Source of the DNA: Isurus oxyrinchus | Lineage: Eukaryota | Assembly (NCBI GenBank): GCA_026770705.1 | Contig: JANJGN010000029.1 | Span: forward strand, 22,816,001-22,880,000 | Direction: 5' to 3' | Length of the DNA: 64,000 nucleotides | Shown here: piece after piece, positions 1-64,000 of the stretch | How positions within the stretch are numbered: the stretch's first letter is position 1 | Layout of the letters: every line of letters starts with the position of its first letter | Made by a program: the position numbers and the translations under genes | The notes under the pieces: generated by a model | Databases searched by the model: none | Seen by the model: only the letters and a program-made list of their open reading frames with translations | Told to the model about the DNA's origin: nothing

Positions 1-600
1 TCTTACTGCAATTATATAGGGCCCTGGTGAGACCACACCTGGAGCATTGTGTGCAGTTTTGGTTTCTGACCTAAGGAAGTATATACTTGTCATAGAGAGA
101 GTGCAGGGAAGGTTCACCAGGCTGATTCCTTGGATGGTAGGACTGTCCAGTGAGGAGAGATTGAGGAGACTGGGCCTGTATTCTTTAGAGTTTAGAAGAA
201 TGAGAGGTGAGCTCATTCAAACATACAAAATTCTTACAGGGCTCGACAGGGTAGATGCAGGAAGGATGTTTCCCCACGGTGGGGGGCGGCATCTAGAACC
301 AGGGACACAGTTTCAGAATAAGGAATAGGCCGTTTAGGACTGAGATGGGGAGAAATTTCTTCACTCAGAGGGTGGTGAATCTTTGGACTTCTCTATCTCA
401 GGGGGCTATAGAAGCTCAGTCATTGAGTATGTTCAGGACAGGGATCAACAGATTTTTAGATACTAGAGGCATCAAGGGATATGGGGATAGTGCGGGAAAA
501 TGGAATTGAGGTAGATTAGCCACGGATGTAGTTGAATTGTGGAGCAGACTTGAAGGGCTGTATGGCCTCTTCCTGCTCCTCTTTCCTGTGTCCCTATGTT
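1..600 (+). mobile_element. CR1 LINE 3' end (RT C-terminus and 3' tail), degenerate
   Basis: Reads LYRALVRPHLEHCVQFW...ERVQGRFTRLIP...RLRRLGLYSLEFRRMRGELIQTYKIL, followed by the typical CR1 tail ending cttcctgctcct...ctatgtt. Confidence 0.9.
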
Positions 601-1160
601 TGGATAAAGTAGATAAAAGAAAAATTGTTACAATTAGCTGATACACTGGGGCTAGGAGGTACAGATTTAAGGTTTGGGGCACAGATAGGAGGGGAGGGCA
701 TACGAGGAAGAACGCTTTAAGCCCTGAGTGGTAATTGTCAATTGAATAATTTAAGAGTAAGGATAAACAGGCGGAGGGCATTCATTACTTTAGCACTTAT
801 GAAGAGGTACTTATGGGCGTTGGGGTAGTGAATTGGGTGAGACCATAAGACAAGTAAGAACATAGATGCTTGAAATTACAAGAGCAAAAAAAAGAACTCT
901 TAAAAAGTGACATCAAGAAAGGAAAATGTCAGCATTTGATCAGAACTGAAAACCTACAAAGATCTCATCCGGAGGGCAGCAAAAAGAGGGGTCGACCTGG
1001 GGGGGTAGTTGGATGACGGATGTCAGAGAGTGGTTGCAGACAAGCTACAGTGGATGTGTGAGCGTGTTGCATACCGTAAGAGCAGATCTCCTGGTAGGAG
1101 TGGCTACACACAGCAGGTGAGAATTTGGAACTAGATATCACAAGGAGCGGTTGAAGCGTA

Positions 1161-1550
1161 CGGTGGTATAGTTAGGTTACTGGATTAGTAATCCCTGGGC
1201 CTGGACTAATAATTCAGTCAAGTGAGCTAAAATTCCAACATGGCTGCTGGAGAATTTAAATTCAATCAAATAAATCTGGAATATATAATTAGTATCAGCA
1301 AAGATGTCCATGAAATTAGTGTATTGTAAAAAATAAACCCCATCAGGTTCACTAACGTCCTTCAGGAAAGAAAAACTCTTGGTCTGAATCCACGGGACTC
1401 TAGTCCCCTGCCAACATAGTTGACATTTAACTTCCCTCTGAAGGAGGCCTAGCAAGTCACTTAGTAACATCAAACCATTACTCAGGGCACCTAAAAAGGA
1501 GCAATAAATTCTGGCCTAGCCAGCGAACCTCACATTTGGAGAATTAAAAA
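1161..1550 (+). mobile_element. tRNA-headed SINE, family A (3' tail shared with a LINE in this window)
   Basis: Similar to copies at 51405-51775(-), 46800-47005(-) and 3735-3905(+). Tail reads gggcacctaaaaggagcaataaattctggcctagccagcga. Confidence 0.7.
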
Positions 1551-2454
1551 TAAATTAGCCTTGGTTGTAACTGGTTCAGTTAGCCAGCTGTATTTTTCTG
1601 TGCTGGTAACAGTTGGCTGATTCTCCAAATTGGTTGAAGATTTGTTTTGGGTTTCCTCAGCAAATAAATGCAACAAAGCTGTTTGGCACAGAACCAGGAC
1701 AATCCAGGTGGGTGATGAGATGGCTGAGATTAATGGGGCCAGCGTTGCAATTAGCAGTAAGTGTCTTGGGCCAAGGAGAGAATGTTCTACCACCTCTGAC
1801 TGCTACTGAGTGATCCCTTGCTGGAAAGTACATTTGTGTGAATATCCAGTGTTGTCCCAACAGTTGAATTGTCTGCCTGTGCTCATACACAGAACATGAT
1901 GGCCTGCTACACCATAAGCCAGCATGTTTGAGGGTATGATGTAAAATAATTAGCACTTCCACAGATGTTTGGAATTTATTGCAAGCATTAATTAGTGTAT
2001 TTATGCACAGAATATAGTCATGTTAATATATGCTGGTAGCTATGCACCATCTTGTTTAACAGTTTTTTAAAAATGTTGAAATAGATGAACATTTACTCAA
2101 ATGGAAATTGCTCTAGGCAGTAAAACGTATAACCTGTGCCACCTAATGGGCTGTGATAGTAATGCATGTGTTCAGAACAATCCAGTCCTTGCAGGAATGC
2201 AACACCAGATTGATCATGCAATACATGTGCGCTTTCATTTACCAATGTTCCTTCCTCTCTCTCCCTCTCGGGTACTGTTTAATAGGTACTCGTCATTCTA
2301 TGGTAGAGGTCATTGTTTATGTGCAAGCCCTGGCAGTAACTATCAACAGACTTTTTGACTACAAGGGCATCATTTTAAAAAAAAAATTCATGGAACATGA
2401 GCATCATCGAATATGAGTATCATCGAAAAGGCCAGCCTTGTTGCCTGTTCCTGC

Positions 2455-2645
2455 ACACCCATCTGTAATTTCCCATGAGACGTTGGTGATGAGCCATTAC
2501 TTTGAACTGTGTCGAGAGGGAGTTCCAGGACGCGGCTACAGTGAAGGAAAGATAATATGTTTCCAAGTCAGGATGGTGGGTGGCTTGGAGAGGAACTTGC
2601 AGGTGCTGGTGGCGTTCCCACACAGCCCTTGACTTTCTAGGTGGT
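2455..2645 (-). mobile_element. LINE family B 3' fragment
   Basis: Matches the 3' region of the copy at 53836-54371 (caagtc...accatcctgacttggaa, ggaactccct). Confidence 0.7.
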
Positions 2646-4048
2646 TGAGCCTAGATTGTTATTCGGACCATGACACCTGGCTGATTTTCCCCTCGCTCCT
2701 TACTAGTGGCAAGATAAAGGAAGTAATTTTTTTTTTTAAAAATAACAGATCACCCACATTGTGGTAAATGCACATGCTGGAGCCAGGTTTGGACTGTTCA
2801 AAATTCCCTGTCGCTTCCAGGAGCATTGGAAGCGATTGTAAAATCTAAATTGCTGCCCCTTGATCAGCTAACTCAGCACCGGGAATCTAACTGAGACCTT
2901 CTGGTCAGTACAACTGAGTTAAAACAGCTGAGATATCAGAGGTACCTGCTGCTTATTATGAAACATCTAAGAAAAAAAAAACTATTACCCTCTAATTTCT
3001 GTAAACTTAAGTGGAAATGAACACATTTACAAGGATTAATTATACCCTTGCGTGGTTACGCTCCAGTTAATTTCCAGTGCTTACTGAAACATGCAATGAT
3101 TCAGAAGTCAAATTAAAAGGGATAAAAACAATCTAAATGGAATTATAGTTTTGACATGTTGCTTAAAATAGCTAGTTGCCTCAGTTGCATTTCCATGGAA
3201 CTTAAAACCAGGTTGGACCAGTTACAAAATGCGTTTTTCTTCTGGGCGTTTTGAGTTCTGTTTAATGAGCAATGATGGCTGTTTAGCATTTTAATTTTCA
3301 CCACTATCATTATCCTTACAGACCCGGGGAAGCAGTTTGGCAGGTGTAGACTCAAGCAGGGATGCAGGTACCGGTTACAGGCACCAGTCTCCCTCCGTTA
3401 CAAATAGCCCAGAATGCTGCCTGATTGGCACAAAAGGCTTCAATCTTCCCCGGAGCACGTGGACAATCCTAAGTGGCATATAGATTGGACATGGCCAGCT
3501 TGGCCACCTGATGTACAATTAGCACCTCAAAACTTCGGCTGGATGAGACTGGGGTAACCTGGGCCAAACCATGGAGCACATAACATCTTGCCCTCCTGAC
3601 TCAAGTTCGAGGGTGACATCCCAAAGTTTGACCTGCTCTCCAGTAGGGGACTGGGCTGGTTAGGGAACTTGACATTAAAACTGTGATGACAGCTTCTATT
3701 CCTAAAGCCATACAAAAGAAAGAAAGCAGCACTCAGACCTATTCACAAATATCCTTCAGGGAAGGGAGTCTACTACCCCCAGCAAGCCATTCACACCATA
3801 TAGATATCTGATGGGGGTCCAACGTTGACATCAAGGCAACTGGAGACAGGCAATATTTGTTTGACCTTGCTAGCGATGCCCTCATTCAGAGAGCAAATTA
3901 AGAAAAACAGTGACCGCCAAATGACACAGCATGATGATAAATAGTCCATAAACGTTTTTGTTACAAAGTAAAAACAGGATGCAATTAAATAAATACAAAT
4001 TAGAAAGCACAAAAAATGTCTCAGTCAGAAGGGAATGTCTACTCCACT

Positions 4049-4054
4049 TTTATT
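4049..4054 (-). terminator. Candidate polyadenylation signal of DR1
   Basis: AATAAA on the minus strand about 400 nt after the DR1 stop, in AT-rich 3'UTR-like sequence. Confidence 0.4.
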
Positions 4055-4451
4055 ATCATTACTGTAAACAAGGCAACTTAGTCTTCAATTACCGAACACA
4101 TTAATAAAACCCACAAAATATATGTTCAACAGGAACTTTTATCTGTTTAACACTTTACTCCAATTAACCAAAATCTTAAGTATATAAAAATCCATTTTAT
4201 GGTCTGAAAGTCCATGCATGTACAGTCCTGCTCAGGCCATCCAGCAAATTCAAATGCACAATATCGTGTTTTTTTTTTCCCTGTTTTAGGCTAGTCTGTT
4301 TAAAATTTTGCCACCGACTCTTCAGTTTCCAGCCATCGACTCAAGGCAGGTGCCAACCGATGACCACCCGCACCGCCATTGTGGGACGCGGCAGAACGTG
4401 AGTAGATGGGAGCAGTTTAGAAAAGGGGAGCGAGACGTCCCGAGCGACACC

Positions 4452-4589
4452 TTAGGTGTCCTCCTCCTCTTCCTCGTCCTGTGAGGAGCCAGCCTTGTTA
4501 GCGCTCGCCGCTGCAAGCTGTGCCTGCTGGGCTGCTTGTTGCATCTGTAGCCACTCCTGCTGCGCCAGTTCCGCCTGCTGCTGTCGAGC
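4452..4589 (-). CDS. DR1: DR1 / NC2-beta, last coding exon (ARQQQAELAQQEWLQMQQAAQQAQLAAASANKAGSSQDEEEEDT*)
   Basis: Acceptor ttcccctcag at 4590-4599, phase 0. Encodes the QA-rich repression domain and acidic tail of DR1. TAA at 4454-4452. Confidence 0.95.
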   Translation of the reverse strand, partial: ARQQQAELAQQEWLQMQQAAQQAQLAAASANKAGSSQDEEEEEDT

Positions 4590-5093
4590 CTGAGGGGAAA
4601 GTGACAAAGTCAGTTGTTCAAATCAGATCTCTCTTGCTTGTGGGGCTGGGGTGTGGGGATCTTAGGTGGGGTGAGAGGGAGAAAGTGCACTATATACAGG
4701 TTCTGCATCCTTCGGGTTAGGGAAAGTGAAGAAAAATTGATTCAGGTTCCCACTCCAGCATGTGTCCAGACTGGGTTAAGTTTGCCTGGTGATACCTGCC
4801 CATGGTTGAGGCTCGCTGATACAATTGAGATCTCTGCACAGACATTAGGGACTGAGACGATATATCAGAAAGCTTGATAATGTGTAATCCTACAACTCCT
4901 ACTAGGTGACAATGCTTTCAGGATGGGAAGGGAGAAGCAGCCGCCTTGCATCTTGGTCTAGTATGCATATCTATGAATTCAATTACTTCACCCAATTTTC
5001 TCCCCCTCTTCGGGTGGCATCGATTCTTGTGGAGATTAAGTTTCACTGCCACTGAGCACTCTGGTACCTCATCCAAGTGATACTCTTAAAAGG

Positions 5094-5440
5094 TGTCAAC
5101 CACGGTTCAGTGGGTAGCATTCTTGCTTCAGTCAGAGGCTCATTCCGTAGACCTGCACACAAAATCTAGGCCGACAGTGTAGTGCAGTGCTGAGCAAGGT
5201 ACACTCTTTCAGACACAGCATTATTTTGAATAGCAGTGGAGTTGTCTCTGGTGTTTTCGGATAACATTTGTCCCTAAACATCAGACCACCTGGTCCTCAT
5301 TTTATTGTTGTTTGTGGGAGCTTGCTGCGCTCAATTTGGTTGTCGCATTTCCTACATTACAACAATGACTTCAAATGTACTTAATTGGCTGTAAAGCACT
5401 TTGGGACATTCTGAGGACTGGAAAAGATGCAACAGAAATA
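5094..5440 (+). mobile_element. DeuSINE (SacSINE1/AmnSINE-like), degenerate
   Basis: tRNA-like head ggttcagtgggtagca and body tttgtgggagcttgctg...ggctgtaaagcactttgggac, shared with copies at 11540, 24005, 31685 and 58030. Confidence 0.7.
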
Positions 5441-5599
5441 TTTAGTTTTTGATCTTTAAACAGCCCAATTGACTCAATCTGATTCCATCCTCATCCCAAA
5501 TCCACTTTCCATTCAATTTCACTGACTGGTGAAGAAGGACAATAACTGAAGGATTTTCTCTCGGATTATGGGCCAAATGCAGGATCCTTGCAGTGATCT

Positions 5600-5880
5600 C
5601 TGCACTCGTCCACTGCTGGTCTCTTGCACATCCTCAATTTTCTTGCTCTACCATTGGCAGCTGCACATTCAGCGATCTAAGCCCAAAATGCTACGGATTC
5701 TTTACTAAACCTCTCCCTCCTCCTTTAAGATTCTGCTTAAAACATCTCTTTGACCAAGCTTTTTGGTCACCCATTCTAATATATTATGTGGCTCGGTGTC
5801 AAATATCAGATAATGCCCCTGTGAAGCGTGTTGGGATGTTTAATTGTTAAGGAAACTTTATAAATGGAAGCTGTTGCTTA
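5600..5880 (+). mobile_element. L2 LINE 3' fragment
   Basis: accattggcagctgcacattcagc...ctctttgaccaagctttt...gtgaagcgtgttgggatgtt, shared with the L2 copies at 15260, 24350 and 60150. Confidence 0.65.
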
Positions 5881-5929
5881 GTATAGACTAGGGATCAAAG
5901 TTGCATCTGTGAATCACCTTGCAATACAG

Positions 5930-6150
5930 GTACACCCACAGCCATTGGCCAAAGAGAGTTGTGGGGGCTAGATAACAAAGTATTTAAAGAGGGGGTAGAT
6001 ATAGTTTTGAAATAACAGAGTTGAGGGCTATGAAGAGCTGGCATGAAAGAAGAGTTGAGGCCTGGGGCAGATCAGCCATGATCTTATTGAATGGCATGGC
6101 AGACCTGAGGGGCCGAATGGCCTACTCCTGCTCCTATTTCTCATGTTCTA
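5930..6150 (+). mobile_element. CR1 3' tail fragment
   Basis: Ends gatcagccatgatcttattgaatggc...ggccgaatggcctactcctgctcctatttctcatgttc. Confidence 0.8.
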
Positions 6151-8145
6151 AATTCTTTTAACCTATAATCAAGAGGCATTCACCCAGACTAAAGCTGCAT
6201 AATTACCAATACTCCTAGCCAGTTGCTGGGAACTCAGATGAGTCATTAGGAAGCTTCTCAAAGATCTGGAACAGATTGGAAAAATTGAAGGTCTGTCCCA
6301 TGGCTGAGTAAAGCTCCACTTTGGTACTGCATCCAAGAATGACAATTTAACCTCAATGACAGTGCAATTTCCCGAAGAGCAACATATCATGCAAAAGGAA
6401 GCTGAACTTAATTCGAGGGGATTTGTGTGGAGTGCACTGGTCAGAGAACGCTGCTGAAATTCCTTTACATCAGAGTAGGATCTAACTTTCACAATTCCAA
6501 CTAGCAGAGAAGCTCAACTTACAAACTTGCTGCACCGAGAGGGACATGTTGGTTTGCAAGCTCCTCGTTATAGTTTACAGTGAATAAATTCACTGTGGAG
6601 CCAGGCCACACAGACCAACAAGGTCCCACATTTAATCCCCAGTCTGTGCTAACTCTGCTGATCCCAGCAGGATTTTAGGTTGGAGCACGACAAATTCTCT
6701 TTGCAGATTCACCCAGCAGCTCCTCATCATTGTTAATATTGCCTACTGGGAAGTATACAAATGTGTGGGCAGTCAGATGGCCTGCTGACACTCACTGTCT
6801 GCCTTGTGCTATCACTACTTCCAGCCTTAAAGTCAAAATGCTCTCCTTGCCAGCTTCCAAAAAGTAACATCCAATCAAAAGTGCTATGATGCAAGCTGCA
6901 CTCTTGTCCTTGCAATGCTTCCACGGCTTCTTTGACCCCAACAGATCGATTACAAGACCATGTCCAACTCCCTTCATGGTCTCGCTTGAGGCTACCACTT
7001 CCGTCTTCTCCAGCCACATGTCCCTGTACAAACCCTCTGCTCCTCTGACACCATCTACTGCATGTTCCCTGTTCTCTTTATTTTATACATCCTGCATTTG
7101 ATGTTATTAAGGGGAAGCTGGATAACTACATGAGGAAGAAAGGAAATTGTTGATAGGGTGAGAAGAAGCAAGGAGGGGAGAAGGCTCACATGGAACATAA
7201 CACCGACCGAGGCCAGTTGGGTCGAATGGCCCATTTCTACGTACATTCTTTGTCAACCCATATTCTGGTACTTCCTTCCAAAATTCCTCTGCCTTACTGT
7301 TTCCCTTTCTGTTTTAAAAAGCTGCATTTATTTTGATCATTTGTTGGCTCTCCCAGCGCCAGCTCATTTTCCTGTTCTCTGTCCCCCCTCCTCGTTCACT
7401 CAGCATCTGGCTGTAATATTTGGATGCTGTCCTGTTCATTTGTGGTATTAGAGAAATGGCTGTTGTTGGCTGGACTGCAGACAGGTGCCTAAAAGCAGGT
7501 CACCTTAGCAGAGGCTTAACTGGGAAATGGTGTGCAGCACATTCATCTAAAATGTGAAAGAAATAAATATACCAAATTTGTTTTACAATTTTCTTTTGGA
7601 AAAAGGCACAAAATCATTTAGAAAAAAGTCTGACCCAGTTTCTAGTACCATCAGCACAGCTAACACCTCTTATGATGGCAGATGCACTGTTGTCTAACAG
7701 TATGGTTATGTGGTCATTTGAATAACATGGAAGAAAGCAACAGTTTGTGGTGTTGATAACGGCTTGTAGACTCCAGAGAGTCTGGCTGCTAAATTGTAAA
7801 TAGAGTTATAGGAAAACTGTATTCAGAATAGTGGCCACAATCAGAATACAGGGTGTCATTGTTTGGGTGCCTTCCAGAATTTGTTATAGTGTTTAACATT
7901 TTATAGTTTTGCATTTCAGGTATTGAGAAGAAATATTCACTGATTTGCTGGACTGCTATGGCTTTCACACTTCCTCAAAAAAGCCCTTTATGATGGGCAG
8001 TTTCCAACGACAACCAAGGCGAGGAATCCAGATGAATTGTGCACAATACCTCATGTGTCAGTTTTGTTGCATGACAAGAGAAATAAAGAACTATTGATTA
8101 AAGATCACCAAGCTCAGATTTTAATGTACGAGAACAAGTGTGGGT

Positions 8146-8166
8146 GGGGGGGGGGGGGGGGGGGGG
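8146..8166 (+). repeat. G21 homopolymer in the last DR1 intron
   Basis: Run of 21 G. Confidence 0.9.
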
Positions 8167-8256
8167 TGTCAAAAGCTCCAGTTTGAGGAGCTGGGGGTGA
8201 CTTAAAAGGAGAAATAAAACAATACATTTCAAAAAATACTGAGCAACTTTCCTTAC

Positions 8257-8420
8257 TTTTGCAAACAACTCTTGCTGCTGGCGTAGCAGTTCTTCTTCTG
8301 GTATCCCGAGGTTTTCCAAGCGAGAGCTGGCCTTCCTCCTTTCCAGGGCGACTGTCTTGCATTCCCGCAGAACCTCCTTTACTTCAGTTATGTATGATCC
8401 AAAGCCTAGACTTTCCAAGG
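8257..8420 (-). CDS. DR1: DR1 / NC2-beta, middle coding exon (ALESLGFGSYITEVKEVLRECKTVALERRKASSRLENLGIPEEELLRQQQELFAK)
   Basis: Acceptor tgtactgcag, donor AAA|gtaagg. 164 nt, phases 1/0, lies inside ORF 8098..8466. Confidence 0.96.
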
Positions 8421-10784
8421 CTGCAGTACAAGGTAACACAGAAAAAGAAGCTTTTAACATTCTCATGGCTACTCAAAAGCTTTTTTGTGGGGCATTAATT
8501 TACACTTGACAGCCTGACTTCAAAATCTTTTCATATCCACGTTGAAGATTCATGTTAAATGGAGAACTAGTTCTGTTCTGTTTCATTTCAGATTCATCTC
8601 ATTCACTGCCTCTTAAGTATTTTGCCTCTCCCGGATATGGACTTCAGCTTTGGTAATGTCAGCTATCTGCAGTATCTCACCCATGTGGCCATTTTAGATC
8701 TGCTACTTAAGAATGTCGACGTAGCATGCTGAGGGCAGTACAGCCAGGCCATATCCTATCCTCACTCAATAGCGACGCAGTCAGGAGGAGTCACCAAATA
8801 GTGATCTGGAGTGAGAACCATGGCTGATCCTTTTATATCTCCTTAGCTTGGGGACACTTAGTCTAACTTCAGTATCTCTCCTACTGTGCCCTGCCCACAA
8901 AATTGTGTGGAGACAGGTTTTCCACGGGGAGCCACAGAACAGTTAAAAGGCAGATGAGATCTTCACTTTTCCTACCTCAGCCATGCAGCCTTTGGACAGT
9001 ACTAGGTGAGTTCACTTTCTAACCTCAGAAAAGCAGAGGGGGAGAAACCCGAGGTGGAAGTTTGACAGCTCGATCCCTGATGCCTGTGCAACTTGACAGA
9101 TAGAAATTAACTTCGTCAAAAGACCCCTCACAAACTTCCGAGTTTCAAGATTCAGCGTAAACACTCATCTTAATTGTGTGTCAAATATTAACTAGCTTTG
9201 CTGAGCGTCAGATATTAGCCCATTTACAGATCACATTCTGTAATATGACTGATCCAATCTCAAGGTATTTAAGCTAAGCAGGCAACAATTCTTTCCGTTT
9301 GTTCTGGCCATGTCAAACAGTCTTCCCCATACCGAGGGATGCTCAGGGCAATCGTAATCTCCTCTACAACTTGGCACAATCTGGTACTTAACTGCTCTGA
9401 ATTGCTCATTGAATCGAAGCCCAGTGAACCATTTGACAAAATATAATCCAATATTCCAAGATGGGGACGCCACGAGACATGCAACTCTGAAGAGGTTTGC
9501 TTTTCAATACAATTAACTGAAGACATTACTGACTGACACATACAATGGAATGAGTACATCTGTGTCACCCATTTTAAACCACACGCCAGGCAAATATCCA
9601 AGTCAAGCCCTATCTTATGTGGACTTACACCCAAGACTGGTATTGACACAGACTTGGCAACATGTTGTTGACCTATTTGCCACAGGTCACAAGGGTATCA
9701 ATAAGAAGGAACTCACCTGCCCTGGCTCCTTGGGAGAGCAGTTGTTCTTAGTCCTACACTCACAGTTTTTTGCCCATAACCTTGTAAATTCCTGTAAGTA
9801 CCTATCCAACTCCCTTTTAAAATTATTGATGGAATCAACTTCCACATCTTTTTAGATGGGCATTCCAGATCCCGACAACTCAAATGAAATGATTTCTCCT
9901 CATCTCCCCTTTAGACCTGCTTCCAATGAGTTTATCATGCACTCAGTGTGAACGACTGCTCGAAGATCAACAACTTTATTCCTATAATGTAAAGGTGTCG
10001 AGGTAGATGATCAGCCATGGTCCAGTTAAATGGTGCAGCAGGCTAGAGGGGCCAAATGGCCTACTCCTGCTCTTATTTCCTATGTTCCTAAAGGATCTGA
10101 CAACACTTGAAGGGAGGAGTGGCAGAATGCTGGAGGTAGGTGGGAGTGAGAAACTCTTTGTTAAGGCCTGGGAATAGCTCATCTGTACACAGCATGTGTA
10201 CAGACCAAGACGACACAAATAGATAAAGCAAAATTAAAAGCTGCAGAATTTGGCCTAAATATAAAGGGTTATTAGAATTCAGGATTGTTCTTTGGTCATG
10301 GTATGTCACTCAAGCTTTTGGGCAGGACGATAAAGAAAAGTCCACAATAACTTGGTCAGGATTATTGATTTTAGTCACCATCAGCACTGGTGGCTTGGCA
10401 GCACCACAGGTCCCAACTCATAGGGTGTGCTATCCAAAACACTTCTGGTTGCAATCACAATTATCAATATAATTCCAAAGGTGAATTTCCTGATTGAATG
10501 CAAGAATAAAAACCTTCTTACTGAGTGCAACAGTTCTTTACCACTGTAAAGGAAATACCACATGATAAAGCTCATGATTTACCATAAACTATAGTCATCA
10601 TTTGTAGACTAGAATTACAGCAGTGCTCAGAACTAAGAGAATTCCATTATAGTCATTTTAGAATCACAGGTTTGTGGGACTAACTAGATGTAGGGACAGT
10701 AAATAGTGCCAACCTCTCATGTATACATTATACAGTGTCACACTGAACAAAACAGTTTGATTTTCAGTCTCAGCCTTTCTTAAA

Positions 10785-11360
10785 TTTCATTCAGTGGATG
10801 TGGGCTTCACTGGCCAGGCCAGTGGGGCTGAGGGTGCCCTTGTGAAGGTGGTAGTGAGCTGCCTTCTTGAACTATCCACATGGTGTAGGTATACCGACAG
10901 TGCTGTTAGGGAGGGAATTCCAGGATTTTGGCCCGGGTAACAGTGAATGAACGGCGATGTATTTCCAAGTGAGGATGGTGAGTGACTTGGAGGGGAACTT
11001 CCAGGGGGTGGTGTTCCCATGTGTCTGCTGCCCTTGTCCTTCTAGATGGTAGTGGTTGTGGGTTTGGAAGGTGCTGCCTAAGGAGCCTTGGTGAATTCCT
11101 GCAGTGTATCTTGTAAATGGTACACACACTGCTGCTCCTGTGTGTTGACGGTGGAGGGAGTGAATGTTTGTGGGTGTGGTGCTAATCAAGTGTGCTTTGT
11201 CCTGGACAGTGTCAAGTTTTTCTTGAGCGTTGTGGGAGCTGCATTCATCTAGGCAAGTGGAGAGTATTCCACAACACTCCTGACCCGTGCCTTGTAGATA
11301 GTGACAGGCTTTGGGGAGTCAGGAAGTGAGTTACTCGTCCCAGGATTCCTAGCCTCTATT
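10785..11360 (-). mobile_element. LINE family B 3' part (RT C-terminus TIYKARVRSVVEYSPLA and tail)
   Basis: ORFs 11249..11476 and 10872..11189 are homologous to the copy at 53836-54371. Confidence 0.8.
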
Positions 11361-11539
11361 AGCTGATCTGAGCCAAGACAGTAGTAAGTGCAATATAACT
11401 GGACCCTTGGGAGCACATCCTGGCTTCCTACCAGAATGAGTATGTGGATGTTGGCTAGGATCATCAAGTTTGTCAAATTGTCACTTCAATAGCCTCCTGT
11501 ACCTTATTATCTAGCAACAAAGGAAAAAAGACATATGAG

Positions 11540-11930
11540 CTATGCAGTGCATGTGATGACATTTCAAAGTGTTTTTATAGCAAATGAAACACTTTTGAGC
11601 CTCAGTAGTCATTGCTGGAACATAGGAAACACAGCAACAAGTTTGCTCCCAGTGATGAAATAAATAATCAGATCTTCTATCCAGGTGTTGGTTGGGGGAT
11701 AAACATTGACCAGGAAACAAGGAAGAACTCTTCTGCAAATAGTGGCTGTGGGATCTTTTATGTCCACACAAGAGGACTTGGTCTAATGCCTCATCTGAAA
11801 GACGGCACCTCCCAGAGTGCAGCACTAGCCTCAGTGCTCAAACTATGGGCCAGCCTACATTAAGTGTCTGAAGTGTGACTTCAGTACACAGCCTTCTGAC
11901 TCAGAGGCTATGGTACTGAGCTACAGCTGA
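11540..11930 (-). mobile_element. DeuSINE copy
   Basis: Reverse complement of the family body (ctgtgggatctttta, cctcatctgaaagacggcacctc, ccttctgactcagaggc). Confidence 0.75.
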
Positions 11931-12055
11931 AGAATGGACATACAGGTGAGGTATCGGGGGCATAAATAATCAGTTAAAATCATAGGTCAGTTATCACCTG
12001 AAAGCAAGGAAAAACCGTTACTGCAATTCCACAATGGTTTCCTTAAATCACATAC

Positions 12056-12278
12056 CTTGCATGATATGTTCTGGTGAGATGGTTTTCTTATCAGATTTGT
12101 TGCAAATTTCATTAGCTTCAGAGGATATCAAATGAATAAATTCAGTGCAGCAGTTCACCACCATTTCCCTGGCATCATTCGCTACCCTGACATTTGGTAG
12201 AATCTGTTTGATAATCTTGTTGATGGCAGCTCTTGGAATAGTTAAGTCATCATCATTATTACCAGAAGCCGAGGCCAT
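12056..12278 (-). CDS. DR1: DR1 / NC2-beta, first coding exon (histone fold, MASASGNNDDDLTIPRAAINKIIKQILPNVRVANDAREMVVNCCTEFIHLISSEANEICNKSDKKTISPEHIMQ)
   Basis: ATG at 12278, donor CAAG|gtatg, phase 1. Exons sum to 223+164+138 = 525 nt, i.e. 174 aa plus stop. Confidence 0.96.
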
Positions 12279-12613
12279 AGTTCTTTATTTCATCTAAACT
12301 GGTATTAGAAGTTTTTTTAAAAAAAAGGCAATTTCTCCAAACAAGGTTGGCATGTGCCAAATCCACATAAAATTGATCTATTGAAACTGAACAGGATTTA
12401 ATCCGATAGGATTCCAGAACCAAAATATGGTGAACATTTGGTTTAGAGATTAATGAAGAAATATGATCTTGCCATCCTGGAGAAAAAGGCAAAAATATCA
12501 GATGTTAAAACATACTGATAGCTCCTCTGTGATAATTAATAAGAGAAATTGGCTACATTCTGACATGAAGAGAAGACTTCAGTGGAGTAAGTGGTAGATC
12601 CACATATGGGCGG

Positions 12614-13003
12614 ATGGGAGGGCGAAGGTAGGGGAGTGGAGGGGGGTGGGGAGGGAGGGAGGGGAGGATGGGGAGCTGGGGGGGTTGGGCAGATGGCAGC
12701 TGGGTGGTTGGGCAGGTGAGGAAAGGGGAGGGGGAGAGGGACTGGGAGAGGGGCAGAGGAAGGGGGAAGTGGGAGAGGGAGAGGGAGGGGGAANNNNNNN
12801 NNNNNNNNNNNNNNNNNNNNNNNNNNNNNNNNNNNNNNNNNNNNNNNNNNNNNNNNNNNNNNNNNNNNNNNNNNNNNNNNNNNNNNNNNNNNNNNNNNNN
12901 NNNNNNNNNNNNNNNNNNNNNNNNNNNNNNNNNNNNNNNNNNNNNNNNNNNNNNNNNNNNNNNNNNAGAGTCACAGAGGTGGGGTGGAGTGGGGTGGGGA
13001 GGG
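12614..13003 (+). repeat. G-rich low-complexity tract with quadruplex potential, flanking an assembly gap
   Basis: Many GGG(G) runs separated by 1-7 nt on the plus strand, on both sides of the N run. Confidence 0.8.
12794..12966. other. Assembly gap (173 N)
   Basis: Run of n characters. Confidence 1.
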
Positions 13004-13045
13004 ATGGACACACATATCTTGCAGCAGCAGCACTCACTCACTCAC

Positions 13046-13300
13046 CTTCCTCCCTCCCCTGCCCACACAAAGGGGCTAACCGGCCTAGCTGAGGGACGCC
13101 CACCAGCTCCAGGGTGAGCGCCTTGAGGGGACATCAAAGTGGGAGGGTGGGTGAGGAGATTCAGCAACAACCCTCAGAATACCTCCAAAACCCATTCCCA
13201 CTGAATGGAACCAGTTACCCATCGCCCTCCCGCATCTTTTACCATCTATTTTCGCTCCACAAGCCGCTCCATCACCACCGGAAGTCGTTCCAACACGACT
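13046..13300 (-). other. DR1: Probable non-coding first exon of DR1 (5' end approximate)
   Basis: Strong donor GGAAG|gtgagt at 13046/13045 on the minus strand, ETS palindrome at 13279-13304, and candidate acceptors downstream (exon starts 12476 or 12298). Confidence 0.55.
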
Positions 13301-13439
13301 TCCGTTTCCAGGGGTAACGGATTTTAAAAACTTTATTATTTCACCCTTTAATATCTCTCTTTTTCCTCTTTCTTCCTTACTTAATATTTAGGATTTTAAA
13401 AAATGCGCAAATTTTAAAAAATAGCCTACTTTCACGTAC

Positions 13440-13459
13440 TGCATTCTGGGAGTTGTAGT
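13440..13459 (-). promoter_or_regulatory. ZNF143(Staf)/THAP11-type motif ACTACAACTCCCAGAATGCA
   Basis: Plus-strand tgcattctgggagttgtagt matches the established ACTACAnnTCCCAgaATGC motif. Confidence 0.85.
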
Positions 13460-13629
13460 TTTACAGTCTCCCAGTGTATTGTTTTTAAATACCCTAAAAT
13501 TATTAATTTCTAAATGGTATGCATTCCAACTGTAACTTGTTTAATCATCTTAATTCATGAATTAAACGTGAAATTTAGTTGGAATAAATAAAAAAGTAAA
13601 TTCCTGTTGTTGAAGAACTGGCGCCTAAT

Positions 13630-13648
13630 GACTTTTGGGAATTGTAGT
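13630..13648 (-). promoter_or_regulatory. Second ZNF143/THAP11-type motif ACTACAATTCCCAAAAGTC
   Basis: Plus-strand gacttttgggaattgtagt. Confidence 0.75.
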
Positions 13649-14001
13649 TTCTTCCAATGTATGTTTTTCTCGCTTGTAAATTTCATTTCAAGATTTAATT
13701 TGTTTGCATTAATTGTTATTTCGTAACGTATAATAAAATAAAAGGTTTAATTTGCTTGTTTAGTGCCTTTTAAAAAGCTTAATTTTCTCCTCAGGATATC
13801 TGGGCAGCAGGGGTCCCGCCCATCTTAAGGCGGGACCAAACCCGCAGTCCTCCTTCGGATTGGCCGGCTTGTGTCAGTCGTGTACAAAGTTCGGGGGACG
13901 CTAGTGGTCCGGCGGAACGTCGATCGCCTGAAAGCCGCGCCGCCGATTGGCGCGCCCAGCTGTCGGTCACAGGCGGCCTGCGGCAGCTTCCGGTTGTGGT
14001 G

Positions 14002-14094
14002 ATGATGATGGCAGGGAGAGGAGCTGAGAGTTTATTCCTGGTGCTCCTGCTCCTGGTTGGGGTCTCTGCGCGGTTCCACCGCCTCACGCTCAAG
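14002..14094 (+). CDS. GPR108: GPR108 exon 1 (signal peptide, MMMAGRGAESLFLVLLLLVGVSARFHRLTLK)
   Basis: Three tandem ATGs (14002, 14005, 14008), a hydrophobic leader, the RxHxLxL start of mature GPR107/108, and donor AAG|gtgagt. Confidence 0.9.
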
Positions 14095-14569
14095 GTGAGT
14101 GGCCTTCGGGGGTTGGGCAGTGCCGCCTTAGGCAGGTGTCAGTGCGGTTGGTGGCTTTCGCTGGCCCTGGAGGCCTCCTGCTGGCCCCAGTGCCTTGGGG
14201 TTTAAGGTGTTTTCCCTTGTTCCCCAGTGTTGGTTAAAAAGTTCCCCTATTAGTTTTGGGGCTATTTTCAGGGGCCCCTCAAGTCACTAATCATATGGCA
14301 ATATGAGGGGGGTGGGGTGGTGGAGGAAGGAGCAAACACCCTATGCCATGATGCCACCTCACTCTTCCCACATTCATCAAGTGGCAAAACTGCCATGTCA
14401 CCTGTATCTGTGATGTCCCACTCTGCAATTATAATCAGGACTTTGGAGGCTATATTTATTTACATTGCAGCTGGTGATGGCGATCCACCTCCGGGGCAGA
14501 GCCTCTGCTCAGTTCTGCAGGCTTCGGGGTTTCTTCACGTTCTTGTAGATTTTGATTCTTCAATTTCGA

Positions 14570-14790
14570 GTTTCCTGACACCATCGGTTTCTTTCCCCCC
14601 TCCCCCCTTGGTGTACACCCCTCCAACGTTCCTTCAGCAACTCCTTGCGCCTTTGGAATATGGTCATTCTCCAACCTTGTTGCGTTTTCTTGATGGTGTT
14701 CCCTAACGCCCTTTCCTCCTCCACCGTCCTGAGAACCACTTCATTGTTCCTGTGTTCTCTCCAACTAACCCGCTCCATCCTTCTTCAGGG
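14570..14790 (-). mobile_element. RTE-clade LINE C-terminal remnant
   Basis: ORF 14560..14778 (RVSWREHRNNEVVLRTVEEERALGNTIKK...LLK...GGRG) resembles the RTE ORF end (RISW..TNEEVL...GxRxRGR). Confidence 0.6.
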
Positions 14791-14802
14791 ATACACTCTG
14801 AC

Positions 14803-14950
14803 TGGCTGAAATACTAAGCAGGTCAGGCATCATTTGTGGAGAGAGAACAGAGTTAATGATTTGGGTCAATAATCTTGCGAGTTTTTCCAACATTTTCTGT
14901 GTATTTTTTTAAATTTCAGATTTCCACCATTTGCAGTGTTCTGCATTTTG
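14803..14950. mobile_element. Penelope-derived short inverted fragment
   Basis: agcaggtcaggcatcatttgtggagagagaacagagttaa followed by the opposite-strand tail gagtttttccaacattttctg...tcagatttcca. Confidence 0.65.
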
Positions 14951-15259
14951 TTCAAAATCAAGAGCAGCTGCTTCTTCTCTCTGTTTTCCTTAATTTTTAA
15001 GTTTCAACACTGTACAACAAGTATAATTTTCAACCTGGGATTGCTAGATTGTTGTTAACCGAAGGTATTAAGGGGAAAAGGTGAGTATATGGAGTTAGGT
15101 CACAAATCAGCCATGATCACCCTTTTAAGCAAGTTTTGATTATCTGAAGAACATATTTGAAGGGCTAAAAGGCCTCTTGTTTGTTTCTAGCTGAGCAATT
15201 GGTGCTGCATCATTTGCATGTTATTGGGTTCATTCTGACTGTTGGGACAAACATTGGAC

Positions 15260-16100
15260 AACGACAACAGTCTGCATTTAAATAGCACCGTTAATGTTAG
15301 TACAACATTTCTAGGTGCTTTATAAAATGTGATTATAAATCAGAATTTGACACTGAGCCATGTAAGGAGCGATTAGGGAAATGACTGCAGACCTGGTTGA
15401 AGAGATGGGTTTTGAGGAATATCTTTTGAGGAAGAAGGAGAGGTGGAGAGGTTCAGGGAGGGAATTCCAGCGCTTGGGGCTCAGATAATGGAAGGCACAG
15501 CCACCAATGGTGGAGCGGTTTAAAATAAGGGATGTGCAAGAGGCCAGAATTGGTTGAATGCTGATAATTTGGAGGTTGAGGCAGGAGGAGATGACCGTTA
15601 GGAGGGTTAGGGCCATGGAAGGATTTGAAAAAGAGGAAGAGAATTTTAAAATCAAGGTAGAAAATGCAGGAAATGCTCGTCGGGTAGCATCTGTGGAAGG
15701 AGAAACAGAATTAATGATTCAGGCCTATGGACTTTGAGTATTTCCATCATTTTCTGTTTCTTTTTAATTTCAGATTTCCAGCATCTGTAATCTTTTTTTG
15801 TTTAAAATCCTGGCGTTGCTTAACTAGGTGCCAAGGTTTCGAACAGGACTTGGTGCAAGTTAGAACACGGACTGCAGAGTTTTGAATGACCTCGAGTTTT
15901 GGAAGGGTAGAATTAGGGAGGCTGCTGTGGAGTGCATTGGAATTGTCAAGTCTAGAAGTAAAAAAGGCATGGGTGAGGTTTTCAGCAGCAGATAAGCTGA
16001 GGGGAAGATGGGGTTAGGTGGTGTGATGGAAGCAGATGGTTTTAGTGACGTTGCGGGTATGTGGCAGGAAGTTTATCTTGAGGTCAATATAACACCAAGG
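15260..16100 (-). mobile_element. L2 LINE fragment interrupted by a Penelope-derived insert (15654-15800)
   Basis: ORF 15320..15655 (STIGGCAFHYLSPKRWNSLP) is L2-like. The insert is flanked by tttaaaatc at 15645-15653 and 15801-15809. Confidence 0.75.
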
Positions 16101-16389
16101 CCATTCTTCTTCATGAACCTGGATGATGAGTGTTCGCATACTATTTGAGTATAGGGGCCTTGTAGCCAAGGCCAGTACTGCCCTCGCTTAACATCTGGAT
16201 ACAAAATACTTACAGGAGAAGTGGGAATCCATCAGCCTAGCATGCTAAGTGCAGTGAGGGACAACTTCCTTTCTACCAAATGCCCTTTTGATGTAATTTC
16301 TGCTGCTTTCTGGCATTAACTTGATCTCATCCATTACACTGCTGCTTGTATCCTCTATGTTCACTTGCCACCTTTGTGCTCACTTTGGG

Positions 16390-16660
16390 TCCTGGTCTGG
16401 CATTGCTCCATTTTAAAAATTCTCATCCTGCTTTTCAAATCCCTCCGGTGCCCTGTTCTTTCCCTATCTCTGTAACTCCCATCAGGCATACAGTCCTCTG
16501 CATTTTCTGCACTTCTCCAATTCTGGTCTCTTGCGCATCCCCAATTCTAATGGCTCAACCAATGGCGGCTGTCCCTTCAGCTGTCTAGACCCTAAGTTCT
16601 GGAATTCCCTCCCTTCACCTCCACCTTTCTCCCCTTGTTTAAGATGCTTCTGAAAACCTA
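16390..16660 (+). mobile_element. L2 LINE fragment
   Basis: ttttaaaaattctcatcctg...ttcaaatccctcc...ctaagttctggaattccctccc. Confidence 0.7.
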
Positions 16661-17719
16661 TTAGCTGATGTAGTGCCTGATCCTGTGCAACATCCTCTCT
16701 GGGCAGCTGTTAGCAGGCCAAGGAAGAGCAAGCATCTTCATCCAATCAGGTTGGAGAACCCTCACTGAGACATGCAGCATCCTAACCAGGGAGCATAAAG
16801 CAAGGAATATAAATTAGTTTAAAATCATGTACAGAAAGGGAACTGCAGATAAAATTAAAGGACAGAGATAGATGAAACATAGGGGAAAAAAAACTTCTAA
16901 AATTATTGCAACTTAAAAAAAAATCCTCAATGTTAATTTTCTTCTGAGAGAATGACACTCCGCAACTGTAAATTTAATTTTTCAGGGTCACAGAAGTTGT
17001 TCACTAATTATTACTTGATGTGCCATTTAAAAGCTCACTTGCTCTGTCTTTTTCAGCCATTTTAGTGTGGAACTAACAGGTAAGTACCTAAGTTCACACC
17101 ATTATATTCACTTCGGTGCCAAGGGCACCCTGTGGAAGGCAGAGTATCTCTGATAGCAAATTCTGGATTTCCCTGTTTATCCACACATATGCGAACGTGG
17201 GAAATTTCTGTCAGATTTACCCTGAAATGATGGCAAATGCTAATAGCCACCCCGTTAATAGTGCAGCAAAATCCAGGCCGATATCTCCTGGTGCGGTTTG
17301 GTGTTAAATTTGGTAGTGCTACAGTCGAACACCTCTTCTAACATCGAGGGTGCTAGATGAATGCATGTTGCCGTTTATCCTAGATGCAATCCCAACCTTA
17401 GCTCTTGTTCAAACACTTCTTTTGTTATGATGTGATGTGGTAAGCCCAGTGTGAGGTTCATGTGACCTGATAGCGGAACCTATTTATTGTGTTCTTTTGT
17501 TTCAATGCTGTCAAATTCTGTGTAATAGAGCAGGGATTTTCAAACTTTACTGTGTAGTGAATTTTCTGCAAGCATGTTGGGAGCGCTCAGTCTGAAAGAC
17601 ATGTCCTCTGCTCTTGAGGAAGTCATGCTATCGTAATTGAAGACATGCTTAAACTGTTAATGACAACAGGAATAATGCACTATAAAGTCAATAAGTACAG
17701 AAACCTGATAGAACTTGGG

Positions 17720-18120
17720 GGTGAAAATGTAGCAGGAGTAGGCCATACAGCCCTAAGAGTCTACTCCACCATTCAATAAGATCATGGCTCATCTTCTATC
17801 TCAAACCCATTTCCCTGCCCTGTCCCCATAATCCCTTGATTGACTTAAGTGTCCAATGTTTATCGATCTTAGTTTTTAAAATACGTAACAACCAGGTACC
17901 TACAGCTCTCTGGAATATAGTTGTAAAGATTCACAGCCTTCTAAGCAAAGGAATTTCTCCTCGTCTCAAACCTAAATGACCGAACCCTTATTCTGAGCCT
18001 GTGCCCCCTAGTCCTAGATTCTCCATCCAAGGAAACGAGCTGCTTGGCATCCATTCTGTGAAGTCCCTTCAGAATTTTATGTACATTTAAATTAAATTGC
18101 CTCTCATTCTTCTAAACTCA
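17720..18120 (-). mobile_element. CR1 3' fragment
   Basis: Starts agcaggagtaggccat...attcaataagatcatggct and ends cctctcattcttctaaactc. Confidence 0.8.
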
Positions 18121-18280
18121 CTCCTGAAGGGGATGATGCATGTCGGGGCATTTGTGGAAATGACATGTCAGTTATTTCACTGTCTTGCTGAGGCACCTAG
18201 GCTATGGGATCCCAGTTCAAAAAGCTATGGTCCGTAATGTTGCGTGTCTCTCTCTTTAACCTAATTTTCATTTGTCTTAG

Positions 18281-18397
18281 GGTGACACTAGATCAAGGGT
18301 CCATTTGAATACCTTTGGCTTCTACACTAACGGGACTTTGGACGTAAACCTCACAAGTCTTCGGATAAACACAGCCTTGGCCTTGGACAAGATTATA
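18281..18397 (+). CDS. GPR108: GPR108 exon 2 (GDTRSRVHLNTFGFYTNGTLDVNLTSLRINTALALDKII)
   Basis: tttgtcttag acceptor, ATA|gtgagt donor, 117 nt. FGFYTNG is the GPR108-type motif. Confidence 0.93.
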
Positions 18398-18969
18398 GTG
18401 AGTGGTGTTTGAGTGAAGTATGATGTGGCTTAGGAAGTTGTGCAATGATAATGATGTCCTGTTTACTGGAATGCATGCACAGCTTGGTTTGAAGTCATCT
18501 GCATACATACAAAGTCTTTTTCCCCTCCCTCCCCAATCTTCCCTCTACTGGCGGACAGTTCCATGAACAACTCTCACCACCTTCTCAAGGGCACTTAGGG
18601 ATGAGCAACAAATGTTGGCCTAGCCAGAGACGCTCCACATCCTGTGAAAGAATTAAAAAGAAAAATGCCCCAACTTGGTTCAGCCTCTTCAGGAGGAGAA
18701 AGTTATACATCAATGCTTCCCCCCCCCCCAGTAACCATCTCTTATTTATAGCCATGCTAGCAGTTTCAAATAGGACGGGATATTGGATTCCCTGATTCTG
18801 TTCTCTCCCAGTGATATCTGGGAATATGAATTCACTGAACAATTGTGGTTGGGAATGGGAAGTGTAGTTTTATATTTCTCCATCAGCTGTAGAGCTCTGG
18901 AGATCAGTTGGTTCACAGCAGACTGGGGACCAAATGCAGGATGTTTCTAAGTGGTATGCTCAGGTCTGT

Positions 18970-19300
18970 AACCAGGGGGCATAGATTTAAGCTAAGAGGT
19001 GGAAGGCTAAGCGGGAAGTTGAGGAGAAAATTTTTCACCCTGAGGGTGGTAGGAGTCTGGAATTCTCTGCCTGAAAGGGTGGTTGAATCAGAAACTCTCG
19101 TAACATTTAAGTATTTGGATAGTCACTTGCATTGCCATAGCTTCCAGGGCTAAGCAGACTGGGGACCAAATGCAGGACGTTTCTGACTGGTACGCTCAGG
19201 TCTGTAACAGGCCAAGCGCTGGAAATGGGATTAGTGTAGTCAGATCTTTGTTGACTGGCGTGGGCACAATGGGCTGAATGGCCTCCTTCTGTGCTGTAAA
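18970..19300 (+). mobile_element. CR1 3' fragment containing a 56-bp copy of its upstream flank
   Basis: Reads TRGHRFKL...[21 protein letters not shown]. 18917-18972 is repeated at 19153-19208. Confidence 0.8.
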
Positions 19301-19711
19301 TGTCTGAGTCTGTGGATAGACTGTGAAAGCATGATTCATTGTGACTGTGCAGGCCAGATAGCCAGGACCTGTGGGGCAGATAGTTGCACACGTTGGACTT
19401 TGGACACCATTGAGTTAGGTCATTCAGCCAGGCAGAGGTCCCCCTGCCATCGCCATAGCCATCGTGTTGCACCGTGTGAGCTGTACGGTAAAGAGACCTG
19501 TCAAGTGACCTGCCCTCCAAGGGGGAGGAGGGTGCAGTGTGGCAGTAGTGGGGTGGTTGCTGGGTGTGCACTGTTGCCAGTTCTAGTTGACTAGAGGCAT
19601 GCAACAGCAGATGGAACAGGAAAAATTTCAAATGTCTTGAATCTGAAATGTAACCTGGAAATGGGGAGTTGGTGTTTAAGAGGGAGGAAAAAAAGGATCT
19701 GTTTTTTTTTT

Positions 19712-20310
19712 ACAGCACCATTCATGATTTTGATCGATGGAGGTCCAAAGTTCTTAACAGCCAATGAAGTACTTTTTGAAGTGAGTCATTGATGTAATGT
19801 AGGACATGTTGTAACCATTTTGCACAACAAAACGAGCTCCCCCAAACAGCAATGTAATAATGATTAGAAAATCTGTTCTTAGTAATGTTGATTGAGGGAG
19901 AATTATTGGCCATGACACCAGGGAGAACTCTTCCAGCTATTCTTTGTAATACTCTTACCTTATCATTGTCATTGTCATTTGTGGGAGCTTGCTGTGCGTA
20001 ACTTGGCTGTCGTATTTCCCTCATTACAAACGTGACTCTTCAAAAGTAACTCATTGGCTGTAAAGAACTTTGAGATGTCCAGTGTTCATGAAAAGTGCTG
20101 TATAAATGCAAATTTTCTTTCTTTTGAAATAGTGCCATGGAATTTTTAAGTCCACCGAGAGGGCAAATGAGGCCCCGGTTTAACATCTTATCCAAAAACA
20201 ATGTCTCTGACAAAGGAACACTCCCTCAGTACTGCACCAAGGTGTTGGCCTATCTCTTTATGCTCAAGTCCCTGAAGTGGGACTTGAACCCACAACCTTC
20301 TGACTTAGGA
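19712..20310 (-). mobile_element. DeuSINE (minus) with a second, 5'-truncated DeuSINE (plus, ~19960-20125) nested inside it
   Basis: The minus-strand body stops near 19945 and resumes at 20125 (tgaaatagtgccatgg). The intervening segment is the family 3' half on the plus strand. Confidence 0.75.
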
Positions 20311-20945
20311 AGAAGGATACGTTAGCCCTTTGCATGGCCTTTCACTAGGCTTCAAGCCTGTATCTGCTTGACACTCCTGTAGTAAGGCTAACTTGGATAA
20401 GTACGAATCTGCCCCAAAAGGGTTTTAAAAAAAAAAGAGCAGAGGTCCAACTAGCTCAGCACCCAACAGTATAATACAGGTTGTACCAAGGGTGGGGACA
20501 GAGTAGCAGGGTGGTGTTGGTGGGGGCACAGAAACTGAAGATACCAAGGTAAAGGCAGAAAAGTGAGCTGGCCCTAAAGGAAGGGAAAACAGTCAAAAGT
20601 GATGTAAGTGGAAGAATCCGTCAAAAAGCTAGCAAAGATGGCTATACCCCTCCCCACCAGGTGACCCCTTTTCCCTACTCAACAGGATTGGCAGGGTGCA
20701 AGAATGGACCAGAGCGCCACAGCTCTTGCACTTCACTGTGCTGCCCTCCATGACATTAGCACACATTGCATAGTTGAGGTATCAGGTCTGCGGAGACTGT
20801 TTGAGAAATGTGTTGGGTTTTTTTTTGTGGTCCAGTTACTAAGCAAAATTCCCTGTGTGTATGTACAGTAACTGTTTTGACTTACTTTTTCTAACTTTAC
20901 TAATACATGTTTACTCATTCCTTCTCTCATATATATATCTACCAG

Positions 20946-20996
20946 ATTGGGTTTAGCCTTTCAAAAACGAAGACTGATGGTGTGGCTGCCTATACA
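20946..20996 (+). CDS. GPR108: GPR108 exon 3 (IGFSLSKTKTDGVAAYT)
   Basis: ctaccag acceptor, ACA|gtgagt donor, 51 nt, GFSL motif. Confidence 0.92.
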
Positions 20997-21788
20997 GTGA
21001 GTATTATGAAAGGGAGAAAGTACTTATGCAGCGCTCTTCACATGACACTAGCCTAGATTTTGTGCTCAAATCTTTGAACGTGAATTGAGTGAATGGTATA
21101 TTAATTATATTGTTAAAATTCACAGGTGAAGAGCATTGTTTAATTAAATTCTTCGAGCACTTATAGAGCCTGTTGATTGCCCCTTTAAGGGGCTACCACT
21201 TAAATTTAACTTGTTAATTTGATTATTTAGTCAAAAGAGGATAGAGACTGCTGGGACACTGGGTTGGTTGGTAGAAAGCAGACATGTGTAATGCTGCATT
21301 CTGTGAATATCAAGAAAAGCATTAGTGTCTAGTTTTATAGTTTACCAACTGGCTTGGGATTAAAATTACAACTTGAAGCCACAGGCTTCTGAATCGGAAG
21401 AGCAAGTACTTCCCACTGAAAAAACACCTCACCAAACTGTTTCAAATCTTTTCATTGATACCAACCTTCTAAAGTCACTTGTTCCACTGTGTTTCTTGTT
21501 TCCTGTGTTCTGGTACCTGTTTTATTTTTTTGCCCACTTAAGGGCATCAGGGCTTCACATGCAGGGCGCTGTATAAATTTGATTTTTCGCTTCTGCCACT
21601 TGGTGCACTCTGGAGGGTGCTGTTGTTTCAGGTGGGACTTCCCAGCTCTGACAAAAGGTCCCACCTGAAAAAAGGTAACCTTCCTTTCAGATGCTGAAGA
21701 AACGCGATGCGGTTATGATGGTAATTGAAATCCTTTTGCAGCTTGCGACTGCATCTGGAATAACAACAAGGTTATGTTTCTGACATAG

Positions 21789-21880
21789 GTAGATGAATCC
21801 ACAAGATGTTTGTTGGAGAAATACAACAGTTCCTCGGGGGAATCTCTTACCCTCTTTGTGTTCGATCTGATACAGAATAA
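21789..21880 (+). CDS. GPR108: GPR108 exon 4 (VDESTRCLLEKYNSSSGESLTLFVFDLIQN)
   Basis: tttctgacatag acceptor, AA|gtaagt donor, 92 nt, phases 0/2. Contains the conserved luminal Cys. Confidence 0.85.
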
Positions 21881-22484
21881 GTAAGTATTGCCTTTTGCAG
21901 AAAATTGTCTGTTTTCTGTGGGGAGGGGCTATTTTCTGTACTCTGGATATTGTTCTTGTAACTGTTTTGAATTGGCCTGGGGCTATATTTGGCTTCTTGT
22001 GGAAGGAAGGCCTGTTCTTGGACTTCCATCTTATAAAACCTAAGCCAACAAATGGCCTGTAGCTGTGCTGGAAAACATGAAGGTGGCCTTGTGCCTCGTC
22101 CTGACAGCACTAGACCCTTCTCCTGATGTGCAGGCAGCTTAGCAAAGGCATCCAAGTCTTAGCCTTAAAGGTACTGAGACGTCGTTGTACCTTGCAGCCT
22201 AATCTTTGCATGTGAGTTGACTGGGCTGACCAGAGTGAAGCCTGAGGAAACGCACTCATGCCCCTTTTGAGGAACGAAATGCAATCGCTGATTTCACTGA
22301 GCTGTATGGTTTTTATTTGAGCAATGTTCACCTGTCTTAGGTTCAGCAAAGCCATTAGGAATGTGATCCCTTTCACCTCTGCCACACAGATTTAATTTAT
22401 TCTTTAGTCTTGCTGGAAAAAAATGGACAAGCTGTCGAAGTTTCTCGTCTTTGTGCTGGGCATGAGTTTCCCCATCTCTCCCCC

Positions 22485-22975
22485 CCGCCTTTAACTAGAG
22501 GCTTGTGCAACGTGTCCCTGTGAACACTCTGCATTTTTTTGATGTCCCAGATAAAGCGACAGATGGCTCGGGTAACCACCAAGATGCAGGATCGGGGTAT
22601 GGGCCAGACCTGCGCCGCGTGCAGCAACCCCAAGAGTTCCTCGCGCCCAATGATCAGCTTCTCACCCGCAATGGAGAGGGAGCGTCACTCCCACGTGCAC
22701 CGTTTTTGTTTCACCGTGGCTACCCGCTCCTTCCGGTTTTCAGCACTGGTGCTGGCTCCTGGGAGCCATATCCCCAGCACCTTCAAGGTAGCCTTACCTG
22801 ATAGTAAAGGAGGAAAAGGACTGGTTGGCCCAGCTCCTAAGGGACATGACCTCACCCTTGCCACTGTTTACTTTGGCTCCTGAAGCCAATACAAACATGC
22901 TCATCACTCTCTGCACTGACGGTGGATCAGAGCAGAAGACAGTGATGTCGTCCATGTACAGGAACTGCCCCATGG
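22485..22975 (-). mobile_element. L1/Tx1-clade LINE reverse-transcriptase remnant
   Basis: FLYMDDITVF...ASGAKVN.GK...YLKVLGIW...RSLSIAG.KL...RFIW...V.R.TL.KP...GG, with stops. Confidence 0.8.
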
Positions 22976-23218
22976 TCCCAAAGTCTACCACGTCTATGAA
23001 AACGTGGACAAATGTATCTCTGTACCAACCTTGCCTCTCATCTTTTAGCGACTCTACCCTTCCCTTGACTGATAAAGCCCCGCGCGGTGTTCTTTTTACA
23101 TTTCATTGTCGTTTACTTCTTTTGTAGCGGAGAAAAATATTGAAGGAGGGAGGATGTTGAGTGTTGGGGTCAGTATTAGTCGAGATGAAAATTAAACATT
23201 GCATTCGTATGTCACCAG

Positions 23219-23382
23219 GGTTCTTATGAAGAAACAGGGTCAACAGAAAAAACTGTCAATATCGGGACCAGATGACCGAAAGAATTCTGAAACCCAGCCC
23301 GCAGCAAATGTGAAGAAAAATAACGATCAGACAAAGGACAAAGAGCCCAAAGATGACCAGAGGGAAAAGAATGATAAATCTG
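23219..23382 (+). CDS. GPR108: GPR108 exon 5 (VLMKKQGQQKKLSISG...KNDKS); alternative donor at 23391
   Basis: gtcaccag acceptor, phase 2, inside ORF 23199..23507. Donors G|gtaatg (23383) and G|gtaaag (23392) are both phase 1. Confidence 0.8.
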
Positions 23383-23999
23383 GTAATGAGGGTAAAGAGA
23401 TATATTTGTGTCTCCTTTCCCAACACTCATCAGAAATCAAAGTATTCAGGAGAGCTCTGATTTTCAGACTCTCTCTCTCCCCCACCACTGTGTGGTGGTT
23501 TCTTTAGCTCTGACCTGGAATATGGTGTTCTTAAATGATGCTTACATTGCAATTAAACAGGACCATTTTTTTTTCAAAGTGCCTGTCTTAAAATCACCAC
23601 CAGTGACCTAGTGTATTCCAGCAACCTTCCCATTGACAGGTTGAGAAATAACATGCAATATTGGGAGTTTTAGATACCACTACCTCCCAACAGTGGCACA
23701 GCAGTGTAGTATGGTTTCCCCCTCCTGATCTGATGTTATATTCTGGCAAAACAATGATAGCATATTCCACTGAGGGTTAAAAGCTGAGATGAGCAAGTTC
23801 ACTCAACCGGTGTGAAGCCTTTTTGCAACAATCCAGGTTGACGTCAATTATTATGTCAAGCAGTTGCTCTGGTAATGCAATCATTTTAATGTAAATAACT
23901 GGGCCTAATTTGTGTTTTAAAAATAAATTGTCCACACAGCAGCCCCTTCAAAGGTAGTTCATTGGATAACTAGCTTAGAGATCTTATATATGTAAAGAG

Positions 24000-24305
24000 A
24001 AAGAAAGAGTTTGCATTTCTACAGTGCCATTCATGACCTCTGGATGCCCCAAAACCTTTTACAGGCAGTGAAGTACTTTCTAAAGTGTTTAATGCAGGAA
24101 AATGCGGCAGCCAAGGTCCCACAAACAGCCAGGAGATCAGTGACTAGATAATTGATTTTGTTGGCGTTGGTTGAGGGATATATTTTGACCAAGACATTGA
24201 GCGAGTTTCCCTCCTTTCTGGATAGTGCCCTAAGATCTCCTGCATCCACCACTGACAGCAGACAGAACCTCATTTTCATATCTTGTACCAAAGAAGACAC
24301 CTCAG
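24000..24305 (-). mobile_element. DeuSINE copy
   Basis: aaagaaagagtttgcatttctacagtgccattcatgacctc...cccacaaacagc. Confidence 0.7.
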
Positions 24306-24349
24306 AGTCTCGCACTTTCTCATTATCAAACTGAGTGTGTCCACCTAGA

Positions 24350-24810
24350 CTACAAAAACTTATATGGCGCCTTTAACATAATTAAAGGTCCTGAGGCGCT
24401 TCACAGGAGCATTATAAAGCGAGTGAAGCGAGCCACATTAGGTCAGATGATGAAAAGCTTGAGCAATGAGTAGGTTTTAAGCAGTGTCTTAAAGGAGGAA
24501 AACATGGCCGAGAAATGGAGAGATGTAAGGAGGGTGTTTGACAGGTTGGGGTCTGGGTAATCCAAGGCGCCGCCACCAAAGGTGGAACAATTAAAATTGG
24601 GCATCACAACAGGCCAGAATTGGAGGAGTGCAGATGTTGTGGGGCTGGAGCAGATTATAAAGACAGGGAGGGGAAAAAACCATGGAGGGATTTGAAAACG
24701 AGGATGAGAATTTTAAAATCGAGCCAATCCCTGACCAGGAGCCAATGTAGGTCAGTGAGCACAGGGGTGATAGGAGAATGGGACCTGGTGTGAATTAAGA
24801 CCTGGACGTT
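24350..24810 (-). mobile_element. L2 LINE 3' fragment
   Basis: ORF 24655..24846 (TRSHSPITPVLTDLHWLLVRDWLDFKILILVFKSLHG) is the typical L2 RT C-terminus. Confidence 0.85.
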
Positions 24811-25468
24811 GAAGAATCTGGAGTGAGGATTGTGCCAAGCCTTCAAGTGATTCTGAGATGGGTGAGTGTATCACTGTGGAGCAAGGCTCTTATTAATACA
24901 ATCACTGCAAATCTTTGGGGCTTGGTGGGTGCTTGAATTTATTGTTTTCAAACCATCTCATGGCGATGCACGTAACTACTTTTAACCTGGCGGATTTTTA
25001 GTGCGTGAGCATTGGCTGTTGTTTAAATTTAGGATATAACACTGCCAAATCTCATCCTATCCTTAACCATATTCCAAGTGCACCTTCTAGGAGAGGGGGA
25101 CGGAGGGGCACTGGATGGTGTTTGAGTTGGAATGCTAATTGAATTTTGGCCCTTCATACTTGCCCCCCCCCACCCCACTGATTCTGACAAAAACTGGGAA
25201 TACTGTGGAAAATTGTCACACCCCACTCACCTTTTTTTTGGGGGGGGGGATTGCTTAACCTAACACAGACCAGCAGAGATTGAAACTGGAACCTAGCTAA
25301 TGTGTGGCATCATGCACTCTCAGACCGAGGGAGCTGTCGGAGCTTGCTGCTTGATTAACTTTGGTCTGACTTCGTTTTGTGGCATCTGATCAAAGTTGCT
25401 CGTCAGGCCATTCTCCTCGTCGACCCAGTAAAGCGGCATGCCTTCATCCTGGAATTCTGTTTCGTTAG

Positions 25469-25551
25469 GTGCAAAGAGCAGACGGAAAAGAGAATCATCT
25501 CAAAGTCAAAACAAAGACGCGGCAAAAGGAAAAGTGGAGCCCGCTAAAGAG
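25469..25551 (+). CDS. GPR108: GPR108 exon 6 (GAKSRRKRESSQSQNKDAAKGKVEPAKE)
   Basis: tttcgttag acceptor, GAG|gttggt donor, 83 nt. Phases 1/0 bridge exon 5 (phase 1) to exon 7 (phase 0). Confidence 0.78.
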
Positions 25552-27074
25552 GTTGGTCTGTGCAATGTTGTCAATGAACCAAACGTGTGGGCTAATATTT
25601 CTCTTCACAAGAGAAAATGGTTATTGTGCGATGGAACAAATGCATTATGGGATAGGCATAGGATAACCATCGCACAATAACCATGGCACCACAGCACCTA
25701 GCAAATAGAATGTAGCTGGACTCCAGTGCGTCTGAGGATCTGCTGCTCTTACCCCATTGTAACATGCATTATACTACAGGGATCCTGATTTTATTGTGAT
25801 TGAATAAGTCCAGCTTGAATTTTATGGTTAATTGTGTGTACACTGTAAATGGGTGCCATTGATGGCTGTTTTTTGGGGGGGAAGAGCCTGGGAGGCGTCA
25901 ATGAAAGGAAGCATATTGCGAGTTGCCACTGAGAAAAGTAGGCGGTAGGTGTCTCATCAATTCGGAGCCGGAAAATATGGCTGTTCGTGCCTTGAGAGTA
26001 TAAGAGTGACGAGATGTGGCGTGGGGGGGGTGTGGTTGGTGGAGAGTCGCAGAGATGCACACCATTGGATCACAAGCCCCATTTTACAGCCTCCAGGCTT
26101 GGAAGCATTTTGGGTAGTCGCATCTCCTTGTCTGGCGAGGGAGCTGGGAGTTGTCACAGTAAATGAGCAACAGTGCCATCGACCTTGGAGAGCTACTCCA
26201 AAGGTGAATGAATTGAGTGGGCAAGTTTCAGTTCTGTGGCAGTAAGTGTTAGGTCACAGGAAGTCATAGAATTGTAGAAAAGCGTGGCACGGAAGGAGGC
26301 TATTTGGCCCATATAACATGACAGCAGCCAGCATTGAGTTTTGTGGATGTAAGCACATAGGTGTAGGCATTCCTAGGGATTGTGAAGGTGCTATATTCTT
26401 CTGTCCTTTACTTCCCCATCATACTGTGGGGACGTTTAAAGAGAGCTGGAGTCAGAGCAGAATGGAGAAGCACTGGAAAAAGCTGATCCCTATGGCACTG
26501 TACATCATAATACAGTGCCACTGAGAGGAAAGCACCAATTGAAAGTTGTTATTGAGAAGTTGACACCAGGTCACTGAAATAAATGCTTTTCTTGTGGTTT
26601 TAATGCATTGCTCCCTTTCAATTGACAAATGAGGATGCGGGGGGGATCATAGGCTGTAAGAGTGAATTTGCATTTATATGGTGCCTTTCACAACCTCAGG
26701 ACTTTGCAAAGCACTATTGTTGGCGATTAAAGTATTTCCTGAAGGGTATTCCATTATGTAGAGAAGTGCAGCAGACAAAGTTGCACCAGGCAAGATCCCA
26801 CAAACAGCATTGCGATAAATATCGGATTATCGGTTTTTTTTTTGTCTGCTTATCAAGTGCAGATTTCTAAAGCCACCTGAGTGGAGTTCTTTATTCTGCC
26901 GCCTGAGGCCTTGAGTATTTCAGTCGGATGCAGTGTTGTTGGATGTAGTGCAGACACCCTTTTTGTTTTCTGGTGATTTGCTTCCGTAGCAAACCTGTGA
27001 ATGACGGTCCTGTCAGTCGTTGGGATGTTCAGCTAAGTCTTCGCTAACGTCTGGTATTGATCTTCTTTTTCCAG

Positions 27075-27143
27075 CCGAAGAAAACAGAAAAGATCGAGGA
27101 AGTTTTTGAACTGCAACATGTGAATGACAGCTACATCTTCAAT
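27075..27143 (+). CDS. GPR108: GPR108 exon 7 (PKKTEKIEEVFELQHVNDSYIFN)
   Basis: tttttccag acceptor, AAT|gtaagg donor, 69 nt. Confidence 0.9.
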
Positions 27144-27250
27144 GTAAGGATATTTCATTCCCCAAATGTAATTGCCCCCTGTGAAAAGTGTTGATCTTTA
27201 ATACCATTATTTAACTCTTTTTAAAAAAAAAAAAAAATTCTTCCTTGCAG

Positions 27251-27361
27251 TTCTTTGTAAAGATTCTATCTCCAGCAGAGGAAGGACTTTATACTCTCAG
27301 CTTCCACAACTGTCATAAAGCAGGCCCAGGGAAGAAAAATGCTGTTGCATTTGACATGACA
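27251..27361 (+). CDS. GPR108: GPR108 exon 8 (FFVKILSPAEEGLYTLSFHNCHKAGPGKKNAVAFDMT)
   Basis: EEGLY.L.FHNC motif, ccttgcag acceptor, ACA|gtaagt donor, 111 nt. Confidence 0.95.
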
Positions 27362-27834
27362 GTAAGTATATTTGCTGAGAGCTGGGGTGGAGGATGGGGG
27401 GAATGGGAGAGGTATTCCTGCCCCTGATCACCATCAAGCTTGTAGCTTTCTAAAGCTTTTTTTTTTATCAGAATGAGGATGCATCCACCATGGTCTAATT
27501 GAATGGAGGAACAGGCTTAAGGGGCTGAATGATCTCCTCCTCCTATTCCTACTGCTTTTAATCCTCGTCTCTTTCCCCTATCCTAACACGGCTTCCTCTG
27601 TTCCACAAGATCATGTTTTTCCCTCAACCCTTAGTGCTTTTTCTTTCCGATTTTTATGGAAAGTGCAGCAGTATGTATATTTATTAAAATGACATAATGC
27701 ATGCACCCTCTCTCCATGACAACCACCAACTTTCCCTAATCTCATTTTTTTTAAATTGGCTTTTGGTTATTGTTATAAACTATGCAGGACCATAATATTT
27801 CCAACAAACGAACTTGTTTATTGTAGCTCTCTTT

Positions 27835-27870
27835 AGCTCTGATGAAGAGTCATACAGACTCGAAACATTG
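27835..27870 (+). ncRNA. Hammerhead-ribozyme core motif in a Penelope remnant
   Basis: CUGAUGA-A-GAGUC(auaca)GACUC-GAAAC. The cleavage-site side is degenerate. Confidence 0.5.
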
Positions 27871-28276
27871 TCCTCTGTTTATTGTAGATATTTTTCAAAA
27901 TTTGTACTTTGGCCTGTGCGCATCATCGCAATTCCTGGCGCTCTACAGCAATGCTGTTCATTAATACTGCGTCTGAAACATAGTAAAATGTCCTGCAGCA
28001 CTTCACAGAACCATGATCAAACAAAATTCGACACTGAGACAATCAAGGAGATATTAGGACTTGAAAGATGACCAAAAGCTGATGAGTGAGATGCAATAAG
28101 GTGGGAGGACACTTGTGTTGCAGAGTCCATTGGGCTGTTATTTCTAAGTATCAGGGCAAAGCATAAAGAAGCCTAGCCATGTATTTCTAATTACTGTTGT
28201 AATTGCTGTTTTCTTAACACTGCATAGACGGTATGTTAACACTCCTTTTTTTATATTTTAAACCTTCCTTCCTTAG

Positions 28277-28410
28277 ATTGAGATAATGGCAAGAAATCCA
28301 AAGAACTACCTTTCTGCTGGGGAAACCCCACTGCCTCTACTCTACCTGGTCATGTCTGGGTTTTTCTTTGTGGCAGCCTTGTTCTGGGTTTCCCTACTTC
28401 TAAAGCACAG
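28277..28410 (+). CDS. GPR108: GPR108 exon 9 (IEIMARNPKNYLSAGETPLPLLYLVMSGFFFVAALFWVSLLLKH; TM1)
   Basis: NP..YLSAGE.PL motif, canonical splice sites, 134 nt. Confidence 0.96.
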
Positions 28411-28851
28411 GTAAAACTCCTTTTAATGTCCAGTGTTTAAACTATTTTTTTTGATAAAGGGCCCGAGTCACTAGTTGGATTGTAGAGTGCCACTGAGCTA
28501 ACACTTAGTAAAATGCACTTGTTTTAAAAGGCCCGACTCATTGTACATCAAAGTGAATGGTCATAGGGTGGCTGACTTAAAAACTCACCTGCGTTGTGAG
28601 AGTGAGCTGGGTAGGCGCAGAGCATCCTTGTGTCCGTTACTATGGGGTCGGAAACAATTTTAGTTTTGGTTGCTACAAAGATGTTGCGTCTTATGGTGCT
28701 CAGGCTGAAAACAAACAAATAGGTAGGCCCAGGGAAATTGAAGTTCCCATCAATCTACCAGGTGTCTAAGGTTAAAGTCCTATAAAACGTTTTAAAGGAA
28801 TGCTTTTACATTCATACTCAATGAGCCCAGGCACTTTTATTTCTCTCTTTA

Positions 28852-29325
28852 CATAGAAACATAGAAACGAGGAGCAGGAGTAGGCTATTCGGCCCTTCAA
28901 GCCTGCTCCACCATTCATCATGATCATGGCTGATCATCCAACTCAATAGCCTGCTCCTGCTTTCTCCCCATACCCTTTGATCCTTTTTGCCCCAAGAGCT
29001 AAATCTAACTCCTTCTTGAAAACATACAATGTTTTGGCCTCAACTACTTTCCGTGGTAGCGAATTCCACAGGCTCACCGCGTGAAGAAATTTCTCCTCAT
29101 CTCAGTCCTAAATGATCTACCCTGTATCCTCAGACTGTGACCCCTGGTTCTGGACTCCCCCACCATCGGGAACATCCTTCCTGCATCTGCACTGTCTAGT
29201 TCTGTTAGAATTTTATAGGTTTCTATGAGATCCTCCCCCCAACTCATTCTTCTGAACTCCAGCGAATATAATCCTAATCGACTCAATCTCTCAGTCCCGC
29301 CATCCTAAGAATCAGTCTGGTAAAC
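28852..29325 (-). mobile_element. CR1 3' end with (ACATAGAA)n tail
   Basis: ORF 29074..29286 (RLGLYSLEFRRM...DLIETYKIL...RRNFFT) plus the terminal microsatellite. Confidence 0.9.
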
Positions 29326-29877
29326 TTTTGCTACATGTTACATTTAAAACCATTTTCCTTTTATCTTGCTGCCACTGCACCAATAATTAATACTGTCAAA
29401 ACCGAAATGGCAGGAGGATAGGGTTGGGATCATGGCTTTGAGTTTTAACGTGTGTACTGCAGTTGATTGAAATTCACTTATCAACATCGATATTCAATGT
29501 TTAAATACCATGAGATGCAGATTAATGGAGTTGGGAGCAAGGAAGTTGACTTTTGTTTTACCGCACTCCAAATAGAAAAGGCAAGCAGCAACTCCATATA
29601 TCAATCCAAAAGAAATTTTCCATGAGGAGTATAGTGGACACTATCCCACCTGTAAGCGCTAAACAAGCTGGTGTAAAGGGAATGAGGGAGTCGTTATGCC
29701 ATGGTGGTTTTCAAAAGAAGTCTTTAATTCCAGTGAAATTCTCAGTGTATGTTCAACAAGAGTACTGGACAATATGACCTCTCAGTGGCAACTTTACCTC
29801 CCTATGTTCTTGTGTAATCTCAATGTCATTGACTGTTTGAATTTCTGTTGTTACAAGCAACTACTGCACCCTAATAA

Positions 29878-30123
<246 letters not shown>

Positions 30124-31473
30124 TAATATGGGGACACGCTGTCTGAAAGGGTGTGGGAGGCAGACTCATTTATGGCTTTCAGAAGGGAATTGGGTAAGCA
30201 CCTGAAGGCAAAAAAAAAAAAACTGGTGCTATGGGGAAAGGGCAGGGGGACTGGGACTCGTGAAATTGCTCTTGTAGAAAGTCGACATTGCTAGCTGAAT
30301 GGTCTCCTTCTGTACTGTAATCATTCTATGATTCTAGACCAGCCAGTGGGCCCCAGGAGCGATTTCCAGTCTTGGCAGAGAGGTCAGCCAGGCTAGGCTA
30401 TAGCAGTTGCTTTTTGCACCTCGAGCTGGGGGACAGTTAAATGTACGAGCCCGAGTTTCTCCGACTGATCACTGTTGCGTGACCAGGGTCAGAGCCAGGT
30501 TTGACCTTCAGTTAAATAACTTGCTGAAGGTCATCCCACACACGGATGTGGCGTTGGTAACATCAGCTCAGCAAGCTTTAAGGAGAAAATATTGCCAAAA
30601 AACGTTTTCTTAGCTTTTTATAAACTTAAAATGACAGTGGGCACGTGAAAATATCAGATTTTTTACTACACTTTACAATTCACTTCAAGTTAACACGAGG
30701 CAGTGGTTGAAGGTTAGGAGTGGGGGGTGGTGTGGGCTGGGTGGAGGGGGGATATGTGGGACCTGGGAGTGCAGCAGGCTGGAGGAAGAAGCAAGGATGA
30801 GCAAGGCAGTGGATATCAACATGGCTGCATTGTGCTCTCCGGAGTTGATTTTCTGAATCCGAATAGTGTACATGTCTAGTGCAGCTTGGCTGGCAATGCC
30901 TTCAAGAGTCATACCAGCATGAACACAAGTCCCTATACATTTCTGTGCTTGCATATCGTCAATCAAGTGGTAATGTGAGCAGAAAGCTAAGAGCAATACT
31001 GGAAGGCAAGTTTTGATACTGCATTCTGTGCTTTATCAGCGCATGCTTTGACTGTGGACTGATATGATTTGTGTCTCCAGGTGTTGCTTTAAAGATTTCT
31101 AGTTGGAAAGAGGTGTAGGCTTGGTAATTTGCCATTTACTTGCGCTCTGAAGGTGGAAATGACTGGAGCCGACTGAGCTCCATTTATTTGGAACTTTTTC
31201 CAAGTTTAACAAATGTCTAGGTAAGAGATGGAGAGGTCCCAAGTGTTGCAGGACTGTTCTTTAACAGACCATGATGCCCCCATCCCACTTTTTAAAAAAA
31301 AAACTGGGTGAAATAGAAGCAGGACAAGAATATTGTTCCTTAAAAATGATGGACCTGATTCTATTAATTAATGGGAACATGCCAAGCCTCTGCATGCTAC
31401 TGTTTAAGTAATATTTGTCTATCTATCTCTAGTTCTATAAAATGTTTTCAGTCATTATATTATTTGTTTCCAG

Positions 31474-31547
31474 ATAAACTACTATTTCATTGCTGTTAAG
31501 GGATCAGCAATTGAAGGTTGGGCTGTGATGTACTACATTACCCATCT
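31474..31547 (+). CDS. GPR108: GPR108 exon 11 (INYYFIAVKGSAIEGWAVMYYITH)
   Basis: Canonical splice sites, 74 nt, phases 0/2. Confidence 0.96.
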
Positions 31548-31684
31548 GTAAGTATGTGTTAGAATGTTTGAAGGAAGGGTGAGCGTGATACTGGTGGTAG
31601 GGTGGGGTGCCATTCTGATGGCTTTGGCTGACCATTGAATGCTGTAACACTCTGGCTTCTGTTCTTATCATTGCTCTCAAGTTA

Positions 31685-32097
31685 GTTGTGACTCAGTGGG
31701 TGGCACTATTGCCTCTGAGTCAGCAAGTCCGAGTCCCACTCCACAGACTTAAGCACAAAAATCTAGGCTGACACGGCAATGCAGTGCTGAGGGAGTTCCA
31801 TACTGTCGGAGGTGCCGTCTTTTGGATGAGATGTTAAACCAAGGTTCTGTCTGCTCTCTCAAGTGCACTTAAGAGCCTGAAGCACTGTTTGATGAAGAGC
31901 AGGGGCCTTGTTGTCTATGTCTTGACCAATATTTATCCTGCAGTTAACCTGACTGAAACCAGATTATCTGGTCATTACTGTTTGTGGGAGTTTGCTGTGT
32001 TTCCTGCGTTGCAAAAGTGACTGCATGGGTTAAAAAGTGGTTGAGAGATCCTGAGGTTGTGAAAGATGCAATGTATACGTGTAAGTCTTTTCTTTTT
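31685..32097 (+). mobile_element. DeuSINE, near full length
   Basis: tRNA-like head gactcagtgggtggcact...gcctctgagtcag, body ggaggtgccgtcttttggatgagatgttaaacc, tail gtaagtctttt. Confidence 0.8.
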
Positions 32098-32153
32098 GGG
32101 GTCAGGCTTGTAAGCATTGTTCATTTGCTTTTTAAAGGTATGTTTCTTTGTAA

Positions 32154-32372
<219 letters not shown>

Positions 32373-33357
32373 TGAGGAGCGCAGTGAGTTTTGTGGTAGT
32401 ATGTAGATGATTTTAAAATTAATTGATTGCCAAATCCTTAAATATTTTGGGTGCTTTAATTTTTAAATGCTGCATGGGGAATTGCTTTCCATTACTTTTA
32501 TTTTCCAACCCTTTTTCTGGAAACATTGACTCTACAGCCTTTCTAGTACTTGTCAAATTGGCCATTTGTCAGTTGCATATGGAATGTCAGGATATTTCCC
32601 CATATGGGAGGGGCATCAGGGATGATGCCAATCTTGCCCAGTTATGTTCACTTTCCAGCAAGGCTCACTGGGTGGAGAGTAGCTGCCAGAAGTACACGGA
32701 GTTAAGAATATAAAAAATAGGAGCAGGAGTAGGCTATTCAGCCCTTCAAGCCTGCTCCATCGTTCAATCCAATGTACACTTGCTGCTGTGTCTCTTAGGG
32801 TGCCTTTTTTTTCTCCCACTGCTCAATTTTCCCACCTTCAGCCAGCCTGCCCTGGACAATGGAAAAAGCCCCAACACCTTAAACCATTTCTTACTGAATC
32901 CACTACAGGGAATCAAGCCAGGGCATTGCTGCTTTGTAACACTCTGTACCACTGCAGGTGTTGCGTTGAGTGGATGCTTCCTTTTTTAATGTAAACTGTT
33001 AAATTTGATAAAGGTCTGAGAAAATACATTAGCTCCATATTACTTGAACTATTTCAGGAGAACGATCCACTGGCATCCAGGCCTAAAACTGATGTTGTGA
33101 AGCCCCTCAATTTATTGTTTAAAAATAGTTGTGAAAATGTTCAGTTGATAAAATTTATATTTTTATTTTTAAAAAAAACTGGACAAGGTTATGTAGAAGA
33201 TATCTGCATGAATGTCATGCTGTCTTGTTGATTCTGCAGCAGCAATATTATGTGTAATGATGTTTGTTAGTTAGGCTGGTTATGCTTTGAAGACAATGAG
33301 GAGGGAAAGGTAACATAGCGGACGTTACTAATTTGTGAGCAGTTCAGAAATATTACT

Positions 33358-34029
33358 ATCATAACAGAAAATGCTGGAAAAACTCAGCAGGTCTGGCTGC
33401 GTCTGTGGAGAGAGAAACAGAGTTAACATTTCGAGTCCATTTGACTTCTGAGCTAGAGGTAGAAATGCGATGGATTTTATACTGTTTAAAAGGGGGTGAA
33501 ACAGGTGGAGCAAAATGGAAGATCAGGGATAGGTGGTATCTTGGGAGAGATTGACAAAGATGTCATGGACACAAGGGGCTGATAGATAGCAGAACAAGCG
33601 TCAGCCCTCTGTGAAAGTAAAGTATAAGAACAAGTGCCAGGGGGTGAGGTTGACCCCTCCACCCAAACTTATGATTTGCTTTCACACAGCACTGACCCTT
33701 GTTCTGCTATCAACACATTCTGCTATCATATCTTTATGCCGTTTTCAGCATCTTCATTAGTACTATCATTAACACTCCCTTGCCTTGTGTCCATGATATC
33801 TTTGTCAATCTCTCCCAAGATCCCACTTATCCCTGATCTTCCATTTTGCTCCACCCCCTTTTAAATAGTATAAAATCTATCACATCTCTACCTCTCTTTA
33901 GCTCAGAAGAGTCATGCGGACTCTACGTTAATTCTGTTTCTCTCTCCACAGATGCTGCCAGACCTGAGTTTTTCCAGCATTCCCTGTTTTTATTTCAGGT
34001 TTCCAGCATCCACAGTATTTTGCTTTTAC
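33358..34029. mobile_element. Penelope-like insertion with inverted pseudo-LTR arrangement and 14-bp TSD
   Basis: 33363-33575 is the reverse complement of part of 33780-33990. Flanked by tcagaaatattact at 33344-33357 and 34030-34043. Confidence 0.8.
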
Positions 34030-34985
34030 TCAGAAATATTACTGTTCAGGTATTCACCTTACTTTGTACAGTTCAAATCTCAGATTAGAACTGTAATAAC
34101 CTTGGCCAGCATTTGTTACATATTGTTAGATAATTGAAAATACCTTCTAAACTTGAGAGGAACTTATTAGAATAGTGGAGTGGGGCTGCTCTGCTTACAG
34201 AATTATTAGCGATTTTCTCCAAATGACAATGTTAGAAAAGTTTTCCTGATTATCCTAAAGGGATGGTGGTAAACCCTGTGTTGCCTGCCTGTTCAAGTGG
34301 ACTTTAGGAATCCCACAACGTAATTGAACTAAAGGGTGGGGAGGTCTGCTGGTGCCCTGACCAATATCCCTGCATTGACCACCAGCAAAGACATAGATTA
34401 ATTGGTGTCTACTGATGTAGAATTATTGCCTCGCTTGCTTGTGTAAACATGATAAAAGTAGTCTAAATCGAGCATTTTTATGTGCTTCTTTCCACACTCT
34501 GCTCGTATTATTGACTGAGGTATTAACCAGAATTGTGGCATTAAAAATTGTTGATTTAAAAATAGGAGACAAAGGCTATCTGTAACTGGAAATGTTCTTG
34601 GGCAATATAAACTTGGAATCTCAAGGATTATTGTTGGGACCCATGTTTTATGGACAAGACTATGTTAAGCAGAATGCCATATTTGCAGATGATGTGGGGC
34701 AAATGAGGGGGGAATGCAAACAATTGGGAAGTATTTAAATCTTGAGTAACTGGACCAGTAGGTGGCAGATGCAGTTCAGTTCAATGCTACTGTTTGGACT
34801 GTGCTCCTACAGTGGTACCCAGCATTTAGCGGCAGGAGAGGCATCCGACTCAACTGATTGAGTGTGTGTAAAGGCGTTTTTCAGAGTAACTGCTGCGCAA
34901 CTACTAATTCATCTAAACTTTTATTAAATAAGGTGGATTAATATATACTATGGGAGGGCAACAATAGGAGGTGCAGAAAAGTTAA

Positions 34986-35141
<156 letters not shown>

Positions 35142-36373
35142 TAAAGATTATTTACGAATCTATGAAATGCATGTACAAAAAATGTATTTCATCTTGAAAT
35201 CTCTATTTTCAAGTGACACCCACCCTGCACTCGTTTCATGTAGAGTCCTAATTTCACTCCTGAAAGGTCTGGCTTTAAATTTTAGGCCATGCCCCTTCGT
35301 CCTAGACTCTCCTTAATTGCCCCCTTTTAATATCTTTGAAAACTTTGATCAAATAGCCCTTTAACCTTCTCTCTTCCAGCCGCTGGTCACATCCTGCCAA
35401 TTGGATACCTGCCCATTTTCTGTAAAGGAATTTATGAAATGTTATTACCTGGAATAAGTGACAGTGGTGTAGGCGAAACACCACAAGACAGAAATCATTT
35501 GTCCAGGGTATAAAATTAAAGTTGACTTGGATTTCCCCTTCATAATTACACTATCACTGTAGACCCAAAGCTTAGAGTTTATAACTAAACTAGGAGATTG
35601 CACTTATCAGGCAAGCCTTTTACTCGAAAAGAGACTGAGCTGTGAGCTCTTGGAGGTCTTTAAGATTATGGAAAGGTTTGATTATAGGAAATGTTAGAAG
35701 CTGTATTCGCTTGTGGATGAGACCAAAACTAGAGGCCATAAATAAAAGATAGTCACTAATAAATCCAAAAGGGAATTCAGTAGAAGCTACTACTTTATGC
35801 AGAGAACAGTGAGAATGTAGTTGAGGTGAAGAGTGAACAGAATTGAAGGATACATTGATGAAGAGGGATGGACAGACACTCATGAGCATAAACATTAACA
35901 TAGATATTTTAGGCTGAATGGCCTGCTTCTTGGTTGTATTCTGCATACGAGAAGGAAAGAGAAAGCTGAATGTTGTTTTGTCCCATTGGAAAAGCTGCAT
36001 TTGGTGTTATGAAATGGGTACTGCAACTGTGCAGTGAATTTATGATTTTTTAATTTATTTATGATTTTTCTGTATGTCCATGTACTCAAAAAGCCGATTC
36101 AGACCATGCACCTGTGAATTGTTCAAGGGATAATTGATGCTCTTGTCGTCTATAACCTTCAGCCCCAACCCTGTGCGGAGTTGATTCTGTTCTAACTTGT
36201 GTACTTATCCAGCTTGCCCTTAAGTACTTGCGGATATGCCCATAAATCAGGCTACGTAGGTCTGATGCATGCGATTTGTGCGCACAAGATAATTCGAATT
36301 GCTGACCTTTCCTTAAATAAAATAAGAGAGCTTCACTGATTTAAGCTTCGTTTCTGGTTTTTGTATTTTTCAG

Positions 36374-36417
36374 GTCAATCAGGCACTTGCAGGAGGCCTC
36401 GAGCACAGATGGTAAAG
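36374..36417 (+). CDS. GPR108: GPR108 exon 14 (WSIRHLQEASSTDGK)
   Basis: 44 nt, phases 2/1. Confidence 0.96.
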
Positions 36418-36440
36418 GTAAGCTTGATAGTCTGACAGTT

Positions 36441-36714
36441 AAATGAAAGGCAATAACAAAAACAGAATTACCTGGAAAAACTCAGCAGGTCTGGCAGCAT
36501 CGGCGGAGAAGAAAAGAGTTGACGTATCGAGTCCTCATGACCCTTTGACAGAACTGTAGTTCTGTCGAAGGGTCATGAGGACTCGAAACGTCAACTCTTT
36601 TCTTCTCTGCCGATGCTGCCAGACCTGCTGAGTTTTTCCAGGTAATTCTGTTTTTGTTTTGGATTTCCAGCATCCGCAGTTCTTTTGTTTTTATCCAAAT
36701 GAAAGGCAATAACA
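36441..36714. mobile_element. Fold-back Penelope-derived mini-element with 18-bp TSD and hammerhead-like motif
   Basis: Arms 36455-36555 and 36558-36658 are near-perfect reverse complements. TSD aaatgaaaggcaataaca at 36441-36458 and 36697-36714. Confidence 0.85.
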
Positions 36715-36869
36715 GGTTATTCCAGGGTAACTCCATTCGATTTGACTCTATTTTAGAAAACATACCAATGAAGTGGAGATGATGCTACAATATTGCTAGT
36801 ACACTATATCATGCGCTACTTGTGTGGTATACTTCAGCTTATCTTCCTTTGCCATTTTTCTCTCCTTCC

Positions 36870-37180
36870 CATCTTTTTGTGGACCCTTGCTTGGGTGTAG
36901 GCGAGAGTTGCATTCCTGTATTTTGGTTCCAAGAGCCCATTGTTTACCTATAAGGTGATTCCCCAGTAGGATATTGAGCTGGAAATCACAGCGGAGCTGA
37001 GCCCAGACTGTCCTTGCCGAATGACCAGAGATGCATGCCTCTAGCCAGCAGACGTTGCTGACTGCGCAATGAGAGCACTCGACTTTGTTTCCCTTAATCA
37101 AAGACATTGGGACCTAGAAGATCCCTGGTTGAGACTGGAAAAAACCCCAGGTTTCAATCTGTGTGGCTCAGCTACTTGGT
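36870..37180 (-). mobile_element. Old SINE, family C (LF-SINE-like), degenerate; similar decayed copies near 8620-8900, 37755-37960, 52640-52880 and 56030-56210
   Basis: Shared blocks such as atcacagc...gagcccagactgtcct and aaatcagccag...ttcct. The family name is from memory. Confidence 0.45.
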
Positions 37181-37389
37181 CACTGAAGAGTTCTGCTGTT
37201 CACAATTCTTAAAGCTATTGAGGCACCTGGACTGTCACGTCCTGCACGGCCCCACCCCCACCACTCACTTCCTCTGCCCCCAAGGGCGCTTAAATCATGC
37301 TGTAGAAATGCTATTTCCTCCCTTCCTCTGGACTAAGCTCTATCTGTATATTAACTCAAGATTCTTTTCCAAGGGCAGAGCTTAATAGG

Positions 37390-37720
37390 AACAATAGGCC
37401 ATTCAGCCCCTTGAGACTGGTCTGCCATTCAGTGCGGTCATGGCTGATCATCTGCATCAAATCCACTTTCTTGCTATCTCCCCATATCCCTTGATTTGTT
37501 TAATCTCCAAAAAGCAATTGATTCAGCCACGAATGTACTCAACAACTGAGCATCCACAGCCCTTTGGGCTCCAATTCCCAAGATCAGAACCCTCTGAGTA
37601 AATGAATCTAGTCCTAACAGCTGACCTGTTATCCTGAGACTGTGACCCCTTGTTCTAGACTCTCCAGTCAGAGGAAATGCTCTCTTGGCATCTACCCTGT
37701 CAAACCCTCAAGAATTTTAT
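37390..37720 (-). mobile_element. CR1 3' fragment
   Basis: taggccattcagcccc...gtcatggctgatc...catctaccctgtcaaaccctcaagaattttata. Confidence 0.8.
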
Positions 37721-38089
37721 AGGAAAAGACATTTTTGGTCCAATTGGTCTTATCCCTACAATAGGAAGGGGGAGAAATCAGCCAGTGTTCCTATTTATGA
37801 TTGTGACTTTTCAGCACTTATTGGAAGTGTGTATATGATGATGGCTTTGGGATGACTTGTCATGCCCTGTAGTTGAATATTGGGCCAGTACCCATAGCAT
37901 ACACTCATTTGCCACTCATGGACATGAACTACTGTCTGAGCCTTTGTCCTTGGAAGGAAAATGATTGGGGGTTGTGGGGACAGATAAGAGGATAACTTGC
38001 TGCATAACTGAGAAAATTATGAAACTGGTAACGCAGTCTCAATTTTCATCATTAATTTTATTTTCCCTCCTGATATTTTTTATCTCTAG

Positions 38090-38139
38090 CTGCAATGAAT
38101 CTGGCCAAATTGAAACTCTTCAGGCATTTTTATGTCATG
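38090..38139 (+). CDS. GPR108: GPR108 exon 15 (AAMNLAKLKLFRHFYVM)
   Basis: 50 nt, phases 1/0, donor ATG|gtacgt. Confidence 0.96.
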
Positions 38140-38529
38140 GTACGTACATGCGCAGTGTTACTGTGAGATGCTTGGGTATGTGTTTACTATGTGGGCTTTG
38201 TTGTTGTTTCCTGGATGTTGCTCAGGATTGAGCGAGAGCTGCTTAAACGCTCGTGTATGTGAGAGTGGCAATTAAGTTCTGGCTGGGCCAACTTGGATTT
38301 TATAAAGAGTTAGGAGTGAGAGAAATGTTTGGCGTGGGAGAGTTAATCCAACCTTTGGGAAGTAGGTTTCACGGTGCACGGATGTGGTGGCTCCATTTGA
38401 GTTTGTTGGAGTTAGTGAGGCCAAGTACATCACAGATGGAAGATCCCATCCAACTTTAACAGTGGTGGTTGTTGGTTAGTCCTCAGCAACAAGTCTTCTC
38501 CCCTTTTTGTGGATACCTTCGCCGGTGAT

Positions 38530-38910
38530 ATTTTGACAGAGTTTAGAGGAAGGAGAGATGATCTCACTGAAATTATGAAACTCTCAAGAGGGCTTAAAAA
38601 GGGTGGACACCTGAGAGGCTGTTTCTCCCTGGCTGGAGAGTCGAGAACTAGGGATCGCGGTTTTAGGATAAGAATCGGACATTTAGAACTGAGATGAGAA
38701 ATTTCTTCACTCCGAGGGTTGTGAATTTTGGAGTTATGTACCGTAGTGGGCCGTGGATGCTCAGTCAAGAGTGTAATTGATCAGTTTTTGCACTGAAGGA
38801 AATGAAGTGCTATGGGGTGGCAGGAAAGTGAAAGTCAACCATGCTTGTAATTAATGGCAGAGCAGGCTTGAGGGTCTGTGTAGTGTGCTGCTGTTCTATT
38901 TCTTATGTTT
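38530..38910 (+). mobile_element. CR1 3' fragment
   Basis: EFRGRRDDLTEIMK...GESRTRDRGFRIR, followed by the tail. Confidence 0.75.
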
Positions 38911-39016
38911 TTGCATTGTTGCATGGGAGGTACACAGATGTAGGATGGAATATTGGAGGGCACAGACCTACCATATTTATTGTGAATTCCTATGTCTTTT
39001 GTTATGTTTCTAATAG

Positions 39017-39130
<114 letters not shown>

Positions 39131-39494
39131 TGAGCATCTAATGGTTAGGATCAGCACTTTTGGTTATTTATAAACAGGAGAGAAAAGTGTAACAACAGAA
39201 TGGTGAAATATGGCAGTCTTAGCCTGATACAGATGGTGGAATGTTATCAAGGGGCAATGTCTCAAAGCTTGTGGAAATTGGGACTTTGGGTTTCAGTTGT
39301 TCAACTGTTGTAAATAAGGTTAATGGTGCATAGATTTGTCCATTATAAAGCTGGAGTAGCAATTGTGTTTGTATTGTGGTATAATCAGAAGTGTAAAAAA
39401 AAACTACAAATCAAAAGCTTAAAGTTTAAACCTTTCAGCAATTTCCATATAGAACCATTTTACTTATTAAAGACTTGTAATTTTTTTAAACACA

Positions 39495-40275
39495 ACAACG
39501 GAAAAACTCAGATCTAACAGCATCTTTGGAGATAAAAACAGTTAACGTTTCGAGTCCGTATGACTCTTCAGAGCGAAAGAGAAGTAAAAATGTCATGAAA
39601 TTTATACTGTTTAAAGGGGGGTGGAGCAGGTGAAGCTGGATAGAAGGCCAACAATAGGTGGGGCAAAGGAGAGATTGCCAAAGACGTCATGGACAAAGTG
39701 GGTGCTAATGGTAGTGGTATGGGCTAAAGGAGGTGCTGATGGTGGCATTAAGGTAAGAGAGCAGAGTGTGATAATAGGACAAGGGTAAGCACTGTGGAAT
39801 GAACAACAGGAACAAGTGACAGATGGCCCTTGTGAGGGTCGGGGGAGGGGATGATGGTGGGAAAAAAGATCGAAAATAGGATAAAAGTTGGGGATAAAAC
39901 AATGAATAAAAGTAAGTGGATAAAAAATAAAAATGAATATTGAAAAAAGAGATTAAAAAAAGGGGTGGAGATGGAGGAGAGAGCTCATGGTCTGAAGTTG
40001 TTGAACTCAATGTTAAGTCTGGAAGGCTGTAAAGTGCCTAATTGGAAGATGAGGTGCTGTTCCTCCAGTTTGCATTGAGTTTCACTGAACATTGCAGCAG
40101 GCCAAAGATGGACATGTGGCCATGAGAGCAGGGTGGAGTGTTGAAATGGCAAGCAACAGGAAGGTCTGGGTAATGCTTGCGGACAGACCGAAGGTGCTCC
40201 ACAAAGCGGTCACCCAGTTTGCGTTTGTCTCTCCAATGTAGAGGAGGCTGCATTGGGAACAATGAATGCAGTGGA
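39495..40275 (-). mobile_element. Penelope-like element 3' part: GIY-YIG endonuclease remnant and pseudo-LTR
   Basis: ORF 40038..40262 (KRKLGDRFVEHLRSV...DLPVACHFN), then a frameshifted KLEEQHLIF.LGTLQP..LNIEFNNF. The downstream pLTR carries gactcgaaacgttaact. Confidence 0.85.
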
Positions 40276-40419
40276 CAATGCAGTTTTTATACTTCTGATT
40301 ATCAATATATGTCCCAGGAACTTCAATCGTTGTTGGGGCTTGTTTTTTGCTTGCTTTTTTTTAAGGAAAACCAGAGTGTCTCTTAAGTACAAAGAAAATG
40401 CACTTTGAAAGATTATTAA

Positions 40420-40760
40420 CAACAACATGCAACTGTATAGTGCCTTTTAACTTAGAAAAATATCCTGAAAGGAATGGGCAAAACACGTGATAAGAAAAAA
40501 TGGAGGTTAGAAAGGTTGAAAAGGATTGGGTTTTAAGGAATGTCTAAAAGGAGAGAAGGGAAGTGGAGGTTCAAAGAGGGAATACCAAGACTGGGATCTA
40601 GGTGACTGAAGGAATAGCTGCCAAGGTTAATGCAAAAGGGATGTATAAAATGCTGCAGTCGAAGGAACGGAGAGCTCATCTGTGGGGTTGTAGTGCTGGA
40701 AGAGGTTGTGGAAACGGGGTGAGGGAAGGCTGTAGGAAGATTTAAAGACAAGATTAAGTG
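40420..40760 (-). mobile_element. L2 3' fragment
   Basis: Similar to 15260-15650 and 24350-24810. Confidence 0.6.
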
Positions 40761-41815
40761 TTGACCTTTTGTGTTATTTAGATAAAATAATCCAGAGTAT
40801 CATCGTAAAATAGGCAGGACAATGGTACCAGAAATTAAACACGTTAACTTATGAGAAATAGATTTAAATTAGATACCCGAAGGAACTTCTTCACATACAT
40901 GGGATAAACATTTTGGTATAATCTGTCAGGTAAGACAGTAGAGATTGAACGTGTTGGAATAGTAGAGAGATGAGCTTTGCTGGGACAGATATCCTTTTCA
41001 TGTTCTTGATTTGTATTATGTTTTAATTTATTTTATATTAAGCATTATTTTATTTATTGAAGAGCCTTGACAACTGATTTGATTCCTAAAGGATCTTACG
41101 ATTCTGACATTAAAAGCTAGGGATAGAATTTCAGCTTTGGACGCAGCTGGCAAACAATGTGAACCCTGCTTGAAATTGCACTATTTTTCCTAAGTGAATT
41201 TATGGTTCAAGTTTCTCCTCAAATTCAATTGTATAATTGCAAACATAAAATCTTCAAAACCACAACTGGGCAGCATAATAGAATGTAAATCTTCTTCCTT
41301 GCATTGAAATAATTCCTTGATATAATTAGAAGTGAATAGTTGGGGCAGTTTTATCACAAAATTGGAGTGTTTCACCCACAGAAAGCTATGCTGGGAAATT
41401 TACTAGTTTCATTGGTGTATAGTATTCAGTTTCTTGGTAAATTAAATACTTTTTAATATTTACAATATTTTTATAACATACCTCCCTATGAGCCTTTATT
41501 TATATAAAAAAAAATCCGAACTTCATTTTGGAGAGTCTTCCTGAACACTGCAGTCAGTGGAAAATCACCGCACTCTTATTTTGATTTGAGGGCAGGGCCT
41601 TTTGGCATTTACTGAACCAGCATTAGAGATAGCAGAACGTTGATTCAACTCTACGTAACATATGCTTGAAGTTTCTTGATCCATTACACTGGTTTGCCTG
41701 ATTCAGGCAAACTGTGCTGGTAGAACCAGCAGAAACACTAATCCCTGATGTTTTTGGCATTCCACACCCTGTAATTTGTTACTTTTCTAATTTTTTGTTT
41801 TAAAAAACTCATTAG

Positions 41816-41938
<123 letters not shown>

Positions 41939-43463
41939 TAAGTATCTAGACCTATTCACACAGTAGCAATTGGTCAGAACTCCATTGCCTGCATCAGTAA
42001 CAACAGCTGGGCATTTCCTTTTGGGAGGGCAGAAGATTAAAAAAAAATTTTTTTTTTTTTTTTTTTGCACTAATACACATGATGAATTTAAAAGCTGGTT
42101 GACTTATTTGTCCGCATGGTTCCTGTAACCTACCAACCAGTTTTAAGCCACTATATTTCCAATGACCCTTGTCTGGCGCTGTATTCGCATCTCTGTAGCT
42201 TCAGCACTTGCCCCACGTTTTAACATGCCTTTAGATAAATAGTGAATTATAACTGAAGTTTAGGAAATCTGAGATCCGGAATGCGCTGCCTAAAAGGACA
42301 GTGGAAGCAGATTTGACAGTAACTTTTGGAAGGGAATTGGATAAATACTTGAAGGGGAAAGATTTGCAAGGCTGTGGGGAGAGAGCAGAGACTGGTCTGA
42401 AAATGGAAAGTTCTTTAATTTCTTAAATATGAATTTGGGTGTATATTTGATTCTTAAATTTGTGCCCAGGATGTCAAGTTCCAGCAGAGGCAGAAATGTA
42501 TGAGTAATAATAAGTTTACATGGAATTCATACATATGTTTTTCATTAATTTTTGTTTTTGCACTTTGCTTGTGCAGTATATGTCTGCTATAGATTTAATA
42601 TTGTTTTGCAAGGTGCTATGAATTAATTTGTATTCGACGGTAGTTAACATGACTGTATAACTGCACTATTTTTACATAAATCTAGATTGGTGAAAATTGG
42701 AGTAGTAGAAGAAAGCCTCTTAAAAGTGGTGACTGAACCAGTTTTTTTTTGGTTAATCTGTGATTGGTTTAAAAGGACAAGTATAGTTCAAGGGGAGTAG
42801 CCTCAAGTGCACCCCAAGTTCCCATCCTAGAAAGCTGTATCCAGCAAATGTTTATGCCCCCCTTTTTTTTTTAAAGTCACTGTATTTGCTGCTTTAATGT
42901 GTTTGCATCAACTCCCTACCATACTCACTTGTGCTAGCCTTGGTGAGCACCCACATCAGCTCCATCCACCCCAAAAGGGCTGGCACTCCAGATCAGTCCA
43001 TGAGCTGATCTGGAGCTACCCAGCTCAACTGAGTACGCAGCTTGTAGTGTGTTGCACCAAGCAGCAGCTCGATAGTGCCAGTCCCCATTGATGTGTATGG
43101 TGGCAGCCATGGGTCCACATGGTTTCTTGATCCCTAATCATGGACTCAGTGACACCATCAGAGACGCCAAGGAGGTAAGATGGGAGAAGATGCCAAACTT
43201 TGCTAGATAGGTAGATATCTTCCTTTCTGCCTCCTTAACCAAACCAAATCTAAAGTACCTCCAAAAATCATTCCTGTCCTTGCTCACCCAATTTTGAAGG
43301 GTTCTTTCATTAGAATTGAGGATGTTTTTGAAATTGCCCTAAAAAGTCAAAGGACATCCCTGTTGCACTATCGCCACATCTGACCCCATCTCCTTCTAGC
43401 AGCTTTTCACACAGTTGACCACGCCAGCCTTCTCCATTCTCCAGCTGTTTGGGACACCTTAGC

Positions 43464-43610
43464 CTGGTTTGACTCTTAGTTACAGAGTTCCAAAGAAGAG
43501 TCATTTTGTCCTCAAAATGTTAACTCTGTTTATCTCCCCACAGAAGCTGCCAGACCTGCTAAGTTTTTCCAGCACTTTGTTTATATTTCAGATCTCTGGT
43601 TTGACTCTTA
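43464..43610 (+). mobile_element. Short Penelope-derived insert with 15-bp TSD
   Basis: ctggtttgactctta at 43464-43478 and 43596-43610, around gaagagtca...gttaactctg...gctgccagacctgct. Confidence 0.75.
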
Positions 43611-44020
43611 ATTATCTAGTTGCAGTCTGCAACGGCTTCTCTTCTCACACTTGAAGCCACCCCTCCCTCCACCCGAAAGATCTATCTTTGGCCCCTTCCT
43701 ATTCCTTGTCTACATGCGACCTCATCATCTGAAGACATGATGTCAGTTTCCATGTGTACACTCTATGTCACCACTTCCTCTCCCCTTTCAGTGTTGCACT
43801 GAAGTTTCATCCTGCATTATGTGCTGGAGTTGCTTTGTTTTTAACAGCCCCATACTAGTATATCTGTGCTGCTTTGGAGGGGAAAATGTGGCATTAAAGC
43901 CCATGTCAGTGTGAATTGTGGAATAAGCCTTGGCCTGTGTGGTGGAACACGATTCTGGCAAGACGACATACAGATCGGATGGTGGTATTGACTTATCCAA
44001 AAATGTGTTTTCCCCTTAAG

Positions 44021-44108
44021 AGTGACTGAGTCGGGTTTGCTGGCAAGTGTGACCAGAGTGAAGAAGAGCAACTATGAGAGGGAACAAATCCGTGATTCCT
44101 CAGTATGA
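44021..44108 (+). CDS. GPR108: GPR108 exon 18, last coding exon (VVTESGLLASVTRVKKSNYEREQIRDSSV*)
   Basis: ttttccccttaag acceptor, phase 2. The T.SG....V.K pattern matches family C-termini. Total CDS is 1701 nt (566 aa) with the first exon-5 donor. Confidence 0.85.
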
Positions 44109-45320
44109 AACTTGGCAATTTAGAACTGATGCTTACCAAGGAAGCGAGGCCCACTTAGATCTCCACATGGACATTGGGAGAGGAATTGGTGCAGGAATTC
44201 TAAATGGATAAAATGTGTTGGTAAATACGGTTGCAATTCCAGTTATATAACTGTTAGGCAAATAAATGTGACTGATTGACTTGTATATATGTAATACATA
44301 TAAGATATATCTTTATATAACCCAGTACATTGGAGTATCTCTTTCTGAATCTTTATGACCAAACCGGTGCAAGTGGAAAGCAGAGTTTTGACACTGATGT
44401 GGCAGATAAACTTTATTATTTGAAGCAGTTTTCCTTTTAAATTTTGTAGTATCCGCTCTCATAGTACTGTCCTTTTGCCAGAATGACTTTTTTTTAACTG
44501 CTGGTGGCCCCACTCTGACAGATGAGCACATTATGCTGTGGCGTAACATTTCCTTAGCCTCTTCTATAAGACCTTTTTGCGAATCCAGTACCAGCAAACA
44601 AGGCTACAAAACTCTCTTGACCGGTTCAAAAGAATTGCAGACTGCAGCTTGTCAGTCTCCAGCTTAAATCTGTTGGTGAGATTCTTGTGTAGAGAACCTG
44701 TACTGTACTGAAACACATCATCACATCATGTGAGTGCACTTAATTTTTTACAAGTGTACATTGGTAGCAGGGAAAACAATTCAGAACATATTGGACGGTT
44801 TTTCCTGCATCTGATAACTTCTTGATTTTATAAAACGTTCATCCCTTTCCTTAGGGAGTGGTGGGATGGGAGAAAATGTCAGTGGGAGAAGAATGTTAAA
44901 AGTCCAACTTCCCAATACATTTGGTGGAGAGGGTGCAAAAATTAGTTTGTTGAGTTTCAGAAGCAGAGGAGAGAGACTTTTTCCCTCGAACTGTCTTGGT
45001 TACATGCATATGGAATTCAGGCACGTTTTGATTGAGGTACTGACATTCTGTTTAACTCTCGAACTGGCGCTAGTGCAATTTTACTCCTGATTTCCGGAGC
45101 ACTGTTTAAAAATGACCCATTTTGTAATGTATTTATTTTCAGTAACTTCAGTGCTGTATTGTGAAGAACTTCTGATTTGAGTTTCCTGTTTTAGAGAGGG
45201 TTTGAACCAGTGCAATGAGGGAATGATAACTTGTATAAAAATTGATGTTTATAAGAAAATTGTTTGTGGGCATAAATAGTTATAAATTTTCTTACAACCC
45301 TACGTAGGATACATATTTAA

Positions 45321-45968
45321 AATAAAAACTTTTCTGCTTTTAAATTTGTATTCCCAGTGCTCAAATTATGGCATTCTTGAAGAATTGTTAAAATCAAGTT
45401 TATTTTTTATTTTGGCATTACCTTCCCTCTAGCTTTGCTTCCCTTCTCTCTGTGTGCGTCTCTGTCACTCTGGGCCTGACAGCAGGTCCCAATGACTGTT
45501 CTTGTGTGAGCTTACATAATGACTGTTGGGTGGCTGATGTGAGGGAAGGTCATCACCATCGAGCCAGACCCTGATCTCCAAACATCAACACGAGTGCCTT
45601 TTCCAGCAGTTTGTCTTGACCAGTTACTTGTTGACTAAGACAGTTGATCACTCTGGCTGGCATCGCCACATCTGTGTCTTATAGCCATGTGGAACTATGA
45701 TGTCCTCGTGATGAAATTTGTTGTACAACCCAGACTTGTAGAGGCAATGTAAAAGCAATAATCAACAGCATAAGTGTTCTATGGTTTTTAACTTGACCCA
45801 TTGTACATACTTGTTTTAGAACTGGAAACCGGTTTCAATTAGTTTCTTTTTGGAGCCCAGAATTGTGAAAATGCCTGCTGTGTATTTATTTTCTCCTTTA
45901 TAAATAAGTTTATGCTTTAAAACGGTTCATCGTTGCTGTAACTAGGTTTTATTTTTAACAGAAATAAA
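45321..45968 (+). terminator. Candidate GPR108 polyadenylation signals (AATAAA at 45321 and 45963; also 44261)
   Basis: AATAAA hexamers followed by T/GT-rich tracts. The site actually used is unknown. Confidence 0.4.
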
Positions 45969-45995
45969 CTCTGCTCTAAGTCACTGGATCAAGAC

Positions 45996-46013
45996 GTTGT
46001 TGTTGTTGTTGTT
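45996..46013 (+). repeat. (GTT)6 microsatellite
   Basis: Read directly from the sequence. Confidence 0.85.
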
Positions 46014-47019
46014 GCTGTGTCACTGGAGGTTTAAATAATTCTGGAGTGAAGAAATGGATTTGAGACCCATTGTGATCCGGTGCAAAGCTCTTGTCGCGGG
46101 TTGGCCTCCAGCTTTAGAAACCTCCTGATCATCAATCCATTGAATCCAATAGAAAGAAACGTCAGTCATTTCCTATAACAGGCATTAGAATCACAGTCCC
46201 GGTTTTACGTCTGATCAAGTTGAAACCTACCCTGTGCTGCCGCTGCCACTCCCCCCTTCCCCTACCCCACCCCACCATGCGTAGTTAAATAATAGCTTTC
46301 ATTTTCAGAGGCAGACCTGGGTATCCTGGGTTTTGTTTCGATTGCTTCCTGATTTTAATTTTTTTTTTAACAAAACATCTGCACACCAATTTATTTTCTG
46401 GACTCAGTTTTGAAATGTACAATTTTGTCTGAGTTTATTTTTAAAACAGAAGAATTAGATTTTTCTTGCGTGGTAGTGGAATCCATTTGCTGTGTTAAAT
46501 AGTCTGCTTCTGCAATTTGATCTGCCTTATTGCTAAAAAGAAATTCATTGAGGTTGTAAACTATCAACTTTTTCTAATGTTTTGAAGTTTGTGAGTTGAT
46601 TTGTTACTTCTCATTTGTCTTATTATTCAAAATGATTCTTTTCTTGACTGCTTTCCCCTTCAAGTGGTGACGTATGAACCTCTTTATTTTATTATTGATC
46701 CTCTGGATGTAATTGATATTTATTGTCCATACCTAATTTCACAGAAGAGAACGTGCCAACTGAGATTTCCATGGCCACTTCAGAGATCCTTTAAGAGGTA
46801 GTGTAGGACTGAAGTCCATATAGTCCCAGACCAGGTAAGGACAGTGGGTTTCCATTCCTAAAGGATATTAGTGAAGCAGTTGGGTTTTAATGACAAATCC
46901 TAAAAGTTTCAAGGTCACTTTATAGATCGACTTGAAGACTTAAGAAGAAAAAAATCTTAATTCAAATTCTCAATCATTTTGTGGGATTTGAATTCACTTT
47001 CCTAGAATCTTCGAATAAT

Positions 47020-47405
47020 ACAGCACAGGAGACCATTTAGTCTATCTTGCCAATGCCAGATCTATGGTAAAGCTAACCAACTGGTCTTGCTCCCCTGTTC
47101 TTTCCCTATAGCCTGTAATTACTTTCCATCAACTATGTATTCAATTCCCTTTTGAAATTTTATTGTTGAATCTGTTTCCACAACCCTTCTGGCAGAGCAT
47201 AACGCTGCGTAAATATATTTTTTAAAAAAAAGCCTTCCTGTATGCCTCCTGATTCTTTTGCCAATTATCTTAAATCTGTGTCCTCCGGTTAACAACCCAT
47301 CTGCCAGGGGCAGCAGATTCTTCCCATTTACTCTGTCAAAACACTTCATAATTTTGAACACCTCAGTTAAATTCCCCCTTAACCTTTTCTGCTCTGAGGT
47401 GAATA
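47020..47405 (-). mobile_element. CR1 3' fragment
   Basis: ORF 47119..47361 (FKIMKCFDRVNGKNLLPL...TGGHRFKI). Confidence 0.8.
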
Positions 47406-48604
47406 ACAGCCTCCCTAATCCTGAGAGCAGTTGTGCCCTTTGGTTGAGATCAGTGACGGGCTAGGAATTTGACCTCAGTATGTGCTCCAAACTCCTCCCT
47501 ACTACTCCTCCTTTAGGATATTCCTTAAATCCCACTCCAAAGTCTTGCTCAGCTGCCCTAATATCTCCTTCCTTGGCTGGGTGTCTGCACCCATGTGACA
47601 CACACCCTGCGACATTGCACTAGGCTACATAAATGCAAACTGGTATGACTTGTCTACTTGACAGGCAAACTTGCTAAGATGCTAAGGACTGTCTTGTAAG
47701 ATGTTGAAATTTTATTTTGGGAATCCCTTACTTCCCTGAGAAACAAAAGAGGCACTGTCAGACAACCTGTTATCCCTCTTGGTTTGACTTGTGCTCAACT
47801 CTGAGCAGTTGGTCAAGTTAGTATATGGAGTACCTCCTAGATTTTCCTTTGCTTCCAGTGGGCAGTTGCCTATACACTCTAACTCTATATGGTAGCATGT
47901 TAGAAACGGAGCAACCCTTGCTGCAGCTCCGCATTGTCCAACAGGGTTAAATAGCAGAAGACAGACAGCACCAGAGTCATTCCGCTGCAAGTTCTCTTAT
48001 CTCTGTTCACCCCATAGAAAGTCTCCCGACCCTATCCTTCCCCACCGTTGTTAAGGTTGGCTCATTCAGCATTGTCCAGAACTTGGAACATTAAAGTTAA
48101 CGAGCTTTTATTTTTAACAAATGGCTTTCTTCTGGTTCCATGATTCTATAAACTTAAAACTTCAGAAGTTAGCGGGCCAACCCGTGGGATTATTTGGCTG
48201 TCTCATTCTACAACATGAAAATTATATTTGTTCAATAAATGGAGAAAATGCTGGAAACACTCGAGGATCAGGCAGCATCTGAGAGCAAAAGCAAGTCAAT
48301 GTTTCAGTTGTGGATCCTTCGGTAGAACTGCATGTGCAGGATGAGGATCTATTTGTACAAAATTTTGAAGCTTCTCTAGTAATGAGCAGCTCTAATTAGG
48401 GAGGGTTTATCCAAAAGGTAATTAATCATTGATTGATGAGCAGTTCCATTGTTGGTGCCTTATCTGCTTTTATAATGACGCATGGTTACTAAGCTACAGA
48501 CTGAGGAGTATTAGAACATAATCAGGAGCTTTGTTCAGCCACAAATCCGATTTATTTTGTAGGGCTTTCTAGACAGCAGAGGCTGCAGTCACTCCTGTCG
48601 TGTC

Positions 48605-50062
48605 TTAGACCATAAGACATAGGAGCAGAAATTAGGCCATTCGGCCCATCGAGTCTGCTCCGCCATTCAATCATGGTTGATAAGTTTCTCAACCCCATTC
48701 TCCCACCTTCTCCCCATAACCTTCGATCCCCTTACCAATCAAAAACCTATCTATCTCGGTCTTAAATACACTCAATGACCTGGTCTCCACAGCCTTCTGT
48801 GGCAATGAATTCCATAGATTCACCACTGTCTGGCTAAAGAAGGTTCTCCTCATCTCTGTTCTGAAAGGTCTTCCCTTTACTCTGAGGCTGTGCCTTCGGG
48901 TCTTAGTCTCTCCTACTAATGGAAACATCTTCCCCACGTCCACTCTATCCAGGCCTTTCAGTATTCTGTAAGTTTCAATCAGATCCCCCCTCATCCTTCT
49001 AAACTGCATCAAGTATAGACCCAGAGACCTGGGATCATTCTCGTGAACCTCCTCTGGACCCTCTCCAGGGCCAGCGCATCCTTCCTGAGATACGGGGCCC
49101 AAAATTGCTCGCAATATTCTAAATGTGGTCTGACCAGAGCCTTATAAAGCCTCAGCAGCATATCCCTGCTTTTATATTCTAGTCCTCTTGAAATAAATGC
49201 CAACATTGCATTTGCCTTCCTAACTACCGACTCAACCTGCAAGTTAACCTTAAGAGAATCCTGGGCTAGGACTCCCAAGTCCCTTTGCACCCCAGATTTC
49301 TGAATTCTCTCCCCATTTAGAAAATAGTCTATACCTCTATTCTTCCTACCAAAGTGCATGACGTCACACTTCCCCATGTTGTATTCCATCTGCCATTTCT
49401 TTGCCCATTCTCCTATCCCATCCAAATCCTTCTGCAGCCTCTCTGCCTCTTCAATACTGCCTGTCCCTCTTTGTATCATCTGCAAACTTAGCCAGAATGC
49501 CCTCAGTTCCTTCATCTAGATCATTAATGTATAAAGTGAAAAGTTGTCGTCCCAACACTGACCCCTGCAGAACTCCACTAGTCACCGGCCACCATCCTGA
49601 GAAGGACCCCCTTATCCCCACTCTCTGCTTCCTGCCAGACAGCTAATCTTCTAATCATGCTAGTACCTTGTCTCTAACACCATGGGCTCTTAACTTACTG
49701 AGCAGCCTCCTGTGTGGCACCTTGTCAAAGGCCTTCTGGAAATCCAAGTAGACAACATCCATTGGCTCTCCTTTGTCTAACCTGCTCGTTACCTCCTCAA
49801 AGAATTCTAACAGATTTGTCAGGCATGACCTCCCCTTGATGAAACCTTGCTGACTTTGCCCAATTTTACCATGCACTTCCAAGTATTCTGAAATCTCATC
49901 CTTAATAATGGACTCTAAAATCATACCAACAACCAAGGTCAGGCTAATCGGCCTGTAATTTCCTGTCTTTTGCCTCTCTCCCTTAAACAGGAGGGTTACA
50001 TTAGCGATTTTCCAGTCCTCTGGGATCCTCCCTGACTCCAGTAATTCCTGTAAGATCACCAT
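48605..50062 (-). mobile_element. CR1 LINE, 5'-truncated with internal deletions, RT domain disrupted
   Basis: ORFs 49655..50062 (PEDWKIANVT...NYRPISLT...YLDFQKAFDKVPH), 49009..49515 and 48689..49114. Also KFADD-type motif and (CATAAGA)n tail. Confidence 0.95.
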
Positions 50063-50304
50063 TCATTTTGAGAAGTGGAAGACGGGCATGGAGGTGTAGC
50101 ACCCAGAGTTATTAAAGTGCAGTTTCATTTTCATTATTGTCGCCTGGGTGGTCATCTAGCAGAGTCAACAGTCTGCTAAAGCCATAAATTGGTTTCATCC
50201 CATTGATTTCTTTGCTACACATGCTACTGCAGAGATTAGTTGGGGCAAATCACATCGATGCATTTATGAGCAAGTTAGATAAATGCTCTCAAAGAAGTAG
50301 ATAG

Positions 50305-50640
50305 AAGCTTCTTGAGTGTTGCTGGAGCTGCACTCATCCAGGCAAGTGGAGAGTATTCCATCACACTCCTGACTTGCGCCTTGCAGATGGTGGGCAGACT
50401 TTGTGGAGTCAGGAGGTGAGTTACTTGCCGGAAGAGTCCTAGCTTCTGACCTGCTCTTGTAGCCACAGTATTTATATGGCTACTCCAGTTCAGTTTCTGG
50501 TCAATGGTAACCCCCAGGATGTTGATAGTGGGGAATTCAGCAATGGTAATGCTGTTGAATGTCAAAGGATGAAGGTTAGATTCTCTCATTGGAAAAGGTC
50601 ACTGCCTGGCACTTTGTGTGGTGTAAATGTTACTTGACCC
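50305..50640 (-). mobile_element. LINE family B RT fragment
   Basis: ORF 50275..50589 (ILGVTIDQKLNWSSHI...KAQVRSVMEYSPLAW). Confidence 0.85.
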
Positions 50641-51404
50641 AGCAACAATGAACGAACCTGACAACATTAATGCATGGAGTGAAAAAAGGTATCACCTGCA
50701 CTGCAAATTGTGGCTGCTACTTAAAGTTGGATCCTTGGAGTGTTAAAACTGTGAAAGATGCTTCCTTTCCTGCCATTCTCAACAAGTTGCATTTGAACAA
50801 ACATATCTTTTGAATGAAGACTGATTTACACCAGAAACCATTGCTAATGCAATTTTGTTTCCTGGTAACGCAAATGCTTAAGGCCTATTTTCTCCTCCTT
50901 TCAGTAGTGAAAGGAACATGACACTAGATACATGGACACCATTTTACTAATGGAACACAAATCCACAAATGTTCGCAAGGAAACTATTTCTAAAGGGGCA
51001 ATTTTCAAATCTTTTCAGCAATAATGCAGCACTACTTGTTACTATGTTTTGCATCATACTCAAAAGTTGACATCTCCACAACCCCTCACCCCCAAAATTT
51101 GTTAAAAGACCTGGATACCATGGACTTGCATTCAGGACTACTCCTGTTTTTTGTTGATTTGCAATCTAAAATGTTGAACCTCTTTCCCAAATATGTCCCA
51201 CCTGATGAAGATTGAAGGATCTGTTGATCCTTAAGCACCATCGCACCCCTGCTTTTTAAATCAGAATTCTTATTTTTTTTCTTAGAAATAAAGACTTACA
51301 TTTAGAGTGCCTTCCATGAGCTCCATGCATCCAAAAGCACTTTACGGCTAACCAAGTACTTTATGATGTGTGGTCACTGTTTGAGATCTTGCTGTGTGCA
51401 AATT

Positions 51405-51775
51405 CTTTTTATATTCGTTCATGGGATATGGGTGTCATTGGCTGGGCCATCATTTATTGCCCATCCCTAATTGCCCTTGAGAACTGAGTGGCTTGCTAGG
51501 CCATTTTAAAGGGAATTTAAGAGTCAACCACTTGCTGTGGGTCTGGAGTCACATGTAAGCCAGACCAGTTAAGGAAAGCAAATTTCATTCTCGAAAGGAC
51601 ATTCATTAGTGAACCAGATGGGTTTCTACAAGAATCGACAATGGTTTCATGGTAATTGTTAGGCATTTAATTCCAGTTTTTTATTATTATTGAATACAAA
51701 TTTTACCATCTGCTGGGAATCCAGGTCCCCAGAGCATTACCCTAGGCATATGGAGTACCAGTGACAATACCACTG
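51405..51775 (-). mobile_element. SINE family A, near full length
   Basis: Minus strand runs gtggtattgtcactgg...ccatctggttcactaatg...caagggcaattagggatgggcaataaatg...cccatgaacgaatataaaaa. Confidence 0.8.
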
Positions 51776-51879
51776 TTTTTTCTACATTACAGTGAAGGAA
51801 CGGTGCACAGTATCCAGTACACTGGACTTCCCGTGACTTGCTGACAACAACAAGGAATAGTGTGTCTCATAGACACCCA

Positions 51880-52450
51880 CAGTATTGTGGCCAGAAACTT
51901 AATTGGATTAGCCTTGTAAATACTGTGGCCACAACAGTAGGTCAGAGGCTGGGAACTCTGCAGTGAATAACTCACCTGACTCCTAAATCCTTTCCACTAT
52001 TTACAAGGTGCAAGTTAACAGTGTGATGGAATACTCTCCACTTGCTTGGATGAGTACAGCTCCAACAATACTCTAAGCTTGGCACTATCTAGCTTAAAGC
52101 AGCCCACTTGCTTAGCACGTACCCTTCAACTACCTCACATACCTGCGTGAGTTAGAAATACATTGTGATTGATTTAAGTTGCTAAGTCAAAATCCTGGCA
52201 CTTTTCACTAACAGCACTTTTTTTTGTAGTTTGTTTAAGTAAGTAAGCAATTTAGATTTCTTTGCATAGCCGTGCAGTAACTTGCGAAACTTCAAGGGAA
52301 CAACTGGTGCATGAGTCATGCATCTTAGAGGGAATATGGCTGAGAGTGTACAAATTGTGGCAGTTCAAGAAAGCAGCTCCCCACCACCTTCTTGAGGGTA
52401 ATTTGAGATGGGCCTTACCCACACCCCATGAACAAATAAGAAATAAAACT
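51880..52450 (+). mobile_element. LINE family B fragments
   Basis: gtgtgatggaatactctccacttgcttggatgagt and the tail gcagttcaagaaagcagctccccaccaccttc. Confidence 0.7.
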
Positions 52451-53075
52451 ATTATGTTAATTTAGATCATGTTTTAATTTAGATCCGGTCTTCTTTGAAT
52501 TAAACTTTGTTTAAATCAGTTTTACTTCAGGTACTTGGAATGTTTATTTTCCTGACACTGGACCAACCTGCTGTCAGCTTTATTTGATTTATATAAAATA
52601 AATGACAAAACCCTCTGATCACATTTTACTATTGGTACAGCACAGTGTACTGCTAAACCATATAGACCAAAAGGTGCTTTGACCTCTGATCTGTTCCATC
52701 AGATGAGCTAAACTGAGGCAGTAATTGGGGAGTTATAATTAGATTCAGCGCCACTAAGCAAGAAATAATCAGTCAGGGTTACGAACTACTATCCACTGAC
52801 CCTGTTGGGTAAGGATAGGTTTGAAGCAGCTTTATTGCCTCTACACATGACAATCATTGTCTGAGCTCATACTTGAACAGTAAAAGTAAAAGACTTGAGT
52901 TTATCGAGCACCTTTCACAACCTCAGGATATCCCAAAGCACTTTTAGAGCCAATTAAGTACTTTTGAAGTGGAGTCACTCACTCTTGTAGCGTGGGCAGC
53001 CAATTTGTGCAACATAAGTGCCTCCAGTGGATGTCTGGTGATACCCCCAGAATGAACTCAGCATTAGTAGTTAAT

Positions 53076-53081
53076 TTTATT
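53076..53081 (-). terminator. Candidate poly(A) signal of the RDH8-like gene
   Basis: AATAAA on the minus strand about 105 nt after the stop. Others lie near 52545-52585. Confidence 0.4.
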
Positions 53082-53185
53082 GTTAACCTCTATTCCTCTG
53101 AATAAGGGAAACTAAGAACTTTTGTCACAAATGTCTGAATTAGACAGTGCAGTGCGAATGCACAAACATTCGAGTTGCGTTGCAA

Positions 53186-53413
53186 TCAACACTGTTTTCC
53201 TCCTGGATTGTTTCTGCTTCTCCAACGTAGCAATTTGATAAGGTTAAGACTTGTATTAAAAATTCTGCCATGTTCGAAGACCATCTTGTAGAAAGTGTCA
53301 ACGTGCGTATTCCCAGTTGGATCGGCAAACTTCAATGTCGTGAGTGGAGTGTACAGATTGTTGGTCTGGTAACGGAATGGAGGGTTTTTGGAGGTAATCA
53401 CCTTCACTGTGTG
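53186..53413 (-). CDS. RDH8: RDH8-like SDR exon 6 (HTVKVITSKNPPFRYQTNNLYTPLTTLKFADPTG...LLRWRSRNNPGGKQC*)
   Basis: ttgttaacag acceptor, phase 0, 228 nt. PP.R.QTN..Y.PLTTLK..D..G is the RDH8-family C-terminus. Confidence 0.9.
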   Translation of the reverse strand, partial: HTVKVITSKNPPFRYQTNNLYTPLTTLKFADPTGNTHVDTFYKMVFEHGRIFNTSLNLIKLLRWRSRNNPGGKQC

Positions 53414-53835
53414 CTGTTAACAAAATCAGAAGTTCATAAGTCAAGATTTGCATCATTCATAAGGACAGCACTAACTTGCCTGTCCCCACTGCCCCCCACC
53501 ATCCTGCCAACACCCTGTCCTCTCCCCCCACTCACTACTCCACACAACTTTACAAACCCAATCTACCTAATCCAAAAGCATCAATGGTTGGCTCAAGTGA
53601 ATGTGTTTTAATTGATGCACGAAGTAACTACTTCGTGGATTCTGAGCAAGACTAGATCAGCAGAGAAAGTATCTGAACAGAAGAAGCCTACAAGCAAATA
53701 TCTAAAAGTCTAGCCCAAATCTCTGAATTTTCAGTGCTTTCATGTGATAGCTACTCTAATCCTAGGGGCATTTTTTTGTTCATATTTATTTTGTCAATTT
53801 TCTCCACTTTCCTCTTGTACACTCTCCAATGAGAC

Positions 53836-54371
53836 TTGTCCACCATCTACAAGGCACAAGTCAGGAGTGTGATGGAATATTCCGCACATGCCTGGATGAG
53901 TGCAGCTCTCACAACACTCAAGAAGCTTGACACCGTCCAAGACAAAGCAGCCTGTTTGATTGACACCACATGCACAAACATTCACTCCCTCCACCACCGA
54001 TGCACAATAGCAACAGTGTGTGCCATCTACAAGATGCATTGCAGGAATTCACCAAGGCTCCTTCGACAGCACCTTCCAAACCTATGACACTACCATCTAG
54101 AAGGACAAGGGCAGCAGACACATGGGAACACCGCCACCTGGAGGTTCCCCTCCAAGTCACTCACCATCCTGACTTGGAAATATATTGTTGTTCCTTCACT
54201 GTTGCTGGGTCAAAATCCTGGAACTCCCTAACAGCACTGTGGGTGTACCTACACCACATGGACTGCAGCGGTTCAAGAAGGCAGCTCACCACCACCTCAA
54301 GGGCAATTAGAGATGAGCAATAAATGCTGGCCAAGCCTGCGAAGCCCACTCCCGTAAATGAATAAAAAAAA
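53836..54371 (+). mobile_element. LINE family B (CR1/L2 group) 3' end with poly(A)
   Basis: STIYKAQVRSVMEYSAHAWMSAALTTLKKLDTVQDKAACLI, ending gggcaattagagatgagcaataaatgctggcc...atgaataaaaaaaa. Confidence 0.88.
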
Positions 54372-54562
54372 GTGCTGTCAGACTCCTCACCAAGCGAGGG
54401 TAGATTACAGATGAACAATTTTTTTCTCATACAATATCTATATCCATTTTCTGGGAAGACGAGAATAAGACACCGACTGCTGAGACTTTTGATTATCCGC
54501 TGGCTTTGAAACAGATATATCTAATTCATTATTTAATTAAGGGTATGTAATGGCTAGCAAAC

Positions 54563-54844
54563 ATCAAAATGGATAAAAACAAAAAACTGCGGATGCTGAA
54601 AATCCAAAACAAAAACAGAATTACCTGGAAAAACTCAGCAGGTCTGGCAGCATCGGCGGAGAAGAAAAGAGTTGACGTTTCGAGTTCTCATGACCATTCG
54701 ACAGAACTAGGTGAATCCCCTAGTTCCGCCTAGTTCTGTCGAAAGGTCATGAGGACTCGAAACGTCAACTCTGTTCTTCTCCACCGATGCTGCCAGACCT
54801 GCTGAGTTTTTCCAGGTAATTCTGTTGTTGATCAAAATGGATAA
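54563..54844. mobile_element. Second fold-back Penelope-derived mini-element with 14-bp TSD
   Basis: Nearly identical to the element at 36441-36714 in the opposite orientation. TSD atcaaaatggataa at 54563-54576 and 54831-54844. Confidence 0.85.
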
Positions 54845-54869
54845 CCTTGTTCATTTTTATAAGAAGAAT

Positions 54870-55410
54870 AACAAAGAGACTGTAACTAGGGCCATAAACA
54901 TAAATTAGTCACTTCCTCAGGAGAAACTTCTTTATCTAGAGAGTATTGAGAATGTGGAACTCACTATCACAGGAGTAGTTGAAGCAAATAGCATAGTTGG
55001 GAAGCTAGATAAACATATGAGGGAGATAAGAATTGAAGGACACATTGATGGGGTTAGATCATGAAAGGTGAGAGGAACATAAACACCAGCATGGATCCAT
55101 TTTGGCAGAAGGTCCTGTTTCTATGCTGTAAATACTGTGTAATACTTTGTAAGATAATTGGAAAAAGGACCAAAGAGGGAGAAGTGAATTATTTTATGTA
55201 GTGAATTGCTGTGATCTGTAATACGCTGCCTGAATGGGTGATTAAATAGATTCAAAAGTAACTTTCAAAAGGGAATTGGATAAATGCTTGAAGGGGAGAA
55301 AAATTTGCCGAGCTACTGGGAAAGAGCAGGGGAGTGGGTCTAATTACATAACCTTAAAGAGTTGGCATGGGTATGACGGGCTGAAAGTTTCCTCTGCTGT
55401 AACATATGAC
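54870..55410 (+). mobile_element. Two adjacent CR1 3' fragments
   Basis: aactagggccataaac...gagaatgtggaactc and gctgcctgaatgggtg...gggaattggataaatgcttgaaggg. Confidence 0.7.
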
Positions 55411-55538
55411 TGTAAATAACAGTGATTAAAAGCCAATTTTCTCAGGACAATAAAATTTCAAAATATATAACATTTGTAAAATATCGACTATCAATTTCAA
55501 ATACAATTGTTTGAGGGCACAACTTATTTCAAAAATAC

Positions 55539-55722
55539 CTCAGCCACGTCTTCTGCTGTTTGTCCAAGAGCATGAAAGACCTTTTTTGAATAAGGAAGGT
55601 ACAGTTGCTGAAACATTTTTGCAGTTTCTTCATCCGTACTGGAGAGGTCCATTTTAGCAGCGTCCTCATATAGTTTACTTTCAAACTCAGTGAAGACTGG
55701 TCCTGGTTCAATGAGACTTATG
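55539..55722 (-). CDS. RDH8: RDH8-like exon 5 (ISLIEPGPVFTEFESKLYEDAAK...LGQTAEDVAE)
   Basis: EPGPV.TEF motif, ccctgtag acceptor, GAG|gtattt donor, 184 nt. Confidence 0.93.
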
Positions 55723-56328
55723 CTACAGGGGACATACACACCGAGAATAGTTATTCAGAATAACCATCTGATAATGAATAATGCAAGGATATGTCAACAG
55801 AAATAATATTTAAGAAGATACAAAATATCTTGCATCATCAGAATAGCTTTAGAACTCACTTTGTACAATACTTGAAACCATTTTGTCTTGAAATGGCTTG
55901 ACTTCTAAACGACTTCTTTAAGGACTACCAACCGCTACAATACTTAGATAACTCCAAGATTTTCTATTTTATAACTGCAAGTTTATTAACTTAATTAAAT
56001 AGGAACCAGTAGGTCAATTATTGGGGCTCCCCTGATGGCTCAGTACGTAAATATACTACGCTGCATTTTGTGGTACTGAATTATATAGGCCAGCAAGTTT
56101 CTGGTAAAATTCCTGGGCTATTCTGAGTGAGTTAATCTATACCAAGAGGTACAAGGTACAGTACTACTGCAGTTCAGCTTAGTGTTGCGTAGCTAGGGAG
56201 GTGGAGAAAGAAGTATCATTGAGACCTTGGACACATCACATGAAAATGAACCCTGAATCTTGTAAAAAATGTCTGATTCGATCTTTTTTTTTCTCTTGAT
56301 GATTAAGAAAAATCTTCAAGGCTCTTAC

Positions 56329-56422
56329 TTTATATTGAATTTTAAAGCTTGAATCGCCAAACTTTCGCAGAAACCCTCAACAGCAAATTTTGATGCTGAG
56401 TAGACATCATTGAATAGAAGAC
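56329..56422 (-). CDS. RDH8: RDH8-like exon 4 ([31 protein letters not shown]; catalytic YxxxK)
   Basis: YSASK motif, 94 nt, phases 1/2. Confidence 0.95.
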
Positions 56423-56570
56423 CTAGAAATATGAAGAAGAAAATGATTTTTTTTTTCCCCAGCCAAATAAAGCCAAAGTTTAAGTTTGATAACAAAATGA
56501 TTCAACATTCAACACTGCAGTTACATTAATTGTTCATAAGCTGATGGAACTTCTAAAAGCATCAACTTAC

Positions 56571-56750
56571 CATGGATTCCCATAACACTGCTTGTGACAA
56601 CAATGTGCCCGTTTTGTCGACTTTTCATGTCAGGTAGAATTTCTTTCACCAAGCGAGCCAGGCCGAAGAAGTTTGTGTCAAACACTGTTTTCATGGTATC
56701 TAAGCTTTGGCACTCTACTGGTCCAATGAGCCCCATTCCAGCATTATTTA
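56571..56750 (-). CDS. RDH8: RDH8-like exon 3 (VNNAGMGLIGPVECQSLDTMKTVFDTNFFGLARLVKEILPDMKSRQNGHIVVTSSVMGIH)
   Basis: NNAG motif and catalytic Ser, 180 nt, phases 1/1. Confidence 0.95.
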
Positions 56751-57339
56751 CTAAAACAAGCAGAAAAATGAAATACAAAGTACTGCTTTTGCTATACAAG
56801 CTGTTTTCACTAGAAATGATAAACAGGAGAGTACAGTTTTTTTTTGCTGAGGAACCAAGCTGAAGTGTCATATCCCAAAGTGCAGGACATATTGAGAATT
56901 AAAAGACCAAAGGAATCAACAAATGGTGGTCAATGCTTGTTTATGATATACTCAAACATCTTGCATTATACAGTCCCACATCTGCTTTTATAGTGGAAAC
57001 TGCCTAGGTAAACTTGTCACACCCTAAATACACATCCCTATGAGTGGAGGTGCAATAGTGCTACTACTGGTTGGAGGGTGTAATGTCTTGTAGGGAAACT
57101 TTTGCAAAGCTATGGGAAAGAGCAGGGGAGTAGGACAAATTAGATAGCTCTTCAAAGAACCTGCACAGGCATGATTCTTCTGTGCTGGATCATCCTATGA
57201 TCCTTTATGAAAAAGCCCCGCTTTGAAAAATTGCACACCTCTACTGCCTTCTACAATAACAGTGTTGGTATCAGAAACTTTCTGAGGCAAATTCTGAGTC
57301 CCAACTTGCTTTGTCCCACTCTGAGAATAAGGTGTAAAA

Positions 57340-57516
57340 TGGGTTTAGGGTTAGAATTGTGTCCAAGAGCTTGAAGTAGATTTAGGACTAAGATTAGATT
57401 TAGGAATTGGATATGGAGTTGGCTTTAGGATTAGGATAAATTGTTTGGGCTTGGGATCTGGTTATAGTTGGCTTAGGGCTTCAGGTTTGGAATTAGTGTT
57501 GGACTTGGGGTTAAGG
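57340..57516 (+). repeat. Degenerate 6-bp-period TTAGGG-like repeat
   Basis: tttagggttaga...tttaggactaagattagatttagga...cttagggcttcaggtttgg...ggggttaagg. Confidence 0.65.
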
Positions 57517-57618
57517 CCAATTAGTTCAAGGGTACCTTGATTTCATTAAAATAAGTATTTATTTCAATGAGGAAACTCTTCAGATGAATTCACTTCAGTT
57601 TGTTTTTATAAATTTTAC

Positions 57619-57780
57619 CTAATATGTCCACCTTTCGTTCTGGAATACTGTTCACACATTTGCATATTGAATCTTCACTGCAAACATCAAGTTCTTTAAT
57701 TTCCAGTGTGTCATTCAATGTATTGCCCGCTGCATCTTCCAGTCTTTTCTTCTTGTCTAAATCTCGCATGGTTGCGACAA
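57619..57780 (-). CDS. RDH8: RDH8-like exon 2 (VVATMRDLDKKKRLEDAAGNTLNDTLEIKELDVCSEDSICKCVNSIPERKVDIL)
   Basis: ATMRD and LDVCS motifs, 162 nt, phases 1/1. Confidence 0.95.
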
Positions 57781-58027
57781 CTGCAATAAGACAAAGATAG
57801 ACTGCGGCAGATGATTTACGATAAGTACATAAAGGAAGTTCAAGCCATATCCATTACAAGATAGGTTTAGATGAAGTTCCTTTAGCCCATTTCTTCTCAT
57901 CCTTCCTGAAATAGCAAGCTAATCCATGTCAAGTTCTAGTTATTTGTTAGCTAAGTCAATTTCTTGTGCAATCACCTTTCTTAGTAAGTCAATCCAAGTA
58001 ATCACTCAATGAAAGCAGCTTTGTTTA

Positions 58028-58425
58028 GAAAAGAAAGAAAAACTTGGATTTATATAGGGTCTTTCATGACCTCAGAATGTCCCAAAGCACCTTACAGTGG
58101 ATGAAGTACTTCTGAAGCGTAGTTACTGTTGTGGAAATGTGGTAGCCAATTCATGCATAACAAGTTCCCACAAACAGCAATGGCTAGATAATCTGTTTTA
58201 ATGATGTTAATTGGTGAAGGATACCAGGATAACTCTCCTGCTCTTCAAAATATGTGTCAAGGGATTTTTTTTATATCCACCTGAGGAGGGCAGACAGGGT
58301 CTCAGTTCAATACCTCACCTAAAAAGTGGCATCGCCAACAGTGCAGCACTCCCTCAGCATCTAGAGTGAGGCTTGAACCCACAACCTTATGACTCAGAAG
58401 CAACAGTGCCACCCACTGAGCCAGA
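58028..58425 (-). mobile_element. DeuSINE copy
   Basis: From the tail aaagaaagaaaaacttggatttatatagg to the head gtgccacccactgagcca. Confidence 0.8.
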
Positions 58426-59099
58426 GTTAGCACAATCACTGGGCATTTGAAAGTATCAAACGTAAGACATTTCAGACATATGACAGCCCCCCTAATTCCA
58501 AGACATTTTATGATGTTGCATGGAATGGAAATGCAGCACACATAAAGGACCAGTAGGTAACTTGTTCCCAGCATTCTGTCAATGCTGCTACAATGGTCAT
58601 TTATGAGCTGCGTGGAAAAAGTATTGTGGTGACTCCTTCATTCTATTTACTGCCTCTCCCTACAGAGAAGGTGATGGCCTCCCATACAACAGTTAAAATC
58701 AGTAATTCATTAAAGAGAACCATGAGTTCAGACATGCTTCCTGCCACCCTAGGAAAATGTGTGAAACATATTACCTCATTATTAAAATTAGCAGTATATA
58801 GGCGGGTAAGAGTGAATGGATTAATTTATGGTTTCATTCGCCTTGCTACATTTCTCCTCCTCATCAATAATCACTTTTTAAAACCTGTCTCTGATCATTC
58901 TTGCAGCAAGGTCCCCAACCTTTAACCCCAACTTTGTTCTTTCACCAATTTGTAAAGTGTCTTTCAATGCTTACTGCATACAGACACAATTTAAGTGTCA
59001 GTTGTAAAGAAATTATACTCATTAATAATAGCTTGTGTCTTGCACAACCCTCAAAGCAAGTCCTTTCATCATGACTGGTCTATTTGAACGGGTAAGTCG

Positions 59100-59565
59100 T
59101 AGAGTCTCAGAAATTTACAGCATGGAAGGAAGCTGTTTGGCCCATCGTGTTCATGCTGCCTGACAAGGAACTGTCCAGTCTAACTGCACTTTCCAGCTCT
59201 TGGTCCATAGTGTTGTAGGCTACAGTACTTCAAGTGCATATCCAAGTACTTTTGGTGGGATTTCTGCCTCTACCACCTTTCAGACTGTGAGTTCCAGATC
59301 CAAACACACTCAGGTAAAAATGTTTCCCCTCAGATACCCTCTAAACCTCCAGCTTCCGGCCCTAAATCTATGCCACCGGTTATGGACCCTTCAATCAAGG
59401 AGTGTAGAGGCAGAAATCCTCATCACATTTAAAAAGAGATGTCAAAATCTACAGGCTATGTTCCAAGAGATGGAAAGTGGGATTAACTTGATAGCTCCTT
59501 TTCAGCCAGCACAGACACGATGGCAACAATGACTTCCTTCTTTGCTGTAATTTTTCCATGTTTCT
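59100..59565. mobile_element. Two CR1 3' fragments in opposite orientation
   Basis: Minus-strand tail 59100-59390 and plus-strand tail 59400-59565. Confidence 0.6.
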
Positions 59566-59664
59566 ATTACATTTGCACATCATAACCTGCAGCCCACGTG
59601 ACTGTTAAAAAACTTGCATCAATATTAACACTTATACAGAATGCAATTTAAACTGTCATCTTAC

Positions 59665-59761
59665 CTTTAAATCGTTTCAACTGATCTTTTGCTAGTTTGA
59701 CTGCTAGGGCCAGTCCAATACCAGAGGAGCAGCCTGTGACTACAACAGTTCTTGCAGACAT
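59665..59761 (-). CDS. RDH8: RDH8-like exon 1 (MSARTVVVTGCSSGIGLALAVKLAKDQLKRFK)
   Basis: ATG at 59761, TGxxxGxG Rossmann motif, AAAG|gtaag donor. The six exons sum to 945 nt, i.e. 314 aa plus stop. Confidence 0.95.
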
Positions 59762-60149
59762 TATTGTTTTTCCTATTGTGAACCACTGCAAACAGAGAAA
59801 AAGACTTGTGTTTGGAAGGTGCTGCTTTTCCCCTCTGAATTAGACAACCTAAATATAGCTCGATGGTTCCCTTAAGTTAGAACAAGTTTCAGTAAATTAA
59901 AAAGAAAAACTTGCATTTGATCCTGGGACTACAGATCAACTAAAACTGGATACAGGCTCTTCACAAATCCACTTGCACGTTAAATAATGGAACTGACGCT
60001 TTATCGCCCAGTAAAAAAAAATCTCACAACTTGTTCATATTGCTGCCATGCAGAGGTACAGGGTGCATGGTAATAAAGTAAAGCTAATCTATACAAGCTA
60101 AAAAAAAATTACAGGCCCCTCTATCAATGTATCCAACTGGCTCTTGGAT

Positions 60150-60585
60150 GCCAACAACTTGTGTTATATGGTATCTTCAAGGTCATAAACATCTCAAGCT
60201 GTTACACAGGAATCTTACAAAGCAAAATTTGACATAGGGCCTTATAAGATGATATTAGTGCAGATGATCAAAAACTCAGTCAAAGAGGTAGATTTTAAAG
60301 TATGTTCTAAAGGGAGAAAGAGAGGTGGAGTTGTTCAGGGATGGAATTATAGAGCTTAGGGCCCTGGCAGCTGAAGGCATGGCCGCCAACAGTGAAATGA
60401 TGAAAATTAGGGATCCTTAAAAGGCCGGAACGCAGAAATCATGGAGGATTGTGGGACTGGAGGGGATTACAGAAATAGGAAAGGACGAAGGCAATGGAAC
60501 AATTTGAAAATAGGGTTGAGAATTTTAAAATTGAGATCTTACTTAGCCAGAAGCCAATGTAGGTCAACAAGCACAGGGGTGACTG
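60150..60585 (-). mobile_element. L2 3' fragment
   Basis: Same family as 24350-24810 (gaattttaaaattgag...agccaatgtaggtca...gcacaggggtga). Confidence 0.75.
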
Positions 60586-60856
60586 CAGATTAATGTGTCT
60601 AAGTCAACTAGAGAATCCGTGTGTACTCAGTCATTTCCAAAAAAGCACAAATGCTTGATTCAGTGAGGTTCAACAGTTTATTTTTCCTAATTTAAAGATA
60701 CTTTCCCTCTTTTAAATCCTCTTAATTTATACGCTATTAATCAACTGAGAGAACTGGCTTGAGTCCTACTTCCAGAGGGTGTAAATTCTTCTCTTCAGCT
60801 GTGTCATGGAAGCAACATTCAGATTTTCTCTCCTTGATATGGATAATATTTTGATT

Positions 60857-61270
60857 TCATAGAACCTTACAGCACAGGAAACCGTTCCGCACATCATGTC
60901 TGTGCAGGTTCACTGAAAAAGCTGTCAACTATGCTCACTTCCATGCTCTTTTGTCACAGCCCTGCAATTATTTTATGTTTTTAAGTATTATTCCAATTAC
61001 TTTTCAAAAGTTACAATGGAATCTTCTTCAACCATTGTTTCAGGCAGTGAATTCCATGTCATAACAACTCGCTGATTAAAAAGGTTTCTCCTCATCCCCC
61101 CTCATGTGTTTTTAAATCTGTGTCTTCTGGTTATGAGTGGAAACAGTTTCTCCCTACCTGATTTTTTCAAACCCCTCATGCTTTTGAACACTTCTATTAA
61201 ATCTTCCCTTAACTTCCTCTGCTCTAAGGAGAACAATCCCAGCTTCTCCAGTCTCTCCACATAACTTAAA
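60857..61270 (-). mobile_element. CR1 3' fragment
   Basis: LSYVERLEKLGLFSLEQRKLREDLIEVFK...TRRHRFK. Confidence 0.85.
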
Positions 61271-62284
61271 CTGTTCATAATTTGCTGCTGTTGATGTAAA
61301 ACTCCAACACTCAATAGCAGAACAGAGTGAAACACTAACGTTTTGCCCTCAGCACCTAAAACGTAAAGAGAAAAGTTAGAATTCTTGGCAACATTGATTT
61401 GCACAGTAGCTCATCCTGTGGCAACTCTGACAGACAAGCACAGAAAACCTGCCGCAACACATTTCCACTGATTTTCTGCAGAGCACATTAAGCAATTGAT
61501 GGGTGCGGACAAAAGTCTGGAAACATGGATTTGTCAAGGCCACTGACAGCTCACTTTCAGATGACCCAATTACTTTGCATTCTGTCCAACAGTCGAAAAA
61601 TGTAATAAGTTTAGATTTATTGCAACATGTATCATTGAGTTCAAAATGTTTGTGAGAATATGTAAATTTGGATTACAATTAATGTAAAAACATAAAGTAA
61701 TAATATACAAAAGCCTACAATTAAAAAAAAATTAGCCTTAATTTAAACAAGGATGAGTGAACATTTTTAATTACAATAAAAAAAATGGTGCTCCATCAGA
61801 GTTCACTATGCTTTCACCAAACAAAAGCAGGCACATTATTCTATTAGATCCTTGTTTTCCTTTTGATTATGTATGCCATTTAATTTCTTTTTGAAGGCAT
61901 TTGATTTTAGTACCTTTGTAGAAGTTATTAGATAATGGAGAAAACACAAACATAGGAGCAATTTAAAGACAACAATTTTACACTCAGCTGTTTAGAATGA
62001 CATTCAGTACAGTACCTTTTAAGTAATTGCTGCATGCACACCAACCAGAGAGAACAGAACTCAGGTCAGAACAGATCTTCTTACTGTAATCCCTAGTAAT
62101 GACTCCCCACTCAGACACGTGGGGTCTCTGCACATTGGGAGTTGTAGTTAGTTTTTGCAAACCATTGTTTATTGTAGATAAAACATTAATTGAGCATCTC
62201 GTAAGTGAGATGTTATTTGCAAAATACAATTGTTACCTAAAACTTATCAAATTGACTTTGATTGATCTTGAATTGAATATGCAC

Positions 62285-63596
62285 TGAAGAGGACACAAGT
62301 AACATCCCAGAAATAACTGTAAATCAGGAAATGGAGGAGAGGGAGGAACTCAAGAAAATTACAATCACCAGGGAAGTATTACTGAACAAATTAATGCAAC
62401 TACGGGCTGACAAGTCCCTGGGTCCTGATGGACTTCATCCTAGGGTCTTAAAAGAAGTAGCTAGTAAGATAGTTGATGCGTTGGTTTTAATTTTCCAAAA
62501 TTCCCTGGATTCGGGGAAGGTTCCATTAAATTGCAGAATAATTACTGTAACTCCTATATTCAAAAAGGGAGGGAGAGAGAAAGCAGGAAACTGCAGCTTA
62601 ACATCTGTCATAGGGAAAATATCAGAAACTATTGTTAAAGACTTTATAGCAGGGCATTTAGATAAATTCAAGGTAATCAAACTGAATCATCATGGTTTTG
62701 TGAGAGGGAAATCATGTTTAACCAATTTATTGGAGTTCTTTGAAGAAGTAACATGTGCTGTGGATAAAGGGGAATCAGTGGAAGGACTATGCTTAGATTT
62801 CTAGAAGGCCTTTGATGAGATGCCACATCAAAGGTTATTGCGGAAAATAAAAACTCATGGTGTAGGGGGTAACATATTGACATGGATAGAAGATTGGCTA
62901 GCGAACAGGAAACAGAGATAATAAATGGATCTTTTTCTGGTTGGCAAGATGTAATGAGTGGTGTGTGACAAGGATCAGTGCTGGGGCCTCGACTTTTTAC
63001 AATTTATATAAATGACTTGGATGAAGGGATGGTTGCTAAATTTGCTGATGATACAAAAGTAGGTAGGAAAGTAAATTGTGAAGAGTACATAAGGATGCTA
63101 CAAAGAGATATGGATAGATTAAGTGAGTGGGCAAATTCCTGGCAAATAGAATAAAATGTGGGAAAATGTGAAATTGTCCATTTTGGCAGGAAGAATAAAA
63201 AGGAGCATATTATCCAAATGGTTACAGATTGCAGAGCTCTGAGATACAGAGGGATCTAGGTATCCTAGTGCATGAATCAAAATAGGTTAGAATGCAGGCA
63301 CAGCAAGTAATTAGGAAAGCTAATAGAATGTTATCGTTTATTGTGAGGAGAATTGAATACAAAAGTAGAGAGGTTATGCTTCAGTTATATAGGGGACTGG
63401 CAAGACCAAATTTGGAGTACTTTGTACAGTACTGGTCTCCTTATTTAAGGAAGGATGTAAATGTGCTGGAAGCAGATCAGAAAACGTTTACTAGACTAAT
63501 ACCTGGAATGGAAGGATTATTTTATGAGGAAAGGTTGGACTAGGCTTGTATATGCTGGAGTTTAGGAGAGTAAGAGGTGACTTGATAGAAGCATAT
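62285..63596 (+). mobile_element. CR1 LINE ORF2 (RT) remnant with stops and frameshifts
   Basis: GPDGLHPRVLKE...SCLTNLLEFFE...QGSVLGP...KFADDTK...LYRGLARPNLEYFVQYWSP. Confidence 0.95.
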
Positions 63597-64000
63597 TGGC
63601 CAGAATTTTAACTTGGGTGTGCGCTCAACACGCCGGGACATAGAATGACGCCGGATGACATCGGGCGTACGTCCCAATGTCACGGTGCACCGTCGTTTTA
63701 TTTCGCTAGGTGGGGGTGCAATGACAATGGAGGCGCACCCGCCATTAATTAACGGGCCAGTTAGGTCCCGTGAGGCACCAATTGTCTGTAATTTTATGTA
63801 GCCTGTGCAATTTCTAGCATGTCGCATAGGCACAACGGGCAGGCGGGTAGGCCACATTTTCAAAAATCTCATCCACGGGCGGGATATTAGGGGTGAGTGG
63901 GCTCGCTAATACAAGTTGTTAGTACTTTAGATTATACCTTACAGCTACATGCTTGTGTGAACAGGACAACTTCATTTCGCTTCAGAGCTGCTGACAGAAA
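63597..64000. mobile_element. Start of an unclassified CpG-rich element abutting the CR1
   Basis: Abrupt end of CR1 homology and a switch to CpG-rich sequence starting ggccagaatttt. Confidence 0.4.

What the first reader, a model, noticed from the sequence alone, without database searches (positions are those of the whole stretch)
36441..36714. Young fold-back mini-retroelement with a minimal hammerhead-ribozyme motif and atypical core, about 25 nt from a GPR108 splice donor
Seen: 101-nt arms (36455-36555 and 36558-36658) with a 2-nt loop and about 3 imperfect pairs, an 18-bp TSD and no coding capacity. The right arm begins AGUU-CUGUCGA-A-GGGUC augag GACUC-GAA-ACGU-C-AACU (36558-36596): helix I AGUU/AACU, helix II GGGUC/GACUC, palindromic ACGU helix III and a GUC cleavage triplet. 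Established: Penelope-like pLTRs carry minimal type I hammerheads with palindromic helix III that cleave as dimers. Unusual: the core is CUGUCGA (A6 to U) rather than CUGANGA, the same variant occurs in the second copy, and the inversion point sits exactly at the 5' edge of the motif. Inference: a non-autonomous, retrozyme-like hairpin family mobilised by Penelope RT/GIY-YIG. Its transcript would be a ~100-bp dsRNA that masks its own ribozyme and could feed Dicer or ADAR, or affect splicing of exon 14.
Basis: partly seen in the sequence, partly recalled or inferred. Interest (0 to 1): 0.75.

Follow-up and report, generated by a model that had tools for sequence, protein, structure and literature searches.

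The report
Fold-back stub of shark Penelope retrotransposon
The hairpin is a short, protein-less, head-to-head double copy of one end of a very abundant Penelope-type jumping gene in a shark intron, a known kind of insertion, although the whole family carries an unusual one-letter change in its hammerhead ribozyme motif that would likely weaken self-cleavage.

Summary
In detail: 101-nt arms, 3 mismatches, 2-nt loop, 18-bp duplication, minimal hammerhead motif with U6, beside GPR108-like coding exon 14. It is not a separate retrozyme-like family. It is the terminal ~138 nt of an autonomous Neptune-type Penelope element (intact 926-aa RT+GIY-YIG ORF in a 3.35-kb tandem; 92,000-150,000 exact probe matches), inserted in the published pattern 'inverted pLTR, one tail, TSD'. 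Inner breakpoints run from +55 to beyond -3000 but pile up at the motif's 5' edge (2,342 exact fold-backs, against 137 at the cleavage site and 51 upstream), with 27 different junctions in 50, so they are mostly independent events at a hot spot, probably the transcription start. U6 is family-wide (66,327 vs 98 A6). Nearly every head-to-head insertion has one long and one short outer end (39 of 40; 30 of 30) and most have 13-16-bp duplications, suggesting that both target strands prime on the same RNA. The insertion is shared with a second organism label. No effect on splicing was shown. The scan reported this kind before in other genomes (at least one a shark).

The parts
36374..36417 (+). Coding exon 14 of a GPR108-like gene (44 nt); donor GT at 36418-36419
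36441..36458 (+). Left target-site duplication, 18 bp; its last 4 nt also match the element end (microhomology), leaving 14 bp
   Evidence: family duplications 13-16 bp in 30 of 40 pairs
36455..36555 (-). Short inverted arm: element positions 1 to ~101, no tail; its hammerhead motif (36517-36555) carries G8A and A14U and is predicted dead
36556..36557 (.). Two-base junction, not matching the parent's upstream sequence (likely untemplated); the same junction occurs at 31 genomic places
36558..36696 (+). Long arm: element positions 1 to ~138 of the pLTR of a Neptune-type Penelope family
36558..36596 (+). Minimal type I hammerhead motif with U at core position 6; predicted cleavage after 36592 (GUC)
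   Evidence: architecture per PMC4209133
36659..36695 (+). Penelope 'tail' (~34-37 nt), present on this arm only
   Evidence: PMC3846280, PMC11167929
36697..36714 (+). Right target-site duplication, 18 bp

Best explanation
This is a protein-less, 5'-truncated head-to-head insertion of the terminal repeat of an abundant autonomous Penelope-like retrotransposon, likely made when both nicked target strands primed reverse transcription on the element's RNA. Shown: parentage, two fixed outer ends (~+103 and ~+137), one of each per head-to-head insertion, a 13-16-bp duplication, and a breakpoint hot spot at +1. Inferred: a dimeric RT/GIY-YIG protein cuts the target with a ~14-nt stagger; each 3' end primes at one of the two internal start sites; both cDNAs run to the RNA's 5' end, which in these short copies is probably the transcription start at the motif's 5' edge; the two cDNA ends are joined with 0-8 extra bases. 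The hammerhead is a passenger in this copy. It is masked by the hairpin, and U6 probably lowers cleavage in the whole family.
For: Parent: L077:4710-7487 is a 926-aa open frame with RVT_1 (above cut-off) and GIY-YIG (E 9e-4, below cut-off) in a 3,353-bp tandem that begins with the same sequence; it has a CX4CxxC linker, the mark of Neptune/Nematis (PMC8557442). Abundance: 92,412 and 149,596 exact 24-mer matches. End rule: 39 of 40 head-to-head pairs have one long and one short end, while 46 other arms split 21:25; 30 of 30 examined loci with the window's junction have exactly one tail. Inner ends of paired arms are correlated, rho 0.77, n = 39. Paired arms share 15 rare non-CpG variants against 0.65 (maximum 6) in 2,000 shuffles. 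Hot spot: 32 of 86 insertions end at -8..+8; genome-wide 2,342 vs 137 vs 51; the best-supported strand-switch joints in raw DNA reads of organism B are at +1/+1 and +1/+2. A TATATTT motif lies 29-32 nt upstream of +1, and sister subfamilies read TCAGTT or TTAGTT across +1 (Inr consensus recalled). Where the farther arm reaches +1 (17 pairs), it is the short arm in 12 and the long arm in 2; 9 of 50 junctions are loop-less perfect palindromes. Both disfavour a tail-bearing cDNA folding back on itself. An Anolis Penelope protein cuts and extends both strands, starts at two internal sites that define the tail, and is predicted to be a dimer (PMC11167929).
Against: No RNA 5'-end data: only contigs of guessed-RNA runs were available, so the transcription start is inferred. 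Shared variants between arms could also come from gene conversion or from two RNAs of one source locus. In 10 of 39 pairs the long arm reaches further, and 8 tie. In vitro, start-site use did not differ between strands (PMC11167929), which does not by itself give one long plus one short end. The sample is one 2.9-Mb stretch of contig C1 mapped to a single reference copy; only 7 of 14 single arms at the hot spot have an abutting duplication of 8 bp or more, so some may be mis-mapped. D. virilis Penelope has a TATA-less internal promoter (PMC2377424). Rfam gave no hammerhead match at E up to 5.
Confidence: 0.8

Rival explanations
1. The same Penelope insertion, but the inverted arm arises by self-priming (the RNA or cDNA folds back on itself), and the endonuclease then resolves the intermediate, leaving the tail on one side.
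For: Proposed in PMC3846280 (self-priming on an antisense template) and PMC8557442 (tail from EN resolution). It predicts correlated inner ends and shared variants between arms, as seen. Many junctions are offset by 5-30 nt.
Against: The tail-less arm usually reaches further (21 vs 10 overall; 12 vs 2 at the hot spot), the reverse of what a tail-bearing cDNA folding back would give. Loop-less palindromes are common (9 of 50). An antisense template would have to end exactly at the sense Inr-like site. Both ends match in vitro RT start-site behaviour of a related element (PMC11167929).
Confidence: 0.25
2. The hot spot is set by RNA structure or by the ribozyme (an RT pause at helix I, a native micro-palindrome across +1, or self-cleavage) rather than by the transcription start.
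For: The breakpoint coincides with the 5' strand of helix I; one young subfamily has a 5-bp stem with a 2-nt loop across +1.
Against: Fold-backs at the predicted cleavage site are 17-fold rarer (137 vs 2,342), and most listed ones are joins at the GACGTC palindrome, with only 5 of 50 loop-less at the cut. Hot-spot junctions also come from the subfamily lacking the micro-palindrome (TGATCA junctions, 5 of 50). Helix I is predicted weak (pair probability 0.05-0.10).
Confidence: 0.15
3. One reading: the fold-back unit is itself a non-autonomous, retrozyme-like element that is transcribed and re-inserted as a unit.
For: 2,342 exact fold-backs at this edge; some junctions recur (9, 9 and 5 of 50); 31 places share the window's junction and 22 of 30 examined have the tail on the same side.
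Against: 27 different junctions in 50 places (counted by hand); the window's junction occurs with the tail on either side and in two sequence subfamilies, and no other examined locus shares the window's three variants in the ~57 nt compared per arm; arm lengths are continuous up to >3 kb; the unit lacks the upstream TATA-like region; it has no tandem monomers, which define animal retrozymes (PMC7229834).
Confidence: 0.07
4. The hairpin has been recruited by the host and regulates GPR108 through dsRNA (Dicer, ADAR) or exon 14 splicing.
For: A very stable ~100-bp stem in the pre-mRNA 38 nt after the donor; retained in two organism labels.
Against: The arms have decayed like neutral copies (3 of 101, two at CpG; family median 2.2%). 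Probe density (about 1.9 per 64 kb) makes intronic copies routine. The donor is not predicted to pair with the element. The one guessed-RNA run laid on this stretch had no coverage of the exon, so nothing was measured.
Confidence: 0.04

Closest known systems
Insertion units of endonuclease-positive Penelope-like elements: pLTR, adjacent inverted 5'-truncated copy, 30-40-bp tail on one end, TSD (Arkhipova et al. 2013, PMC3846280; Craig et al. 2021, PMC8557442)
   Same: Head-to-head inverted copy, tail on one arm only, TSD, hammerhead in the pLTR, partial tandems of full-length elements.
   Different: Here both arms are cut to the minimum (start at +1, no ORF); the hot spot and the one-long-one-short rule are counted on thousands and dozens of copies rather than on a few.
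Neptune clade of PLEs
   Same: [quoted passage not shown]
   Different: No RT phylogeny was built; the sampled targets are ordinary AT-rich sites, not the microsatellites mentioned for Neptune in PMC8557442.
Poseidon element PAc of Anolis (Frangieh et al. 2024, PMC11167929)
   Same: Two internal RT start sites that bound the tail; both strands cut and extended; hammerhead dispensable for insertion in vitro.
   Different: PAc has a canonical, protein-assisted hammerhead with the ORF starting inside it; here the core has U6 and the first Met of the long ORF lies downstream of the tail.
Minimal type I hammerheads of metazoan PLEs (Cervera and de la Pena 2014, PMC4209133); natural A6C variant of phage Bcep176 (PMC3088659, PMC7151607)
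   Same: Short helix I, bulged base after A9, G10.1-C11.1, palindromic 15.2-16.2, expected dimer dependence.
   Different: Position 6 is U in 66,327 of 66,425 exact matches; the core variant reported for PLEs in the text read was U3-A8, and the reported natural position-6 variant is C.
Animal non-LTR retrozymes (PMC7229834; bioRxiv 10.64898/2026.07.22.740005)
   Same: Non-coding, hammerhead-bearing, related to PLE pLTRs.
   Different: Retrozymes are head-to-tail tandem monomers giving circular RNAs; this is a single head-to-head insertion with variable breakpoints.

Membership tests
EN+ Penelope-like element insertion | Sequence is the pLTR of an element encoding RT plus C-terminal GIY-YIG | tested here: met
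   (GIY-YIG hit is below Pfam's cut-off; the YIGET motif is present)
EN+ Penelope-like element insertion | Inverted 5'-truncated copy adjoining the 5' end | tested here: met
EN+ Penelope-like element insertion | 30-40-bp tail on one end only | tested here: met
   39 of 40; 30 of 30
EN+ Penelope-like element insertion | Target-site duplication | tested here: met
Neptune clade | CX2-5CxxC linker between RT and endonuclease in the parent ORF | tested here: met
   residue 792; definition from PMC8557442 passages; shared with Nematis
Neptune clade | Placement in an RT phylogeny | not tested
   no reference set held
Minimal type I hammerhead ribozyme | Helices I and II, bulged base, G10.1-C11.1, palindromic 15.2-16.2, NUH triplet | tested here: met
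Minimal type I hammerhead ribozyme | Invariant core CUGANGA / GAAA | tested here: not met
   U at position 6 in 66,327 vs A in 98 exact matches; no Rfam hammerhead hit
Minimal type I hammerhead ribozyme | Covariation in the helices | tested here: inconclusive
   113 motifs: one one-sided change (A-U to G.U), no compensatory pair; loop and linker vary while core and stems hold (8 of 22 vs 1 of 32 positions, hand-counted, p = 0.002)
Minimal type I hammerhead ribozyme | Self-cleavage as a dimer | not testable with these tools
   needs an in vitro assay
Animal non-LTR retrozyme | Head-to-tail tandem monomers each with a hammerhead | tested here: not met
   single head-to-head insertion
Animal non-LTR retrozyme | A fixed non-autonomous unit copied as such | tested here: not met
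   variable breakpoints and junctions
Animal non-LTR retrozyme | Monomeric linear and circular RNAs | not testable with these tools
   no raw RNA reads offered

The most novel reading that the evidence does not exclude
A currently intact Penelope lineage with over 60,000 copies fixed a U at the 'invariant' hammerhead position 6, yet kept the rest of the fold through later subfamilies, so the motif is either a protein- or metal-rescued ribozyme of a new core type or has become a non-catalytic signal. Its insertions also record, in their strict one-long-one-short ends and matched inner ends, that an RT dimer copies one RNA twice from two start sites onto both target strands. That would explain the long-unexplained inverted-pLTR-plus-tail structure of all such elements.
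Probability: 0.35. Interest if true: 0.6.

Novelty: new member of a known kind. Interest (0 to 1): 0.3.

Why it matters
The single insertion matters little: it is one of thousands. The family gives two testable handles on open questions. First, how Penelope elements make inverted copies with a tail on one side is not settled in the papers read, and the end statistics here make a sharp prediction for a reconstituted reaction. Second, the role of the Penelope hammerhead is unclear, and a successful family with a core change expected to cripple cleavage is a natural test of whether cleavage is needed. Descriptor searches that require CUGANGA would miss all of these copies.

Tried and rejected
Rfam scan of 30000-44000 at E up to 5 gave only generic miRNA-hairpin and weak hits, all below gathering scores, and no hammerhead; the miRNA reading was rejected. 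Folding the motif alone does not give the hammerhead as the lowest-energy structure (z 0.5), as expected of a dimer-dependent minimal motif but no support either. MITE or DNA foldback transposon: rejected because the arms are unequal and the parent encodes RT. Cleavage-site-defined 5' ends: rejected as the main source (137 vs 2,342; 1 of 86 sampled insertions ends at +36). The first BLAST sample was biased to copies reaching +1 and included many copies of one segmental duplicate, so it was not used for breakpoint counts. Presence/absence polymorphism: no empty site was seen in the tables shown for 4 runs, but these were swamped by repeat reads (608 joints not shown), so polymorphism is not excluded. 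Expression, editing and splicing: not measurable; X15 and X16 are contigs of guessed-RNA runs and X16 had no depth on the exon. Extra C next to the cDNA end (a possible cap footprint) appears in a few of 50 junctions but was not tested against chance. Lunse et al. 2017 on PLE hammerhead variants was not held.

Full report
1. Observation. The arms 36455-36555 and 36558-36658 are 101 nt, differ at 3 positions and are separated by GT; an identical 18-mer lies at 36441-36458 and 36697-36714. The region folds at -218.7 kcal/mol, z -23.4. The right arm continues beyond the stem for about 37 nt before the right duplication. The host is a shark GPR108-like gene: one exon matches shark proteins named GPR108-like or GPR107-like at up to 100%, with 13 of 16 hits named GPR108. 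Mapping P0003 gives 18 coding exons, and 36374-36417 is the 14th.

2. What it is. The 139-nt long arm has near-identical copies across the genome. Exact 24-mers from it match 92,412 and 149,596 times, with 0 for the reversed controls. Longer copies continue upstream into a GIY-YIG and RT coding region. A tandem array on C1 has a 3,353-bp unit with an open 926-residue frame that hits RVT_1 above cut-off and GIY-YIG below cut-off and has a CX4CxxC linker, which marks the Neptune and Nematis clades (PMC8557442, passages). The window feature is therefore the pLTR end of an autonomous Penelope-like element. Its layout, inverted copy plus tail on one arm plus TSD, is the typical structure described in PMC3846280 (passages) and PMC8557442.

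3. Breakpoints. I fetched 79 regions around the 100 listed matches of the downstream probe on C1 (0-2.9 Mb), which held 119 probe matches, and mapped them to one full-length unit. Keeping arms whose outer end lies at +85 to +155 gave 40 head-to-head pairs and 46 other arms; read-through copies and pairs with one end elsewhere were not counted as pairs. The farthest inner ends run from -3214 to +55, so these are truncation products. However, 32 of 86 fall at -8..+8 (18.8 per 10 nt, against 0.6 just upstream and 4.4 just downstream). Genome-wide, exact fold-backs with 13-nt arms and a 0-8-nt gap number 2,342 at the motif's 5' edge, 137 at the predicted cleavage site and 51 about 24 nt upstream (the upstream probe fits only the youngest subfamilies, so that ratio is overstated). 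The 50 listed places at the edge show 27 different junctions (hand count). The window's own junction occurs 31 times; in 30 examined, the tail is on the right in 22 and on the left in 8, and both arms carry a second subfamily's loop in 4. Raw DNA reads of organism B laid on one copy give their best-supported strand-switch joints at +1/+1 and +1/+2, and loose ends at +101 to +103 and +137 (199 weaker joints not shown).

4. How it most likely forms. Shown: 39 of 40 pairs have one long (~135) and one short (~103) outer end (binomial p 7e-11 against 0.5), whereas other arms split 21:25; 30 of 30 in the second set. Duplications are 13-16 bp in 30 of 40 pairs and 13-15 bp in 22 of 30. Inner ends of partners correlate (rho 0.77), and partners share rare variants (15 vs 0.65 expected; 8 of 40 pairs contribute). 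Established: the Anolis Penelope protein cuts and extends both strands, initiates at two internal sites that bound the tail, and is predicted to be a dimer (PMC11167929, parts 1-2 of 4 read). Inferred: the two nicked strands each prime at one site, both cDNAs copy the same RNA (or two RNAs from one source) to its 5' end, and the ends are joined. The 5' end at +1 is most likely the transcription start: TATATTT lies 32 nt upstream in the youngest subfamily and 29 nt in sisters, which read TCAGTT or TTAGTT across +1 (promoter consensus recalled). A TATA plus Inr in a pLTR is noted in PMC3846280, but D. virilis Penelope is TATA-less (PMC2377424, passages). The self-priming model of PMC3846280 remains a rival; against its cDNA form, the tail-less arm reaches further in 21 pairs against 10 (12 against 2 at the hot spot). 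My confidence is about 0.93 for the identity, 0.6 for double priming and 0.65 for the start site.

5. The hammerhead. Architecture matches the minimal PLE motif of PMC4209133 (parts 1-2 of 4 read). U6 is not peculiar to the hairpins: in an otherwise fixed 35-nt context it occurs 66,327 times against 98 for A6, including in the intact tandem. Among 113 motifs parsed from 168 anchors, 100 have U6, 8 A6, 4 C6 and 1 G6; the A6 copies belong to more diverged subfamilies. Between an older and the youngest U6 subfamily, 8 of 22 free positions changed against 1 of 32 core or stem positions, and that one keeps the pair (hand-counted, post hoc, p 0.002). There is no compensatory pair, and the constraint could reflect promoter or protein-binding needs. 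Changes at position 6 lower activity: natural A6C gives kobs below 0.1 per min (PMC3088659, passages), and A6C is nearly dead at 0.3 mM Mg2+ but active in Mn2+ (PMC7151607, passages). Cleavage is not needed for insertion in vitro (PMC11167929), and Naiads thrive without canonical hammerheads (PMC8557442). In this copy both motifs are fully masked by the hairpin (pair probabilities 0.000 against 0.05-0.25 in the free arm), and the left motif has two further core changes. I found no paper reporting a natural A6U hammerhead (two listings seen, neither on this by title and abstract start), none on shark Penelope hammerheads and none on twin priming in Penelope (listings only). Lunse et al. 2017 was not held and the supplements of PMC4209133 were not read, so a prior record of U6 is possible.

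6. Age and host effect. Contigs of organism B cross both junctions into the element and differ from the window at 7 of 461 flank bases; contigs of organism A, possibly the source sample, match exactly. The arm divergence (3%, two CpG changes) is near the family median of 2.2%. At about 1.9 probe matches per 64 kb, an intronic copy is routine. The donor site is not predicted to pair with the element. No RNA evidence on splicing, editing or small RNAs was available.

7. Comparison and verdict. It is a member of the known class of Penelope insertion units; it fails the tests for an animal retrozyme (tandem monomers, fixed unit; PMC7229834 passages; bioRxiv 10.64898/2026.07.22.740005, part 1 of 5 and passages). 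Two reviews were read in passages for context (PMC6155905; PMC6765202). Five earlier notes of this scan in other genomes reached the same reading; they are unchecked AI notes, seen after my own reading was fixed, and look-ups by sequence and place found nothing. What goes beyond the ordinary is family-level: the fixed U6 core and the strict end rule. Novelty: new member of a known kind. Interest 0.3.

Noticed in passing
window 54571-54830: Second insertion of the same family: tail-bearing arm on the minus strand (54571-54708), short arm on the plus strand (54732-54830), a 23-nt spacer holding upstream element sequence and a short duplicated piece, 14-bp duplication; helix II is damaged in both arms.
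   Followed up: yes
window 33358-34028, 39500-39702, 43511-43578, 14808-14867: Older relatives of the element (75-83% identity); 33358-34028 is a larger head-to-head insertion with nested inverted repeats, and the copy read from 39571 on the minus strand has an A6-type core.
   Followed up: partly
L003-L006, L009-L017, L030 (small contigs C330-C1744): One insertion site with the same downstream flank recurs on at least 14 small contigs with different upstream structures (near-full element, inverted stub, or bare stub): a highly amplified segmental repeat carrying rearranged versions of one insertion.
   Followed up: no
L076/L077 (G000:C1:459500-469000): Head-to-tail array of three pLTRs at 3,340-3,353-bp spacing, 99.4% identical; one unit has an uninterrupted 926-aa frame, others carry frameshifts. 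L097, L098 and L083 are similar partial tandems.
   Followed up: partly
L024 (G000:C15:19802492-19802902): A fold-back insertion nested in the centre of an older fold-back of a sister subfamily, suggesting insertion into its own kind.
   Followed up: no
motif table: Four older copies have C at core position 6 or an adjacent change (CUGCUGA, CUACUGA, CUUCUGA), so position 6 may have drifted more than once in this lineage.
   Followed up: no
window 14002-44105: All 18 coding exons of the GPR108-like gene map inside the window on the plus strand.
   Followed up: yes
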